A stretch of DNA of 63,811 nt, the filler included, from Reticulomyxa filosa (Eukaryota; Protista; Foraminifera): the NCBI GenBank assembly GCA_000512085.1. It is 14 parts of 14 records of this genome, joined end to end, with 100 filler letters (N's around TTAATTAATTAA, not from the genome) between each part and the next. Parts side by side here need not be neighbours in the genome. Positions count along the whole stretch, not along the records: positions 47,479 to 59,775 come from ASPP01006817.1; 13 more parts are not named here. One strand, written 5' to 3'. Positions 1-63,811 of this stretch are shown here, piece after piece. The position numbers and the translations under genes were made by a program. Every line of letters starts with the position of its first letter. Position 1 is the first letter of the stretch. The notes below the pieces were generated by a model, which worked only from the letters and a program-made list of their open reading frames with translations, ran no database searches and was not told the DNA's origin.

Positions 1-1577
1 TAGTTGTCGCGAGAGAGAGAGAGAGAGGATGAAATGAAATGGGAATGGACATACCACAAGACAAGTCGTTTTAATCCGTGGTTTTGAATCAATCCTTGTG
101 CCAAAACTTGCACTCCGTCGTTGAAGATTTCATTATACGACAACTCAAGCTCTTCCAAAGTGTGATTGTTTATTAACATTTTTGCCAACACTTGCGCTCC
201 GCGAGCACCCGTGCGATTGATATTCATTCGTAGTGTTTTCAGAGAATGGTTCATGGTAAGGCCTTCCAATTGTTGTTTGCAATAGATGTTAGTGTAGCAA
301 CCCTTTCATTGTTTCTTTTTTTTAAAAAAGGAGAGAGAGAAAGGCCGAGGGAAATCAAACCAAATCAAAGCAAAACAAAACAAGCAAAGAAAAAACCTTT
401 GGCAATATCCATGGTACGTTGTGCTCCTAATCTGTTCCTCGAAATATCTAACTTTTGCAATGAGTTATTTCGCAATAGAAATGTTTGAATCTCACGTGCC
501 CCCAAATCTCCGAACCGATTCGCCGCAATATTTAAATGTGTCAATGTGTTATTACGCTCAATTCCTCGACGCAAATATTTGCATCCTAAAAAAAAAAATG
601 CATATATGTATATGTATACATTATATATTTATATATATATATATGTATATATGTATATAATAAAAACCATTGTCAGAAATTTCACAATTTTCCAAGGACA
701 ATCGACGAATGGTGTTGCTGATGCAAATGGCCTTTCCCAGATAACCGCATCCGGCGTCGCTGGTGCAATTATAGGACAGATTGAGGGCCTTCAGGCAGCC
801 AATGCGTTCGCGGCCTTCAAAGCCGGCCAACACGCTCCTCACGTCCGTGACTTGAAACGAGTCCAGGTCGATCCCCGGCGCCAGCAGTCCTGCAATAGCA
901 CGAGTGCCACTCACACCAATTTCATTCCCCATCAAGTCCAATATTTCCAACGAATGCATACAAGAATTTATCAATCCATCTGCTAGCACTTTGGCTCCAG
1001 GAGATTGGATCGCACACCATCGCAACTTCAAAATCCTTTTTTTTTTTTTTAAAAAAAAAAAAAGGGTCACGAAAAAAGTTCATTTGGTTATATAAAATTA
1101 AGCAAATCAATAAATATACATGTGTGTGTTTATTTATTTAATCACCCCCTTTTTTTTTTTTTTTAACTTAATGCCCTTGATCGGTTCTGTGGTGAGTATT
1201 TGTCTCCACAGTTTCATGCACTCGCTTCGACATACTGAAGGCGGTAACATCGACTTGTCCAGCTTGCCATTTTTGGAAACTTGTGCAAACACTTCACGGA
1301 GTATTTGGAGTTTTGCTTTTTCATTTTGCTCTTGTCTTCCCTTGTTTTTCTCATTGTTGCCGTTCGTCGTTACTCCTCCTGTCGTGTTGCTGTTGTTGTT
1401 ATGCGTCGTTGAGCCGTCCTCACTATCTTTGCTGCCTTTTCTCGTCTTCTCTTTTGTTCCTTTGTTTTGTGTCTCATTTTCATTCTCGTTCTCATTTTTG
1501 TTGTTGTCGCCCTCAGCTTCGTCTGCTGCTGCTTGCACTGGGTCGAGCTCTCTGTCTCTATTGCCCTGCGCTGACAT
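1..1577 (-). CDS. Ribonuclease-inhibitor-type leucine-rich-repeat protein (NLRC3/RanGAP-like LRRs), multi-exon, 3' end runs off the window
   Basis: Repeated LxxLxLxxNxIGxxGA units (LEILDLMGNEIGVSGTRAIA, LTHLNIAANRFGDLGAREI, LQKLDISRNRLGAQ). GT-AG intron 586-667 joins ISDNG/CKYLRRG in frame. Confidence 0.8.
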
Positions 1578-2259
1578 CTCTGGTTTTTGTTTGTTTGTTT
1601 TGTTTTTGCCCTGTTCCGGTTTTTTGTTTAGGTCTTGTCTTGACTTCTATTCAAGAAAAAGATCATATATTTTTTAAAAACCTATTCGACGGACTCAAGA
1701 TTTTTTTCCACTCCAATACAAGTCTTCAACAAACGCCAAAATATATAATGCCAAATCTTTTTCCCCCGTACAGATATTTTTTTTCTGGATTGCTCCCTTT
1801 TTTTTACAGGTAAAAGAAGTTGACAAACGCAAAATTTGGAATTTTTATATATTCCGTTGAAGTTCTTTTATTCTCACGGGAGCCACAAACATGAATAAGA
1901 GTAAAGTTTTAGTTATCAAATAATGTCCCCGTGAATGGGAAAAAGCAGTAAACAGAAGAAAAGTGTAGAGCAACTGCAATAGGAAACCAGGGCACGTTTT
2001 TGGTAGTAGGGACTGTAATAAATCAAATTGCTTAACATTTTGTAATTAATAATCATATAAAAATTTCGATTATAAGGCATGTATTCCGTGTTGTGGAAGC
2101 AGTGCTTGAGAACAGTCAAAACGCATGCTTTTTTGTAAGTTTTGGAGTGGCACAACAATCCCGACATATTTTATACATTCCCAAAAACCTGAAAAGGAAT
2201 GCACGTAAAATTTTCTTTTTTTTTTTGCGAAACCCTTTGGAAGAAAACATAAGAAATAA

Positions 2260-2642
2260 ATGTCCACAGAAGATTTAACTCCGCTTACAGCTTTGAGTAA
2301 AAAGCGAGAACAATCCGTGGAGAAAAAGACCACAATTGAGTATAACTGGAAAGCAATGAAACAAAAAAAAGGGTTGCGTGACAGAGTGTACCCCATTTGG
2401 AGCAGAAAAAGGGACAAAGTTTTGATAAAAGGATTTTTTTTTACGATCCCTTTTTTTTATGTGAAGACAAATTGATTTGGCAGGTGTATAGCGAGAAAGA
2501 GTTAAATCAATTCGGAAATTGGCTGATGAATCGGCTACACGCGGCGTTTGGATGCAAGCCAACACCATCTCTTCGTGAAGAAAGACAGGCTAGTGTGACC
2601 ACTACATTGGCTTTACGACCTCCTAACGATCACACCTCCTAG
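2260..2642 (+). CDS. Small hypothetical protein, two exons
   Basis: Intron 2419-2483 (GTTTTG...GGCAG) joins ORF 2260 (..RKRDK) to VYSEKELNQFG.. in frame. Confidence 0.55.
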
Positions 2643-3686
2643 GTCCCAAATACTGCGTTTCAATTTCCAATCCAGATTTCCATTTGAATTTTTGGGTAAT
2701 ATTTCTTGTAGGTCATGTGTGACTATGGATTTCTTGTTCTTCTTTGATGTGTTTTCCATCCAAGGCGATTATTTTATGTTTTTTATATGGATGTAATCGT
2801 TCAAAAAAAAAAAGAATGGTACTGTGAAAGGGAAATGTGGCAGGGACAAACCCTGAAGTAATTTTGGTTAACCAAGGGTGGCCACTTCCAAAAATTTGTT
2901 TGTTGTTGTTTATTATTTTTTTCCTTGTTTTTTAATCTATATTCATCTTTTTAGTAAGCCATCTTCTTTACTCACGGGAAAATGTACTTAACCAATTTTG
3001 GCCATCGGTTTAACTTCAAATATAGAGATAATGTGCTTATCAACACTGTCCGAAATTTCTTCATAAAAAATTAATAAAAAGGTCTATCCACCATAAATAC
3101 TATCACATATTCTACTGTTCCATATTTTCAATGATATCAATAAATGTCTATAGTTTAGTATTATAAGTCCCAAATAGCAGTGTGCAAAGATTGTGAAAAG
3201 AGAAAGGTACAAAACAAGGAAATAAAACTAATTGAACATGAATACGAAAATTAAAAAATAAACTTGATTATAATTTACAAGTAGTTGAATATCTGTATCT
3301 CTCTCAGGTCTAATTGGACAAAGTTGGAAAAGAAAAATTCAAATCAGCTAAAGTCAAATGGCTTGTAACTACAAAAGTGGCTCGAAAGTTAGTTTTTATT
3401 TCAAAAAATTGGGTTCTGTATGATAAAGGGAGTCCATGTTTGTCAAGCTTTGATTGGTGTGTAATGCTTACGATCTATATTGCGAAGAATGTCTAAATTC
3501 ACACCACCAGAAGTTGCCAGGTTTTGCACAAATAATAATATATTCATAAAAAGCCGACGCAAAATTTCTTTCTATTTCTGCTTGCTTTGGAACGAGAAAG
3601 GAGCAAACAATCAAACAAACAACAGGTATGGCCCAAGTGCAGTAACAGCAACAGCGGTCCATGTAACGAAGGCAATAGCCTGTAAA

Positions 3687-5146
3687 ATGATGAAGATTCC
3701 TCAAGCACGTTCATTGGCACTGCCAAGATTTCTTGCAACACCGAATCGAGCACACTTTCAATTGATGCATCCAGCCATTCGCGGTTACATGGATGCAGAG
3801 ACAATCAAAACAAATACGGAGCTACAGCGTGATTTGAACAAAGAGATTAATCGAGTGATCCGACAAAACTTACCTATTAACGTGTATTCCAACTTAACGA
3901 TAGAAGAAGCTTTACAACAGTTTGGGGGTGATATTATTGATAGATTTCACGACATCAATGAGCCGTTTAGTTTTTTTTTTTTTTTTTTTATGGCAATAAT
4001 AATAATAAATTATTTAAACTATTTTTTTTTTTAATTTGTAAAAAAAAAAGTGAGTTTACGCAATTTCTCAACGAACAGTATCTGAAAGTGTTTGGCAAAC
4101 CAATGTTCACAAATTTGTATGAAGCAAAGTACGGCCCCTTTTTAGAAAAGTGGCGTTACCGTCACATTGACGGGATCGAGTTGGACATGAAAGAAGCGAT
4201 TTCGTGCTTTTTAGACGAAGTGGGCGGAAATGAATTGGACCTGTTGCCACCCAAAGAGCTGCAATATCTGCGAAGCAAGAAAATATGGAATCAAAACAAC
4301 CCCGTCGATGCAATTAAATTTGCTCAAGGTGACAACCAAACGACCGAAGTGGGGGATCCCAATGCTCCTATCAGTGGTGAGCGCGAAGATATTGACAGTG
4401 AAGGGACTGGCTTTTCTACAAACTCGAATCGCTGGGATCACGTCCGTGCAAAGCATCCCAAAAAATCGACGCGATTGGAAGAAGCTGATGTTCGCAATCT
4501 GCTCAAGCGACAATGGACGTCGAGATATGGGGCCTTTCATAAAATCACAAACACGGACTGGGATAAGGCAGCCACGAACTTGCGTGTCAATGTCATTGAA
4601 ATTCCGGGATTATTCGATGGCACAGAGGCACCCACTATTTCCAAAAAAAAAAAAAAATCAAATGAAAAAAAAAATCCTGCTCAACGAACACAAACTCCAA
4701 CGACTGAAAATAAACCGGATGAAATCTCTTCCTCTTCTTCTGACTCTTCTACTCAATCGCCTCAAAGTAACGATAGTAAAAAAACTTCATCCTTTGTTGC
4801 AATATGCCTAAGTGCCTCACGCACTGGTATGTATTCGAATAGTGAAAATATCATCCATCCTTCTCTGTACTTGAAGTCCACTGGCGAATTGGGCAGAATT
4901 GTTGTCACACAAACACGGTATATTGGACATCACTGCTGTCCTAAACAACATTTGTATTTGGATGTCTTCCCTGGCTATGACGCCAAAGCGTTAGGGGTCA
5001 ATCCTTATGTCATGTTGAGAGAAAATTTCAATCTCACACACCTGGCTAGTGTCATACCTTATGATCACTCTCTAAAAATTCCACAAGTGACAGAGGCACA
5101 GCCTATCGATGCAACACTCAAGAAGACTGTTGCAAATAAGAAATAA
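3687..5146 (+). CDS. Hypothetical protein, possibly mitochondrial; start uncertain (could extend to about 3489)
   Basis: Intron 3965-4050 joins DINEP/EFTQFLNEQYLKVFGK in frame with ORF 4088-5146. N-terminal segment is Arg/Ala/Leu-rich and acid-poor. Confidence 0.65.
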
Positions 5147-5629
5147 TTGCAATTTGTTCAAATACTACGCAATGAAAAAAAAAAATGCAATTATTCCATG
5201 TTTTAGTCAAACGAAATTTTGGTTTGACATATTTTTCCTCACATTTTTCGAATTGAAATTCTGCTTTTGATTTAATAAAACGTCTATTTCGATGACAATA
5301 GCTTCTCGAAATTTCTAACTTGACACACTCTATAGGCAAATGCAGTAGAATAAAAAAGAAAGTTGACACATAAAACGGCACTTTATAAAATGATTGGTTT
5401 TCTCAATGAAAAAACAACATTTGAATCTTTCATTTAATTTTTTGAAATTTTCGAAAAAAGTTAATAATCATGCTCACGTATTCATTGATTTGCCAATTCT
5501 TTTTTAAGCATTTTTGTAAAATACATTTGATAAATTTTTTTTTGCGTTTTTTTGTTTTTTTTAAAAATTTTTTGGAAGTTTTATCTGACAAAATCTAAAG
5601 AGCTTTAATTACTGCTTAGAAAATAAAGA

Positions 5630-5729
5630 NNNNNNNNNNNNNNNNNNNNNNNNNNNNNNNNNNNNNNNNNNNNTTAATTAATTAANNNNNNNNNNNNNNN
5701 NNNNNNNNNNNNNNNNNNNNNNNNNNNNN
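5630..5729. other. Artificial contig linker (N44-TTAATTAATTAA-N44). Also at 27639, 29066, 31806, 33379, 37123, 39123, 41817, 43794, 47379, 59776, 60929, 62712
   Basis: Identical 100-nt spacer with stops in all six frames, occurring 13 times. Confidence 0.98.
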
Positions 5730-5820
5730 TTTCTGGTCGTTGTAAGATTTTGTGATGTTCTTTCTTTTGTTTTCGAGAGAGTAGTCCGATACTTGACACG
5801 CCAACCCATCTAAAAAATAA

Positions 5821-5920
5821 AGGAGACTAAAAGAAAGCCCCGAAGGCCTGAACACCAAAGAAAAAGACAACAGAATGCCTGGAAACTAAAGAAAAGGCCA
5901 CCGAAGGCCAGGAAATCAAC
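5821..5920. repeat. Degenerate tandem repeat, about 30-nt unit, 3 copies plus a partial
   Basis: GGAGACTAAAAGAAAGCCCCGAAGGCCT / GAACACCAAAGAAAAAGACAACAGAATGCCT / GGAAACTAAAGAAAAGGCCACCGAAGGCCA / GGAAATCAAC. Confidence 0.55.
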
Positions 5921-6180
5921 ACTTGAAATGCTTCAACAATTTTTATAGTTAAAATTGAAATCTTTTTGAAATGATATAAAATGATGTATTTTCTAAACTA
6001 AAATTATTGCTTAAATGTTGAAGCTTGAATGTTATTTGCTAGTTACTTTTTGTAACGTATTGTGTTATTTAGTACTGTATTCATGTTTGAGGTGCTTGTT
6101 TTGACAATATTTTCCTTTTATCAATTCAACAAATTACATTCTTCCATGCTAAAAAAAAAAAGAACAAAGAGACAAATTCA

Positions 6181-6750
6181 GTGGCAAGATCAGATACTGA
6201 CAAAGCGTGTCTATTGGCAAAGACATTTGCGGAACCCCCTCAACCTCCAAAAGATGTGGATGAAAAGCATTATGAAATTGTTGAAAATGACATTAAACAA
6301 TATCTAAACCATTGGAATTGGCTGATTACTTCATTGGTTTGAGCGATATTCAATATAGTGATATTACAAAAGCAGAAGTCATTGAACTATTAGACATTTG
6401 TCGCCGTACAAAGCGCAAGGTCCAGATAATATCCACAATCAAATGTTAAAAATGGTGATCTTGTATTGTTTGACTTATTCCAAGCATGTTAATTATATCT
6501 ATGGCAAAGCAGCAAGGAAACTTGGATTTGACATACAAAGGTATCAGACCAAGTTTATCAATATATAATCTATTATGCAAGACCATCATTCGTCCGAGTA
6601 TCGAGTGCATTTTGGAATGGTGCAGCAGACACTCATAAGAGGCGATTGCATTGGGATATGTGAGTAATCATTACAGATCACATCACATTGTGGAAGAGTG
6701 ATTATCCTCACTGATTGCAAGTTCGTAGTCAATTCGATATTCAATAAATG
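6181..6750 (+). mobile_element. Degenerate non-LTR retrotransposon ORF2 remnant (pre-RT region joined by deletion to RNase H)
   Basis: VARSDTDKACLLAKTF (6181). IRHLSPYKAQGPDNIHNQMLK (6389-6451) matches the KAPGPDGI motif preceding LINE RT. GRVIILTDCKFVVNSI (about 6690-6740) matches the RNase H xIxTDS motif. Frameshifts and stops present. Confidence 0.8.
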
Positions 6751-7329
6751 AGGTTCTGACATCAAAAAAAAAATTAATTTAAACATCCTTCATCATCGAG
6801 ATAAACTTTTGAAAAAAAAGTTGTATTTTGAAGCACAGAATAACTAGATACTGCAACATCTAGCAGTATCTGAAAGAAATTCGAATTAATCTTCGATTAT
6901 TAACAACGATTTTCGTCGTCAACAAGATTGCGTGGTGAAAACAGAATAAAGACAAAGTAGTTGAAAACTTTCAGATATCAGATATATACAAGATAACAAA
7001 CGAAACACCCAAAATGGACAGTCGAAACAAAATAATATTAACAAGAACAAAATTTAGCAACTTTTCTATTAAATAAGCCGAAATGTCAATAGCAACAATA
7101 TTCACATGCTTTTCTTATAATAAGTGTTTAAATTTTATTTTTTGTTTTAGTTTGCTTTAATTTGTTAACAGATTTGAATTGAATCTCAATATTTCACTGA
7201 GACTTCAACACTTCGAAAACAAGGCTCATACAATTGGATCAATAGATTTCATCCAATTATCAATATTCTTTTTCAATCTTAATCTAAATTGTTCCCGTTT
7301 ATTGCTTCTCAGATTCCAAATCTCAATCT

Positions 7330-8250
7330 TTTGTCGTCAATTCGTAGTGATTCCACCCAACACGATTCATAACCAAATACATTAAATGTATCATCATGTT
7401 ATTGAATGATCGTGATGATGAATGCAAATCTCTTCGACATAACACTCCAGATCTTCCTGTGATGAACATAAAGATACTGGAAATTATAATCAATGTCCTT
7501 CTTCTTTTGATCTTTTGATGCAAATTTTGTTCTAATATTTGTGTCTTGGAATAAATCCGTTGATGTTGTTCTGGAACGCCAATAGACTGCTGATCTCCAA
7601 TCCACATCTAAACCAACATTGGGTTAATTGATTGCAATTGCAGGAATGCTGATTTAACCTCTGCTAATTCACGTCTTAGCAATGATATTTCATCATCATC
7701 AGATTTCTTGTTCTGCAGCCTTTGATCTTTGTTATTCTTTCTATTGGCCCTCTTCTTCGGTTTCTGATGTCTCATTTCCATTTGACACTTGTTGTCCTTT
7801 GACACTCTGCACATTTGATTTAATTGGAATGTGTTGATATGCCTTCTTCTTCAGGAATGCATTGTCAATTTAATATCAAGTTTTCTCTTGATTTTCGAAT
7901 CACATTACATTGCAATAAATCGCTTGGGTGCTGCTTTCGACATAATACACATTTGTGTTTGCTTGGGTCATTCTTGTATCGTCATTCTGCCGCTTCGTGA
8001 TTTGCCAATCCGCAATACTTACATACTTTGCGCTTTTTTATACATTCACGAACAATATGGTTCAACCTGTAGCATTTCCTGCATTTTTTGAAATGAGATT
8101 TTTGTCTTGATTTGACTTTGTTGAATAATTTCACTTTCACCATTGAATATTCAATCTGAATATCATTGTCTTTCAATATCTTGACAACATCTTCAGTCTT
8201 GTGTATTTTATCCTAGCATGGCTTGCAGTATAGCCTATTGGTGTAAATCA
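7330..8250 (-). mobile_element. Degenerate non-LTR retrotransposon ORF1 (gag-like zinc knuckles) plus start of ORF2 AP endonuclease
   Basis: CRKCYRLNHIVREC is a CX2CX4HX4C knuckle; CKYCGLANHEAAE* is a second with the final Cys replaced by a stop. Downstream frame reads LLAFQNNINGF (about 7555-7587), like the APE N-terminal QxNxNG motif. Many stops. Confidence 0.7.
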
Positions 8251-9750
8251 CCTTGTCTCGACCGTCCGTATCTCCTTCACAAGCCTTTTTATCAGTAAGT
8301 GTTTGTCGGTTTTGCCCGATGTTCAGTAGAAGTTACTCGACCCTCGGAGTTCTGCCAAAACAAAGACTGTTATTTGCCTCGATATTGCTAATTTCCCTAA
8401 GCGTCGAACACCCTTAATGCTAATCTAGGATCCTTCAAAAAACAACTTTTTCAGTCAAGTTAAAAATGACCATGATGTTGCTTTAATTTTTTTTTACATA
8501 CTGGAGATGAATATCAATTCAGTTCAACCGGATCTAGTTTCCTTCAGGAATGCTTCAGTCTGAAGATAAATTGAATATCAGCAATAATCAATTCCAGAGT
8601 TCATACGATCAATTCGATCGAAACGGTCAGAACATGTTCATTCCACACAAAGAATATCTGAAACAGACCAGACAAGTCTCAATTATTATGATCTGAATCG
8701 TGTTGTGTTCAAATTAGCTTCACGTCTTTTGTAGATTCTATTGAAATTTACAGAATAGTAAATCATATATCTAATGAAGATGAAGCTGTAACATCAATTG
8801 TGTGCTTCAATTTGTATGTACTAAAAAAGAATTAACGAGACAATATTTATTGTTATTTGAATTTCCATAATCTTGCTCGATTGGATTATAATATTGATTA
8901 AATTATTTTTTATTATTAACAATTTATTTAACAATTTGATTTAATCAATTAATCCAATTATACTTGTTATAAATATATTTTATATAAAATCGAATCCTGA
9001 CAATGTATTACTGAAGCTGTTGATATAATTATTTATATAAAAAAGTATCAAGTCATATTTGAATGGCAGTTTATGTCTATTACGAGAAATCAAAGGATAA
9101 ATTTCTCAAACAAAGAATAAAATCAATTTTTGTTATATAAAAGAGCTTCCAAGCAATTTCGAAAGAAATTATAATGTTGTAAAGTATTACTTCATTTTAT
9201 GAAAAGAATGCAAAATCTATTTACAGTTTAAAGCATAAATTTCAACATTATCAACAAAATAATTCAGTTGCATGGCCATATGCTGAAAAAGCAAATTACA
9301 AAAACATTTGCATAACTGCTACAATTCCCAAAAGATTTGTATAAAAATCAGAATTAAATTTGAAACCGCAATATCAAAATCACTTCAATTGGAATGTTTT
9401 GGTCTATTGATATTCGTCCAGATAACAACGCAACAAATTTTATAATACTCTTTTCACTGGCCTCTTCCACACCCACTTCCCACAATCTTATATAAAATTG
9501 CAATAATTTAAACAAAAATAACTAGTTGTAAATAAATAGTATTTTTTAGTCCAATTTTGTTGTTGAGTCCAGTTTCTTGAGCGGAACAATCAAATTGAGC
9601 GCTAATAATGGAAAATTAACAACAAAGTTTTTCAACGACCGTTCAGTTGTTCAAAAAAGTAAAAAAACTGTTCCCGTAAAAAAAAAGGAATTAAACAATA
9701 AATTTAATCTCAAGTCGATTCCGTTATAAACACTTCAACAACCAATCAAA

Positions 9751-10926
9751 ATGTCAGACGAAGAAAAAAGACGCCAATTGCTGATGGATTTGCGCACAGA
9801 AGGAATGAGAGAAAGAACAGTGCAGTCAAGCAAAAAACAGTTGATGGTACAATTACTGGAGTTGGAAAGGGAAGAGAAAAGGACAGAAGATTCATTGAAG
9901 GCTCTGCAAACAGCAGGACAAGTGATAGGCGAAGTGTTGAAGCAATTGACAGAAGATAAGTTTATCGTGAAAGTGTCATCAGGACCTCGTCACGTGGTAG
10001 GATGCCGAAAACAAGTGAATAAAGCGAAACTGAAATCAGGAGACCGAGTGTCATTGGATTACACAACATTGACGATAATGCGCAAATTGCCTCGAGAAGT
10101 GGATCCAATGGTATTTAAAATGTTGGACGAAGACCCAGGCGAAGTAACGTATAAGAGCATCGGAGGACTGAACGATCAAATCCGAGAGCTGCGTGAATCG
10201 ATAGAACTGCCATTGACGAACCCAGAACTATTTCAAAGGGTAGGTATTAAACCACCAAAAGGTGTGTTGTTGTATGGTCCTCCAGGAACAGGCAAGACAT
10301 TACTCGCTCGAGCAATGGCGAACACAATGGATTGCAAATTCTTGAAAGTGGTTTCATCAGGAATTGTCGACAAATATATTGGCGAGAGTGCACGTATCAT
10401 TCGAGAAATGTTTGGGTATGCCCGCGAAAATGAGCCCTGTATCATTTTCATGGATGAAATCGATGCCATTGGTGGAAAGCGTTTTTCCCAAGGCACGTCC
10501 GCCGATCGTGAAATCCAGCGTACGTTGATGGAATTACTGAATCAATTGGATGGCTTTGAGGAGTTGGGAAAAGTTAAAATAATCATGGCCACCAACAGAC
10601 CTGATGTTTTAGATCCTGCTTTACTGCGACCTGGACGATTGGATCGCAAAATTGAAATCCCTTTGCCCAATGAGTCTTCACGATTGGATATTTTGAAAAT
10701 CCATGCGTCTCAACTCACAAAAAAAAACGATATCGATTACGAAGCCATTGTCAAACTGTCCGATGGTTTCAACGGTGCTGATATGAGAAATATTTGTACT
10801 GAAGCGGGAATGTTTGCTATTCGTGAAGATCGTCCCTATGTCATACAAGAAGACTTTATGAAGGCTGTCAGAAAAGTCAAAGAAGCAAAGAAATTGGAAT
10901 CGAAACTAGAATACACCAAAGTGTGA
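9751..10926 (+). CDS. PSMC6: 26S proteasome regulatory AAA-ATPase subunit Rpt4 (10B), intronless
   Basis: [19 protein letters not shown], Walker A GPPGTGKT, Walker [52 protein letters not shown]-terminus KKLESKLEY. Confidence 0.96.
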
Positions 10927-11334
10927 TTTTTTGCTTTTCCTTTTTTACTGAAAGAAAACATCAAACTTTTGCTTCGTGCCTGTCGATCATTGCATGAGAA
11001 AATTTTCTTATTTTGATGTTCAATGAAACAATACAATACACAAAAAAAAGTGGTTGAAAGTGCTAAATCCAACTACTTGAATTTCTTTTTTTTATTCCGA
11101 AAAGGATCATACCTGTTTTTTCTTCATTACCGACAAAAAAACAACTAATTAAAAAACGAAAAGGGGCAACGGAAAATTTTTTAAATTTTATTCTACAAAT
11201 TTTTTACATAAAGACACTGACTATTTTGTTACATGGTAAATGGTATGAAATCATTTTAAAATATCAAAAGTCAAATATTGTTCAGGGAATATCAGACAAT
11301 GATGCTTTAAATTTTTTTAGGCGTTCGAACAAAA

Positions 11335-12926
11335 TCAACACAAAAGCTTATACAATTGAAATACTCGTTTGAGTTCAAATGAATTTGAGCTATTTTTTTC
11401 AGTTGGTGCAACTCGTAGCAACACCACCTCCTCGGAGTCATCAATGGTTTTGACAAATAAGGATTGAATGGTGCCATTGACTACAACTCCATTTTTTTTC
11501 ATAAAGCGTACTTTGTCATTTTTCAAAAAGCACATCCCTCGTTTTATTGTCAACAGCCCACTCTTGGGATGAATAGTGACCTTGTGTTTATTATCAATAA
11601 CACAACATTGGCAATAATATAGTGACGATTGTAAAAACTGATTGTCGAGTTTGGCAATGCATTCCAGCGGAAGTGCATTGCGTTTCAAAAGGAATAGTAG
11701 ATGAATAAGATGAGCCATCCATATTTCGTCAAACAAGTGATAAAAATTACGAATGACCTGTTCTTTGGTTGTTTCAGGGCCCATAAAGTCAGGGTCATTG
11801 CTGACACGAAAGTACGCACCGCAAATGAAGCATTTATGTGTGTTAGTACTTTGTAGATCAATCAGAATTGGACATATTTTGCTTTCCAAGCATTCCTATT
11901 CAAACACGAAGAAGAAAGATGTATGCACATTTGATGCTGTGATTGTGATGTACAAGACAAAAAGAAAGTGCATTGAACTAAGGCTGCAAAAGAGCTATTG
12001 ACGATACAAAAAACATTGCAAGGTCCGCCACAAAAAGTGCGAGTGAGTGCCTGTTTATACAATTGTCTGTAAGGAAACTCAAAGCATGTGATATTGGGAC
12101 TGCAAATGCAATGCAACGACAGTCCATTCAAACCGAATTCGGTTAATATCGTATTGAGTGTCGATCGACTGTCTTTGTGAATAAAGGCTACGTTCCAACG
12201 CATGTTTGATTGTTTCAACGTTTTCAAAAACAGACGCATTTGATTGTGCAATTTCAATTCAAACGCAAAACTCTGTTTGAATAATTCATCTTTGAGATTT
12301 AACAGCTCGGACTTTATTTCATTTCGCTTCAAATCGCTCAGAGTGTTCATGCGATTGCATAAAAACTCACTTATTATTTTGTCGCAAATGTCTTCTTCCA
12401 AATATAAAGAAATCGAATGTATGCCTTCGAAATAGAGCCCGATGTCTTTGATCATTTTGTCTTGATCTTTCTCGCCCTTTTTGCACATGTAATGTTTCAC
12501 AGTCGCTATCCACAACTGATTCAGTATTGCGTCGTAGTTACTAAACAGAACATTGGTGTGAATAAACATCCATTTTTTCGTTTCGTTATCTTCGCCAGTC
12601 CCTCCTTCACTTTTTGTCTGCTCTGTCAGTAGCAGTGGTTGTTCGCAACTGTGTCTTATTGGGTCCAATCCTTTGTCCAACTTTCCACCTACTTTGTCCA
12701 CATTTAGTCTTCTTCTTTTCCTCAAAAATGTTAGTGATGGATCTTCCAGTAAGGATTTTTCAAAGCTGTTCGTGTCTAACTCTGTCTGTCCTACACGTCC
12801 CATATACGAGAATATTGAAGTGTTATCATTATTCACCAATTTGTGCAGATCGGTGAGGGCGTCAAATAAAGCTGATGGATTTGAATCACTTGTTGAAAGT
12901 TCATTTGAAAACATTGTTCTTTGCAC
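11335..12926 (-). CDS. Hypothetical protein with a probable degenerate HAD-like domain, two exons
   Basis: Intron 11896-11978 (GTTCAA...GAATAG) joins SFAAL/ECLESKICPIL. Pattern PYRQLYKQAL..GPCNVFCIVNSSFAALECLESKICPILI resembles HAD motifs III/IV. Confidence 0.7.
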
Positions 12927-13318
12927 TTTTTTCTACATACTTATTTCTTTAAGACCGCGCTTAGTTGTATTGTACAAGCAAATCAGAAATTTTACATAAG
13001 TAGGCCGAGCAAAAGCGAATAATACATTTTCAATAAAATAAACTTACAGCTCACCCAATAAATAAGCAAATGAAGAGATTAGCCGTTTAAAAGTGTCACC
13101 AAGTGTTTTCACAAATAAACAACGTGATCAGTTTTCTTTTTGGCCTTAACAAGTGGGCGGGTGAAAAGGTAGTTTTGAACTGTTTTGTTTGTTTTTTTTT
13201 GCCGTTTTGAACCGATTACTACATCCTAATTTTGAGCTGTCTTTGAGGTATAAAGTTAGATATTCACATAATAAAGCGTAACAATATAATTTGATTGTAT
13301 TATTTTTTTGTAGTGTTG

Positions 13319-14015
13319 ATGCAGAGAGTGAACACAAGTCCGAGTGTAAAACAAGAAATTGAAAAAGCAACATCAGGAGAAGTTTCAAGTGAGACAATCT
13401 GTCTTTTCATTTGTATTCATATTTTTTATTTTAGTGTTTGTTCATTGTACGTCTATTTATTCTCGCTCTTTTATTTTTTGGTGTATGAAACAATAAAACA
13501 CAGATGAAAAAGTAAAAGTAATTTCTCGGAATCAAATTATATTAAACTTACATCGCAAACGTATTCACAAAAGAAACAATAAAACAAAAAATGCAAATAT
13601 ATTATTGATATCTCCAAAAATTGCAGTTACACACTTTACACTCTTTTTTATCTTCATATCATGCCTATCGTAAAAATATCGAATTATATCATTTTATTGT
13701 ACTCTCCTGTCGGGACAAAACAAAGGCTTTAAAGAGCAGTTCGGATTGGAACGACTGGGTTGACATTCGAACAGAAGTTAATAGCTATTGTATTTTTTTG
13801 GAGTGTGTTGTGCGTCGCTGCTTTTTTCCTTCGATTTTAAAAAAATGTACTATAGGCTGACATTAATGTTATTTTTATGTTTGACTTTTGTCTTCAATAT
13901 ACAAATAATAAAGCAATTGTTTGAAGAAGAATCTCGTCGCGCGAAGAAATTTTCGACTCAGCAAGGCACGAAATTGTGTGTCAAAAATTACCAACTGCTA
14001 AACTCGTATTTTTAA
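13319..14015 (+). CDS. Possible small multi-exon gene or remnant
   Basis: Coding-like islands (MQRVNTSPSVKQEIEKATSGE; SSDWNDWVDIRTE; KQLFEEESRRAKKFSTQQG) separated by AT-rich intron-like sequence. Exon joins not resolved. Confidence 0.3.
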
Positions 14016-15177
14016 ATGTTCAAAAAAAAATGTACAAAAAAAAAGAACCATAAAAAAAGCTCTTTTGTAGTTTTTATCGATGCACTTACGAAAAAAATAC
14101 GAAATTAGGATAATCACGTTAAAAAGTTTAGTTTTGGACATTGGCAATTGTGCTTATTGTCTTTTTTTTCCCAAAAAACTCTAGTGTTGCTATATTTGAG
14201 TAAAACGATGATTGGTAGGATATGGAAGCTCTTCATGGTGATTGACCATTTTCCATTCTTTGGACCAATTAGAGTCATTGTTGTTGTTTGAATGTTTTTG
14301 TTTTTTGCATCGCTCCTGTTTCATGTTTCTGTGTATTTGTACGTTCTGGTTGATTTTTTGTCTCTTAAAAATTGAAGATATTATTAAGATATAATGTTTT
14401 TGTTTTTGCAGCTATCTCCTTTTGCTTGGTTATTTTTTAATTGTTTTTTATTATTGTCGTTATTCTTATTCTTCGTCTCTTCTTTTCAGGTTTGATTTTT
14501 GCTCGCCACTTTTGTTTGCACGTTCATTGTATTGACTTAGATTTCGTCGTATCTTTTGATTTTTTCTCAGTTGCTTTTCAGGGCGAAATTGCCACCAAAA
14601 TTAGGTCGAAGCGAATCAACCACTTCAATCTCTTTAACAAAATATTTTTTCATTCGGAACTTACGAAGAAAATTTATTCAAAAACAATTTTGACGATTTT
14701 TTTTATCCTTTTTGCTTCGTGTGAAACATTTCATATTGCCATACATACCTATTTTTCAAGTTCATGATGTTCGATTAAAACAGGTTGAATTACTGTTTTT
14801 TAAATGGCTTTGTGATAATATTTCCTAAATATTTGTTGTACATATCGTGATACCCACTATTAAGATGCAATAACTCTATCTAAGTTGATGTAGATCGTTA
14901 ATTTTATGTTTTTTGTTCTTTAATCTTCTTTGGGTTGACTTGTTAATTTGAATAAGCAACTTGCGAAGTAGAAGAAAAATAGTACACAATAAAATCAGCC
15001 AAGCAAAGCAACAGAGTATCTTCACTTTTTCAAGTGTAAGAATAGCTAATTTGTAAACAAAAGTGCACTTAGTATTTTCGGCTATTGAGTAAATCCATTA
15101 AAAATATATACAGACTTAACAAAAGAGCTGTATAAAAAACTTCCTTTTTCGAATTGAAGGTGCTGTCAACCTACATC

Positions 15178-17470
15178 ATGGCAGAACAAGAGACAACTGT
15201 CCCTTTGGCTTTATCTGTTCAAATTTTGGAAATACAAAAGCCAACTGATTTGAAAAAAGACCAAAATCTAGTTTAGGCCTTCGAAGCCACTTTTGCTTTG
15301 TTTTTTAATGCAAACAAATAAAAAAAGCAATAAATATATGTGAGATGTATGTAATATGAATGAATAAAATGATGGGAAAAAAAAGAGCTGTAAAATTCAT
15401 GTGACAAGCAGTCGGGGGAGTTGGGAATTGACCAAATATTTCAAAGAAATTGAGATATTCCACGCCAATTTGATTGTGAATGAACAATATCGTGGAGTGT
15501 CATTGCCGCAATTACCAAACCGAAAGTTTTGAAGACGAAGAGTGAGAAGCAGAGCAAATAGGGGAGGTGTTTGGTGACATGTAAAAAGAGGATTTTTTTT
15601 TTAAAAAAAGGGTCGGTTCGTTTCAAGGAAGTATGGAAGATTATGTAAAAATAAAAACAGAAGAATACAAAACTTATTTTAATGGTGTTTTCCGAAGGAC
15701 TATTTTATTGGGTGGCAAAGATGTTCAAGAATTTGGCCAATTTCCATCCGACGTGAGAAGAGCAGCTGATCACATTGCACAACATGAGGTCCCTTTTTTG
15801 TTTGTGTCCCTCTATTGATGTATACATCTATGCCATCTCCACCGTTACAATCAAACATAGCGCATTCCATTGCGATCGGGCCAAATGAAAAAAGAAGGCG
15901 AAAAGTTCAAAGCATACCGAAATAGGTATTAGTTTCATTTTGTGTGATTGAAAAAAAAAAGGACAAGCGTTTGGCAATTGCAAAACTAACAAATAAAGAT
16001 ACTTTGTATTGCTGCCCAGTTATTTGTTGCAATATTTTGAGAGCAAAGATGCGTATCAGATTGGTCTCTCTCCGAAAGGTTGTATTGATCTGACATCAAC
16101 AAGGTCTTTGCTAATATATGAGGGCAGCGACACTCTCCAATACGCCTTTGGAATTAAAACACCAAAGCGAACGTGGAAGTTGCAATGTGACAACGAATTG
16201 GACAAAGCAGAATGGGTCAGTACGCTTCGCAAATTGCTTGAATCAGGTTTGTCCCCGATTTTTTCCGCAGTGCCACTTGCACGACACATAATAATATACG
16301 TAACAATAAATGCAAACTCTATCAATTATATACAATTCCGATGTATATTTTTTTGTTAAAACAAAAAAAGAAAAAAATGGATATGTGCCTGAGTACACAA
16401 AGAGTGATAAAGATTCGACTGCATTGCCAGTCCAACAAACCGTGAAAATTGAAAATCAACAAGTCGAGCCGGTAATTTTAAAAAAAAACATAGAAAGGTT
16501 CATATTGTTTTGGATTCACAATTGGAAAAAAAAAAAAAAGCCAGGACCTTTGAAGGAGCAACGACAAGTAGCAACGAGTCAGGCAAATAATCATTTGGAA
16601 AAATTACAACAAGAATTGGACAAATTACAAACCACGTCCGATATAGAGAAAAATCAAATTCGCAGTGAATTGACCGAGTATCACAAAAAACAATTGGAAA
16701 TCCAACAAGAAAAAATTCTGCAATTTAAAGAGCAAATCGAATTGATTACATCGGAAATGGCGCAGTTGGAAATGAAGCGAAACGAAGTGGACGCAGAATA
16801 TGAAAAGAAGATCTCCGAGTTGCAAAGTGAAAATGAACGCTTGGCCGATAATTTGGAAACAACCAAACAGCGATTGGAAGCACAATTGACACTTAAAATG
16901 GAAATAATCGAGGAATTAGAGGGAAGAAACGAAAAATTAGAAGCGACAAATGAAAAGTTAAGGACACATGTGCACACACACAAACACAACAAGACATTGA
17001 TTTGAACGATTGTGATGCAACAACAAAGATTGCAACAGGAGCTGGAAGAGCGCAAGGAAATTTCGTTGTGTATGGAAGGAGAGCTATTCAAATTTATTGG
17101 TGACACGGAAGCCAATTTAAAATTGAAAAAACAGCCGCAAAAAAAAACATGTGGTTTTCATTGCCAATTCCAAACATATCATGTGGTTTGATGCACCAGA
17201 CAAAGGCAAAATGAGTTCGGATTTTCTATGTCCACTCCACGTTCACTGTTTATTTTAACAATCAATACTGTTGTGTTTTGGCAAATTCAATATATAGTGC
17301 TGGTTCAGAAAGTTGAGGTCATGGACGAAAATGTCAACAATACAATCGGAAAAGAATATCCTCATTGGTTCAAAGTCGTTGGACATGATAGAATTGCCTT
17401 GTTTGTTACCGGTGACGAAAAGACAAAGAATCAATGGATCGCACTGTTTAATAAGTCTTTGCCAAAATAA
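15178..17470 (+). CDS. PH domain / coiled-coil / PH domain protein, multi-exon
   Basis: RSGQMKKEGEKFKAYRNR/YFVLLPSYLLQYF..PKGCIDL..FGIKTPKRTWKLQCDNELDKAEWVSTLRK is a canonical PH domain. Heptad-rich region 16560-17060. Second PH-like segment ends ..TGDEKTKNQWIALF. Confidence 0.85.
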
Positions 17471-17772
17471 ATTTCCTTCACAAAAAATGTGGTGATTGTT
17501 GTTGTGAATTTTAACGATCAAGTTGTTATACACTACCTTATCTTTGCTTTGGAACAAAAAATATCAATGAGGTCATGGTGTTTGTTTAAGTTAATTTTTT
17601 CCACGATTAAAATAAATCTATCATTTTTCTTTAACAACACATTTTTATTTTTTAAAAAGATAAATACTGCTTGATTACAATTTTTCGATCGTAAACAAAT
17701 TGACAAGGGGAGAACGAAAGGGAAGTGTTCTAAATTCGAAAAAGTAAAACAGTTACATTTAATAAAATAATC

Positions 17773-19972
17773 ATGTCAGTGAAAAAGATAATAGTAGTTG
17801 GTGATGTTTGCGGGAATTTTGAATTTATGTTTAGTCGTATTAATATGATCAACAACAAACAGGGTCCATTTGATATTGTGTTTTGTGTCGGAAATTTTTT
17901 TGGCACAAACGGCAGCAAAAATCTGGAACCCTATTTGAAGAACGATAACGACCATGTGATAAGTGTGCCGACGTACTTTATAACCTCGGATGACGAGGAT
18001 ACAAAATGGATTGACAAAATGGAGGATAGTAAAGGCAAGGAAGAGTCAGTGGAAGTGTGTAAGAATTTGTATTATTTGGGGAGATACGGCGTGCAAACGA
18101 TCAAAGGATTAAATGTAGCCTATTTAAGTGGTGTGTACGACTCACTTCACTTTTCCACCAAACCAGAACAAGACGAAACAAACAGAGTGTATCGCAAATA
18201 CTACAGTACATATGACATCAAACATCTGTCTTGTGACCGCGTGGATGTGTTGTTGACAAGTGAGTGGGGGAGAGGATTTTACCACGCCATCGCGCACGGA
18301 TTGGATAAAAGCTCGTCCCTCTTACCGTACTCGATCCACGACTTTGTGGGCATAGGTTCGCCGGTGGTCAGCAAGTTGGCATGCAGATGCGCCCCGCAAT
18401 ACCACTTTGCAGGCGACGCGCATCATCGCAACACATTTTTGCAACTAATGCCGTACCGCAACGAGCGTGCCAATTCAACGACAACAGCAGCAATAACAAC
18501 AGCAACAGCAGCAATAACAACAGCAACAGCAGCAATAACAACAGCAACAGCAACAGTAACAACAATAGCGCCGACAACGCTGACACGCTTCATTGCACTG
18601 GCACCTGTGGGCAAAGAGCAAAAGAGCAAGTACTTGTACGCGTGCAATATAACCTTGGCGTCGACTGCGAACGACGAAAAAAGCAAGGACGTCGGACTCG
18701 TGGCGAGTACTCCTTGTCCATACAATCTGCCCTATGTGAACTTGAACGCAAACGACCCGAATAAGCGAAGGAAGTCGAGCGACGGTCGGACGTCGATAAC
18801 ATCGAGTGCGGGGGCCGACGACATGGACTCCAAAAGCACGTCCGGACAAGACCACGACGAACCCGAGTTGAAACGAGTCATTCACAAACGCAAGTTTGAA
18901 CAAATGGTGGAAAATGAAAGCGGAAAGTCGTCCATGGTCAATGTGCGCTGGACGACACACCGTCCGAATGGACCTCCGCCCGCAAATTATGTCTGCTACA
19001 AATGTGGAGTGCCTGGACATTATATTCAGGAATGTTCCAAATACAAACCCAGCGAAGGAAAGAGTGGTATGCAAACAACACGTATACACACATACATACA
19101 TAATTAGGTTGATGCTTTTGTCTTAACGCAAACGTGAACAGTGGACACGGCGTTGCCCGGAGGAAATCGCGATGATTATTTTTTTGAGAGATTTGGTGGC
19201 CGTCGTGCCATGAAACGCGCCAAAAAGTCGGGCGGAGAGTGCTGGTTTTGTTTGGGATCGAACAAGTTAGAAGGACATATGATCGTGAGTGTGGGGGAAA
19301 ATACATACTTGGCTTTGGCCAAAGGACCTCTCGTAGAGGATCACATCTTAATTGTCCCCATTCACCATCTTCCAAATAGTATGAAATTCACTCCTGGTGT
19401 TCGTCGCGAAATTGAAAAGTACTTGCTGTGCTTGGAAAAGTGTTACGAAAAAGAACAAAAGCGATTGCTCATCTGCGATCGAAATCTACAAACCAAGTAT
19501 GCTTCACAACACGGATATTTGGAAATTGTCGCCGTTGAAAAAAATAAACTGGACAATCTCGAAGATATCTTAACAAAAGAAGCCGTCAAAGAATCTATTG
19601 AATTCCAAAAAATTACCAAAGATGCCAACCTTGCCTCAGTTTTGCCTTGCTTTTACTTTTGTCGGCTATTGCTTTTTAATAAATTTTAATCGCAAATGTT
19701 TGTACCATTTGTTTATTTTGACATAGTATGTTGGAGCATTCGGACATCTGGTATTGCATGAAAGAGGAGGTGAACGCTATGTTCACAGTGTACAATCTGC
19801 CCTCAAACACATTCCATTAAATTTTCTGAGACGGGTCATCGCCATACAAATTGGTTGTCCCGAAAAAGCAGAGTGGACTGCTTGCATTCAAGATGTTGCT
19901 GATGAAAGTAACTTGACTAGCAAGTTGAAAGAAAAGTTTAAGCCTTATGATTGGACGCTGCGAAACAAATAA
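17773..19972 (+). CDS. CWF19L1: CWF19-like protein 1 (Drn1; lariat-debranching cofactor)
   Basis: N-terminal pseudo-metallophosphatase (VVGDVCG, GPFDIVFCVGNFF, VDVLLTSEW, GSPVVSKLA..PQYHF, PYRN..TRFIALA). C-terminal CwfJ domain (CWFCLGS..HMIVSVG..YLALAKGPLVEDHILIVPIHH; FKPYDWT). Confidence 0.9.
18478..18582 (+). repeat. Coding 21-nt tandem repeat (TTATAAI)n inside CWF19L1
   Basis: ACAACAGCAACAGCAGCAATA units, in frame. Confidence 0.85.
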
Positions 19973-21054
19973 TGTGTTTTTTTACTCTAACTTCTGTTTT
20001 CTACGTTCTCACTCAAGATTTTTTCTTTTTGAATGGAGCGATTACAATATTCACAATGTGGAACAACAAAATTAGATTGGCTATTTACAACACACAAGTA
20101 ACGACTTCAAATTTTCACGTTGAAACAATTCCTATATGTTTCAATGTTTTCAGAAAGTTGGCTGCTTATAAATTTTAAAGGATCCAAACAAATCGTTGTT
20201 ACATTTTTTTTGATTTTACGTTATTTCTATTATTTTAAAAACAACTCTTTCTTTAAAAAATAAAGCACTCCAAATTATCCAAACAGTTTTGTGATTAGCT
20301 GCAAAAAAATTATAAAGCAAAATATTTTCGTAATCAAACATTTTTCACGGAAACTGAAATAAGCACAATGAACAAACTTACTGAGTTATTGTTTTTTGAA
20401 AGGTCCTTGCAAATATTAGTACTTTAATTTCTTTTTTATTTATGAATTGTGGGGAGTTGGTAAATGCTCTTATTGAGACCAGTTTTTAATAAAATTGAAT
20501 AAAAGAAGTGAAGAAGTTACTCTCTATAATAAGGTCTTGCTCTACAACGTTATTATTTTTTACTTTTTTGTTTTTCTTTTAGCTTGTGAATATAGAGCTT
20601 TTTTGTTTTAGTATCATTTTGATTTTATTACACTAATCCCAGCTGGGATCAAAGAAACGATTTTACAAGTAAACTTCTTCAGATTTCATTTTCAAAAATT
20701 GCTGTTGTTCATTTGTTTGAAATTTTTCAATTTTGTAATTCAAAATTTTTCTGTTAAGACTACAAATGCTTCCGCTTGAGTTACAAAAAATAAAAAAACC
20801 AGAACGATAATTCATATTTTTACAAAAAAATTACAACTTTATGACACCATCTTTAGTGCATTTGACGTTTGCTGCTCTTTTTGAAACTTTGCTCTCAAAA
20901 TCGTGCTTCATTTCATTCAAGAGAGAAAAAAAACAACGACAAACAAGCAATCAATACACACATTCCAGATCATTCACAAATCAATCAAAAATATATCTTT
21001 TTCTTAAAAAAAAATTCAATAACATCACGCGCAATTGCAAATAAAAAAAATATT

Positions 21055-24000
21055 TCAATCCGAACTAAGCCATCCGAGCCACCCTTTTTGTTTGTTATGT
21101 GTATGTGGCTGATTATTCTTATTGTGGTTGCTTGATTGCAATGCAGAGTCTGAAGAGGACGGTTCTTCGTGAATTGCTTTAACAGATTGCCAGATAGTTT
21201 CGACTTCAATAGTTACAAGTAATTGTCCTCTTTTTTGACCAAGTTCGTTTCCTTGTTCATCCAATAAATGAATCCATCTATTCTCGATATTTTCTTGGTT
21301 GATATTCATTTTAAGTTTGTGTTGCCCAACAAAATCATTGCTTGATGCTGGATCCCAGTCCATGACTTCAAATCTTATGAAGAATCCAGCTGTCCAAATT
21401 ATAGTATATACAAAAAAAAGTAATTTATTTAGAATGATATAAATTGAACGTGGAAGGACTTAACATGCTTTTTTAATGGCACGTAATACATTTTCACTTA
21501 AATCAAAGTCCAATGCTTGCTTCCATGTTGGATTCAAGGCCCGCCTCATTACTCTTGTAGATTTGGTGATTCCATGAATAGTCACTTCAACATCTGTTCC
21601 ACCGAACGAATGGAGCAAACACACACATTTTCAAATATAAGTATAAGTATTGGACAGAGAGTAGATGTAACAAGGATCCGCCATTTGGCTGGGATTGGTA
21701 ACAACTAGATTTTTGCCAGCGTGGATAATAACTCTTAATACGCCATTCATATTATGAAGATCGATCAACTTTTACATACGCCACATACAAATATATAATA
21801 TATACATGTATGTAATACCAAAAAAAAAAAAATTTAAACTCAACTAAAGGTTGATTTTTATCACGATATTGGACAAAGTTTTCTACATAAGATTGTGCTT
21901 CCTCATTTGCTCTATGTGTGAGTACGTGCAAAACGGGATGATCATGAATACGTCGTAGACGTTGTCTTTGTCGGACAAGTTTGTCCGCCAAATTAACCAG
22001 CGAAAAGAGTTTCATTTGCTCTTGTTTTTTGCCATATTTGGGATCTTTCAGTTGTTCTTTGATCTTTTCGGTCTCTTTTTGTTCTTTTTCCAATTCCAGT
22101 TGGTCCTCCTTCTCTGATCTCTCAGTCATAAGCAGGACATGTTGATGGAATAATTCGCTATTGGAAGTCTTCATCAATTCCAAAACATCGTAATACAAAT
22201 GCAAAGGATGGTTTTCATCTATTAATGGAAGCTTTTCCTTGTCAAAGTCCGCAGCATTGAAACTTGTAAACAAGTCCAATAATTCGTCAAAATCTTTGGT
22301 AATTATCAAATTGTCTTGTGCTCGGAACAACCGAGGCGTACGTCCGATTAATGCCTCACGCATTCTTTTGCTGAGCAGCCTGCCTAAGCCACACGATACC
22401 AATCGAAATTCTTTCCATCGCAAACAATCATCGCATTTTGCCAAATATCCAAGCAATTTCTCCAATAACCCCAATGACATTACTGTTGTCGTATCCACTT
22501 TGCCGGTTTGGTACAGCTCAAACGAAAAGTAATATTGATTTTGAACATCGAGGAATTGAACCGCCATATTCGCTGCTGCTCGTTCCAACGAAGAGTGGAT
22601 CAACTCTTTCGATTCCGTTACAAACACATACGCTGACTCTATCAGTCCTAAGTGATAATCCTCATACGTTTCTTTCGAGTGCTGTTATCAATATCAATAT
22701 AAAATAAATATATATTTATATGTATATAAATTATTCTTTTTTTTAAAAAATTCAAACTGGTTGTTTTGGTTCTTCTTGATCTTGCAAATACTGAAGCAAT
22801 TTATCTCCAAACTCGGTTACAATATCGAGTATTCTCGCAATGCTTGATAGTTTCACACACGCGTGCCTCAGTTCCCTCTTAAATATCGCCTCTTCAAGCA
22901 AATGCCTGTTATTCCATGTGTTGGATTATTTATTGAATGCAAAAAAAAAAAAAAATTGTATGTTACATGTCTTCATTGGCTTCCAAGTTGTCAATGTTTT
23001 TGATCACGCTCGATATGTCTTCTACTGCTACATCATCAATAGTTTGCTCAAGCAATTTGACACCATCTTGCAATGTTTGCATATTGGAAAATATCACCTC
23101 GTAGTCTTTGTAGCTTGGCTCTCTTGTCGTTATGTGATTGTTCTGCTTGCCATCGTGTAGCTCTTCTTCAAAAGGCTATCCATTTCATTTTTGTTCATGA
23201 GTAAACAAAAAATAAATAAACAAATGAAAATGAAAATGAAGATACCGGTATTCGATATCTGGGACTAGTGGAAGAGGATGTGCCAGTACCCTTAATATCA
23301 CACACACACATGCACACACAAATAAACAATTGTGAGAATTGAAAAATGAAAAATACAAATTGAAAAAGGACGACATACGGCAAAATCAGTAAATGAAGTA
23401 TTGGTAATCTTCAACAGATATTTGATCAACAAAAGCAATTGCTGATAAAATTGAGATGCGGTTTCCATGGCTTCAGGTGGGAAGGATCTAATGTTTGCAA
23501 AATATGCATCCATTTCACTGTCAATAAACGAAGAGGAATCTGTAATCAGATCTGCCCAAGTAATCTTGTGATTGTCGTCTTCTGAGTTTCGTGCTGCTTG
23601 ACGCGCCGTGCGATCGCGCAAATGGATTTCATCCATTTCAGCGTTCTCCATTTCTTCGTGTCTTTCGTTTTGAGCTCGTTTTTGCTCGATTTCTTCTTCG
23701 ACTTTTGTCACATCTCTTGTCACTGGGGACTCCCATTTTTCCGTTTTTGCCGCCTTTTCAACGGCGTCTCCGCAACGCTGAAGTGACTTTTTCAGCCAAT
23801 TTTGCAAACGACTTGTCACTTCCATTTGCACAAAACTGAACACTTGATCCACTTTCTGATACGCTCCCGATTCGCCAATTTGCTTTAGTTCATCCACATA
23901 CACATCGTCACGGGTCATTATTTCCTCAATTCGTACTTGATGCAGGTTGTTCAACGGCTCCGGTGATGCCATTCGCTTCTTCTTGTTTTCTTTTGGCATA

Positions 24001-27000
24001 TTCCCATCTTCTTCTTCCTCTTCCTCCTCCTCCTCCTCTTCTTCTTCTTCTTCTTCATCATCCCCAGGAGATGCCATTTTACTGTTCGCAACTCGTTCCT
24101 TTTCACGTTGCAAATACGCGTATATCGAGTATTGTCTTTGCAACAAAAGCTGCAATCGATAAGATCCCGTCAGCAATGTGCAATAGGCCAACTCCAAACT
24201 CTCTTTATTCGATGCCAACAATGCAGTCGAGTCACTCACAAATTTTTGTGCTAACGCCTCCATTCCGGCCTATGTTAAATCATTTCATATATATATATAT
24301 ATGTATGCATATATAATAATATATGTATGGCATTACCTCTGGAATGGTATTGAAAATTCCATATTCCCACAGTTTGACGCTAAGATGAGAATCATTTTTG
24401 ATAAGCACCTCCACATCTTGGACAAAATCAAGCCACTCTTTTTTTTTGCTTTCATCGCCAAAATACAGGGACAGATCGAGTTGCTTTGCATTTGTTTTTG
24501 CGTCACCTATCTTTTGTGTTGCCTCTTTTGCTTCTTCATCGGCCTCCTTGTCTTCTTCTTCATCCATCTCTTTGTCGTCCTGGCTATTTGCTGTGTCGTC
24601 TTGCTTCTGATTGTCAGCGTTTTAGCTTGACTTTCCGTCAATCCGTTCAGAATTGCGGTAATTTCGTGATGTTCTTTTGTCTTTCCGTACTAAATAAGAT
24701 CATACACATGTTTATTGTAATTTGTGTACAATTTGAAACAAAAGAAATCAACAAAAAACAAAACAGTAATTGCCGCCGACGCTTTGATGCATTCCAATAG
24801 AAAGTCAGAGTATTCAGAATGCATAGTTTGCTTTTGCAGATATATTGTCTTTGGACGCGCTTGTTTCAATATATAGTATAGCAACTTCAGCCACAATTTG
24901 AGGCTTAACACTATCGTGCAATCCTTTTAACCATTGCTCCAATGTCTTTTGTCCTCTTTGCAGTTGCAATTGTGACAATTTCGAATTCAATTCATCCACT
25001 TCTTTGTGATCCTCACACAAACGACGAATGATCCATGAAAAATGTTTCATGTGTGTTAACATATCCGGAAAGAACACGCATGATTGTCTTTTATGTTTTG
25101 ATTGTTGAATATATAAAAAAAGAAATATGTAATATAATAATAATAATAATATATAAGCAACAAAACTGGAGCGGATCCAATCGTAAAGCAACAAATTTCT
25201 TTTTAATGTGAAAAAGATCGTCGACGATCCACAATGGATTAACGTCGTTGTCGTGATCAGTTTTGCGTTTTTGCACGCTTCGCACGTACGCTTGCAATAG
25301 TAAGATCAACTGCGATCTGTGCATGTTATATATACGTAATACAGTATCGTTTGATAAAAAACAACAAATAGTAAATAACATACAACATACAAATTGGACA
25401 CAAGTTTGGTTTTTTTCAAATCGCTGTATAAATTTCCAATTTCGGTTAAATCGTGGAGCAATCGACTTCTATCAGCGTCAGCGTATACATGCGTAGACGA
25501 ATGAAATATGCACTCGGACAATACATCGGCCAACAGTTCAAAAATGGTGTCACATAGACTCAAAGCACTTGCTTGTCCATCTTTTCATTCCCAACATTGT
25601 TTTGTAATTTACATATTTACATATATGGCAAAGAAATAAATGTTAACTCGGAGCTGTGCTTGACATGTGGTATTTAAGGGCAGAGCGTGTATCTAATCAT
25701 AACAAGGTCGTTCTTTTTTGTTTTGTTTTTTTTAAAAAACTTATTTAATTTTTCCCTCCTATTGCTTTCCATTCCCCCCCCCCTTCAAAAAAGGTACATA
25801 TGTACTTGTATTACAAATAACAAACCGGTTCCACTTTTGACCGGATCATAATGGAATTGCAGAGACTTCAAGGCCGACATTAAATCTCCCAATTTGATAG
25901 TTCTCTCCAATAAGTCCTCTGAAAAGAACAGCTCATTGACGCGTTGGTAGATGAAAATTTTTTGTGAGCGCAGAGTGGACAACGTGCCGACGACGACGGA
26001 CTTGGTGGCGTCGGCAATTTTCGTAGTATATCCAGTTTTTCCTCCAATCGTGTCTCCAGAATTGACAATGTTGCTGTTCGAGCCGGAAGCGCCATTGCCT
26101 CCGTTTGCATCTGCATTGGGCCTTTCATACTTGATGGCCAAGGTTTCCTCCTGCCATCCGAGGTCATGTTTACGATATTCGATGAGTTTGCCATTGGGCA
26201 ACTCCTTGCTGGCATTTGGTCTGCCTAGCGTGTCTTTGTCGATGCTGAGAGCTTCTTTGGGCAAAAGATTGATCACACTGTCGTGACTCATTAAATGCAC
26301 ATGCCATATCAGTCCATTCAACAACTCTGCCATAAGATATTCCGATGGATCAACTGGGATGGTGTTCCGATTGTTTTCCGCGCTGCCAATGGGACGCATG
26401 CGAGGACTCTCTGTTTTGTTTTCTTTTTTTTTTTTTTTTTTTTTTAAATGGATATGAATTATTTGCAAATCAAATAAAAAAAATAAAAAAATATATGTAT
26501 GTATGTATACATATACCAGTGTGCAATGCTGGTACACGATAAGCAGTCTTTGGTTGCCAGACAGCAGCGCGTATCCAAATTCTGCGACGATAAACATGCC
26601 TTTGATTGGGACTATCAGTGGACTTCCATCGGAATGGCTCCGTGGTCAACTTGTGACAATACATCCATCCACTTTTGTCGTATGTTTCAACATTTAACGC
26701 ATGATCGTCCAAGTCATCGTTGACAGAGGTGGGACGCGAAATGCTGGAAGCCACACTTCCTCGACTCTGTGAGCTCGGCTCATCGTCGTCGTCGTTGTGA
26801 TTGTTTTTGGGACTTTTCTTCACTTTGCTGTTTTCCGGTGACTTGTTCCGCGACTGCTCGCGTCCGCCTTTGCCATTGTCGTGTGAGGTCTTCCGTGGCG
26901 TTTTCGGCTTCGTGTCAATTTTCATCATACTTTTCAGTTTGTCCCCAAATCCACCTGATTTTTTCATTGCACAATTCACCCACACACACACATAATATAC

Positions 27001-27551
27001 ACATACATATATGTGTAAATTAAAAAAAAAAACACAAACATCTTCTTTCGATGAGCCGTCGCTATGACCAGTGACAGCCCCACCAATCTTGTGCATCATT
27101 TTGACAAACTTGCTGTCTTCCCTTTCGTTTCGATTGAGATCCAAGTCGTTGAGATCATGAGCACCGTTGGCGGACACGGGCGTAAGCGAAGGTGTATTGT
27201 GGTTGCTTCCGCCTCCGCCAGGGGACGTGGCAGTGAGTCCACCTTTCGACACCGTCTTCTTTGACTCGGGCAACAGGAGCTTCGGCGACTTGAGATTATT
27301 CAACATTGGGTTGTTCTCCTCCACCATTGACCGAGCCGCTTGAACATTTTCCAGCGATGGGATCAAAATGCTCCAGCCTTGATTACAAAAAAAAAAAAAA
27401 AAAAAGAAAGGGTAATAAGATAGACTCAAATTAAATATCAAAAGAATATTACTATTATAATATTCTTAATATGCACAAACCTTCAGCCCATACCCATTCT
27501 CCTTTATTCGTTCCGCTAGGCAACGGTAGATCATGTGGTCTTACAATATGC
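21055..27551 (-). CDS. Large multi-exon Munc13/PATROL1-like MUN-domain protein with N-terminal DysF domain and C-terminal C2 domain; 5' partial
   Basis: DysF: LPLPSGTNKGEWVWAEGWSIL ... TYDKSGWMYC..WKSTDSPNQRHVYRRRIWIR. MHD2-like: LIGRTPRLFRAQDNLIITKDFDELLDLF and VLHVLTHRANEEAQSYV. C2: LRVIIHAGKNL..ADP..KSTRVMRRALNPTW..FEVMDWDPASSNDFVG..GQLLVTI. Confidence 0.75.
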
Positions 27552-27809
27552 CTACATGCATGGCATAGTACACGTTTCAACATTTTATTTCCCTTCCGTC
27601 CCTTCTTTCCTTCCTCCCCTCTTTCTCCCTCCCCCCCCNNNNNNNNNNNNNNNNNNNNNNNNNNNNNNNNNNNNNNNNNNNNTTAATTAATTAANNNNNN
27701 NNNNNNNNNNNNNNNNNNNNNNNNNNNNNNNNNNNNNNAAAAAAATGAGCTATTATTATTATTTTTTTAAATAAATAATTAATAAAAAAAAAAATTAAAA
27801 AATAAATGA

Positions 27810-29065
27810 AGATATTATAACATCCATTACAACCATGCATTGTCAGAAGGAAAATGGATTTCGGTGATCAATCCGAAAACATTGACAACAAGTGTTTATG
27901 AGCGACATCAATGGTTTGCCATAGAGGAAAACAAGCGCACATTTGGCAATCCTCGATGGCTATGTAAAAAGATATTACTACCATTATGTGCGTTTGCAAT
28001 TATCGTCATCATCATTAGCGACTCCTTGCAACTTGGCTCTGTCAGCAGGATTTTCGAAATTGTCATTCTTTTTGTTTTTGGCTTTTTTGGGCTCTATTTA
28101 TGGTTTGTACTTCCTGTTTTCAATATAAAAAAAAGGAGTCTACGTGGAGGATGCATAGACGTATCACTTTATTGCTCTCTTTTTATTTGTTAATTGGTTG
28201 ATTTTTTTTACGTTTTAAACACAAGCATTTTTGCATGTGGTTGCTCACACTTTCCTTTTGTATTCGTTTGGAGGGACATTAAAAAAAAAAAGGATTAATA
28301 CTCCGGCGTATGTAGATTATATTAATATCAAAAGTGAGGTCAAGAAAGTATTGTATTGGCTACTGTTTTTGGGAACTACTTTCGCAATATACACGATAAT
28401 ATCGCTTATTGACGTAGACTACAAATACCTGTCTTATTTTTGGTATTTGAGCATCTTTCAGCCACTGTTTTGTATTGGAGACTTGGGATGTATTATGACC
28501 ATGACGTATGGTGTACTCAAGTCAGAAAAACTGCTACGTTTTATGAAGAGCTATCGTGGAGAAATTCGACATTTGTCTTCTTTTGCACTATATGCTAATG
28601 ATAAACAGAATGCAACACGACACAATTTGACAGTTCAACATCAAATATTCAAACAAGCACCACCAAGACAACACAATGATGAGAAAGATCATCACGAAAA
28701 ATTTATCAATCACTTGGGTCTAGAAGATTTTTTAAGTGAAATTCATCGATTGGAAGTACTTATGGATTTTTTGTTTGGTGAATTTTGCCAAGAAAATTTG
28801 TTAGGTTAGCAATAAAGTAAAAAAAAAATTATGTTCACAATGTTTTGTGTTGATGCATGCATAAAAAAAAAGCAATTATTGAATTTATGCAATTTAAAAA
28901 TTCTTTGGCGGTCAAAAATGAAAACGGTGAAGATATAAACGTCGTTTTGCCACCTGAAGTAGTAAAATCAGAAATCGTGTTTGATGCAGATTTGACACCC
29001 CAACAGAAGTTTAAATTTCTCGTGGAAAAATACGTAGTTTCCAACGCCCCTTATTGCTTAAACCT
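27810..29065 (+). CDS. Multi-pass transmembrane protein with C-terminal RGS domain (7TM-RGS type), partial
   Basis: Several hydrophobic helices, then LMDFLFGEFCQENLL/AIIEFMQFK (intron 28805-28872) and LVEKYVVSNAPYCLN, which are RGS core motifs. Confidence 0.8.
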
Positions 29066-29165
29066 NNNNNNNNNNNNNNNNNNNNNNNNNNNNNNNNNNN
29101 NNNNNNNNNTTAATTAATTAANNNNNNNNNNNNNNNNNNNNNNNNNNNNNNNNNNNNNNNNNNNN

Positions 29166-29669
29166 TGTTGTTGTTGTTGTTGTTGATGATGATAATGGCT
29201 CGACGACGTGCTATCACGATGTCCACTAGCAAATAACAGCGCGTCATCCATGCTTTGGTTGGCGCTGAAGACGCCCGTCTCCATCAACTCCTTCGCTGTC
29301 GGACGCTGCAGCAGCTTCAGTTCCAAGTCGTCCATGCTCTGTTGTCGACGTGATTTCATCTGCTGCGCCGCTCGAGTGGGGTCGTCGCTCGCGCCAACCG
29401 GCAGGATCCCGCGTGCCTCCAGCTCTTTGATCGTCGGTCGCAACTCATTCGACAGCTTGCGTCTCAACGTGCGCTTGCGCTTGTCACGCAGCGAATTGCG
29501 TTCCGACGCCGGCAACGACGGCAAGATGTTCTTTTCCCAAAGGTCCGACTCCGCCGGCCGTCGTTCTAAAAAACTTTCAATTGTCGAACTTTCCAAAATT
29601 TTCGTCGATACTTTTCGTTTTCGAAACTTCCACTTAATTTTTTATATATAAATAAATAAATACATATGC

Positions 29670-29709
<40 letters not shown>

Positions 29710-30717
29710 TTATTTAATTACCCTTTTATCCACATTTTGCTCAGGCCTGCTTCCAGTTTGATAACGAGGAGTACGTGTAATGGTTAGATCGTCATTGTAA
29801 TGGTCAGTGCTTATGTCAATGTCATGTCTGTCATTGGCCTCGACGACGCCCGTGTAGTCTTCGCTTCTCAGTATGTTCTTTTGCAACAGTGTTTCTGGGG
29901 ATGGCCTCGTCACAAATTTTGTCTGCAAGTTGGTGGAATTGCGTCGCTTGTTGTCCGCCAATGTTAATTGCACATTTTCATCCTTTCTCATACAAGCGCA
30001 ATATTACATTAATTATTAGTTATTATTTATCACACATACATATATGTATATATGTATATATGTATATATGTATATATATGATACAAAACTGCATCCTCAG
30101 TTAACAAAATTCCACGACCAATCAACTCTTCCTTTTCTGGACGAAACTTCTTAGACAATCGCTGACTTAACTTGGATTGGATTTGTCGCTTGTGTTCAAA
30201 CTTTTTGTAATAACTTTGTCCCGAGTAAAGAATATTCTTTTCTTTCAACTCTTCATGCTCTGGTCTTTGTGATAACAATTCTGTCAACGCTTCGATCGAC
30301 TCACGCCGCTCCCATCTTCGCGTATCCACTCCACTCTCGTTTGGGTTCGCTGGCTTGTAACGATAACGATACTTACCTGCATTCCCTCCGTTTTCCTGGT
30401 CTTTCAATTCTGCTGTCCCTTTTGCTTCATTTCCTCTTCTTTCTGTTTTTTTGTTGCTTGCATTTGTTGCTCCACTACTTTGATACATTTCTTCCACTAT
30501 TTGTGATGGGAAATATGGTGATGCTGGGGATGGAGCTTCGCTCCGTTGTCCACGTAAATCTCGACGAATTAGCTATATTATTTTTCCCCCCAGATTACGT
30601 GTGATTATTATTATTATTATTATTATTATTGCACTTGATCTTTCAAACTCTTGTTTTTGCTTTTTTTTCCCCAAGTTTTCTCAAAGAAAGGAATTGCACT
30701 ACCTTGACTTGCGCCAT
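29166..30717 (-). CDS. Multi-RPEL-repeat (G-actin-binding) protein, 3' partial
   Basis: At least six RPEL motifs: LSQRPEHEELKEKNIL, KFRPEKEELIGRGIL, VTRPSPETLLQKNIL, ERRPAESDLWEKNIL, LRPTIKELEARGIL, LQRPTAKELMETGVF. Confidence 0.85.
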
Positions 30718-30976
30718 CACCTACCCATAAATAGAACTTTTTTTAAAAGGGGAGGTAAGAACTTTTAAATACTTATTGGCCAAAAAAATCAGCTTTTTAT
30801 TTTTTGTAGAATAATATATCACAAAAATTGATTTACTTCTCCTACTTTGATGCTGAGAAACATTCGTTGAATAGTCTAAAAAAGAATGAACCAAATTTGT
30901 CTGAAGTTTTTTTTTAAACAACGTTACCCGAAATGTTTCACAAGCAAACAACGGAAAAAAGTGCTTGGGCCGACAT

Positions 30977-31745
30977 TTATTTACTTTTGGATTTAAGTTG
31001 TATTCGAGGTTTGTATTCATCACTGACAAGGCGGAAAATATCAGTCAAAGAAATGACACCAGTTGGATGCTTGGAATTATCAACAACCCAGATGCGATGG
31101 TATCTCGTTTCGATTAACTTGTCAATGACAACCCGCAGGGTATCGTCCAGAGTAACAAAGCCCACTGAACGTGTTTTGGTTTTATCTTCAGAGCGAATTT
31201 TTGTGAGAAAGCCTTCAATGGTCATATCCAATGACGCTTGATGTTGTAGCCATAGTTTGATATCCGTCGACGATGTGTTATGTACAATTTCTTTGTTTGC
31301 ATTGACAACAGCCAATCCAGATAAATTGCGGTCTCCCATTAATTTAAATGCTTCATCTAACATAAATTAAAAAATATATGTGTATTATGTACGTATTATA
31401 AATATGTATATGATACAATACAGCCATCTTGCACAACACACACACACATAGACACACACAATACACAATAGAAAGACATAACGTGCAGGAAGATTGGTGG
31501 GTACAGACACGACAGGAGATTTGACAAAGCCGCACGAGTGCAAAATGCGCAAAGAGACGTCAAGCTTGAGTTTCGAAAATAAATGAGCAATTTGGTGAAA
31601 AGCCTCTCCTTGAGAAATGATCCCAGTAAGCTTGAAGCTCTTGGGCTGGGTAATGCCGATCACGTGATTCCCATAGCACAGGGTATTGAGTAATGTCAGC
31701 ACACTGTCTTCCGTTTGCAGTGTCTTGAAGTGTCTCATTTTTGCT
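30977..31745 (-). CDS. CBS-domain protein (AMPK-gamma/Sds23-like), 5' partial
   Basis: AFKLMGDRNLSGLAVVN..STDIK; TLRVVIDKLIETRYHRIWVVDNSKHPTGVISLTDIF. Confidence 0.85.
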
Positions 31746-31767
31746 TTTAAATAATTTTATATTTGAT

Positions 31768-31798
<31 letters not shown>

Positions 31799-31905
31799 GT
31801 GTGTANNNNNNNNNNNNNNNNNNNNNNNNNNNNNNNNNNNNNNNNNNNNTTAATTAATTAANNNNNNNNNNNNNNNNNNNNNNNNNNNNNNNNNNNNNNN
31901 NNNNN

Positions 31906-32917
31906 TTGTGTTTGTGTTTGTGTTTGTGTTTGTATTTGCATTAGTGTTTGAGCTGATGTTGGCATTGGACGATATGCTTGCATTGGCATTGGCATTGGTA
32001 TTGGTATTAGCAATCAAGTTTATATTGGAATTAGTTGCACTTGCACTTGCACTTGTACTTGTACTTGAATTGGCATTAATATTTGCACTTGCAATTGCAT
32101 TAGTAGTGGAAGTGGACGAGGTGAGAGTAGTACTATAAGAAGGTAAGGCATTATTAACTGCCTTTTGTGAATGCAATGATCGTACTTTCGAGTAATGAGT
32201 GCTGCCAGTGTTACTACTACTACTACTACTACTACTACTGTTGCTATTACTGCCACTGCTATTGCTATTACTACTATTACTACTATTACTGCTGCTGCTG
32301 CTACTACTATTATTGCTACTGCCAATGTCGGCCGAACTATGTCCAACTGGCGTGGTCGCCGAGGCCGTGGGGTTGGCACTATATCCACTGCTGCCGTTGA
32401 AGGTGTTGTGAAGCTTGATGAAACTCTTGGTAAAATCGTGTTTGGAATTACCCTCGTCGTCGGCTCCAATAGTGTTGCGTCGACGCGTACGAGGCGCGGC
32501 AGTTTTCACAGCTCGATAGTCGTTGAACGCCGTTTCGGTCGTGCGCGTCTTCACTGCGGACGACTTGCTTCCAATGCCCCCACTTGCACCTGCCATGAAA
32601 CCCATCATCGAACTTACGCTTGGTGCGGCCCCTACGTTTGACAACTTGCCACTTCCGCCACTGCTGCCTCCTACTCCTACTCCTCCTGTGCCCCCTAGGC
32701 TGCTTGTACTTCCACCGAATCCGGTGTTCGGCAGATTCGATATCAATGAACTACTACCGCTGCCGCCGCCGCTGTTGCTGTTGATACTGCCACTGCTGCT
32801 TATGCTGCCACTGCCACTGCTTCCTAGTGCAGACGATGCTGACATCCCCATACTCTGCTTCAACGGGGAAGGGCGAGGGTGGGATGCTGTTGTTTTCATT
32901 TCTTCGTATTCTGTCAT
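31906..32917 (-). CDS. Low-complexity Ser/Gly/Asn-rich protein fragment
   Basis: Long open frame with poly-S, GS and NT/NA microsatellite-derived tracts, truncated at a linker. No domain recognised. Confidence 0.55.
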
Positions 32918-33478
32918 TCACAACAACAATAACAACAATTACAATTTTCATTCCCATTACAAATTACAATCAATACATTTTACAATTTGCTTTTGTTGCT
33001 GCTATTACATAGAAGGGGGGGGGGCGTTTTTTTTGTCCCCTTTTTTCTTCCTCTCCCCCCCCCTCCCTTCCTAAATATTTCTTTTTGACATTTTTTCATA
33101 CCAACTTATTTGTGCATACATACACATATATATACACATATACGTATTTTAAAAAACAACCAAAAAATACACAGAATAAAGAAAACTTGGTGAATAATTT
33201 GGATGCGTTGCCATCACGAATTCACATTCACAGACTCTCAAAAGAACTAGTGAGAGTGTGTCTTTACGTTTGCGTTCCTCAATAAAAAAAACCACTTAAA
33301 CAAAGATGATGATCTCCTCTTCTAGTATCTTTGGGATTATTAACACGCAATTGCTGAAATTGATGCAAAAGCCACAAGNNNNNNNNNNNNNNNNNNNNNN
33401 NNNNNNNNNNNNNNNNNNNNNNTTAATTAATTAANNNNNNNNNNNNNNNNNNNNNNNNNNNNNNNNNNNNNNNNNNNN

Positions 33479-35034
33479 GTGGATTGCGTCCCTTCAATCA
33501 CAAATGCACTTCTTGAGGTTGCATTTGCATTTGAATCATCTTGCTTTCTTTCCTTCTCAATTGGAAATGATTTCATTTTTTCAACATTGTAAGATACATC
33601 ATTTTTTTGTTCTTCTTTCATTGTGAATTGAATTTTACCACCCGTACTCTTTTTTTCTTTTTCCTTCTTGTCTTGTGTAGTTTGTTTATCCACGTAAAAA
33701 TTGTCCAATTCACTCTGCGACACCTTCATACAAACAGTTGAACAGACTTCCAGCAATACTCTCAAAAAAAGGGAAGAAGCATTGCCTCGCTTAATATCTG
33801 CAAATGAATCTGTGTCTGGCCAAAAAAATAACACAATGTCCACATTGCTTGATTTAGACATCAATTCCAATTCTTTTGGAGTTTTGTCCAACTTCAAAAA
33901 GGCGTCCTTCAAACTAACTATTGCATACACGCCAGTGCTAAGACATTCACTATTTTTTTCACTGCTTAATAAGTCTTGCATCGGTTTGGATATGCAATTG
34001 AATGTTTGCAATTGCCAAATCACTTCTTCCTTTGTTCCAAACAATCCAAATGGATGAATTTTCAAATGTTTTAAATCACCCATGCTAATTTTGGAGGCAC
34101 TCTCCGTAGATATGGTCGATTTGCCTCCAATGAAATTTATAAACTTTTCCAAATGATCCGAATTCAGCACCGGTTTGGATGCCAACGCATTATCTTGAAC
34201 TTCAAATATGAACTGTTGCAATGTAAATACAATGAACTGATCATCGTAAAATCCACTTGCATGCTTGTAGATTCGACCTCTCTTTTGTTCATCAGAAAAC
34301 ATTGGCAAATCCACTTTCACTGTTCGTAACATTTGTTCAAATGGATTAGCAAAGGTGTTATTGATTTGGTTCTCATCGGTATTGTTTTTGTTTTCAATCA
34401 CCATTGTTAATGTCTGTTCAACTAAATATAACTTTTTTTGTACCAATGCCACTGCATCTTTGTTGACACTACCACAAATATCAAATGTTTGCTTTTGTTC
34501 CTCTTCTTTTGTTTCTTCATCTTTTCCGGCCATCTCTTTCACTTCGAATCCGCACAACCTAAGGAAGATGCGCTCGATCTCAAATTCCCCTGAACTATGA
34601 TCCCATACATATATACACACACATGCATAAGTACATCAAATTAAAAGACCGATTTCATTAAAGATTGCTGACATTTAGAGTTATCTCAACAAGAATTATA
34701 TGTTTTTTATTGCAATTGCAAAAAAAAAAAGAAATAAAACGGAGTCGCTTTTCGCTACGTACCCTTGTGCTTTCATGTCTCCCAGAGTGCCTTTCAATTT
34801 CTGAAAGTACTCCTCAAATTTACCGCTGCCGAAATTTTTTAAAGTATTTTCAAATCTTGGACGGTAGTGCTTTCGATGGCTTTCTTGAACCTTGGACAAA
34901 CGAACACCAATATCTTTCAATGTAGTTTCTACTTTCAACTCCAATTTTTCTGCTTGCAACTCCTCTTCCGATATAGTCACATTGATGCTACTTGTTTCTT
35001 TTTCTTCATTCGTGATAGCACTTTCAATATCCAT
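33479..35034 (-). CDS. N-terminal part of a large uncharacterised protein, 3' partial
   Basis: Two long coding exons (about 34740-35034 and 33479-34590) with globular composition. Motifs HPFGLFGTKEEV, LSTGVY, LFFWPD. Confidence 0.7.
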
Positions 35035-36661
35035 CGTTTAACTGAAGCTTCTTGACCCAACTCTCTCAAAGGTACCAAAGTTTTGTCGAAACTTAAAAAC
35101 TCTTTTCGAACTATTTCAATAAAGTAACATGTATATGCAACAATAATTTTATTTTTTTCTAATAATCCTTTAAAAATGAGCCCAAAAATGTATTATTCAG
35201 TTTTATTTTTACTATTCAAAAGAAATGGCAGTGATTGCTTGAGAAATCCCAACAAAACGGCAGCGGCTTGTAAAAGGGGCAATATTGATGGTATCATACA
35301 AAACAAATTACAAATTATTGTGTTCGCGAAAGAAAAATAGTGAAGCCTTTTATACAGACAAAATCAAAAGCGTGATTATTCGTAATGTGTGAAATTTTTC
35401 TAAGTAAAATCAGTCGTTGCTTTTTCGAGACTTAATGCCATCAATATGTTTTGTTTGTATGAAAATCGCCCTGATGCCGGAGAAGAATATTCTTGTACCA
35501 TATATTTAATATGGCAAATGCTTTCAGAAAAAAAATTAAACATTCGTTTTAAGTCATCCAAAAGAATCAAACAACAAACTCAAGAAATACTTACTTTTTT
35601 GATTTTGTTTAAGGGTCTTAAGGGAACAAAAAAAAGGAACGAATGAGTCAACACAAACTCAAGCAAAAGAAAAAACAAAAATTTTTTGCAGCGTTAAAAA
35701 AAGAAAAACATCTTCGATCAAATATCAAACAAGAAACAATGATATTGAAGAATATGTGTTTGTTTAGACAAAAAGAAAAAAAAACGCTAATATTTAAATT
35801 GAAAAATCGTATACGAGCGATACTACTTTTAAATTCAATGTTCAAATAACCAAAAACAAATTTTAAAAAATTCAAATAGAAGTATATACGTTTAAACATA
35901 TGCATACACTCCATTTTAATTTTTTTTTGTAAAAAAAGTAAAGTAATAAGACGAACAAACAGAAGGAATAGCACTAATAAATAACAACAAAGTTTTCAAC
36001 TATTATGCAATGATATAATACATGGTACATAAAAGTTTGCAACGCTCTGCTTCTGATATCGGTTTCATGTCCTAACGATCTACCAATCATCAGCTCAAAT
36101 TTCGTCGATATTTTGAAAACATTAACAATCTTATTTAGATCCTTCTTACATTTGAACTGAATCTCTTGTACTTAGGATTATGTATACGGAAATAAAGATT
36201 CGAAACAAATTAATTCCATTTTGTGTTGACGGCAATAGAATACGACAGTTCTTATCCCTTTGAAAGTGTAAACAATAAAATGATTATATTTTGTAAATTT
36301 TCCCTATCTATAATAGAAATGCATATCAGAAGAAAAAATGTCACGTGACACGTTCTAAACGTTCAACTACCCATTATTGCTCTTATCGTCCGAGGTAAAT
36401 GCCCTTTGGAAAATAAAGCCTAACCAAGTCAAACATTTGTAAAACTAATCTATTTCGATGCGATCTTCAAAACATTATCGTTAAAAAGAAGAAGACTACA
36501 AAGCCTTGCTAAACGGCATGGCATTAGAGCAAATGACAAAGTTTTGTAAAAGAAAGAAATAAGTGTAATTTTTTGTAATCAAACTGAAAGACTGGAAACA
36601 TTAGAAAGCCTTTAAACTACAACAAACAACCAAAAAAAAATTTATAACAATGATAAAAAAA

Positions 36662-37090
36662 GGACAAAGATCAGAGCGTCATAAATGAATGAACATATTT
36701 GAAGATAACATAAATTTAATATTGTAATGTGATGAGCCTAAGTGCTTATGATCGAGTGCTATGACGAAACATTCAACGTGTTTGACGGCCTCACTCAAAA
36801 TCACATCTTTTATAACACCGAATTTATCGTGTTCTTCAATAAGGTAGATATGTTTAATGTCAAAAATTGTTGCTATGCCGTTCACCACTTGCGTCCCTTC
36901 CTTCAATGTAGAGTTGATTCATGATCGTAAAAAAGTCGTAGGTTGTGTGAGCATCAAGTTTGAAACAGAATACTGAAGCAATGCACCACAAACCAATCAA
37001 CTCCATTTTTCGAATCAGCGGGATATTTTCTTTCATGTTACATGTGCCACCGACACTAGGCGCATGTAACAGGTTATCAACGATGTCCAA
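36662..37090 (+). pseudogene. Heterotrimeric G-protein alpha subunit pseudogene (C-terminal half)
   Basis: GQRSERHK*MNIFED (switch II), VMSLSAYDRVL*, FIVFFNKVDMF (NKxD) and FHVTCATDT (TCAT) occur in the correct order, with stops, frameshifts and deletions. Confidence 0.88.
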
Positions 37091-39259
37091 TTTGGTATTG
37101 TGCGAAGGCAGTTGAAAATGGCNNNNNNNNNNNNNNNNNNNNNNNNNNNNNNNNNNNNNNNNNNNNTTAATTAATTAANNNNNNNNNNNNNNNNNNNNNN
37201 NNNNNNNNNNNNNNNNNNNNNNACCATTTTATTTGCTTTTTTTTTGCTTTAAAATAATTCAGACTTTTTTTTGCATTCTGAGGACCAATGAAACTTCCAA
37301 TTTCAAAGAATAGTATGAAAAACAGATGGGCAAAAACTCAAACACTTGTTTTGAAACAACAATCTTTATTTCTATCAGTAAATTATGCAAAATGTTTTTA
37401 TTTGTCGGTGTTGACGTTTTTGTGCAAAGGCTTTTGAATATTGCACATCAGAGAAAAGATCCAACGTGTGAGTCATTTTGATGTTCTCTTTGTTCCATTT
37501 CCATTGTATCTGTTGCGTTGTAACAGGGTTTACACGTTGTTTGGTAACTCAACTGACACAAAAAGGGTCAATGCCGTTGTCTTTTTAATTGTGAATTGCT
37601 CTTTTCATTTTTTCTATTTTGATTCGCTATTTGAAATTTTGATATTTGTAAAATGTGTAAGCGGGCCGCGCTTTTTATTGTTGTTTAGAGGGAACCAGAA
37701 CGTAGAAAAAAATTCTTTCCATGAACTTGTGTATAGATAAAAGCTAGAAAACTTATTATTTTCAAATGAAAGTATAAATATTGTAATGACAGTTAAAAAT
37801 AAGAATTTCGCAACATTTACAACAAGTCAGCAGTTTATTTTTTTTTTTTTGTAAATAAAAAATTTGTCAGGTTGCCGTTGTCAATCGTTAACGCTTCGCG
37901 AATTCGCAACTCTAAAAAAAGACAAATCACTTTTTTAATAAGAAAATACAAAACAATTTCAAAAAATATTTTGATGTAGGTCATTAGTAAAAAAAAATGC
38001 TACAAAAAAAACATTTTCTTTCTAGTATTGACCTTTAATTTTCGGAACACTACAGTCTGAAATGTCATCAATTTGTTAACATCCAGTGCTAACGTTCCAA
38101 ACATGTTTCTTCTACACAAAAAAGAAATGTCTAACTTTGTGGTATTAGCAAACATTAACAAATTTCTATCCCTTGTTTATGAAAATAAATGAAACGAAAA
38201 CTTTTCTTTTGTCGTAGGGTCCTCGCAAAAAATCAACTCATTTTGATACTTACTTTTAAATATCAGTTAACATTTTAAAAAATAAGCAAGAAAATGATTA
38301 TATCAATAACATCACTATTATTTAACTCGTATTGCCTAATAAAAAAAAAGAAGCAATTTTTAAACTGAATCAAACCAAGTGTTATAAATAGCAAATTGAA
38401 ACCTTTAGTTGTTCGAACAGTGCAGAGATTGTTTCATTGACAACAATCGAGCAGAAACAAAATTTTATTTATAATTAGGTTTGGTACATGTATCAGTTTT
38501 TGTTTCTGTGTCATTGCGACTCGTGTTTGTATCTTGACGTGTCAACGGTATGTCCCTGTGCTGTTGTTCCCTCCAAGTAAACAGAAAATGTTGTCTTGCA
38601 AGTGCTAACAAGGAAACTATTCTTTTGTAAAGCGACCATTCTTTGCAATTAAAGAGAAACCTTTATTAACTTTTTTAGAAGTACAAATTTTTTTGGAACT
38701 GACCACCTTTACGCTGTTTTTAAAAAGTTTTGTAAAGAATCATTTTTTGAAACAACTTTTAAAAAACAATGGAACAAATTGCATTAAAGTGCTTTCTTAT
38801 GTTTACATTGAACAAAATCAAAATAAGGGATTTATTCTGTGTGTCTTTTCTTTGTTGTTCATTGCGATAACAGGAAAAAATTCACAATATTGACAAACTG
38901 TGATAAAATTTGATTAGAGTTTTTGTATTGTATTAATATTTTTAAAAAACATCATTATATTACCCTTTTTGAGCTCGTTTTAGGCTACGTTGGAAATATC
39001 ATTGTCAAAGTCTTGTAGCACATTAAAATAAACAAATGTCACAACTAGTTATAAATACGTATATCCAATAAACTTATTTCACAAAATCAAATTTTCTTTT
39101 TGAAAGAGATATTATAAAAGAANNNNNNNNNNNNNNNNNNNNNNNNNNNNNNNNNNNNNNNNNNNNTTAATTAATTAANNNNNNNNNNNNNNNNNNNNNN
39201 NNNNNNNNNNNNNNNNNNNNNNAAAAAGAAGAAGAAGAGAAAAAAAAAAAAAAATGGAT

Positions 39260-39764
39260 AGAATTTGCATCGGAAAACTTGCTATGCTATTTAGAATTGG
39301 GACAGTTTCGTGATATGACAAAGCGGAAATGGAAACAAGACAGCGGCATGGATGTGGTGGACCCTCTTAGCGACTACTTCGTATTGAATGCAGAGTTGCC
39401 TCAGTCCTCGATTGTAAATAACGACCAGCTCAGCAACGAACAGAAAGCAATTTCGTTGATCGAAAAATATATTGCAGTGGGGGCGCAATACGAGGTCAAT
39501 CTCTCGTTTGATACACGCATGGACTATATTAAGCTTTTGCATCATTGTCAGCAGCCGCAGCAACAACAACAACAACAACAACAACAATTGCAAAATGAAA
39601 AGCAAAGTCAACCAACAAATCCCTTCGATCTCATATCCCCCTCGGACTTTGTCTTTTTATTTGATCCTGTGCTGACAGAAATGTTCCGGCTGATGCGCTG
39701 CTCGTATTCGCGCTTTGCGACCACTACTGCTTATCGTAATTATGTAGAGTATGTTCGTCCTTAA
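39260..39764 (+). CDS. RGS-domain C-terminal exon, 5' partial; may belong to another TM-RGS family member
   Basis: EFASENLLCYLELGQFR..LIEKYIAVGAQYEVNLSFDTR..LFDPVLTEMFRLMRCSYSRF. Poly-Q insert. Confidence 0.85.
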
Positions 39765-41916
39765 TACTTTCATATTTTGTATACCCCCCCCGCTTTTTTT
39801 TTTTCCTTTTTTCTTTTTTTCAAAAGAACGTTTCCGATTTACCACTAACCTAAACTCTAATTTTTTTTTTTTGAGATGTTGTTATTTGGTTGGTTGGTTG
39901 ATTGGTTGTAAACGAAAAAAATGCATATTTCAATTTCGTTTTTGTTACAAGTTTTTTTTTGTTATGTTGTCGTATTGTTAAAGAATGATATCTTTTTTTT
40001 GCACCAAACGCTCGAGCTATCCTTTTCGTCCTGTGTTTGCGTGCAAAAATTAATTCGTTTTTTTTTTATGATGTCACCCCCGCCTGACCTTATTTTCTTA
40101 TTCCGAACAACGTATAACCAATGAACGATCCTTCTAAAAACAATTTCCTCCACCTTCATTTTATTATAACTTTATTCAAATCGCAAACTTCATTTCTGTT
40201 TTTCCTTTAAAGTACATTTCCTTCGAGCAATTTGAATTGTCATCTCTGAAATCGTAAAAATAATTGATACAGCAAAAAAAAAAGGCTCCAAGAGAACTGA
40301 AAAAGTCTATTTCCATTGTCAACATAATTCAAGCGAATATTTGCCTATTAAAAAAGAATGCCGACATTCATCAATAAGGTGGAGTCACAAACAACAGCAA
40401 CTCTTACTAGAAACCTAATAGAGCCAGTAAAAAAAAAAGAAGACGAAAAAAGGGAAAAAGCCAAAACGTCCTTGTGCAATGACAGGGCAAAGACTTGCAC
40501 AACTGGTTGTGTCCAAACGAAACACTGCAGACGAAATTGATAAATGGGATAGAATTTTTATTAACAGCTAAAAAGGACAAAATAGTAAATCTGAATAACC
40601 ATAAATGGCACGGTTTCAAGTTTGGAGTGTATTTACTAAGATATAACTGCAGATTGATAGTAGACTGCGATATAAACGATGGAGTCATTTCAAACTCAAG
40701 ACTAGCCATTTATGGATTGCAGAATCGTGTGAAATAACGTGTAGTGGTTTAGGACACCCGTCTGGCACAGGGTCTGACAAAGGCTAGAGAGGCTCCGAAA
40801 CTTTAGGTAGAGGCAGAGGTGCAAGTTACAACACGAAAGGGGAGAATGTTCGATGTTTTGAATGAACACGGAAAAAATGATCAAATGTATGGAGAAAATA
40901 CATTGCAGAGGGAGATTCATTTTAGGAGTGGAGGTGGTGTGCAAAGTACAAAATTGATGAAACCAGTTTAATGGGAGGGATTGTTGAAATTATCGTGCAA
41001 CAACAAATTACCAGCGAGGGATATATTGAAAGCAACCGTATATGTAAAATTCGTTTGCAACGATTTGGAGGCCTTAAATAGGTTGGAGGGAATGAAGGAA
41101 GTGGTGACTCCATCCATATTGTGGTACAGGCTCCATGTAACGTCACTCAACAGTTTGGATATATCAGTTGTTTAGGTGGAGGCAATTACAAGTATATAAA
41201 ATAACAGAACAGAAGCAGATATGGAAAAATTGCCATTTACACCAGAGCCGATACGTGTCATTACTCCGTCTCTGCTTCTCCACCCTGCTATCTCTCAACT
41301 TTAATCCCAAAGGAAGAGTTACTTACGAAAAGATATTGAAACGACTTTCCAAACAAATAACAAAAAATAGTATTTTATGCTAAGCAAAATAATTTGTTTG
41401 ACATTGGATACTTTTTTTTGCCAACATTTTGAGTTTGAGGAATACTATCATATTGGCTTTGCATCATATCAAACGTTTTTTTTAGCTTATCATCAAAAGT
41501 ATTATTTTTTTAATTTTTATATTCTATTCAAAGGAAATAATAAGATTAAGCATATAACAAATTTCTTGAAAAAACCTAATCCAAGCTCTTCAAATATAAA
41601 TTTAAGGTCTATTTTAATCAACTTTTTTCTTAACAAAAATGTGGATTAAAAACTGTTAAAAGTTACAAAAAGTAGAGGCCCAAAAAGATGGAGTTAGAGA
41701 GTATATATGTTCAAGTGGGAGATGAATTTGCACATGTTTGTCAGGAAGGATCTTCTGCAATGACCAACGCATTACATTTTGGACTAGTGTGCAATAAAAA
41801 CGGTCAAAAATTTTATNNNNNNNNNNNNNNNNNNNNNNNNNNNNNNNNNNNNNNNNNNNNTTAATTAATTAANNNNNNNNNNNNNNNNNNNNNNNNNNNN
41901 NNNNNNNNNNNNNNNN

Positions 41917-41947
<31 letters not shown>

Positions 41948-42970
41948 GTACACTTTTAGACCAGTGAATCAAAGAGTTTGTTGGTTGTTTTTATTTGTTT
42001 GTTTTTTTGTGATTATGTATTGACAACAGAAGGTGTCTCTTTGAACAGGTCACAAAAGATAAGAATATTGTTCAAAAAAAATAAAAATAAAAGCAAAACA
42101 ACTTTGAAAGAGGCCTTTTCAAAAAAACTTATGTTTCTGTAGTAAGAGAATTACTCCATTTTGCTGCACTTATGGGGTTTTTACCCTACCTTTTCTTTTT
42201 CTTTTTTCCCCCGTTTTCTGTTTGATGTTCGGATTTTTTTCCCTCCCCCCCCCCATCTTTGGGTTTTCTTTTGTGTTGTGTAATGTTTTTTCTTCCTTTT
42301 GTTGACATCTTTTTTGTTTTGTTTTTTTCTTCACCCATGTTTTGTTTTTCTTTGAAAACACGGGAGAAAAACATGACTCAGCTGAACACTTTTTTTTTTT
42401 CCTTTTTCGTTTGTTTGTTTTTCAGTGCTGCAAAGGCTGTGGGTCGATTTGGCAAGAATTTAATGTCTTGCAAATTTTTTTGTAAATCGTTGCAATTGCT
42501 TTTTTTTGGAAATATCATGGTCCAACGTACAAAGTTTGTTTTTTTGCAACACTTTTGCAAGCAGTAAATTTTTTTTGCTTTAAAAGAAAATAAAGCTCAA
42601 AAATTTGAATTTAATTTTTTTTTTTTTTGAGCTCTTTTGTTCTGAGTTATGTTTTTTTTCCTAAGAGAAGGAGTGAGCTCTTCTTTCGAAAAAGTAATTT
42701 CAAAATTTGATCCAAACAAGCCAACTTGTATTTTGAGAAAAATTGAAAGAGTTTGTAGTCTTGTACTCGAGAAACATAGGTAATAATATAAGAAAAGAAA
42801 AGGTTGCAATACGATTGTAGCGTGAACAAAATCTAGATAATTGCACTACTGTATATACAAAGGCAAATGTGATTGTCTTGATAATGATCAGTGAGAAAAA
42901 GAGGAAACTCTTTATTTTATGAAAAGCAATAAGAATAATTAAAAAAAAAGATTAGCAAGGATATTGCTAG

Positions 42971-43720
42971 TTAGTGATTAGTAGTGTCAGTAGTGTTATT
43001 CAATGCGGATATTTCAGATAAGTCTTGTGTGAAATGATCAGACGGAGGTGTACTTAAAGGATGAGACATAGAAGAATGACTTGGATGATCTCCTGGTGAC
43101 CGATCAGAGACTATTTGCAAGGAAGTATCATCCTTGATTGCAATAGTATGAGATGCATGAAGTAAGTTTTGTTGAAGGGATGAAACGTCTTCACGCTTGG
43201 CATTTTTTTCATCACTATCGTGGCTCTGATGTTCATGTCCGTCCGAAATGGGATGTTGCAGCATAGCACTGTCCACAGGGCCACGATCAGAGAAGGGTTC
43301 TGAAAAGGAGGACAAAGGAGGGGAGGAAATGGTTGCATGCTCGACTCCATCTTGTTTGGCTCCAAACAAGAGTGTATGCAATTGAGTGATATACTTTTCA
43401 TGATTGAGTTGTTTTGTGAACATTGTAACGAATTGGTTGACAAATTGTAGGCAGCACAGTTTGGATTGCAACGGGTCCAACTTTCGACTTAACTTTTCAA
43501 TTTCTTGCAAAGTGGAGTCATCTTTGACCACAAAGAGCCAAGATACGTCCACCTTTTTTCGGAGTGTGTCCGCACAAACGACCCACGCAAAGTGGATATC
43601 ATGACTGCCGCTATCCAATATTACCTTGGCCATATCCGAGCCAAAATGCCATGAGTCAAATTCTAAATGGCAGTGTTGATCACTCCAATTGAGTTTATCG
43701 TATCCTGCATATTGTACCTG
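42971..43720 (-). CDS. Hypothetical protein, terminal exon
   Basis: Open frame longer than 220 aa preceded by an AG acceptor. No recognised motif. Confidence 0.55.
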   Translation of the reverse strand, partial: QVQYAGYDKLNWSDQHCHLEFDSWHFGSDMAKVILDSGSHDIHFAWVVCADTLRKKVDVSWLFVVKDDSTLQEIEKLSRKLDPLQSKLCCLQFVNQFVTMFTKQLNHEKYITQLHTLLFGAKQDGVEHATISSPPLSSFSEPFSDRGPVDSAMLQHPISDGHEHQSHDSDEKNAKREDVSSLQQNLLHASHTIAIKDDTSLQIVSDRSPGDHPSHSSMSHPLSTPPSDHFTQDLSEISALNNTTDTTNH

Positions 43721-44004
43721 TTTTGCAATTGGTCCACCAAATAAATAAATAAATAAAAATAAAATTAATTATTTGACAATTTTTTTTTTTTTTNNNNNNN
43801 NNNNNNNNNNNNNNNNNNNNNNNNNNNNNNNNNNNNNTTAATTAATTAANNNNNNNNNNNNNNNNNNNNNNNNNNNNNNNNNNNNNNNNNNNNTTTTTTT
43901 TTTTTTTTCCTCCCTCTTGTTCGTCCCCAGTCTCCCCTTTTTAAATTGTTCATTTTTTTTTTTTTTAAAAATATCAAAAAAAAAAAAACAAAACATAAAG
44001 CAAA

Positions 44005-45109
44005 ACTTGAGAAGAAATTTCTTCTAACAACCGAACAGCAGATTCTTCAATGATATTGAGATCCATCTTTTGGCTTTCTTTGCCAAAGCGCTGCTGAATC
44101 AGTTGAACGACTTGTGGAGACAAACGAGACTGATCCAACACAATTTGCCCCTTCCGACAACTTCGTTTATTCAAATTCAACTTGCGCAGATGCGGGGGAA
44201 TTTGATTGAATTTATTCAGTGATGATTTTGTCCACACCCCATTTTCGCCAAACCATCTTTGTTTGGTATTTTTCTTTTTCGTCGTTTTTTTATTTTTATT
44301 ATTATTTTGTTTTTTTTTTAAAAAAGGGAAATTTTTTTTTTTTTATAAAAAAAAAACAACAGAAAATTCTAAACTCGCAAACTTGGCAAGGAATGTGATT
44401 GAATGATAGCCATTCCAGCATTCGAAACCAATGTTGATGTGTTGTTGGAAGACGTCAGATTCAAATAAGGATTGTTATGGATTGACATATCATTGTTGAT
44501 CGGGGCGTTAGTGGTGATCACGGGCACGGGTGTTTTCAAGAAATGACTGTTAATTGCTGTCTCTGGATTCCCTGGTTGTCCACGACTCGATTGTCCCAAC
44601 ATATTGTTCATATTCATGTTCATGTTTATCATTCCATTTGCACTTCCCACGTTCGTCGGCGTGATCAACTGGTTGCTCATTATTCCTCCCCCTCCTCCTC
44701 CACCACCTCCACCTCCGCTACTTCCACCTCCTGCCCCTCCTGCAAACGCTGGCAATAAGTTCCCTTGGCTTTTGTAATATCCGCTTGGGTTATGTCCGTT
44801 CATATTACCATTGCTCATGTTGCTATTCCCATTCATGCTGTTGTTGCTAGTGTTGTTACTGTTTGCACTGTTACTTGTGCTCATGTTGCTCATGTGACCA
44901 TTATTGCCGTTTGCGCTCATACTCATGTTCATACTCATATTCATATTCATATTCATTCCCATATTCATGTTGTGGCTGTTGCCATGGAGGGGCGGTGCCA
45001 TATCTCCTCTCCCTTGACTGCTCGGGAGCACTAGTCCAAAAGGTTGCTGGTTTGGAAGTACATATACCTGGGTTGGAGTAAGATAATGATAAGATGTCAT
45101 TATCTTCAA
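44005..45109 (-). CDS. Hypothetical protein with Met/Asn/Gly low-complexity region followed by a globular exon, partial
   Basis: ORFs 44369-45109 and 43974-44237 are separated by an A/T-run intron. (MN)n and poly-G tracts. Confidence 0.55.
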
Positions 45110-46680
45110 TAAAAGAACAAAATAAATGCGTTAAAAATAGAAATAAATGAATAAAAGGCACCAGATTGGTGATGAATCAAAAAATTAAAAATAAGATTTT
45201 TTTACTTGCGGTTGTGTTCTTTGAGTTGCTCGACAAGTACTCTTTTCAGAAGAAGTGCTCACAACATTTGGCTTCTTTATCTTTTTCACCTCTTATTCTA
45301 TAATTGCTCAGAGTTGTCTATTCAATAAAAAAAAACCTAATTTCTTTTAACTTGCGATTGGATAAAAATTTTACAAATTATTAACGTGTTCACCAAGCGT
45401 ATGCAAAATAAAATCAATTTTTTTTAGTTTAAGCAAGGTGTATTCTTGATATTAACGTCTTATGTGTTTTAAATATTTTCAATCAACACGAATACCGCGC
45501 TAAATAATACAATACGTTACAAATGTAACCAACAAATAACACTCAAACTTCAACTTTAGAGTAATGATTTTGTTTAAAATTGTTAGATAAAAAATTTGAT
45601 AATGTTCTCTTATGTCATAACAAAATAGCATCAATTTATCTTCAAAACTTTAATGATTATCACTCGGTTGATGGCCTTGTCTAACCTATGTGGAGCTAAT
45701 AGTGAATCCAAGATCACATTTGGGACATCACTAAGATTCTACGAAACTTCTGCAAATTGTAATGTTAAATGCTTTAAAGAATAAATATCAGACAATCTGA
45801 ATGAAAAAAAGATTAAACAATAGTCAAATTATCACACTTATAATTAAAAAAAATATTCCACTCAAAAAATAAAAACAAATTTGTTCAAGACATCTTGGTC
45901 TGTCATGAGGGTGCATTTTCGTTACGCTCGTGTCCTCAGACTACTCGCGATTTGCTAACTCATATTCTTTTTACCAGTTTGTATCAGGAGAATGTGTTTG
46001 TGCATCTGATCCTTCCCTTTTGCACAGGTTTTTCTCATTATTACTTTTAGTCAGCCAATGATTAAAGGGGATTTTTTTGTGCTGTAAATATGAAGAGTAT
46101 ATATTTTGAAAAAACTAAAGATTGTCTTCAATAAGTAAATAATGATTTACAAGAAAATAAGTTGTAATGAAAATTTTTTTAGAATTATAGAAGTTGTTAT
46201 GAGTTTGTAAAAAAAATTTAAAAAAATTGAAAATTAGCAATAAATTTCAGTCAAGTTTGATTTCTTAAAAAATAATAAAATAATCGCAGTGAAACGATTA
46301 GAACAAAGCCAAATCATTTTTGAATAGATTTTTTCGTTTATGAGCGCTTTAGTTGTTTTTTCCCATTAAAAAAATTAAGTCAAGAAGTTGTGGCTAAACA
46401 ATTTCGATAAATATGCGTCCTCTACAAAATAGGGAAGTAATTCTAAAAAAAATGCAACTTTGATTTTAAAAATAATGAAATCAATGGATGGCATGAAGGA
46501 AAAAGAAGAAGCAAAAACTGATGAAAAATGCAAAAACAATTTGTCTCAATCAAAGTGAAAAGAGTTTTTTAAAAAAAAAACAAAAAACAAGAAGGCAAAC
46601 AAAAGTTTCTTTTAGCCTGCTCATCAAAAAGAAAGACCAAATCAATGAAACACTGAATGGCAGAAGATTGGCACAATTTG

Positions 46681-47283
46681 TCACAAACCAATAATTTTTC
46701 CAACCCACTGTAATCCCTTCAACCAAAATTTCACCAAACAAAAATATTTGCTACAAAAAACAATCAAAGCATATTGGAGCCATTCGGTGAAGGCGAATAT
46801 TTTGATTCTCATTAATGGTTCTTTTTTGTGCTTGGCATGTTCACGTCGCTCATCTGCACTACCTTTCATTGCATTTGTTTCGTTCATTTTATTGTCTGGT
46901 GCGTCTGTCTGTCGACCCCAAGAAGATAGCAACGACAGCTGTCGTTTCGATGCAGCTTTGTGGGTGATCGGAGTAGATTCAATTGCTTGAATCACAAACT
47001 ATTTATTTGAAAACACATATACACATCACAAGCATATCTGTGTATATACATATATATAATGATGTATCCAATCCCAAGTCTTCAATCAGTCAATCAATCC
47101 AAAAAAAAAAAAAACATACAAGTGGAAAAATCAACATATAAACGCCAGTTCCAATGAAATGTGGTGTAGTGAGAACCAACAACGTCAATGGCGAGCCAAA
47201 CCCAGAAAAGTATGGAATTCTTTCTTCGAAGAATTTTATGCGTTGAGGTAATGGCACTTTTTCAAATATCCAACGATATCTTT
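46681..47283 (-). CDS. EI24: Etoposide-induced protein 2.4 (EI24/PIG8) homolog, C-terminal exons
   Basis: YRWIFEKVPLPQRIKFFEERIPYFSGFGSPLTLL..GVYMLIFPL/FVIQA matches the EI24 signature EYRW..QR...E..W.YF.GFG.PL..LFPLF. Confidence 0.8.
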
Positions 47284-47478
47284 TTGTTGTGCAACAACAA
47301 CAACAACAAAAAAAGAAGCGCATGCTTGATGAATTTGAAAATTAGCATCAACCACGTCTCCTCCCTCTTTTTTTTTTTNNNNNNNNNNNNNNNNNNNNNN
47401 NNNNNNNNNNNNNNNNNNNNNNTTAATTAATTAANNNNNNNNNNNNNNNNNNNNNNNNNNNNNNNNNNNNNNNNNNNN

Positions 47479-48260
47479 AAAAAAAAAAAAAAAAAAAATT
47501 CCTTCGCAGTAACAATACGTATATGTTTGTTTTTAAACTGCAATTCGTGAGGAAGTTTTATTACTACGTTATCATCATCATGGGCTTTTGGCGAAGCTGG
47601 TTGTACTCCGCTGAAGCGTGTCGTGCTTGGTGCTCCGCTGTGATTGTTTACGACTGGCTCTTCGTCCATATAGGCCGTCAATATGTTGCGGTACTCTGTC
47701 GATGATTGGGTCTTTCACGGCGTTTTCATTTGACAAAAATAGTGTTGACATAACACGAGAAAAAGAAAAAGAGATGGAGATAAAGGGGTCCACAACAACA
47801 ACACAGCAAAAAATGGGTTTGGTTATTATATACAAATGTAAATATACTTTGATAAACAAAATTATATGTGTATGAGTACATGTGTATGTATATGTATGTA
47901 ACAATTTTTTTTTTTTGACTGACCCACCCCTCCCCCTCTGATAAACTTTGTGATCGATAATTTTTCGTAAATGTTTTGTAAACCGCTTCATTTGATGGAA
48001 ATTCTCAGACACCTCTGCATATAAATGATTATATTTATGCCGCATTTCATTAAATGTATTTTCTGGAGGTAAGTAAAAGTGCGTCATGTCCACATCTTTC
48101 CCTTCCTTGCATATTTCTGTTATGTTTGTTTAACTTTTGTGTTTCCTCTATTTTAGAAAGCCTCACACTTTTTCGTTTGAAAACGTGTGGTGAATGCTTC
48201 GTTAACTGCTGACATCCTTCAAGGATGGTATGTAGCCACTGGGAGCTGCTCCTGATTGTA
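47479..48260 (-). CDS. Hypothetical protein fragment
   Basis: Coding exons can be joined as ..KIIDHK/TQSSTEYRNILTAYMDEEP.. across a microsatellite intron. Confidence 0.45.
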
Positions 48261-49384
48261 ACATGTTGAAGACTAAAGATAATATAATTTATTGAAATGA
48301 TCTCTACGTAGTCGCTTTTGCGCAAAAGATTTCTTTATTAATGTAATCAATAATAATACAACAAATTTAGTGCATTTTTACTTAACTTGTAGTGTATTTA
48401 TTATTTATTTTATTAAAATTTGAAGAAATGTCGAAAAATTTAATAATAAATTAGGACGCAAAAAATTCTTTTTTAATAATCTAAACTCAAGTAATATTAA
48501 GATATGGACATTATGATAGATTATTGGTGCTTTTCAAGAAATCAAACGACTGAAACTACAATAACGAGCCTTCATCAATCTGAAGATAAAATTGCAACAA
48601 CGAACAAAACAACAGAAGATAAACATGATGAAAAATATAAAACAGATTATAAGCTAAGTAGATATGCTTGATGACATGTTTGTGAAAATAAATTTTTGTC
48701 TTTGCTTTTGGATTAATACACTTATTGGAGTTAAATGTAGTGGAATCTTGTCGTTATTTGTAGTCGTCTTGATGTTCTTTTTGCAGACTTTGTCGTAATT
48801 GTGCTGGATGGTATCGAACTTATATTGCAGAGACTGCTTCATGTTCATTAGCAAAATCGAACAAATTTGAGTATACAATATCAAATTAATTATATACATT
48901 CACAAATATACGTATATATACAGATGAATATATATTCATATATATAACGTATAAGTCACTAAAAAAAAAGAAATAGCAACTTATTACGATGATCGAACAA
49001 CAAACAATAAAATTAGAAAATACTTAGAACGACAATTGATATGACAAAATGATATTGATAACATGATGGCTGACGATGTTGGAACTTTAATAGTTTATGT
49101 TGAACGAATCGCTTATCAATAAAATGACAACTCTTACCAATTAAAATAGAACTTCAATACAACTAGCATTGATAGCTTTATTACAAGCTTTCACAAAATA
49201 TGTTTCTTTTTTTATTGTTTTATTTGTTGTATATAATTTGTGATTAAAAAGTCTAAAAAACAAATTATAATTCAAATCAAATTTAGATTTATTAATGAGA
49301 TTGACAAACTTGTTGTCAATTACGTTATTTACTTTGTTCTTTTTTTAAAATACAAGTCAAAATATTCAAATATTTATTTAACAT

Positions 49385-49645
49385 AGACATACAATGTCTT
49401 CATGTTTGACATATTTTGCTAATCATCCAAATTACTAAATATTCACTGGACATACTCGTGCGGTGTACAGCATTGATTATTCAATATTTGAATTGTGTGA
49501 AATTTCATTATATCGTTATCATAACAATCGTCAAAATGTCATTTGTTCTTCATCAAATGACAACGTCATTCGTTTTTGGAATTTCAAACATGATATGCAA
49601 TTACGAATATTCAATGGACACGAATGAGGTGTTCGTTGCATGTTT
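49385..49645 (+). pseudogene. WD40-repeat pseudogene (expanded G-beta-like family)
   Basis: SSKLL..FTGHTRAVYSIDYS; NVICSSSNDNVIRFWNFKHDMQLRIFNGHE*. Stops and frameshifts. Confidence 0.8.
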
Positions 49646-50119
49646 TCAATGAACATACAGATGCTGTGAAATGAAGCTGGAGTTAAATTTCCAAACTTTT
49701 TATATTTGATATCTTGTTATTTGAGTGAAACTCTGTCAATCATACAATAAAATATAAATTTTTTTAAATAAAATATATTTTTTTAAGAAAATAAAAACAG
49801 TTTTTTCAATTAAAATACCAGCAAAATGTCTAGCAATTTGTTTTGTTTTTTATGTAATTTAGTGATTAAAAAAACTTTTGAAAAGATATACAAGAAATGA
49901 AGAATTGCAACCCATTAGCGACAAGCTACATCAGTTTAAAGTTGAAACGATAGACGTTCATGATAGCTTTACAAAAAGACAGACTTCTTTGGTAAATTGT
50001 TTGTAAATTATTAAGAATTCAAATATATTGAGTTTTTTTGAAAAGACTTTACTAAAAATAAATCATTGTATATGCAAAAGATATTTGAAACTATTAGCTG
50101 TGCGAAATGAACAAGTATT

Positions 50120-52510
50120 TCATACGTTGCTTTGCTTGGATTTTTTGTTGTCGAGTTCTTTTGGTCCAGGGTCTCTGGTTACTGTTGTACGTTCAATCAA
50201 GAATTTGACATCTTTCATAACATTGGATAAGATATTAAATTTTTCAATTTCCTTTTCTTCTGACATATGGAGCTGTAGCTCCAAGGTATTATTACGATGC
50301 TCCATAACTGTCAATCTTTGACCTTTATCGTTCAACGATTGATGTAAAATTGTCAATTGTTTATTGTGTTCTTTAAGTATCCTTTTTAGTGTCATATTGT
50401 GTTCGTTGGTCAGCTGCTTCATTTGATCATTGCATTGCTGTAAAGACAGTTCTTGTGACTGTAATTTCAATTTTAATTGTTCTGCTGTGTTTTCGTGCAT
50501 TGTTATTTTCATATTTAACTCATTAATTTCTTTTTTGTACTCATTCTTAGTTTTTTGCTCTGTCAGTAACCATTCTTTATATTCTTTATTTTCGTTTTTC
50601 AATGTTTCCAACATTTGCGTATTTTGTTGCATCTGTTCATTCTTTTGAGACTCGACAAGATCTTTTGCTTGTTTCAGTTCGTTCATACGACCTTGTAGCT
50701 CTTGTATTTGCAAATTTATCTGCTGGGACTGTTGTTGGCAACACTTCTTTTCAATTTCAATCAAGTATTTTTCATGATTCATTTGAAGTGACAATATTTC
50801 ACTTTGACATAAAGCTTTGGCTTGTGTCAATTCGATATTTGATTTCTGCAATAATTAGAAAACAAAACATTTTATTCGAAAATCCAGACAAAAGGACAAC
50901 CACACGAGTACGTGAACTTTTTTGTTCCAGCATAACTTCCAACTCATGTATTGAATTTTGCAATAATTGTTTTTCTTTTTCAAATTTAGCGACAATATCT
51001 TCCTTTTCTTGCTTAAATTTGGCTTGTAACGCGTTTTCCATTTCGTCATGTTGTTTTTTTGGTTTTTGCTGGTTGTACTGCTTGTTTCTAAATTTCCTAA
51101 TCATTTCATTTAAGCAAAAGTAAAAAAAGATCAAATAAATATTTAAAGTTATTACAGTTTTTTAAAATGGTTTGATATAATTTACTTCATGTGGACAAAA
51201 CTCGTCAAAGTTTCAATTTCAAGCTGCAGACGTTTCGTCTCGCTTTGATGTAATAACTTCAAATCATTAAAAGAGATTTCTAATAGTGTATTTTCTTGTT
51301 TCAGTTGTTCAAATTTAGAAATAGAGATATTATTGTCTTCAGCAGATTGCTTTAGTTCACTTTGAAGCTTGGCAGCTTCAGTTGACAATGTTACCTTTTC
51401 CTATTTATCAGACAATGAAGCAAAATAGAATAAAATAAAACCAAATAGAAAGATGTTCAAATTTTACTCACTTGTGACAGCTCGTTGATCTCTTGTTGTA
51501 GAGATTCTATTATTTTAGTTTTTTTTTGCAAAGATTCATCGAAATTTGCTATGTCTATCTTATGTTGCAATTGCAGGCTATCAATACTCTGTTTTTGTAA
51601 CACGACAGTGGGAAAGATCTCTATGTCATCGCCATTCGTCAGTATTTGTTGTGTCACTGAAAGTTCACTTTGAAGATAGTCTTTTGACTCCAGTTCTTGC
51701 TGCGAAGAGGACTCTGTTTTTTGATGTAGCCGCTCTGTTTTTAGCAGTGAATCTGAATTGGGTTTTTTTGTACAATAAGCAATTCCCATCTGTAATTAGA
51801 CTTTATAATGCTGAAAAGTATTTTTCTCTTCTTTTCCCTTCCTTAAATGGAGATATAAATAATCTCCAAACATACTGATGTCCTGTAAAATTTGAAACGG
51901 AATCGGGTTTCCATTCAAGAGGCACTCTTTCAAGTTGGTATTATTTTTCAAAGCTTGTAAAATATGCAATGCTCCGTTAATTCCAATGGTATTAAATCTC
52001 AGGTCTATGTTAGTAAACAAAGATACAACTGCGCTCCCAAATAAAAAAAAAACACTGAGCTAACCCAAATGAACCAGCTTTGGATTTTTTTCCAAAAATG
52101 TAGCAATTTCAAGAACACTTTCTTCGTTAATTTGATTATTGTGCAAATCCAACTATATTTACATTATAAACATGTTTATTACACTAAAATATGTTTATCT
52201 TAGCTATGCAAAATATAACATGAGTAATGTTAGTGTACATCAGGTCACGGCATAAATAGTGTAATGAATGGTCTAAACCTAAAAAGTTCCATGCCAGTTT
52301 TAAATGAGTGATAGGGATATTGTTACTCTTTATGAATTCAGCTAAAATTTTACACCCTAATTCACCAATGTCATTGCCCTCCAAATTGATAGAGGTACAA
52401 TCGTTTAAGTTGTGAGTTTGTGCAGCAAGCTCGTGACAAAGAATCATGCATCCTAATTTCAATTTACATATTTTTGCTTGATAAAACTTACGACTTTGTT
52501 TTTTCCTCAA
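50120..52510 (-). CDS. LRR plus long coiled-coil protein (LRRC45-like), multi-exon; start uncertain
   Basis: INLEGNDIGELGCKILA, LKLAWNFLG, DLHNNQI, IDLRFNTIGINGALHILQALKNNTNLKECLLNGNPIP, followed by an extended E/Q/K/L heptad region. Confidence 0.75.
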
Positions 52511-53289
52511 ACTTTAGATACATGTCACTGCTATAAAAAAAGTTTTTTCATAAACCAGAGTTGGTGCCAACAACTAACCCTCATCTCTTAAGTTCATATC
52601 ACCAAAATTAATTTCATTGATAAATTGTTGTTCTCGTAGCTTGCTTAAAATAATTGCCTTTTCCATTGTTTTTTAATAAATAGCCAGCAACAAGACCAAT
52701 TAAATTTATCAGAACAAAATATATCACTCAAAATTTTTTAGATATTGACGTTTTTGTGACATCTTTGAATGGACGTATCAAAAATCTTGTTGGTCGAGTC
52801 ACTCTAGTTAAGCCAAAAAAGATTTCACAAATGAAAAGTTTTTATTTTGCGGTTTTTTGAATGACGTATTACAAGCAATGTTTTTTCTTTTGTGCTGATG
52901 TTCACTGGCTATCTTTTCATGGAATTTATTCGTCTTACAAAAAAAAAAAGGGCTCTCCAACAACTTCGGGCGTGTACTATATCAAATCGCGTTTTATGAC
53001 ATTTTATTTTATCTTGGTTTTGTAAACATCCAAATATAATGAAATATTTAATTGCAAGGAACACAGTGCAGGAAAAGTGTGAGCTGTGAATGTTTTATCA
53101 ATGTTACAAAATTAAAAATTTTGTCTGTATCTGATAAACTTCCTTTTGTGCCAACAAGTCGAATAATCTATCTACAAATGTGTATGAAATCTGATAGTTA
53201 TTTATTCACTTCTCGAACACAAGGCTTGTGAATACATAGTGATAAAAGTTTTTTGTGTGAATAATTTCAGATACTTTGAGTAATTTTAG

Positions 53290-56040
53290 TTATTCGAAAG
53301 TCTCACATGAACAGTGTCCCTTTTGAAAACAATGTTGCATTTTGTCGTTTTCAAGACAAACAAGTACAGTGATAGTTCGATTACATAGAAGTGAAAGTTT
53401 TTTCATAAAAATGTGACAATCATCGCACATGTGTTTATTTTTGTGAACAATCAGTTGCGTGTTTGGAGATGTCTGTTGGAGTTGATGTACAACCCCATAG
53501 CGTTCATTATGTTTGCAATTACGCTTATTAACATTTGTCTTTGTATATGTGTTGTTTCCGACAGTTATGTGTTGGACTCTTATTTTATCGTACAAGTCAT
53601 TCAATTGATCTTGCACTTTGACCAAAGCAATTTTTGTAGGAATATGTCCATGTGGTTGTGTGTCCCAAGACAATAATTTATTATTTTGAAAGATGTATTG
53701 ATTCACACAAGCAACCTCAGCCTCATGCAACGGCAATCTGGAGCACATGTCTTCCCACACACAATTGACCTCATTCCATTGACGCATGTCCGCATAAAGA
53801 GTGTTGAGCCTCCAACACCACCGTGCGGATACGTTCCATCCCGGCATGCGGGTCAAATGAAAGTGCATTTTTTTATAGACCCGTAAATTGCGATGCATGT
53901 AGCAATGCACTGCAATATCTTCACACAGAGCCAATTCCTCATTGATGGGATGCGCCAAATGGAACTTGGTTCTCGTATAAATCCCATATTTGCGTGCATA
54001 GCTCCACGCCAGTTCCAATTGATTCTGCCGCGCCAAGCATCGAATGACAATATTCAATAGTTGGTCCATACCTTCAATTTCCGGAGATTGACACCATCCC
54101 ATCTCCCAAATACGTACACAAACATCCCACTGACCATGCAAGCTGCACTGTCGCAAAAATGCTTCGTACATGCCCAGCGTTTTGTATTTGCCCGGCACCT
54201 CTCCAAATAATTTCATTGCTTGTTTGATATGGCCATATCTGGCCAGCTCTCGTATCATAGTGATATACACCATTGTATTGCTCTTCTTTGCCCCACAATT
54301 CCGAAACAATCGATAGGCCAAATGCACATCCCTACAAGCACAGAACATGTGCAACGCGGCACTCCAGCACTGTTGTGTCCACTGATTTGCACGTCGCCAC
54401 TGTCGGCGACACATGCGATAGTATCTCTTTGCTCTCGCCAAATTGCAAAGTTGGGCACAAGCATGGAACACCGTGACAAACGTTGCTATTTTCGGCCGTG
54501 CATGTGCTGTAGCAACAGAAGCAGCAGCATCCTTTTCCAGATCACCAAAATGATGGTCAAACAATTGCACTACTTTGGAGTGGTTGCCACATTTGGCATA
54601 CGTATACATGATGGCCGTGACCAAGTGGGTATCCAGCATAACTGCAGCTGCAGCATACATTTGCTTGGCTTCTTCAATGATTCGAAAGGCATCTGTGAAA
54701 TCTCTACTCTTGGTATGCAAATGAATAAGAATGCAATACCAAGCCGACCAAACTATTCGCTTTATGATTGGATCTGTCAGTCTCACATCCGACTGAACAT
54801 GGCTCCACAAGGACTCCATTTTGTCCCGTTCGTTCAATTCCCCATATTTCCGGATCAATTGCATACACACTCTCAAGGATATGTGCTGGCCTTTCAATCT
54901 GACAAACAAAAGGCTATGCACTTTATCCAACTGTGCCGTCGTCTGGCATGCTTTAATCACCGTCGGCCAATATCTGTTTGCAATGTCGCTCAATGCGCTG
55001 GGCCACACCTGTGTATCACTCACTTTTGCTTCCGTGGCAATCTCCCTGGTGTTTAACATGCCCTCATGCCATTTCAAATACAATTTTGTCATCCACACTA
55101 CATTCAACCCATTGCGTTTGCACATGTGCAAAAACACATTTCCAAAACGGTCCCAGTCTTTGCATTGCGCAAAGAAACGCAACAGCAAAGAGGTCAATCG
55201 CTTGTCGGCAAAAATTGCACCTTGCATGTGCGCATGATTGCCAATGGCCTTGTCAAAAAACATGCTTCCAAACATATTCCAAGGTGTGATAGATTTTTGG
55301 TTCTCCATCTCCCATATCAACCCTTTGAACAATCTCTCCACATATTCGGCATTCAAACTGGCTGTGTGGAACAATGGCCACTTATCCACAAATGTGTCCC
55401 AAATGCCGTCCTTTTTGTATGGTACTCTCAACAATGTGTCTGCCAACTGCTTCTTCAGATTTTCATCCCTTGCAAGCATCTCCACAAAAGTCGGATCGGA
55501 TAACAATATCGTACAAATCTTGTTTGACAATGGGTCATTTTCATTTGCTTGTAATTGCTTGCAACACATTTGCATTGCCATGCGACTAGCTTTCTTTTTT
55601 CCTTCCTTTGCATTTGTATTTGTATTTGCATTTGCATTTGCATTTACATTCGTGTTTGGATTTGTATTATTTGTCTTTTTCTGATCCTTCGGACCATATT
55701 CACTTTTGTATATGTTCCAAAAGAGTTCCAAAGCTTTCCTACGCATTTCTGAGGTTTGTGATTGGTTGTAGATTTTGTCTAACAATTCCATGCCATTTTG
55801 CTCACGTTTTGCATTGCCTTTGGACCAAATTTTATCGTTATACGCTTTCACAAATCTTTCGGCTTTGTCAAGTTCGTTGTTGCTCATGTGCTTCATCAGC
55901 ACTTCTTCCCTCGTCTCGATGGATGTAGGTAACTTATTGCTGTATGAAACACCTTTTCGCACATTTATCCTTCTCACACTTCCAAAGACGCAAAATAATG
56001 GACGAGGATGTCCTGTGGAGTGAAGCGCAACTCTAAACAT
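53290..56040 (-). CDS. PLS-class pentatricopeptide-repeat protein with E1/E2 and DYW-type cytidine deaminase domain; putative organellar RNA-editing factor, intronless
   Basis: PPR motifs LVTAIMYTYAKCGNHSKVVQLFD, ATFVTVFHACAQLCNL, CWSAALHMFCACRDVHLAYRLF, VYITMIRELARYGHIKQAMKLF. E2-like LNTLYADMRQWNEVNCVWEDM. HNE-x25-CDDCH and HCFQKGHCSC. Confidence 0.92.
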   Translation of the reverse strand: MFRVALHSTGHPRPLFCVFGSVRRINVRKGVSYSNKLPTSIETREEVLMKHMSNNELDKAERFVKAYNDKIWSKGNAKREQNGMELLDKIYNQSQTSEMRRKALELFWNIYKSEYGPKDQKKTNNTNPNTNVNANANANTNTNAKEGKKKASRMAMQMCCKQLQANENDPLSNKICTILLSDPTFVEMLARDENLKKQLADTLLRVPYKKDGIWDTFVDKWPLFHTASLNAEYVERLFKGLIWEMENQKSITPWNMFGSMFFDKAIGNHAHMQGAIFADKRLTSLLLRFFAQCKDWDRFGNVFLHMCKRNGLNVVWMTKLYLKWHEGMLNTREIATEAKVSDTQVWPSALSDIANRYWPTVIKACQTTAQLDKVHSLLFVRLKGQHISLRVCMQLIRKYGELNERDKMESLWSHVQSDVRLTDPIIKRIVWSAWYCILIHLHTKSRDFTDAFRIIEEAKQMYAAAAVMLDTHLVTAIMYTYAKCGNHSKVVQLFDHHFGDLEKDAAASVATAHARPKIATFVTVFHACAQLCNLARAKRYYRMCRRQWRRANQWTQQCWSAALHMFCACRDVHLAYRLFRNCGAKKSNTMVYITMIRELARYGHIKQAMKLFGEVPGKYKTLGMYEAFLRQCSLHGQWDVCVRIWEMGWCQSPEIEGMDQLLNIVIRCLARQNQLELAWSYARKYGIYTRTKFHLAHPINEELALCEDIAVHCYMHRNLRVYKKMHFHLTRMPGWNVSARWCWRLNTLYADMRQWNEVNCVWEDMCSRLPLHEAEVACVNQYIFQNNKLLSWDTQPHGHIPTKIALVKVQDQLNDLYDKIRVQHITVGNNTYTKTNVNKRNCKHNERYGVVHQLQQTSPNTQLIVHKNKHMCDDCHIFMKKLSLLCNRTITVLVCLENDKMQHCFQKGHCSCETFE

Positions 56041-56537
56041 TAATTGAAAAATTGTGTAGTCACTAAGGAAGACTTCTATACATATAACTGACTTCTAATG
56101 AGTCACAAAAAATAAAATGGAACTTTTCTTTTGGTAGTCCTAGTGGATTGATTAAAATCTTTTGTTGTGATAAAGAATGGTAATTTCCAGCAATTTTACA
56201 AAATTTACTGTAAATAGCTTGGATAACTATTACTGCAGAATAAAAACAAAAAATATTATCTAAAAAGAAGAGCAAGGATCGCAAAGATGATGTTTTTTAA
56301 AATATGCTAATTTTGAAATTTGTTCGACTCATTAAAAATTAATCTGTTATAAAAAGAAAAATATTTCATCTAATAAATCTACAAGTGAAAAAAATATGTC
56401 ACAGCTTCACCAGGCATATAGATGAAACACCCACACTCTCATCTACTGACGTCAATAGAATATATTATTTTAAAATTTTTTAGTTTTGATTATCAAATTT
56501 GTAAGAAATTGTGCTGAGAATATTTATCCAAAAAAAT

Positions 56538-58349
56538 ATGACATTAACTAAACCGGTAAATTTTAACAGTCTTGACAACAGACAATCTTTAAAAACGAAT
56601 GAAACTACTTCTTATTTACTACGCGAAATTGACATAAATCGAATTGACCTATTTTGCAATAAAGAAAACGACAATCCGAATAGTTTTAATCAAGAACACA
56701 TTACAACTAGCAATGACGAACAGATTAGCAATAAGATTCAACGACGAGCATTGCGTCGACCAACAAAAGACGACAAACATCAAGAAAAAATCTTATTAAA
56801 TCATGAAACTAACACAACACTTCAACAAATTGTATCAAAAGATATGCATAACAATGGATCTAATAATGAAACAGCATTTCCACAAAGTCATGAGTTTACT
56901 ACAACACTAATTGAAGTAAAAAACAATAGTTGTAAAGAGACAGCAAGTAACATGCAAGAAAATGAAAGTGAAAACGAAAAGCAACAAAACAGTGAAGGAA
57001 AGAAAAACGTGGAAAGGAGCCACCAAAATTCCGAAAACTTGGAAGACGCTGAAACGATACAAAGCAATAAGTTGCAGACATGGGGAAATATTGTGAAATT
57101 TTTTGCAGATAGTTTGTTAAAATCAAGTGCTGCTAACGGAAAGAAATGGGCGAGTATGAAGGAAATATACGATTACTTGTGCCGGCACAACATTGAGCTA
57201 GGAACATTATCAGAACTGGGAATCAATGGAACGTGCAAAGAATGCAAGTGTTTGCAAGAAATGCCGCATGTGATGTCAAAATTGACCAATGGCGAACTGT
57301 GGTTGGGAGTTGATGAAGAAGGCGAATTGGAGGAAGGGAACAGAATTCTTGACGAAAATTTAAGATTGCAAATGAGAAACGAAGAAAACATTCCTGATGA
57401 CGTATCTTCACCCCACTGTATGGAGAACAAGCGAGGAGAAGTGAAGCCAGCAATGACATTGGCCGCAAAGACTTGGAATGGCTCGCTTTCGAACATGCGA
57501 AAGAGAACACATCAAGAAATGATAAGCGAAGATCTGGGCACCAGAGAAAAATCTTCGGATACTCTTGTCCAAGTTAAATTTTTTTTTTTTTTTTTTTTTT
57601 GTGCAAAGGAGGAAGAAAAAAAAAGTACCTTTTGAAAAAAAAATTATTTGGTTTGTTGTTCCGAAATTATATATTTTATTGATTTTCACCTATTATAGAG
57701 CAAACGTGCAGTCGTGCAAGGCTGCACACTACGACAAGGACAAGTTGTACCGATGGCATCACTGGAAGTGACCACTCCTGTGAATCCTTTGATCGCTTCG
57801 ATGACCTCGCGATTGACTCACTTTGCAGGACCTCACATGCAGACGTTTGTCGACAAGACGCTTCTCCCTTCGATTATTGTCAATTCCACACCGCAATTTC
57901 TGCCCTTTGAATTCAACAAAATAGCAGGAATGTCCGAGACTTGCGAGCTTCCATCTCACAACTCTTATTCTTCTTCTTCTTCTTGTTTTGGTTCGGCAGG
58001 AATGACTTCGCCTTTGCATGGCTTAAACACCTTCTCCAGTGAATCTTTTTATTATGAAATCGGGGAGTTGGATTATCAGCTGCCCTCGGATGGCACCAAG
58101 ATTGAGACACCTGATGGAAGGAATGCAACACTTGCGCACACCGATCATGCTTCCCTCGTACGTACGTATCCGCAGGAACGTGCACCGTCGGGCTACCAAG
58201 AGTGCGGGCAACTTCGCATGTGTAGAGGAGAAGATCGATCGCATGGTACGGTATCCCATGAAGACAAATTGAACAGCGCCGAGGGAGATTTTCAGGCTGG
58301 TTTCAGATACAGACGCAATGCTAGGGTGATTGGACGTATGGGCCCATAA
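56538..58349 (+). CDS. Hypothetical protein, two exons, divergently transcribed from the PPR-DYW gene
   Basis: Intron 57573-57698 joins DTLVQ/SKRAVVQG in frame with ORF 57714-58349. Confidence 0.65.
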
Positions 58350-59022
58350 ATGTACCGACTTTAAAAAAAAAGATATTGATAAGAATCACAAACACATATG
58401 AAAAAAGCAAACGAAAAGATAAATCTTCAGGGGAATTGGGATCAATAACAAAAAAAGTGCAGTTCGTCACTTTTTTTGCGTATTTGTTTTGAGCCTTTTT
58501 TGTTTCACGCAAAGCGTATGGAGATGTTTCGTGAAAGAATCTTTTGTTTCGATATATAGTGAATCGTTTTGTCTAAAGCGTCAAGAACGATTCTTAAATT
58601 AACGCAAACAATTATAGCATAAATGATATTTAAAGCTCTAACAATAATTTATATTTTTAAATTTGCAATAATACTTAAAAAAATCATACGAGTACAAAAT
58701 ATTTTTTTTTGAAATCTACTGATTGTGAAGACAATAATTCTATCGAATTACAAACTGCAAGATGATTGAAAAAAGATTCACAATTGATTTTATTTTTATC
58801 CAAAAAGAGTTGTTGACAAGAATTAAAAAATATCTTCTTGAAGATTTATTTAGGGATGCACAATCGCATGTAATAGAATTTCTTAAGATATCAAATATTT
58901 TTATTATTTGAGATATTGGATAAGATGCCTGTCTTGTCATTTGATAAGACGACAAAATGTGTTAATCTTTCAAAAATGAATCAATTTGTGTCAGTGAGTA
59001 TCTTTGGAGTCATTATAATTTT

Positions 59023-59117
59023 ATCGTTTCTACGTGTTCACAACACGTACTATCTGGCACCGGGCCGCGGGGGCAGGTCTGGGAGGACGGGCATGTGGTC
59101 GAGCACACTTTTTTTTT
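59023..59117. ncRNA. Candidate structured non-coding RNA or remnant (GC-rich island with hairpin; weakly 5S-like on the minus strand)
   Basis: Abrupt GC-rich segment in AT-rich intergenic DNA. Perfect 8-bp hairpin TACGTGTT-CAC-AACACGTA at 59031-59049. Followed by a T-run. Confidence 0.3.
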
Positions 59118-59455
59118 CATCAAAAATATTATACATTATCACGAGATTTATTTATACGAATCAAAAATTTTTGTTTTTGGAAGTTTTTAGCGTATTTTTT
59201 TTTTGTTAAGCAAATTTTCAAGAAGATTACTTTATTGTGAACTTACGAGAAAATAAAATTGAAATTAAGTGCGCCCCATTAAAAACACGACACTTGTCAA
59301 TTCATTCTTTGACATTTGTACGAAAAGCGTTTTTAAAGTCTTTTGTCCATTTCCAATTCTCAAAAAAACAAAAAAAATAAAATAAAATAAAACAACAAAA
59401 AGGGTACATAAGTTGTCCATAGACTCAAGGTTCATGTTTGACCTGGGAATAATAG

Positions 59456-59701
59456 TTAAGGTAAAGCAGTAGCGTCATCTGTGTCGTGTTCATTTTGTTC
59501 TTCGTCCATCTCAAAATTTTCTTCTGTCAAATCTTTGTGATCAGAGCTGTCAGTACCGTCCATGTCATGTGCATGCGGACTTTCCTCTTTCGTTTTTTCA
59601 ATATTATCGTTCATTGTCTCGCTTTCGCTTTCATTGTTCACGACTTTTTTTGTCTTTTCTTCTTTTTGTGCTGGTGTTTCTGTCGCCTTTCCATCCACCA
59701 C
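59456..59701 (-). CDS. Acidic low-complexity coding exon, partial
   Basis: Open E/D/K-rich frame next to a linker. Confidence 0.4.
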   Translation of the reverse strand: MVDGKATETPAQKEEKTKKVVNNESESETMNDNIEKTKEESPHAHDMDGTDSSDHKDLTEENFEMDEEQNEHDTDDATALP

Positions 59702-59739
59702 AAATAAGATAACAAAAGAATGAGATTATTTGTTTGTAT

Positions 59740-59775
<36 letters not shown>

Positions 59776-60099
59776 NNNNNNNNNNNNNNNNNNNNNNNNN
59801 NNNNNNNNNNNNNNNNNNNTTAATTAATTAANNNNNNNNNNNNNNNNNNNNNNNNNNNNNNNNNNNNNNNNNNNNATTCGTTTTTGGGATATTCGATCAA
59901 ATAAGAATGAATTACATATAATTAAAGAAAAACAAGGTAATGAAATATTATGTCTTAAGTTTTTACAATTGAAAAATAAAATTAATGATAATTATATTAA
60001 TATGTGTTATGGTACAAGTAATGGTCTTATTCAGACATGGGGATAACAAGATTCTTTTTTGAACAATCTTTAATTTTAAATAAAAACAGAATCTGGATG

Positions 60100-60285
60100 T
60101 TTATTGAATGATTGAATTTGTTTGATTGTTTCTATATCCCACACACACAAATTGTATTATCATTTGATCCAAAATAAAGTAATTATGTTATATAATCAAT
60201 ACTCCACACAATATCAGTATGTCCAGTAAATGTTTTGAGTAATTTGGATGATAAACGAAATATTTCAAATATAAAACGAATAGTT
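60100..60285 (-). pseudogene. WD40-repeat pseudogene, same family as 49385
   Basis: FIFEIFRLSSKLLKTFTGHTDIVWSIDY..GSNDNTI..VWDIETIKQIQSFNKH, with indels. Confidence 0.8.
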
Positions 60286-61093
60286 ACCTATGTTGAATGG
60301 AGGAACATAAAAAATAAATATTTTCAATTGATGAAAAACAAAAAAACGTAACATAATTGGCAATAATTTTGTCAAAATAATCGATCCATCATAATTTGAT
60401 CTTTAATATCAAACAATTAATTGTATCTCTTCTTCTTGCTAATTCACAAATAATATACAAAAATAAAATGAAAAATGAACATTGAAAATTTAAAGTCAAC
60501 TAACATAGAAAGCTTACAAATTTTGGTTGAGTTAAAATTTGTTTTTTATTGCTCTGAGTAGTCATTCTTTTTTTCAAGATTAATGAAAGGTTGTTTAATT
60601 ATTAAAAATTTTTTTATTCTTTTTTTAAAAATTCGGACCCTTTGGAAATTGATATTGATAACTTTGTTTCTCTTCTATCAAGCAAAACAAATAGAGAGCA
60701 TGACCAATCATACTGAAACAATGTACATTATTTATCGTTTCTGCACATTTTTCAATTTTTTAACAATTTGTTATTAAGATGACATATTGTATCGTTTTTA
60801 TTAATCCCATTTTATTCTTTTTTTTTGATGTATACTTTATTGTCGCGTAAAATACTTTTATGCTGTCTTACAAAAGAGTCATGTTACAGCCTCTTTTTTA
60901 AAAAAACTAAAAACCCTTTAAAAAAATTNNNNNNNNNNNNNNNNNNNNNNNNNNNNNNNNNNNNNNNNNNNNTTAATTAATTAANNNNNNNNNNNNNNNN
61001 NNNNNNNNNNNNNNNNNNNNNNNNNNNNAAAAAAAAAAAAAAAAAAAAATGCAAAATGTATACACATCTTTTTTTTTCTCTCCTCTTCTCCCT

Positions 61094-61620
61094 CTAATTT
61101 ATGTTTTTTTTGGCCAACTTCTTCCTCGTAAGATTTTTTTTAAAAGTGTGTTCGGTCTCAACGTCTTCATTTTTTTGGTTGGTGGACTTTTTGGGCACCA
61201 TGTCATCGGTGGACTTACTATCCTGCCAATGGACTTGTTGCTGTCCGCTCACTGCCGTTTGAGATGGAGCATGGCTCTTTGCTGTATTGGTTATGTTGGT
61301 ACCAAACGCACGTTTCAAATTGCTTTTGCTGGCCCCATTGGCATCAATGTGCTTGTGATATTTTTGCGCCACTGTTCCTGCTTTATTTTCCCCTCCATCC
61401 ACCTCCATTGGCTCGGTAGCATTTGTTTCCATTGTTCGTTGTTGTATTGATATACGCTTTTTTTGTTATTTTTGTCAATTGTTACTTTTTCTACAGTTAT
61501 TGCTCACTTTTTTTTTGGTGACTGTTACGTTCCACAACTTGTCTAAGTCTTGAGAACGTTTAGACGAAACCGAGTCTTGGAAACAACGTGTTGTTATAAT
61601 TCGAGAAAGATAATCACCTG
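61094..61620 (-). CDS. Disordered N-terminal region with a D-box-like motif (possible cyclin or other APC/C substrate), partial
   Basis: KRAFGTNITN resembles RxxLGxIxN. The contig ends at a linker shortly downstream. Confidence 0.4.
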
Positions 61621-63811
61621 ATTGAAAAAAAAAAACAGCAAAATGCCTTACAGGAACCAAGATCAGCACGAAATTGTTCAACCCCTTTGTTGGAAGTCAG
61701 AAGAAAAAAAGGAGTTTAGAAAGTGTCTTTTTTTGTGATACATATGTTTAAAGGTCTGTAATAAGATCAAAGATTTATAAAGATACGTTGTCTATAAGTG
61801 CAACAACGTTTATTTGCATCAGCGAAAAATATGCCTTTTTTTAGATATAAAAATAATTATATTATTTATAGACGTGCACAGTGACGATTCTCACCTTTGA
61901 CTTTTTTCAACAAAAGATTATCCAGGACGCGTAAACAATCATCTTTTCAACTTGAGTTGATTATGTCTATTTTGTCTTTATTTTGCAAGTTGTTATGATA
62001 TTTTTTGATCATATTTACATCAATAAACTTTCAATAATATTTGTAATTTGTATGGTCAGCAAAAACAATTAAACTTTGTGGTTAAGAAACTTTTGAGAAA
62101 ATTGATTTAATCGCTAATGGACAATCTTTTACAGCTTAAAAAGAGAGGAAGTTGAAAAATCTTGTGCAACATAATTGTTTTTTTTGTTGTGGGAAGTTCA
62201 TTAAGATAATTCAATAGAATCGGCCCTAATTTGTAATTTAGTCCTTGTTTTTATTTTGATTTGTGCGCATCTGTTTGTTATATCCTTAGACTCAACAGTA
62301 TTGAATTATAGGGATTTTTTTCTGTTCAAAAAAGCAAAAAATATATCGGTTAGTTATTCTGTAGAATATGTGCTTAATCTTTAAAGAAGTAAAAAAAAAA
62401 AATTAAGCGCAAGAAAAAATGCAAAAATGTTATGGGAAAACAGAACATGATTCTTTGATGAGTTTTGCAGACCAACCAAAAACTGGATTAATAGTTAGTA
62501 AAAGAAAATTTGTTAACAAAAAGGACGAAAGAGCCAAAGCGCACAAAATTTCCAGTCATCACAAAAAAAAAAACGAGACAGTGACATCAAAGAGAAAAAA
62601 AACAAACATAACTAAATTAAACACATCCCCCCAGATAAAGCCAAATTGGCTCATTTTTATTGATGGTAGGTAGATACATATATTTTAGTCGTTTAGTACC
62701 ATGTTCATCCANNNNNNNNNNNNNNNNNNNNNNNNNNNNNNNNNNNNNNNNNNNNTTAATTAATTAANNNNNNNNNNNNNNNNNNNNNNNNNNNNNNNNN
62801 NNNNNNNNNNNATTACTTAATATAAAATTGTAGATTGATGGCATCAATGATAGAAATGGACCATTACAAGGTAAAAAAGTAATCGAAACATGCAAAACAG
62901 GACAAGGAAAGCAATACTTGGACATTGCGAGTGGCAGTGCTGGACGGTTGCAACAACGGTAAGTTCAACTATGTGATTGCAAAGTGTAGTGATGACGAGC
63001 AAGAAGATACCATTGAAATCCAATGGGAGGAGGTGGATTGTTGTCGCATAGGGGGAATTCTACGTTGATCGCCACTACTATCATTCAACTATTGTTTTGA
63101 AGCCAAGTGTTTTGAAATCGTGTACATGCTGTCATACGAAGAGACCAATGAGCAATCATTTAACAGTTGATGTCTATTACGTACATGAAGGTACAAACTT
63201 ATACAAATGTAATAACATCTTAAAAAAAACAAACTACAAATTAATATATAAACATTTTTAACGATTTACTGATGGACTTGGCACTAGATTCGAATTTGTT
63301 GCTGTCACTTAAATAAGGATAATGATATACACACATAAACCTTTTGCTCTCTGCATTGGAAAATGATAATGTACATACACACGTAATACGCAATTGACAA
63401 GGTGTGTGAAATCAAACCAACCATTTTTGTACTCGTTCATCTTTGAATTCTCTTTTTCTCTCTTCCGCTACCACAACAGGTATCTGACTGATCCGAATGT
63501 TCGATATTTCACTACATGAAGTAAAATCTCAATCCATTCATTTTTCTAATTATATGTACACAAAACACATTCGAAATTTGGTTAAACAATGACATTGGAA
63601 AAAACAAAACAGTGGCAAATTGTAGGAGTTTCTATGGGACACCAAACTACGGACTCTGGTTTCTTTACGTCAGGACGTTACATAATCTTTATAATCAATT
63701 TTTTTTACAATGTTAAAAAAAGTAAATCCTTATTGTTGCGCTCAATAGACTGATTTCGGCTAAACGATCATTTATTGTGCAATGAAAGAATTTCAGCATA
63801 TCAAAAAAAAT

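Follow-up and report, generated by a model that had tools for sequence, protein, structure and literature searches.

We found that the freshwater foraminiferan Reticulomyxa filosa encodes what is almost certainly a highly divergent PLS-class PPR-E1-E2-DYW protein. The window analysed here is a 63,811-nucleotide stretch of joined R. filosa records, filler included, and the gene lies in it on contig ASPP01006817.1 (GCA_000512085.1) as an uninterrupted, intronless 916-codon open reading frame (ORF) running from an ATG to a stop codon (Table 1). An initial annotation made from the sequence had described this 916-aa ORF, guessed at a foraminiferal source and placed the product among PLS-type PPR-E-DYW factors. 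The ORF proved unbroken, the contig belongs to the R. filosa genome, and the family placement was borne out by Pfam matches to DYW_deaminase and PPR, by alignment with the synthetic PPR-DYW protein 9kfx and by a deaminase-like fold. A 916-codon ORF would arise by chance with a probability of ~1e-25, a figure that follows from our own estimate of ~0.06 stop codons per random codon at the local base composition. C-to-U editing appears to be the likeliest single function of the protein, at a moderate likelihood, and the whole reading, in which a resident divergent PPR-E-DYW protein acts in the mitochondrion and edits C to U in one transcript, we regard as evenly poised.

Table 1. Features of the PPR-E-DYW gene and its product, with positions in the window
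Feature	Residues (aa)	Position	Strand	Basis or remark
Complete intronless ORF, PPR-E-DYW protein	916 codons + stop	53290..56040	minus	
Candidate mitochondrial presequence	1-41	55918..56040	minus	Composition: 7 Arg/Lys, 0 Asp/Glu, 7 Ser/Thr
Helical N-terminal region	44-252	55285..55911	minus	No sequence homologue; solenoid-like leads only
Low-complexity Asn/Thr/Ala insert	~120-143	55607..55683	minus	Imperfect TTTGCA hexamer array
~12 helix-hairpin PPR-like motifs, PLS order	253-690	53971..55284	minus	Pfam PPR, alignment, model
PPR motifs, first half	S 273-306, P 307-345, L 346-385, S 386-419, P 420-458, half L			Alignment
PPR motifs, second half	S 465-498, L 515-549, S 550-583, P2 586-620, L2 621-656, S2 657-690			Alignment
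E1-like helix pair	699-730	53851..53946	minus	
E2-like helix pair	737-770	53731..53832	minus	
DYW cytidine-deaminase-like domain	771-916	53293..53730	minus	Ends TFE, not DYW; no PG box
Catalytic zinc ligand and proton-shuttle Glu	H844-N-E846	53503..53511	minus	HNE, usually HSE
Other two Zn1 ligands and first Zn2 ligand	C872-D-D-C875-H876	53413..53427	minus	
Remaining Zn2 (structural zinc) ligands	H903...C910-S-C912	53305..53334	minus	

The repeat region matched the Pfam PPR model at 32.1 bits (cutoff 25), and the four PPR peptides quoted in the initial annotation were all found in it (TAIMYTYAKCGN at 475-486, TFVTVFHACAQL at 520-531, WSAALHMFCACRD at 559-571 and VYITMIRELARYG at 591-603). The N-terminal motifs are degenerate, with one P motif and half of one L motif missing, and residues 515-913 are colinear with the L-S-P2-L2-S2-E1-E2-DYW part of 9kfx (E 8e-17). 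Canonical PPR code pairs, which would read A, G and A, are kept in three S motifs (S281/N306, T475/D505 and S560/N588, respectively), and the code positions of the P motifs are mostly non-canonical. Residues 699-770 line up in order with E1/E2 in both 9kfx and the consensus, and were modelled as two helix pairs (pLDDT ~77-90), with no match to Pfam E_motif; of the Pfam models proposed at the outset, DYW_deaminase and PPR thus scored above their cutoffs and E_motif did not match. In the structure model, both the repeats and the deaminase core were confidently predicted. The N-terminal, E1/E2, HNE, CDDCH and HCFQKGHCSC strings noted at first sight were likewise all present in the translated ORF.

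The Pfam DYW_deaminase match (PF14432) reached 35.4 bits (gathering cutoff 24) over residues 839-914, covering only positions 20-91 of the 93 in the profile. Nine columns do not vary among 109 DYW proteins, and the R. filosa domain retains every one of them (H844, E846, C872, C875, H876, H903, G908, C910 and C912), and the spacing from HxE to CxxC is 25 residues, as first noted and as in nearly all other DYW proteins scanned. The zinc-ligand spacing fits Zn1 and Zn2 of OTP86, allowing for a 4-aa insert, with Zn2 ligands H876, H903, C910 and C912 corresponding to OTP86 H924, H947, C954 and C956. The gating lysine is also kept: K867 corresponds to K91 of PPR56, the loss of which abolishes editing. 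An AF2 model of residues 690-916 (pLDDT 78) was matched by Foldseek to 9kfx (E 3e-7) and to the DYW domains of OTP86 (7o4e/7o4f) and DYW1 (7w86; E 5e-5 to 5e-4 for these three entries), all at probability 1.0 and with target-normalised TM-scores of 0.64-0.71; bacterial toxin cytidine deaminases appeared in the same list with weaker scores. As modelled, the C-terminal domain adopts a cytidine-deaminase fold into which a gating domain is inserted.

Outside this core, the domain departs widely from the plant type. The PG-box position reads HEAEVACVNQYIF, lacking Pro-Gly and the preceding Lys, with both beta-strands still modelled; the C-terminus is CSC-E-T-F-E, with Glu at the position of the terminal Trp; a private 4-aa insert, LVCL (893-896), precedes the Zn2 His; and ~9 of 17 near-invariant positions are changed (S845N, A849G, L869K, R870H, D898N, R901M and D914T, among others). 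In plant factors, changes to the PG box, the preceding Lys or the terminal Trp reduce or abolish editing (PPR56, OTP86 or DYW1 assays). Since plant factors depend on a PG box and a terminal Trp and the R. filosa domain has neither, we use "site-specific deaminase" for the R. filosa protein only as a plausible hypothesis. In a quick IQ-TREE run, with SH-aLRT as the only support measure, the DYW branch was 3.4-4.5 substitutions per site long, or 6-8 times the median (~0.5). The best match among 1.84 billion representative proteins was only ~29-30% identical, and at 50% identity the protein clusters with no other. Neither the R. filosa query nor an alignment of foraminifera-like relatives drew more than almost no matches in word-indexed protein searches, because the R. 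filosa protein is too divergent, and a scan of JGI metagenomes revealed no relative. In hornworts, lycophytes and ferns, the DYW:KP proteins, which are candidates for U-to-C editing, carry a KP-type motif in place of the PG box and variant C-terminal motifs. We rejected this variant for the R. filosa protein, which has no Lys-Pro at the PG-box position; the fern and lycophyte matches ending CSCEI (P0094 and P0096) did not group with it in the tree.

Predicted PPR-DYW proteins were found in two more foraminifera, Nonionella stella and Bolivina argentea (EukProt EP01083/EP01084). Together with environmental relatives, they fall, like the R. filosa protein, on the same side of an SH-aLRT 94 split from plants, their PG box is variable too, and they have a non-Trp C-terminal aromatic residue (Tyr). 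The pattern CxxCH-x-F-[IM]-K is common to R. filosa and most of these foraminifera-like relatives; the Phe at +2 after CxxCH and the preceding Met are enriched in the group but not exclusive to it, and were dropped as synapomorphies. The Nonionella/Bolivina group scores 91-104 bits against Pfam DYW_deaminase, in contrast to 35 for R. filosa, and has HSE and canonical PPR scores, whereas R. filosa has HNE. The score of the R. filosa protein against the foraminifera-like DYW profile was reached by 9 of 40 and 18 of 40 random 8-sequence plant profiles; since the foraminifera-like profile thus scores no better than random plant profiles, the claim of a demonstrated orthology between R. filosa and Nonionella/Bolivina was dropped. 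A search with the Nonionella query recovered foraminiferal and environmental relatives, and no protein labelled Reticulomyxa among the best 150 of 446 matches (30 clusters labelled). The labelled matches included no R. filosa paralogue, and one copy is evident.

The losses in the DYW domain bear on a somewhat unlikely but serious alternative, that the product is an RNA-binding PPR protein of the mitochondrion with a DYW domain that still binds zinc and no longer deaminates, serving in transcript stabilisation, processing or cleavage or as a structural partner, with the ligands kept for folding. A very long branch would suit such a role, as would the missing PG box, preceding Lys and terminal Trp and the changes at about half of the near-invariant positions; each class of loss matters in PPR56, OTP86 or DYW1 assays. 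Fu et al. suggested other roles for protist DYW proteins, which outnumber the editing sites (PMC4202320). However, Glu846 and Lys867 are kept though folding needs neither, and the foraminifera-like relatives share the variable PG box and the non-Trp ending. Moreover, a 2026 survey describes non-plant DYW domains as variable in both PG box and DYW tripeptide (PMC13386178). Given this variability in the relatives and in non-plant domains, these features may be dispensable outside plants. It is unlikely that the gene is what is left of an editing factor, whether ancestral or gained by horizontal transfer, that is now decaying free of selection for function: its extreme divergence, its singleton status at 50% identity and the lack of an R. 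filosa paralogue among the labelled matches would fit decay, but 916 codons have stayed stop-free within AT-rich DNA, the invariant residues were selectively kept while neighbouring positions changed, and the repeats and deaminase core were modelled with confidence.

The first 41 residues, disordered in the structure model, resemble a mitochondrial presequence, in agreement with the Arg-rich, acid-poor N-terminus remarked on earlier; composition is what this prediction of targeting draws on. To our knowledge, DYW-type PPR proteins are the sole known organellar C-to-U editing enzymes, and all those characterised act in organelles. The compositional nature of the targeting prediction and the toxin deaminases in the Foldseek list leave some room for deamination of a non-mitochondrial substrate (cytosolic or nuclear RNA, or DNA, for instance in defence or genome control), but the Arg-rich, acid-free N-terminus, an architecture colinear with organellar editing factors and the organellar action of the characterised proteins make this very unlikely.

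We consider the gene a resident intronless nuclear gene of R. filosa. It sits inside a 12.3-kb contig between orphan genes with introns, and is flanked by AT-rich (26-30% GC), A/T-homopolymer-rich intergenic DNA; its GC of 0.42 is slightly higher than that of two of the three neighbouring genes, and its codon usage (RSCU) correlates with theirs at r = 0.63. The neighbouring ORFs had no Pfam matches, so that the taxonomic signal there is that of composition and introns alone, and an Rfam scan of the piece 53290-56040 gave no matches. In the tree, the R. filosa protein lies outside the SH-aLRT 94 group that contains all labelled plants, and proteins of Willaertia and Balamuthia group with the plants, apart from it. 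Contamination of the assembly by plant, prey or other protist DNA is hardly credible, though the initial annotation had named plant or prey contamination as a threat to its reading: the absence of introns beside an intron-bearing neighbour, the somewhat raised GC and the recurring concern over plant HGT or contamination for non-plant DYW genes speak for it, but the host-like flanks and codon usage, the low-complexity insert built from a hexamer repeat, the identity of <=~30% to any representative with no labelled plant match closer, and the placement outside the plant group all speak against it.

Land-plant PLS-E-DYW factors (Physcomitrium PPR56/PPR65 and Arabidopsis OTP86) share with the R. 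filosa protein the order of P-L-S repeats, P2-L2-S2, E1 and E2 (in R. filosa, E1-like and E2-like helix pairs) and DYW, together with HxE-25-CxxCH, the gating Lys, H...H...CxC as the second zinc site and a deaminase fold with an inserted gating helix. In contrast to these factors, to which it is 20-30% identical, the R. filosa protein has HNE for HSE and TFE for DYW, lacks the PG box and the preceding Lys, carries the four additional residues ahead of the Zn2 His, and has degenerate N-terminal repeats as well as a further 250 aa at its N-terminus. DYW-type PPR proteins have long been known from protists such as Naegleria gruberi, Acrasis kona, Physarum polycephalum and Acanthamoeba, and we also saw them in Willaertia and Balamuthia; those of Naegleria and Acrasis have been linked to a few mitochondrial C-to-U sites. 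The protist proteins form families of ~11-16 paralogues per species, clustered by taxon, whereas R. filosa has one evident copy, and Acrasis keeps the PG box that R. filosa lacks. Closer in taxonomy are the paradinids (Ascetosporea), which belong to the same supergroup, Rhizaria, and in which PPR-DYW proteins occur alongside C-to-U editing in the mitochondrion (Yabuki et al. 2025, PMC11946409). Like R. filosa, they have few copies per species (1-3) and conserve the H/E/C/C residues; editing is demonstrated in paradinids, whereas in R. filosa it is proposed. Paradinid and fungal DYW domains have a common 2-residue deletion and a reported joint clade; no match labelled paradinid was present among the matches looked up. 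The 2026 survey counts 31 DYW domains in Rhizaria (PMC13386178). "Undescribed", the word first applied to the candidate editing system, was therefore an overstatement: the family was already known from many protists, and the R. filosa copy is an unusually divergent new one. Our literature search found no paper naming Foraminifera for PPR-DYW proteins or C-to-U editing.

In the mechanism that we propose, the Arg-rich, acid-free N-terminus would send the protein to the mitochondrion, the ~12 PPR-like motifs would bind one transcript 5′ of the target cytidine, and the DYW domain would convert that base to U; land plants, Naegleria, Acrasis and paradinids provide the precedent. The mitochondrial genomes of Foraminifera were not described until 2023 and are very divergent, and we know of nobody who has checked them for editing. 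Mitochondrial genes were not found in the R. filosa assembly (Macher 2023, PMC10127745). A search of sequencing runs returned only two DNA runs labelled "synthetic metagenome" (each with 5% of the sampled words) and no RNA run; against the window, the two runs yielded a single exact piece of 155 bp, besides low-complexity matches at 55607-55645, a result that bears on neither expression nor habitat.

The patchy spread of DYW proteins outside plants is a standing puzzle, with horizontal transfer or an ancient origin as its possible answers. Now that a DYW gene is seen in the only foraminiferal genome sequenced, with relatives in two other foraminifera, there is a tangible motive for comparing RNA with DNA in foraminiferal mitochondria. 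Should the R. filosa domain prove inactive, it would be an example of a DYW domain retained for another role; an active one would reveal which of the "essential" plant features (PG box, terminal Trp) can be dispensed with, which would be useful for engineering compact C-to-U editors. A broader reading, which we hold to be rather doubtful, is that Foraminifera carry their own vertically inherited PPR-DYW family, comprising R. filosa, Nonionella, Bolivina and environmental relatives from the sea, that edits their highly divergent mitochondrial transcripts, with the R. filosa enzyme active despite lacking both PG box and terminal Trp. Were it true, the R. filosa DYW would be a minimal, rule-breaking domain, and foraminiferal C-to-U editing would have gone unnoticed so far.

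The piece at window positions 47479-59775 carries one long open reading frame (ORF), at 53290-56040 on the minus strand, which starts with ATG and runs for 916 codons. The ORF is real; the chance that 916 random codons contain no stop, estimated from base composition, is ~1e-25. All the peptide strings quoted in the initial annotation are present in it, and the key ones were re-translated by coordinate (see table). Its GC content is 42%, against 26-30% in the flanks. The protein is encoded exactly on contig ASPP01006817.1 (12,297 bp) of assembly GCA_000512085.1, which is the Reticulomyxa filosa genome according to a 2025 Nature paper (PMC11864969), so that the guess of a foraminiferal source was correct. 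The last 35 nt of the contig (59741-59775) are all A.

Features of the PPR-DYW gene, its protein and its neighbours
Feature	Window position	Strand	Residues (aa)	Basis
Neighbour gene; several short introns, Gln/Glu/Lys-rich coiled-coil protein, LRR-like N-terminal exon	50120-52666	-		
HCFQKGHCSC	53305-53334	-		re-translation
CDDCH	53413-53427	-		re-translation
HNE	53503-53511	-		re-translation
N-terminal 41 residues	55918-56040	-		re-translation
Orphan gene(s), divergent to the PPR-DYW gene; ORFs of 374 and 211 aa	56422-58349	+		
Disordered N-terminus			1-49	full-length model
Helical region; low confidence at 120-140 and 203-252			44-252	full-length model
About 12 helix hairpins			253-687	full-length model
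Helix pair at E1 position			699-730	full-length model
Helix pair at E2 position			739-768	full-length model
Mixed alpha/beta deaminase domain			780-906	full-length model
S, P, L, S, P motifs			273-306, 307-345, 346-385, 386-419, 420-458	PLS-DYW consensus
Half L, then S, then linker without P			S 465-498	PLS-DYW consensus
L, S, P2, L2, S2 motifs			515-549, 550-583, 586-620, 621-656, 657-690	PLS-DYW consensus

The protein almost certainly belongs to the PPR-E-DYW family, as had been proposed from the sequence. Pfam DYW_deaminase matched aa 839-914 at 35.4 bits (gathering cutoff 24), over positions 20-91 of its 93-position profile, and Pfam PPR matched at 32.1 bits (cutoff 25). Among PDB sequences the top match was the synthetic PPR-DYW structure 9kfx (E 8e-17), in a single colinear alignment over aa 515-913 that spans the L, S, P2-L2-S2, E1 and E2 motifs and the DYW domain in full, and the C-terminus also matched DYW1 (7w86) and OTP86 (7o4e). 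An AlphaFold2 model of aa 690-916, built with 109 aligned DYW proteins, reached a mean pLDDT of 78. When this model was compared with the PDB by Foldseek, 9kfx, the OTP86 DYW domain (both states) and DYW1 were best, with probability 1.0 and target-normalised TM-scores of 0.64-0.71, while bacterial toxin cytidine deaminases followed with much weaker E-values. The full-length model had a pLDDT of 73. Alignment to the consensus of 70 PLS-DYW proteins gave a P/L/S motif order, indicating a PLS-type array that degenerates towards the N-terminus and extends further than the repeats first listed.

The nine columns that are invariant among 109 aligned DYW C-termini are all kept in the R. filosa protein (H844, E846, C872, C875, H876, H903, G908, C910 and C912). 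In OTP86, H892, C920 and C923 are the ligands of the catalytic zinc, E894 is the catalytic residue, and H924, H947, C954 and C956 hold the structural zinc (PMC7611903); the spacings are the same here, allowing for a 4-residue insert, LVCL (aa 893-896), private to this protein. K867 is the counterpart of PPR56 DYW-K91, whose replacement abolishes editing (PMC10482289), and R847 retains the basic residue that follows the catalytic Glu in that comparison. However, the PG box is absent, the aligned segment being HEAEVACVNQYIF, and so is the Lys directly before it, which in PPR56 cannot be replaced (K555A) without a great loss of editing. The C-terminus reads CSC-ETFE, with Glu at the position of the terminal Trp, a residue that DYW1 and PpPPR65 cannot do without. 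Of 17 near-invariant positions, about 9 are altered (S845N, A849G, L869K, R870H, D898N, R901M, D914T and others), and the terminal branch of the domain measures 4.5 substitutions/site in a 114-sequence tree (median 0.54) and 3.4 in a 57-sequence tree of a longer region (median 0.51). Because several plant-essential features are missing, the claim of C-to-U editing is weakened. A metal and acid-base core retained amid such wide change fits an enzyme that follows rules of its own as well as a module that zinc stabilises for some other role.

An exhaustive phmmer search of 1.84 billion representatives returned the protein as a singleton. The next-best match was a Balamuthia PPR protein without the DYW motif (E 1e-20, 29% identity), after which came PPR proteins of conifers, lycophytes and Ginkgo (24-28% identity); aa 1-430 had no match. 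Since a plant or prey contaminant, a source the initial annotation had raised, would show far closer relatives, we regard such an origin as very improbable. The surroundings also speak for a resident gene: it is bordered by AT-rich intergenic DNA with A/T homopolymers (15 of at least 8 nt in the piece, and no G/C ones), lies between an intron-split coiled-coil/LRR-like gene and an orphan gene, correlates with its neighbours in RSCU (r = 0.63), and contains an imperfect array of 10 TTTGCA hexamers (55607-55668) encoding an Asn/Thr/Ala low-complexity insert (aa ~124-143). Pfam gave no match for the neighbour exon ORF at 50123-50851 (-) or for the orphan gene(s), whose two ORFs are parted by a long T/A homopolymer tract (~57565-57640); the second has a GC content of 0.49, unusually high for the contig. 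In 'synthetic metagenome' runs, only the TTTGCA array and one 155-bp piece of the PPR-DYW gene matched.

The first DYW tree placed P0148, assigned by EukProt to Nonionella stella, among the sequences closest to the query. Used as a query, it retrieved a second, distinct Nonionella protein (P0189), P0192 from Bolivina argentea, P0185 from a Tara-type metatranscriptome and several ENA contigs. This foram-like clade (P0148/P0177, P0189, P0192, P0185, P0186, P0078 and P0139, from benthic foraminiferal transcriptomes and marine/environmental assemblies) has Pfam DYW scores of 91-104 bits and ordinary PPR scores, variable PG boxes and, in most members, a C-terminal Tyr in place of Trp. On an environmental scaffold (ENA ERZ23488602, scaffold_752), an 832-aa PPR gene and a 272-aa E-DYW gene (P0147) were called at 5390-8819, with an intron-like stretch, GTAAGT...TTCAG, between them (~7847-7975). 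Most likely the two make up a single PPR-DYW gene, ~1100 aa long and with an intron, from a eukaryote of the clade; with its two ORFs joined by this predicted intron, the gene is clearly of the eukaryotic nuclear type. The 57-sequence tree put every labelled land plant, together with Willaertia and Balamuthia, in a 47-row group (SH-aLRT 94); the R. filosa protein was placed outside it, at the node of attachment of the foram-like clade (support 77). Most of the foram-like group has in common with the query a PG box that varies, a C-terminal aromatic other than Trp and the pattern CxxCH-x-F-[IM]-K, which are enriched in the group but not exclusive to it. A foram-like profile gave the query no higher score than random plant profiles did. 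No Reticulomyxa paralogue was found among 30 labelled clusters (best 150 of 446 phmmer matches), nor any Reticulomyxa protein among 99 matches to the Nonionella protein, most with a source name. At least three foraminiferal data sets thus contain PPR-DYW proteins; those of Nonionella and Bolivina are transcriptome-derived and open to contamination. A common foraminiferal origin would be compatible with these comparisons.

[quoted passage not shown] In Rhizaria, paradinids have PPR-DYW transcripts alongside mitochondrial editing on a massive scale, both C-to-U and A-to-I; according to the authors, this was the first report of C-to-U editing in rhizarians (Yabuki et al. 2025, PMC11946409). Surveying NCBI nr, a 2026 Mol Biol Evol paper counts 31 rhizarian DYW domains, the species unnamed in its main text (PMC13386178), and may already include the R. 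filosa protein. A full-text literature search for DYW with Foraminifera, Reticulomyxa or Rhizaria found no paper on foraminiferal DYW proteins, and we found none discussing the foram-like clade; the family is apparently undiscussed in Foraminifera so far. Macher et al. 2023 (PMC10127745), who published the first retarian mitogenomes, detected no mitochondrial gene in the assembly of R. filosa. They noted that miliolids share a conserved cox1 frameshift, implying some form of correction after transcription, and reported no RNA-vs-DNA comparison.

A C-to-U editing function is a reasonable proposal for the R. filosa protein, given its architecture, fold and conserved zinc ligands, Glu and Lys. 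With 7 Arg/Lys, 7 Ser/Thr and no Asp/Glu ahead of the first acidic residue, at position 42, the N-terminal 41 residues have a composition that might direct mitochondrial import. The P and S motifs would then bind RNA sequence-specifically, and the DYW domain would hydrolytically deaminate a cytidine located 3′ of the bound tract, a few nucleotides away. We consider the odds of this complete scenario to be even. Three S motifs carry canonical position-5/last pairs in the consensus alignment (S281/N306 for A, T475/D505 for G and S560/N588 for A). By these assignments the PPR code yields no target prediction, because the pairs of the P motifs and of S2 are non-canonical.

Taken together, the R. 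filosa protein is a new, unusually divergent member of the PPR-DYW family. Its gene is a pointer to check foraminiferal mitochondria for C-to-U editing, and its DYW domain offers a natural test of what such domains can do without.
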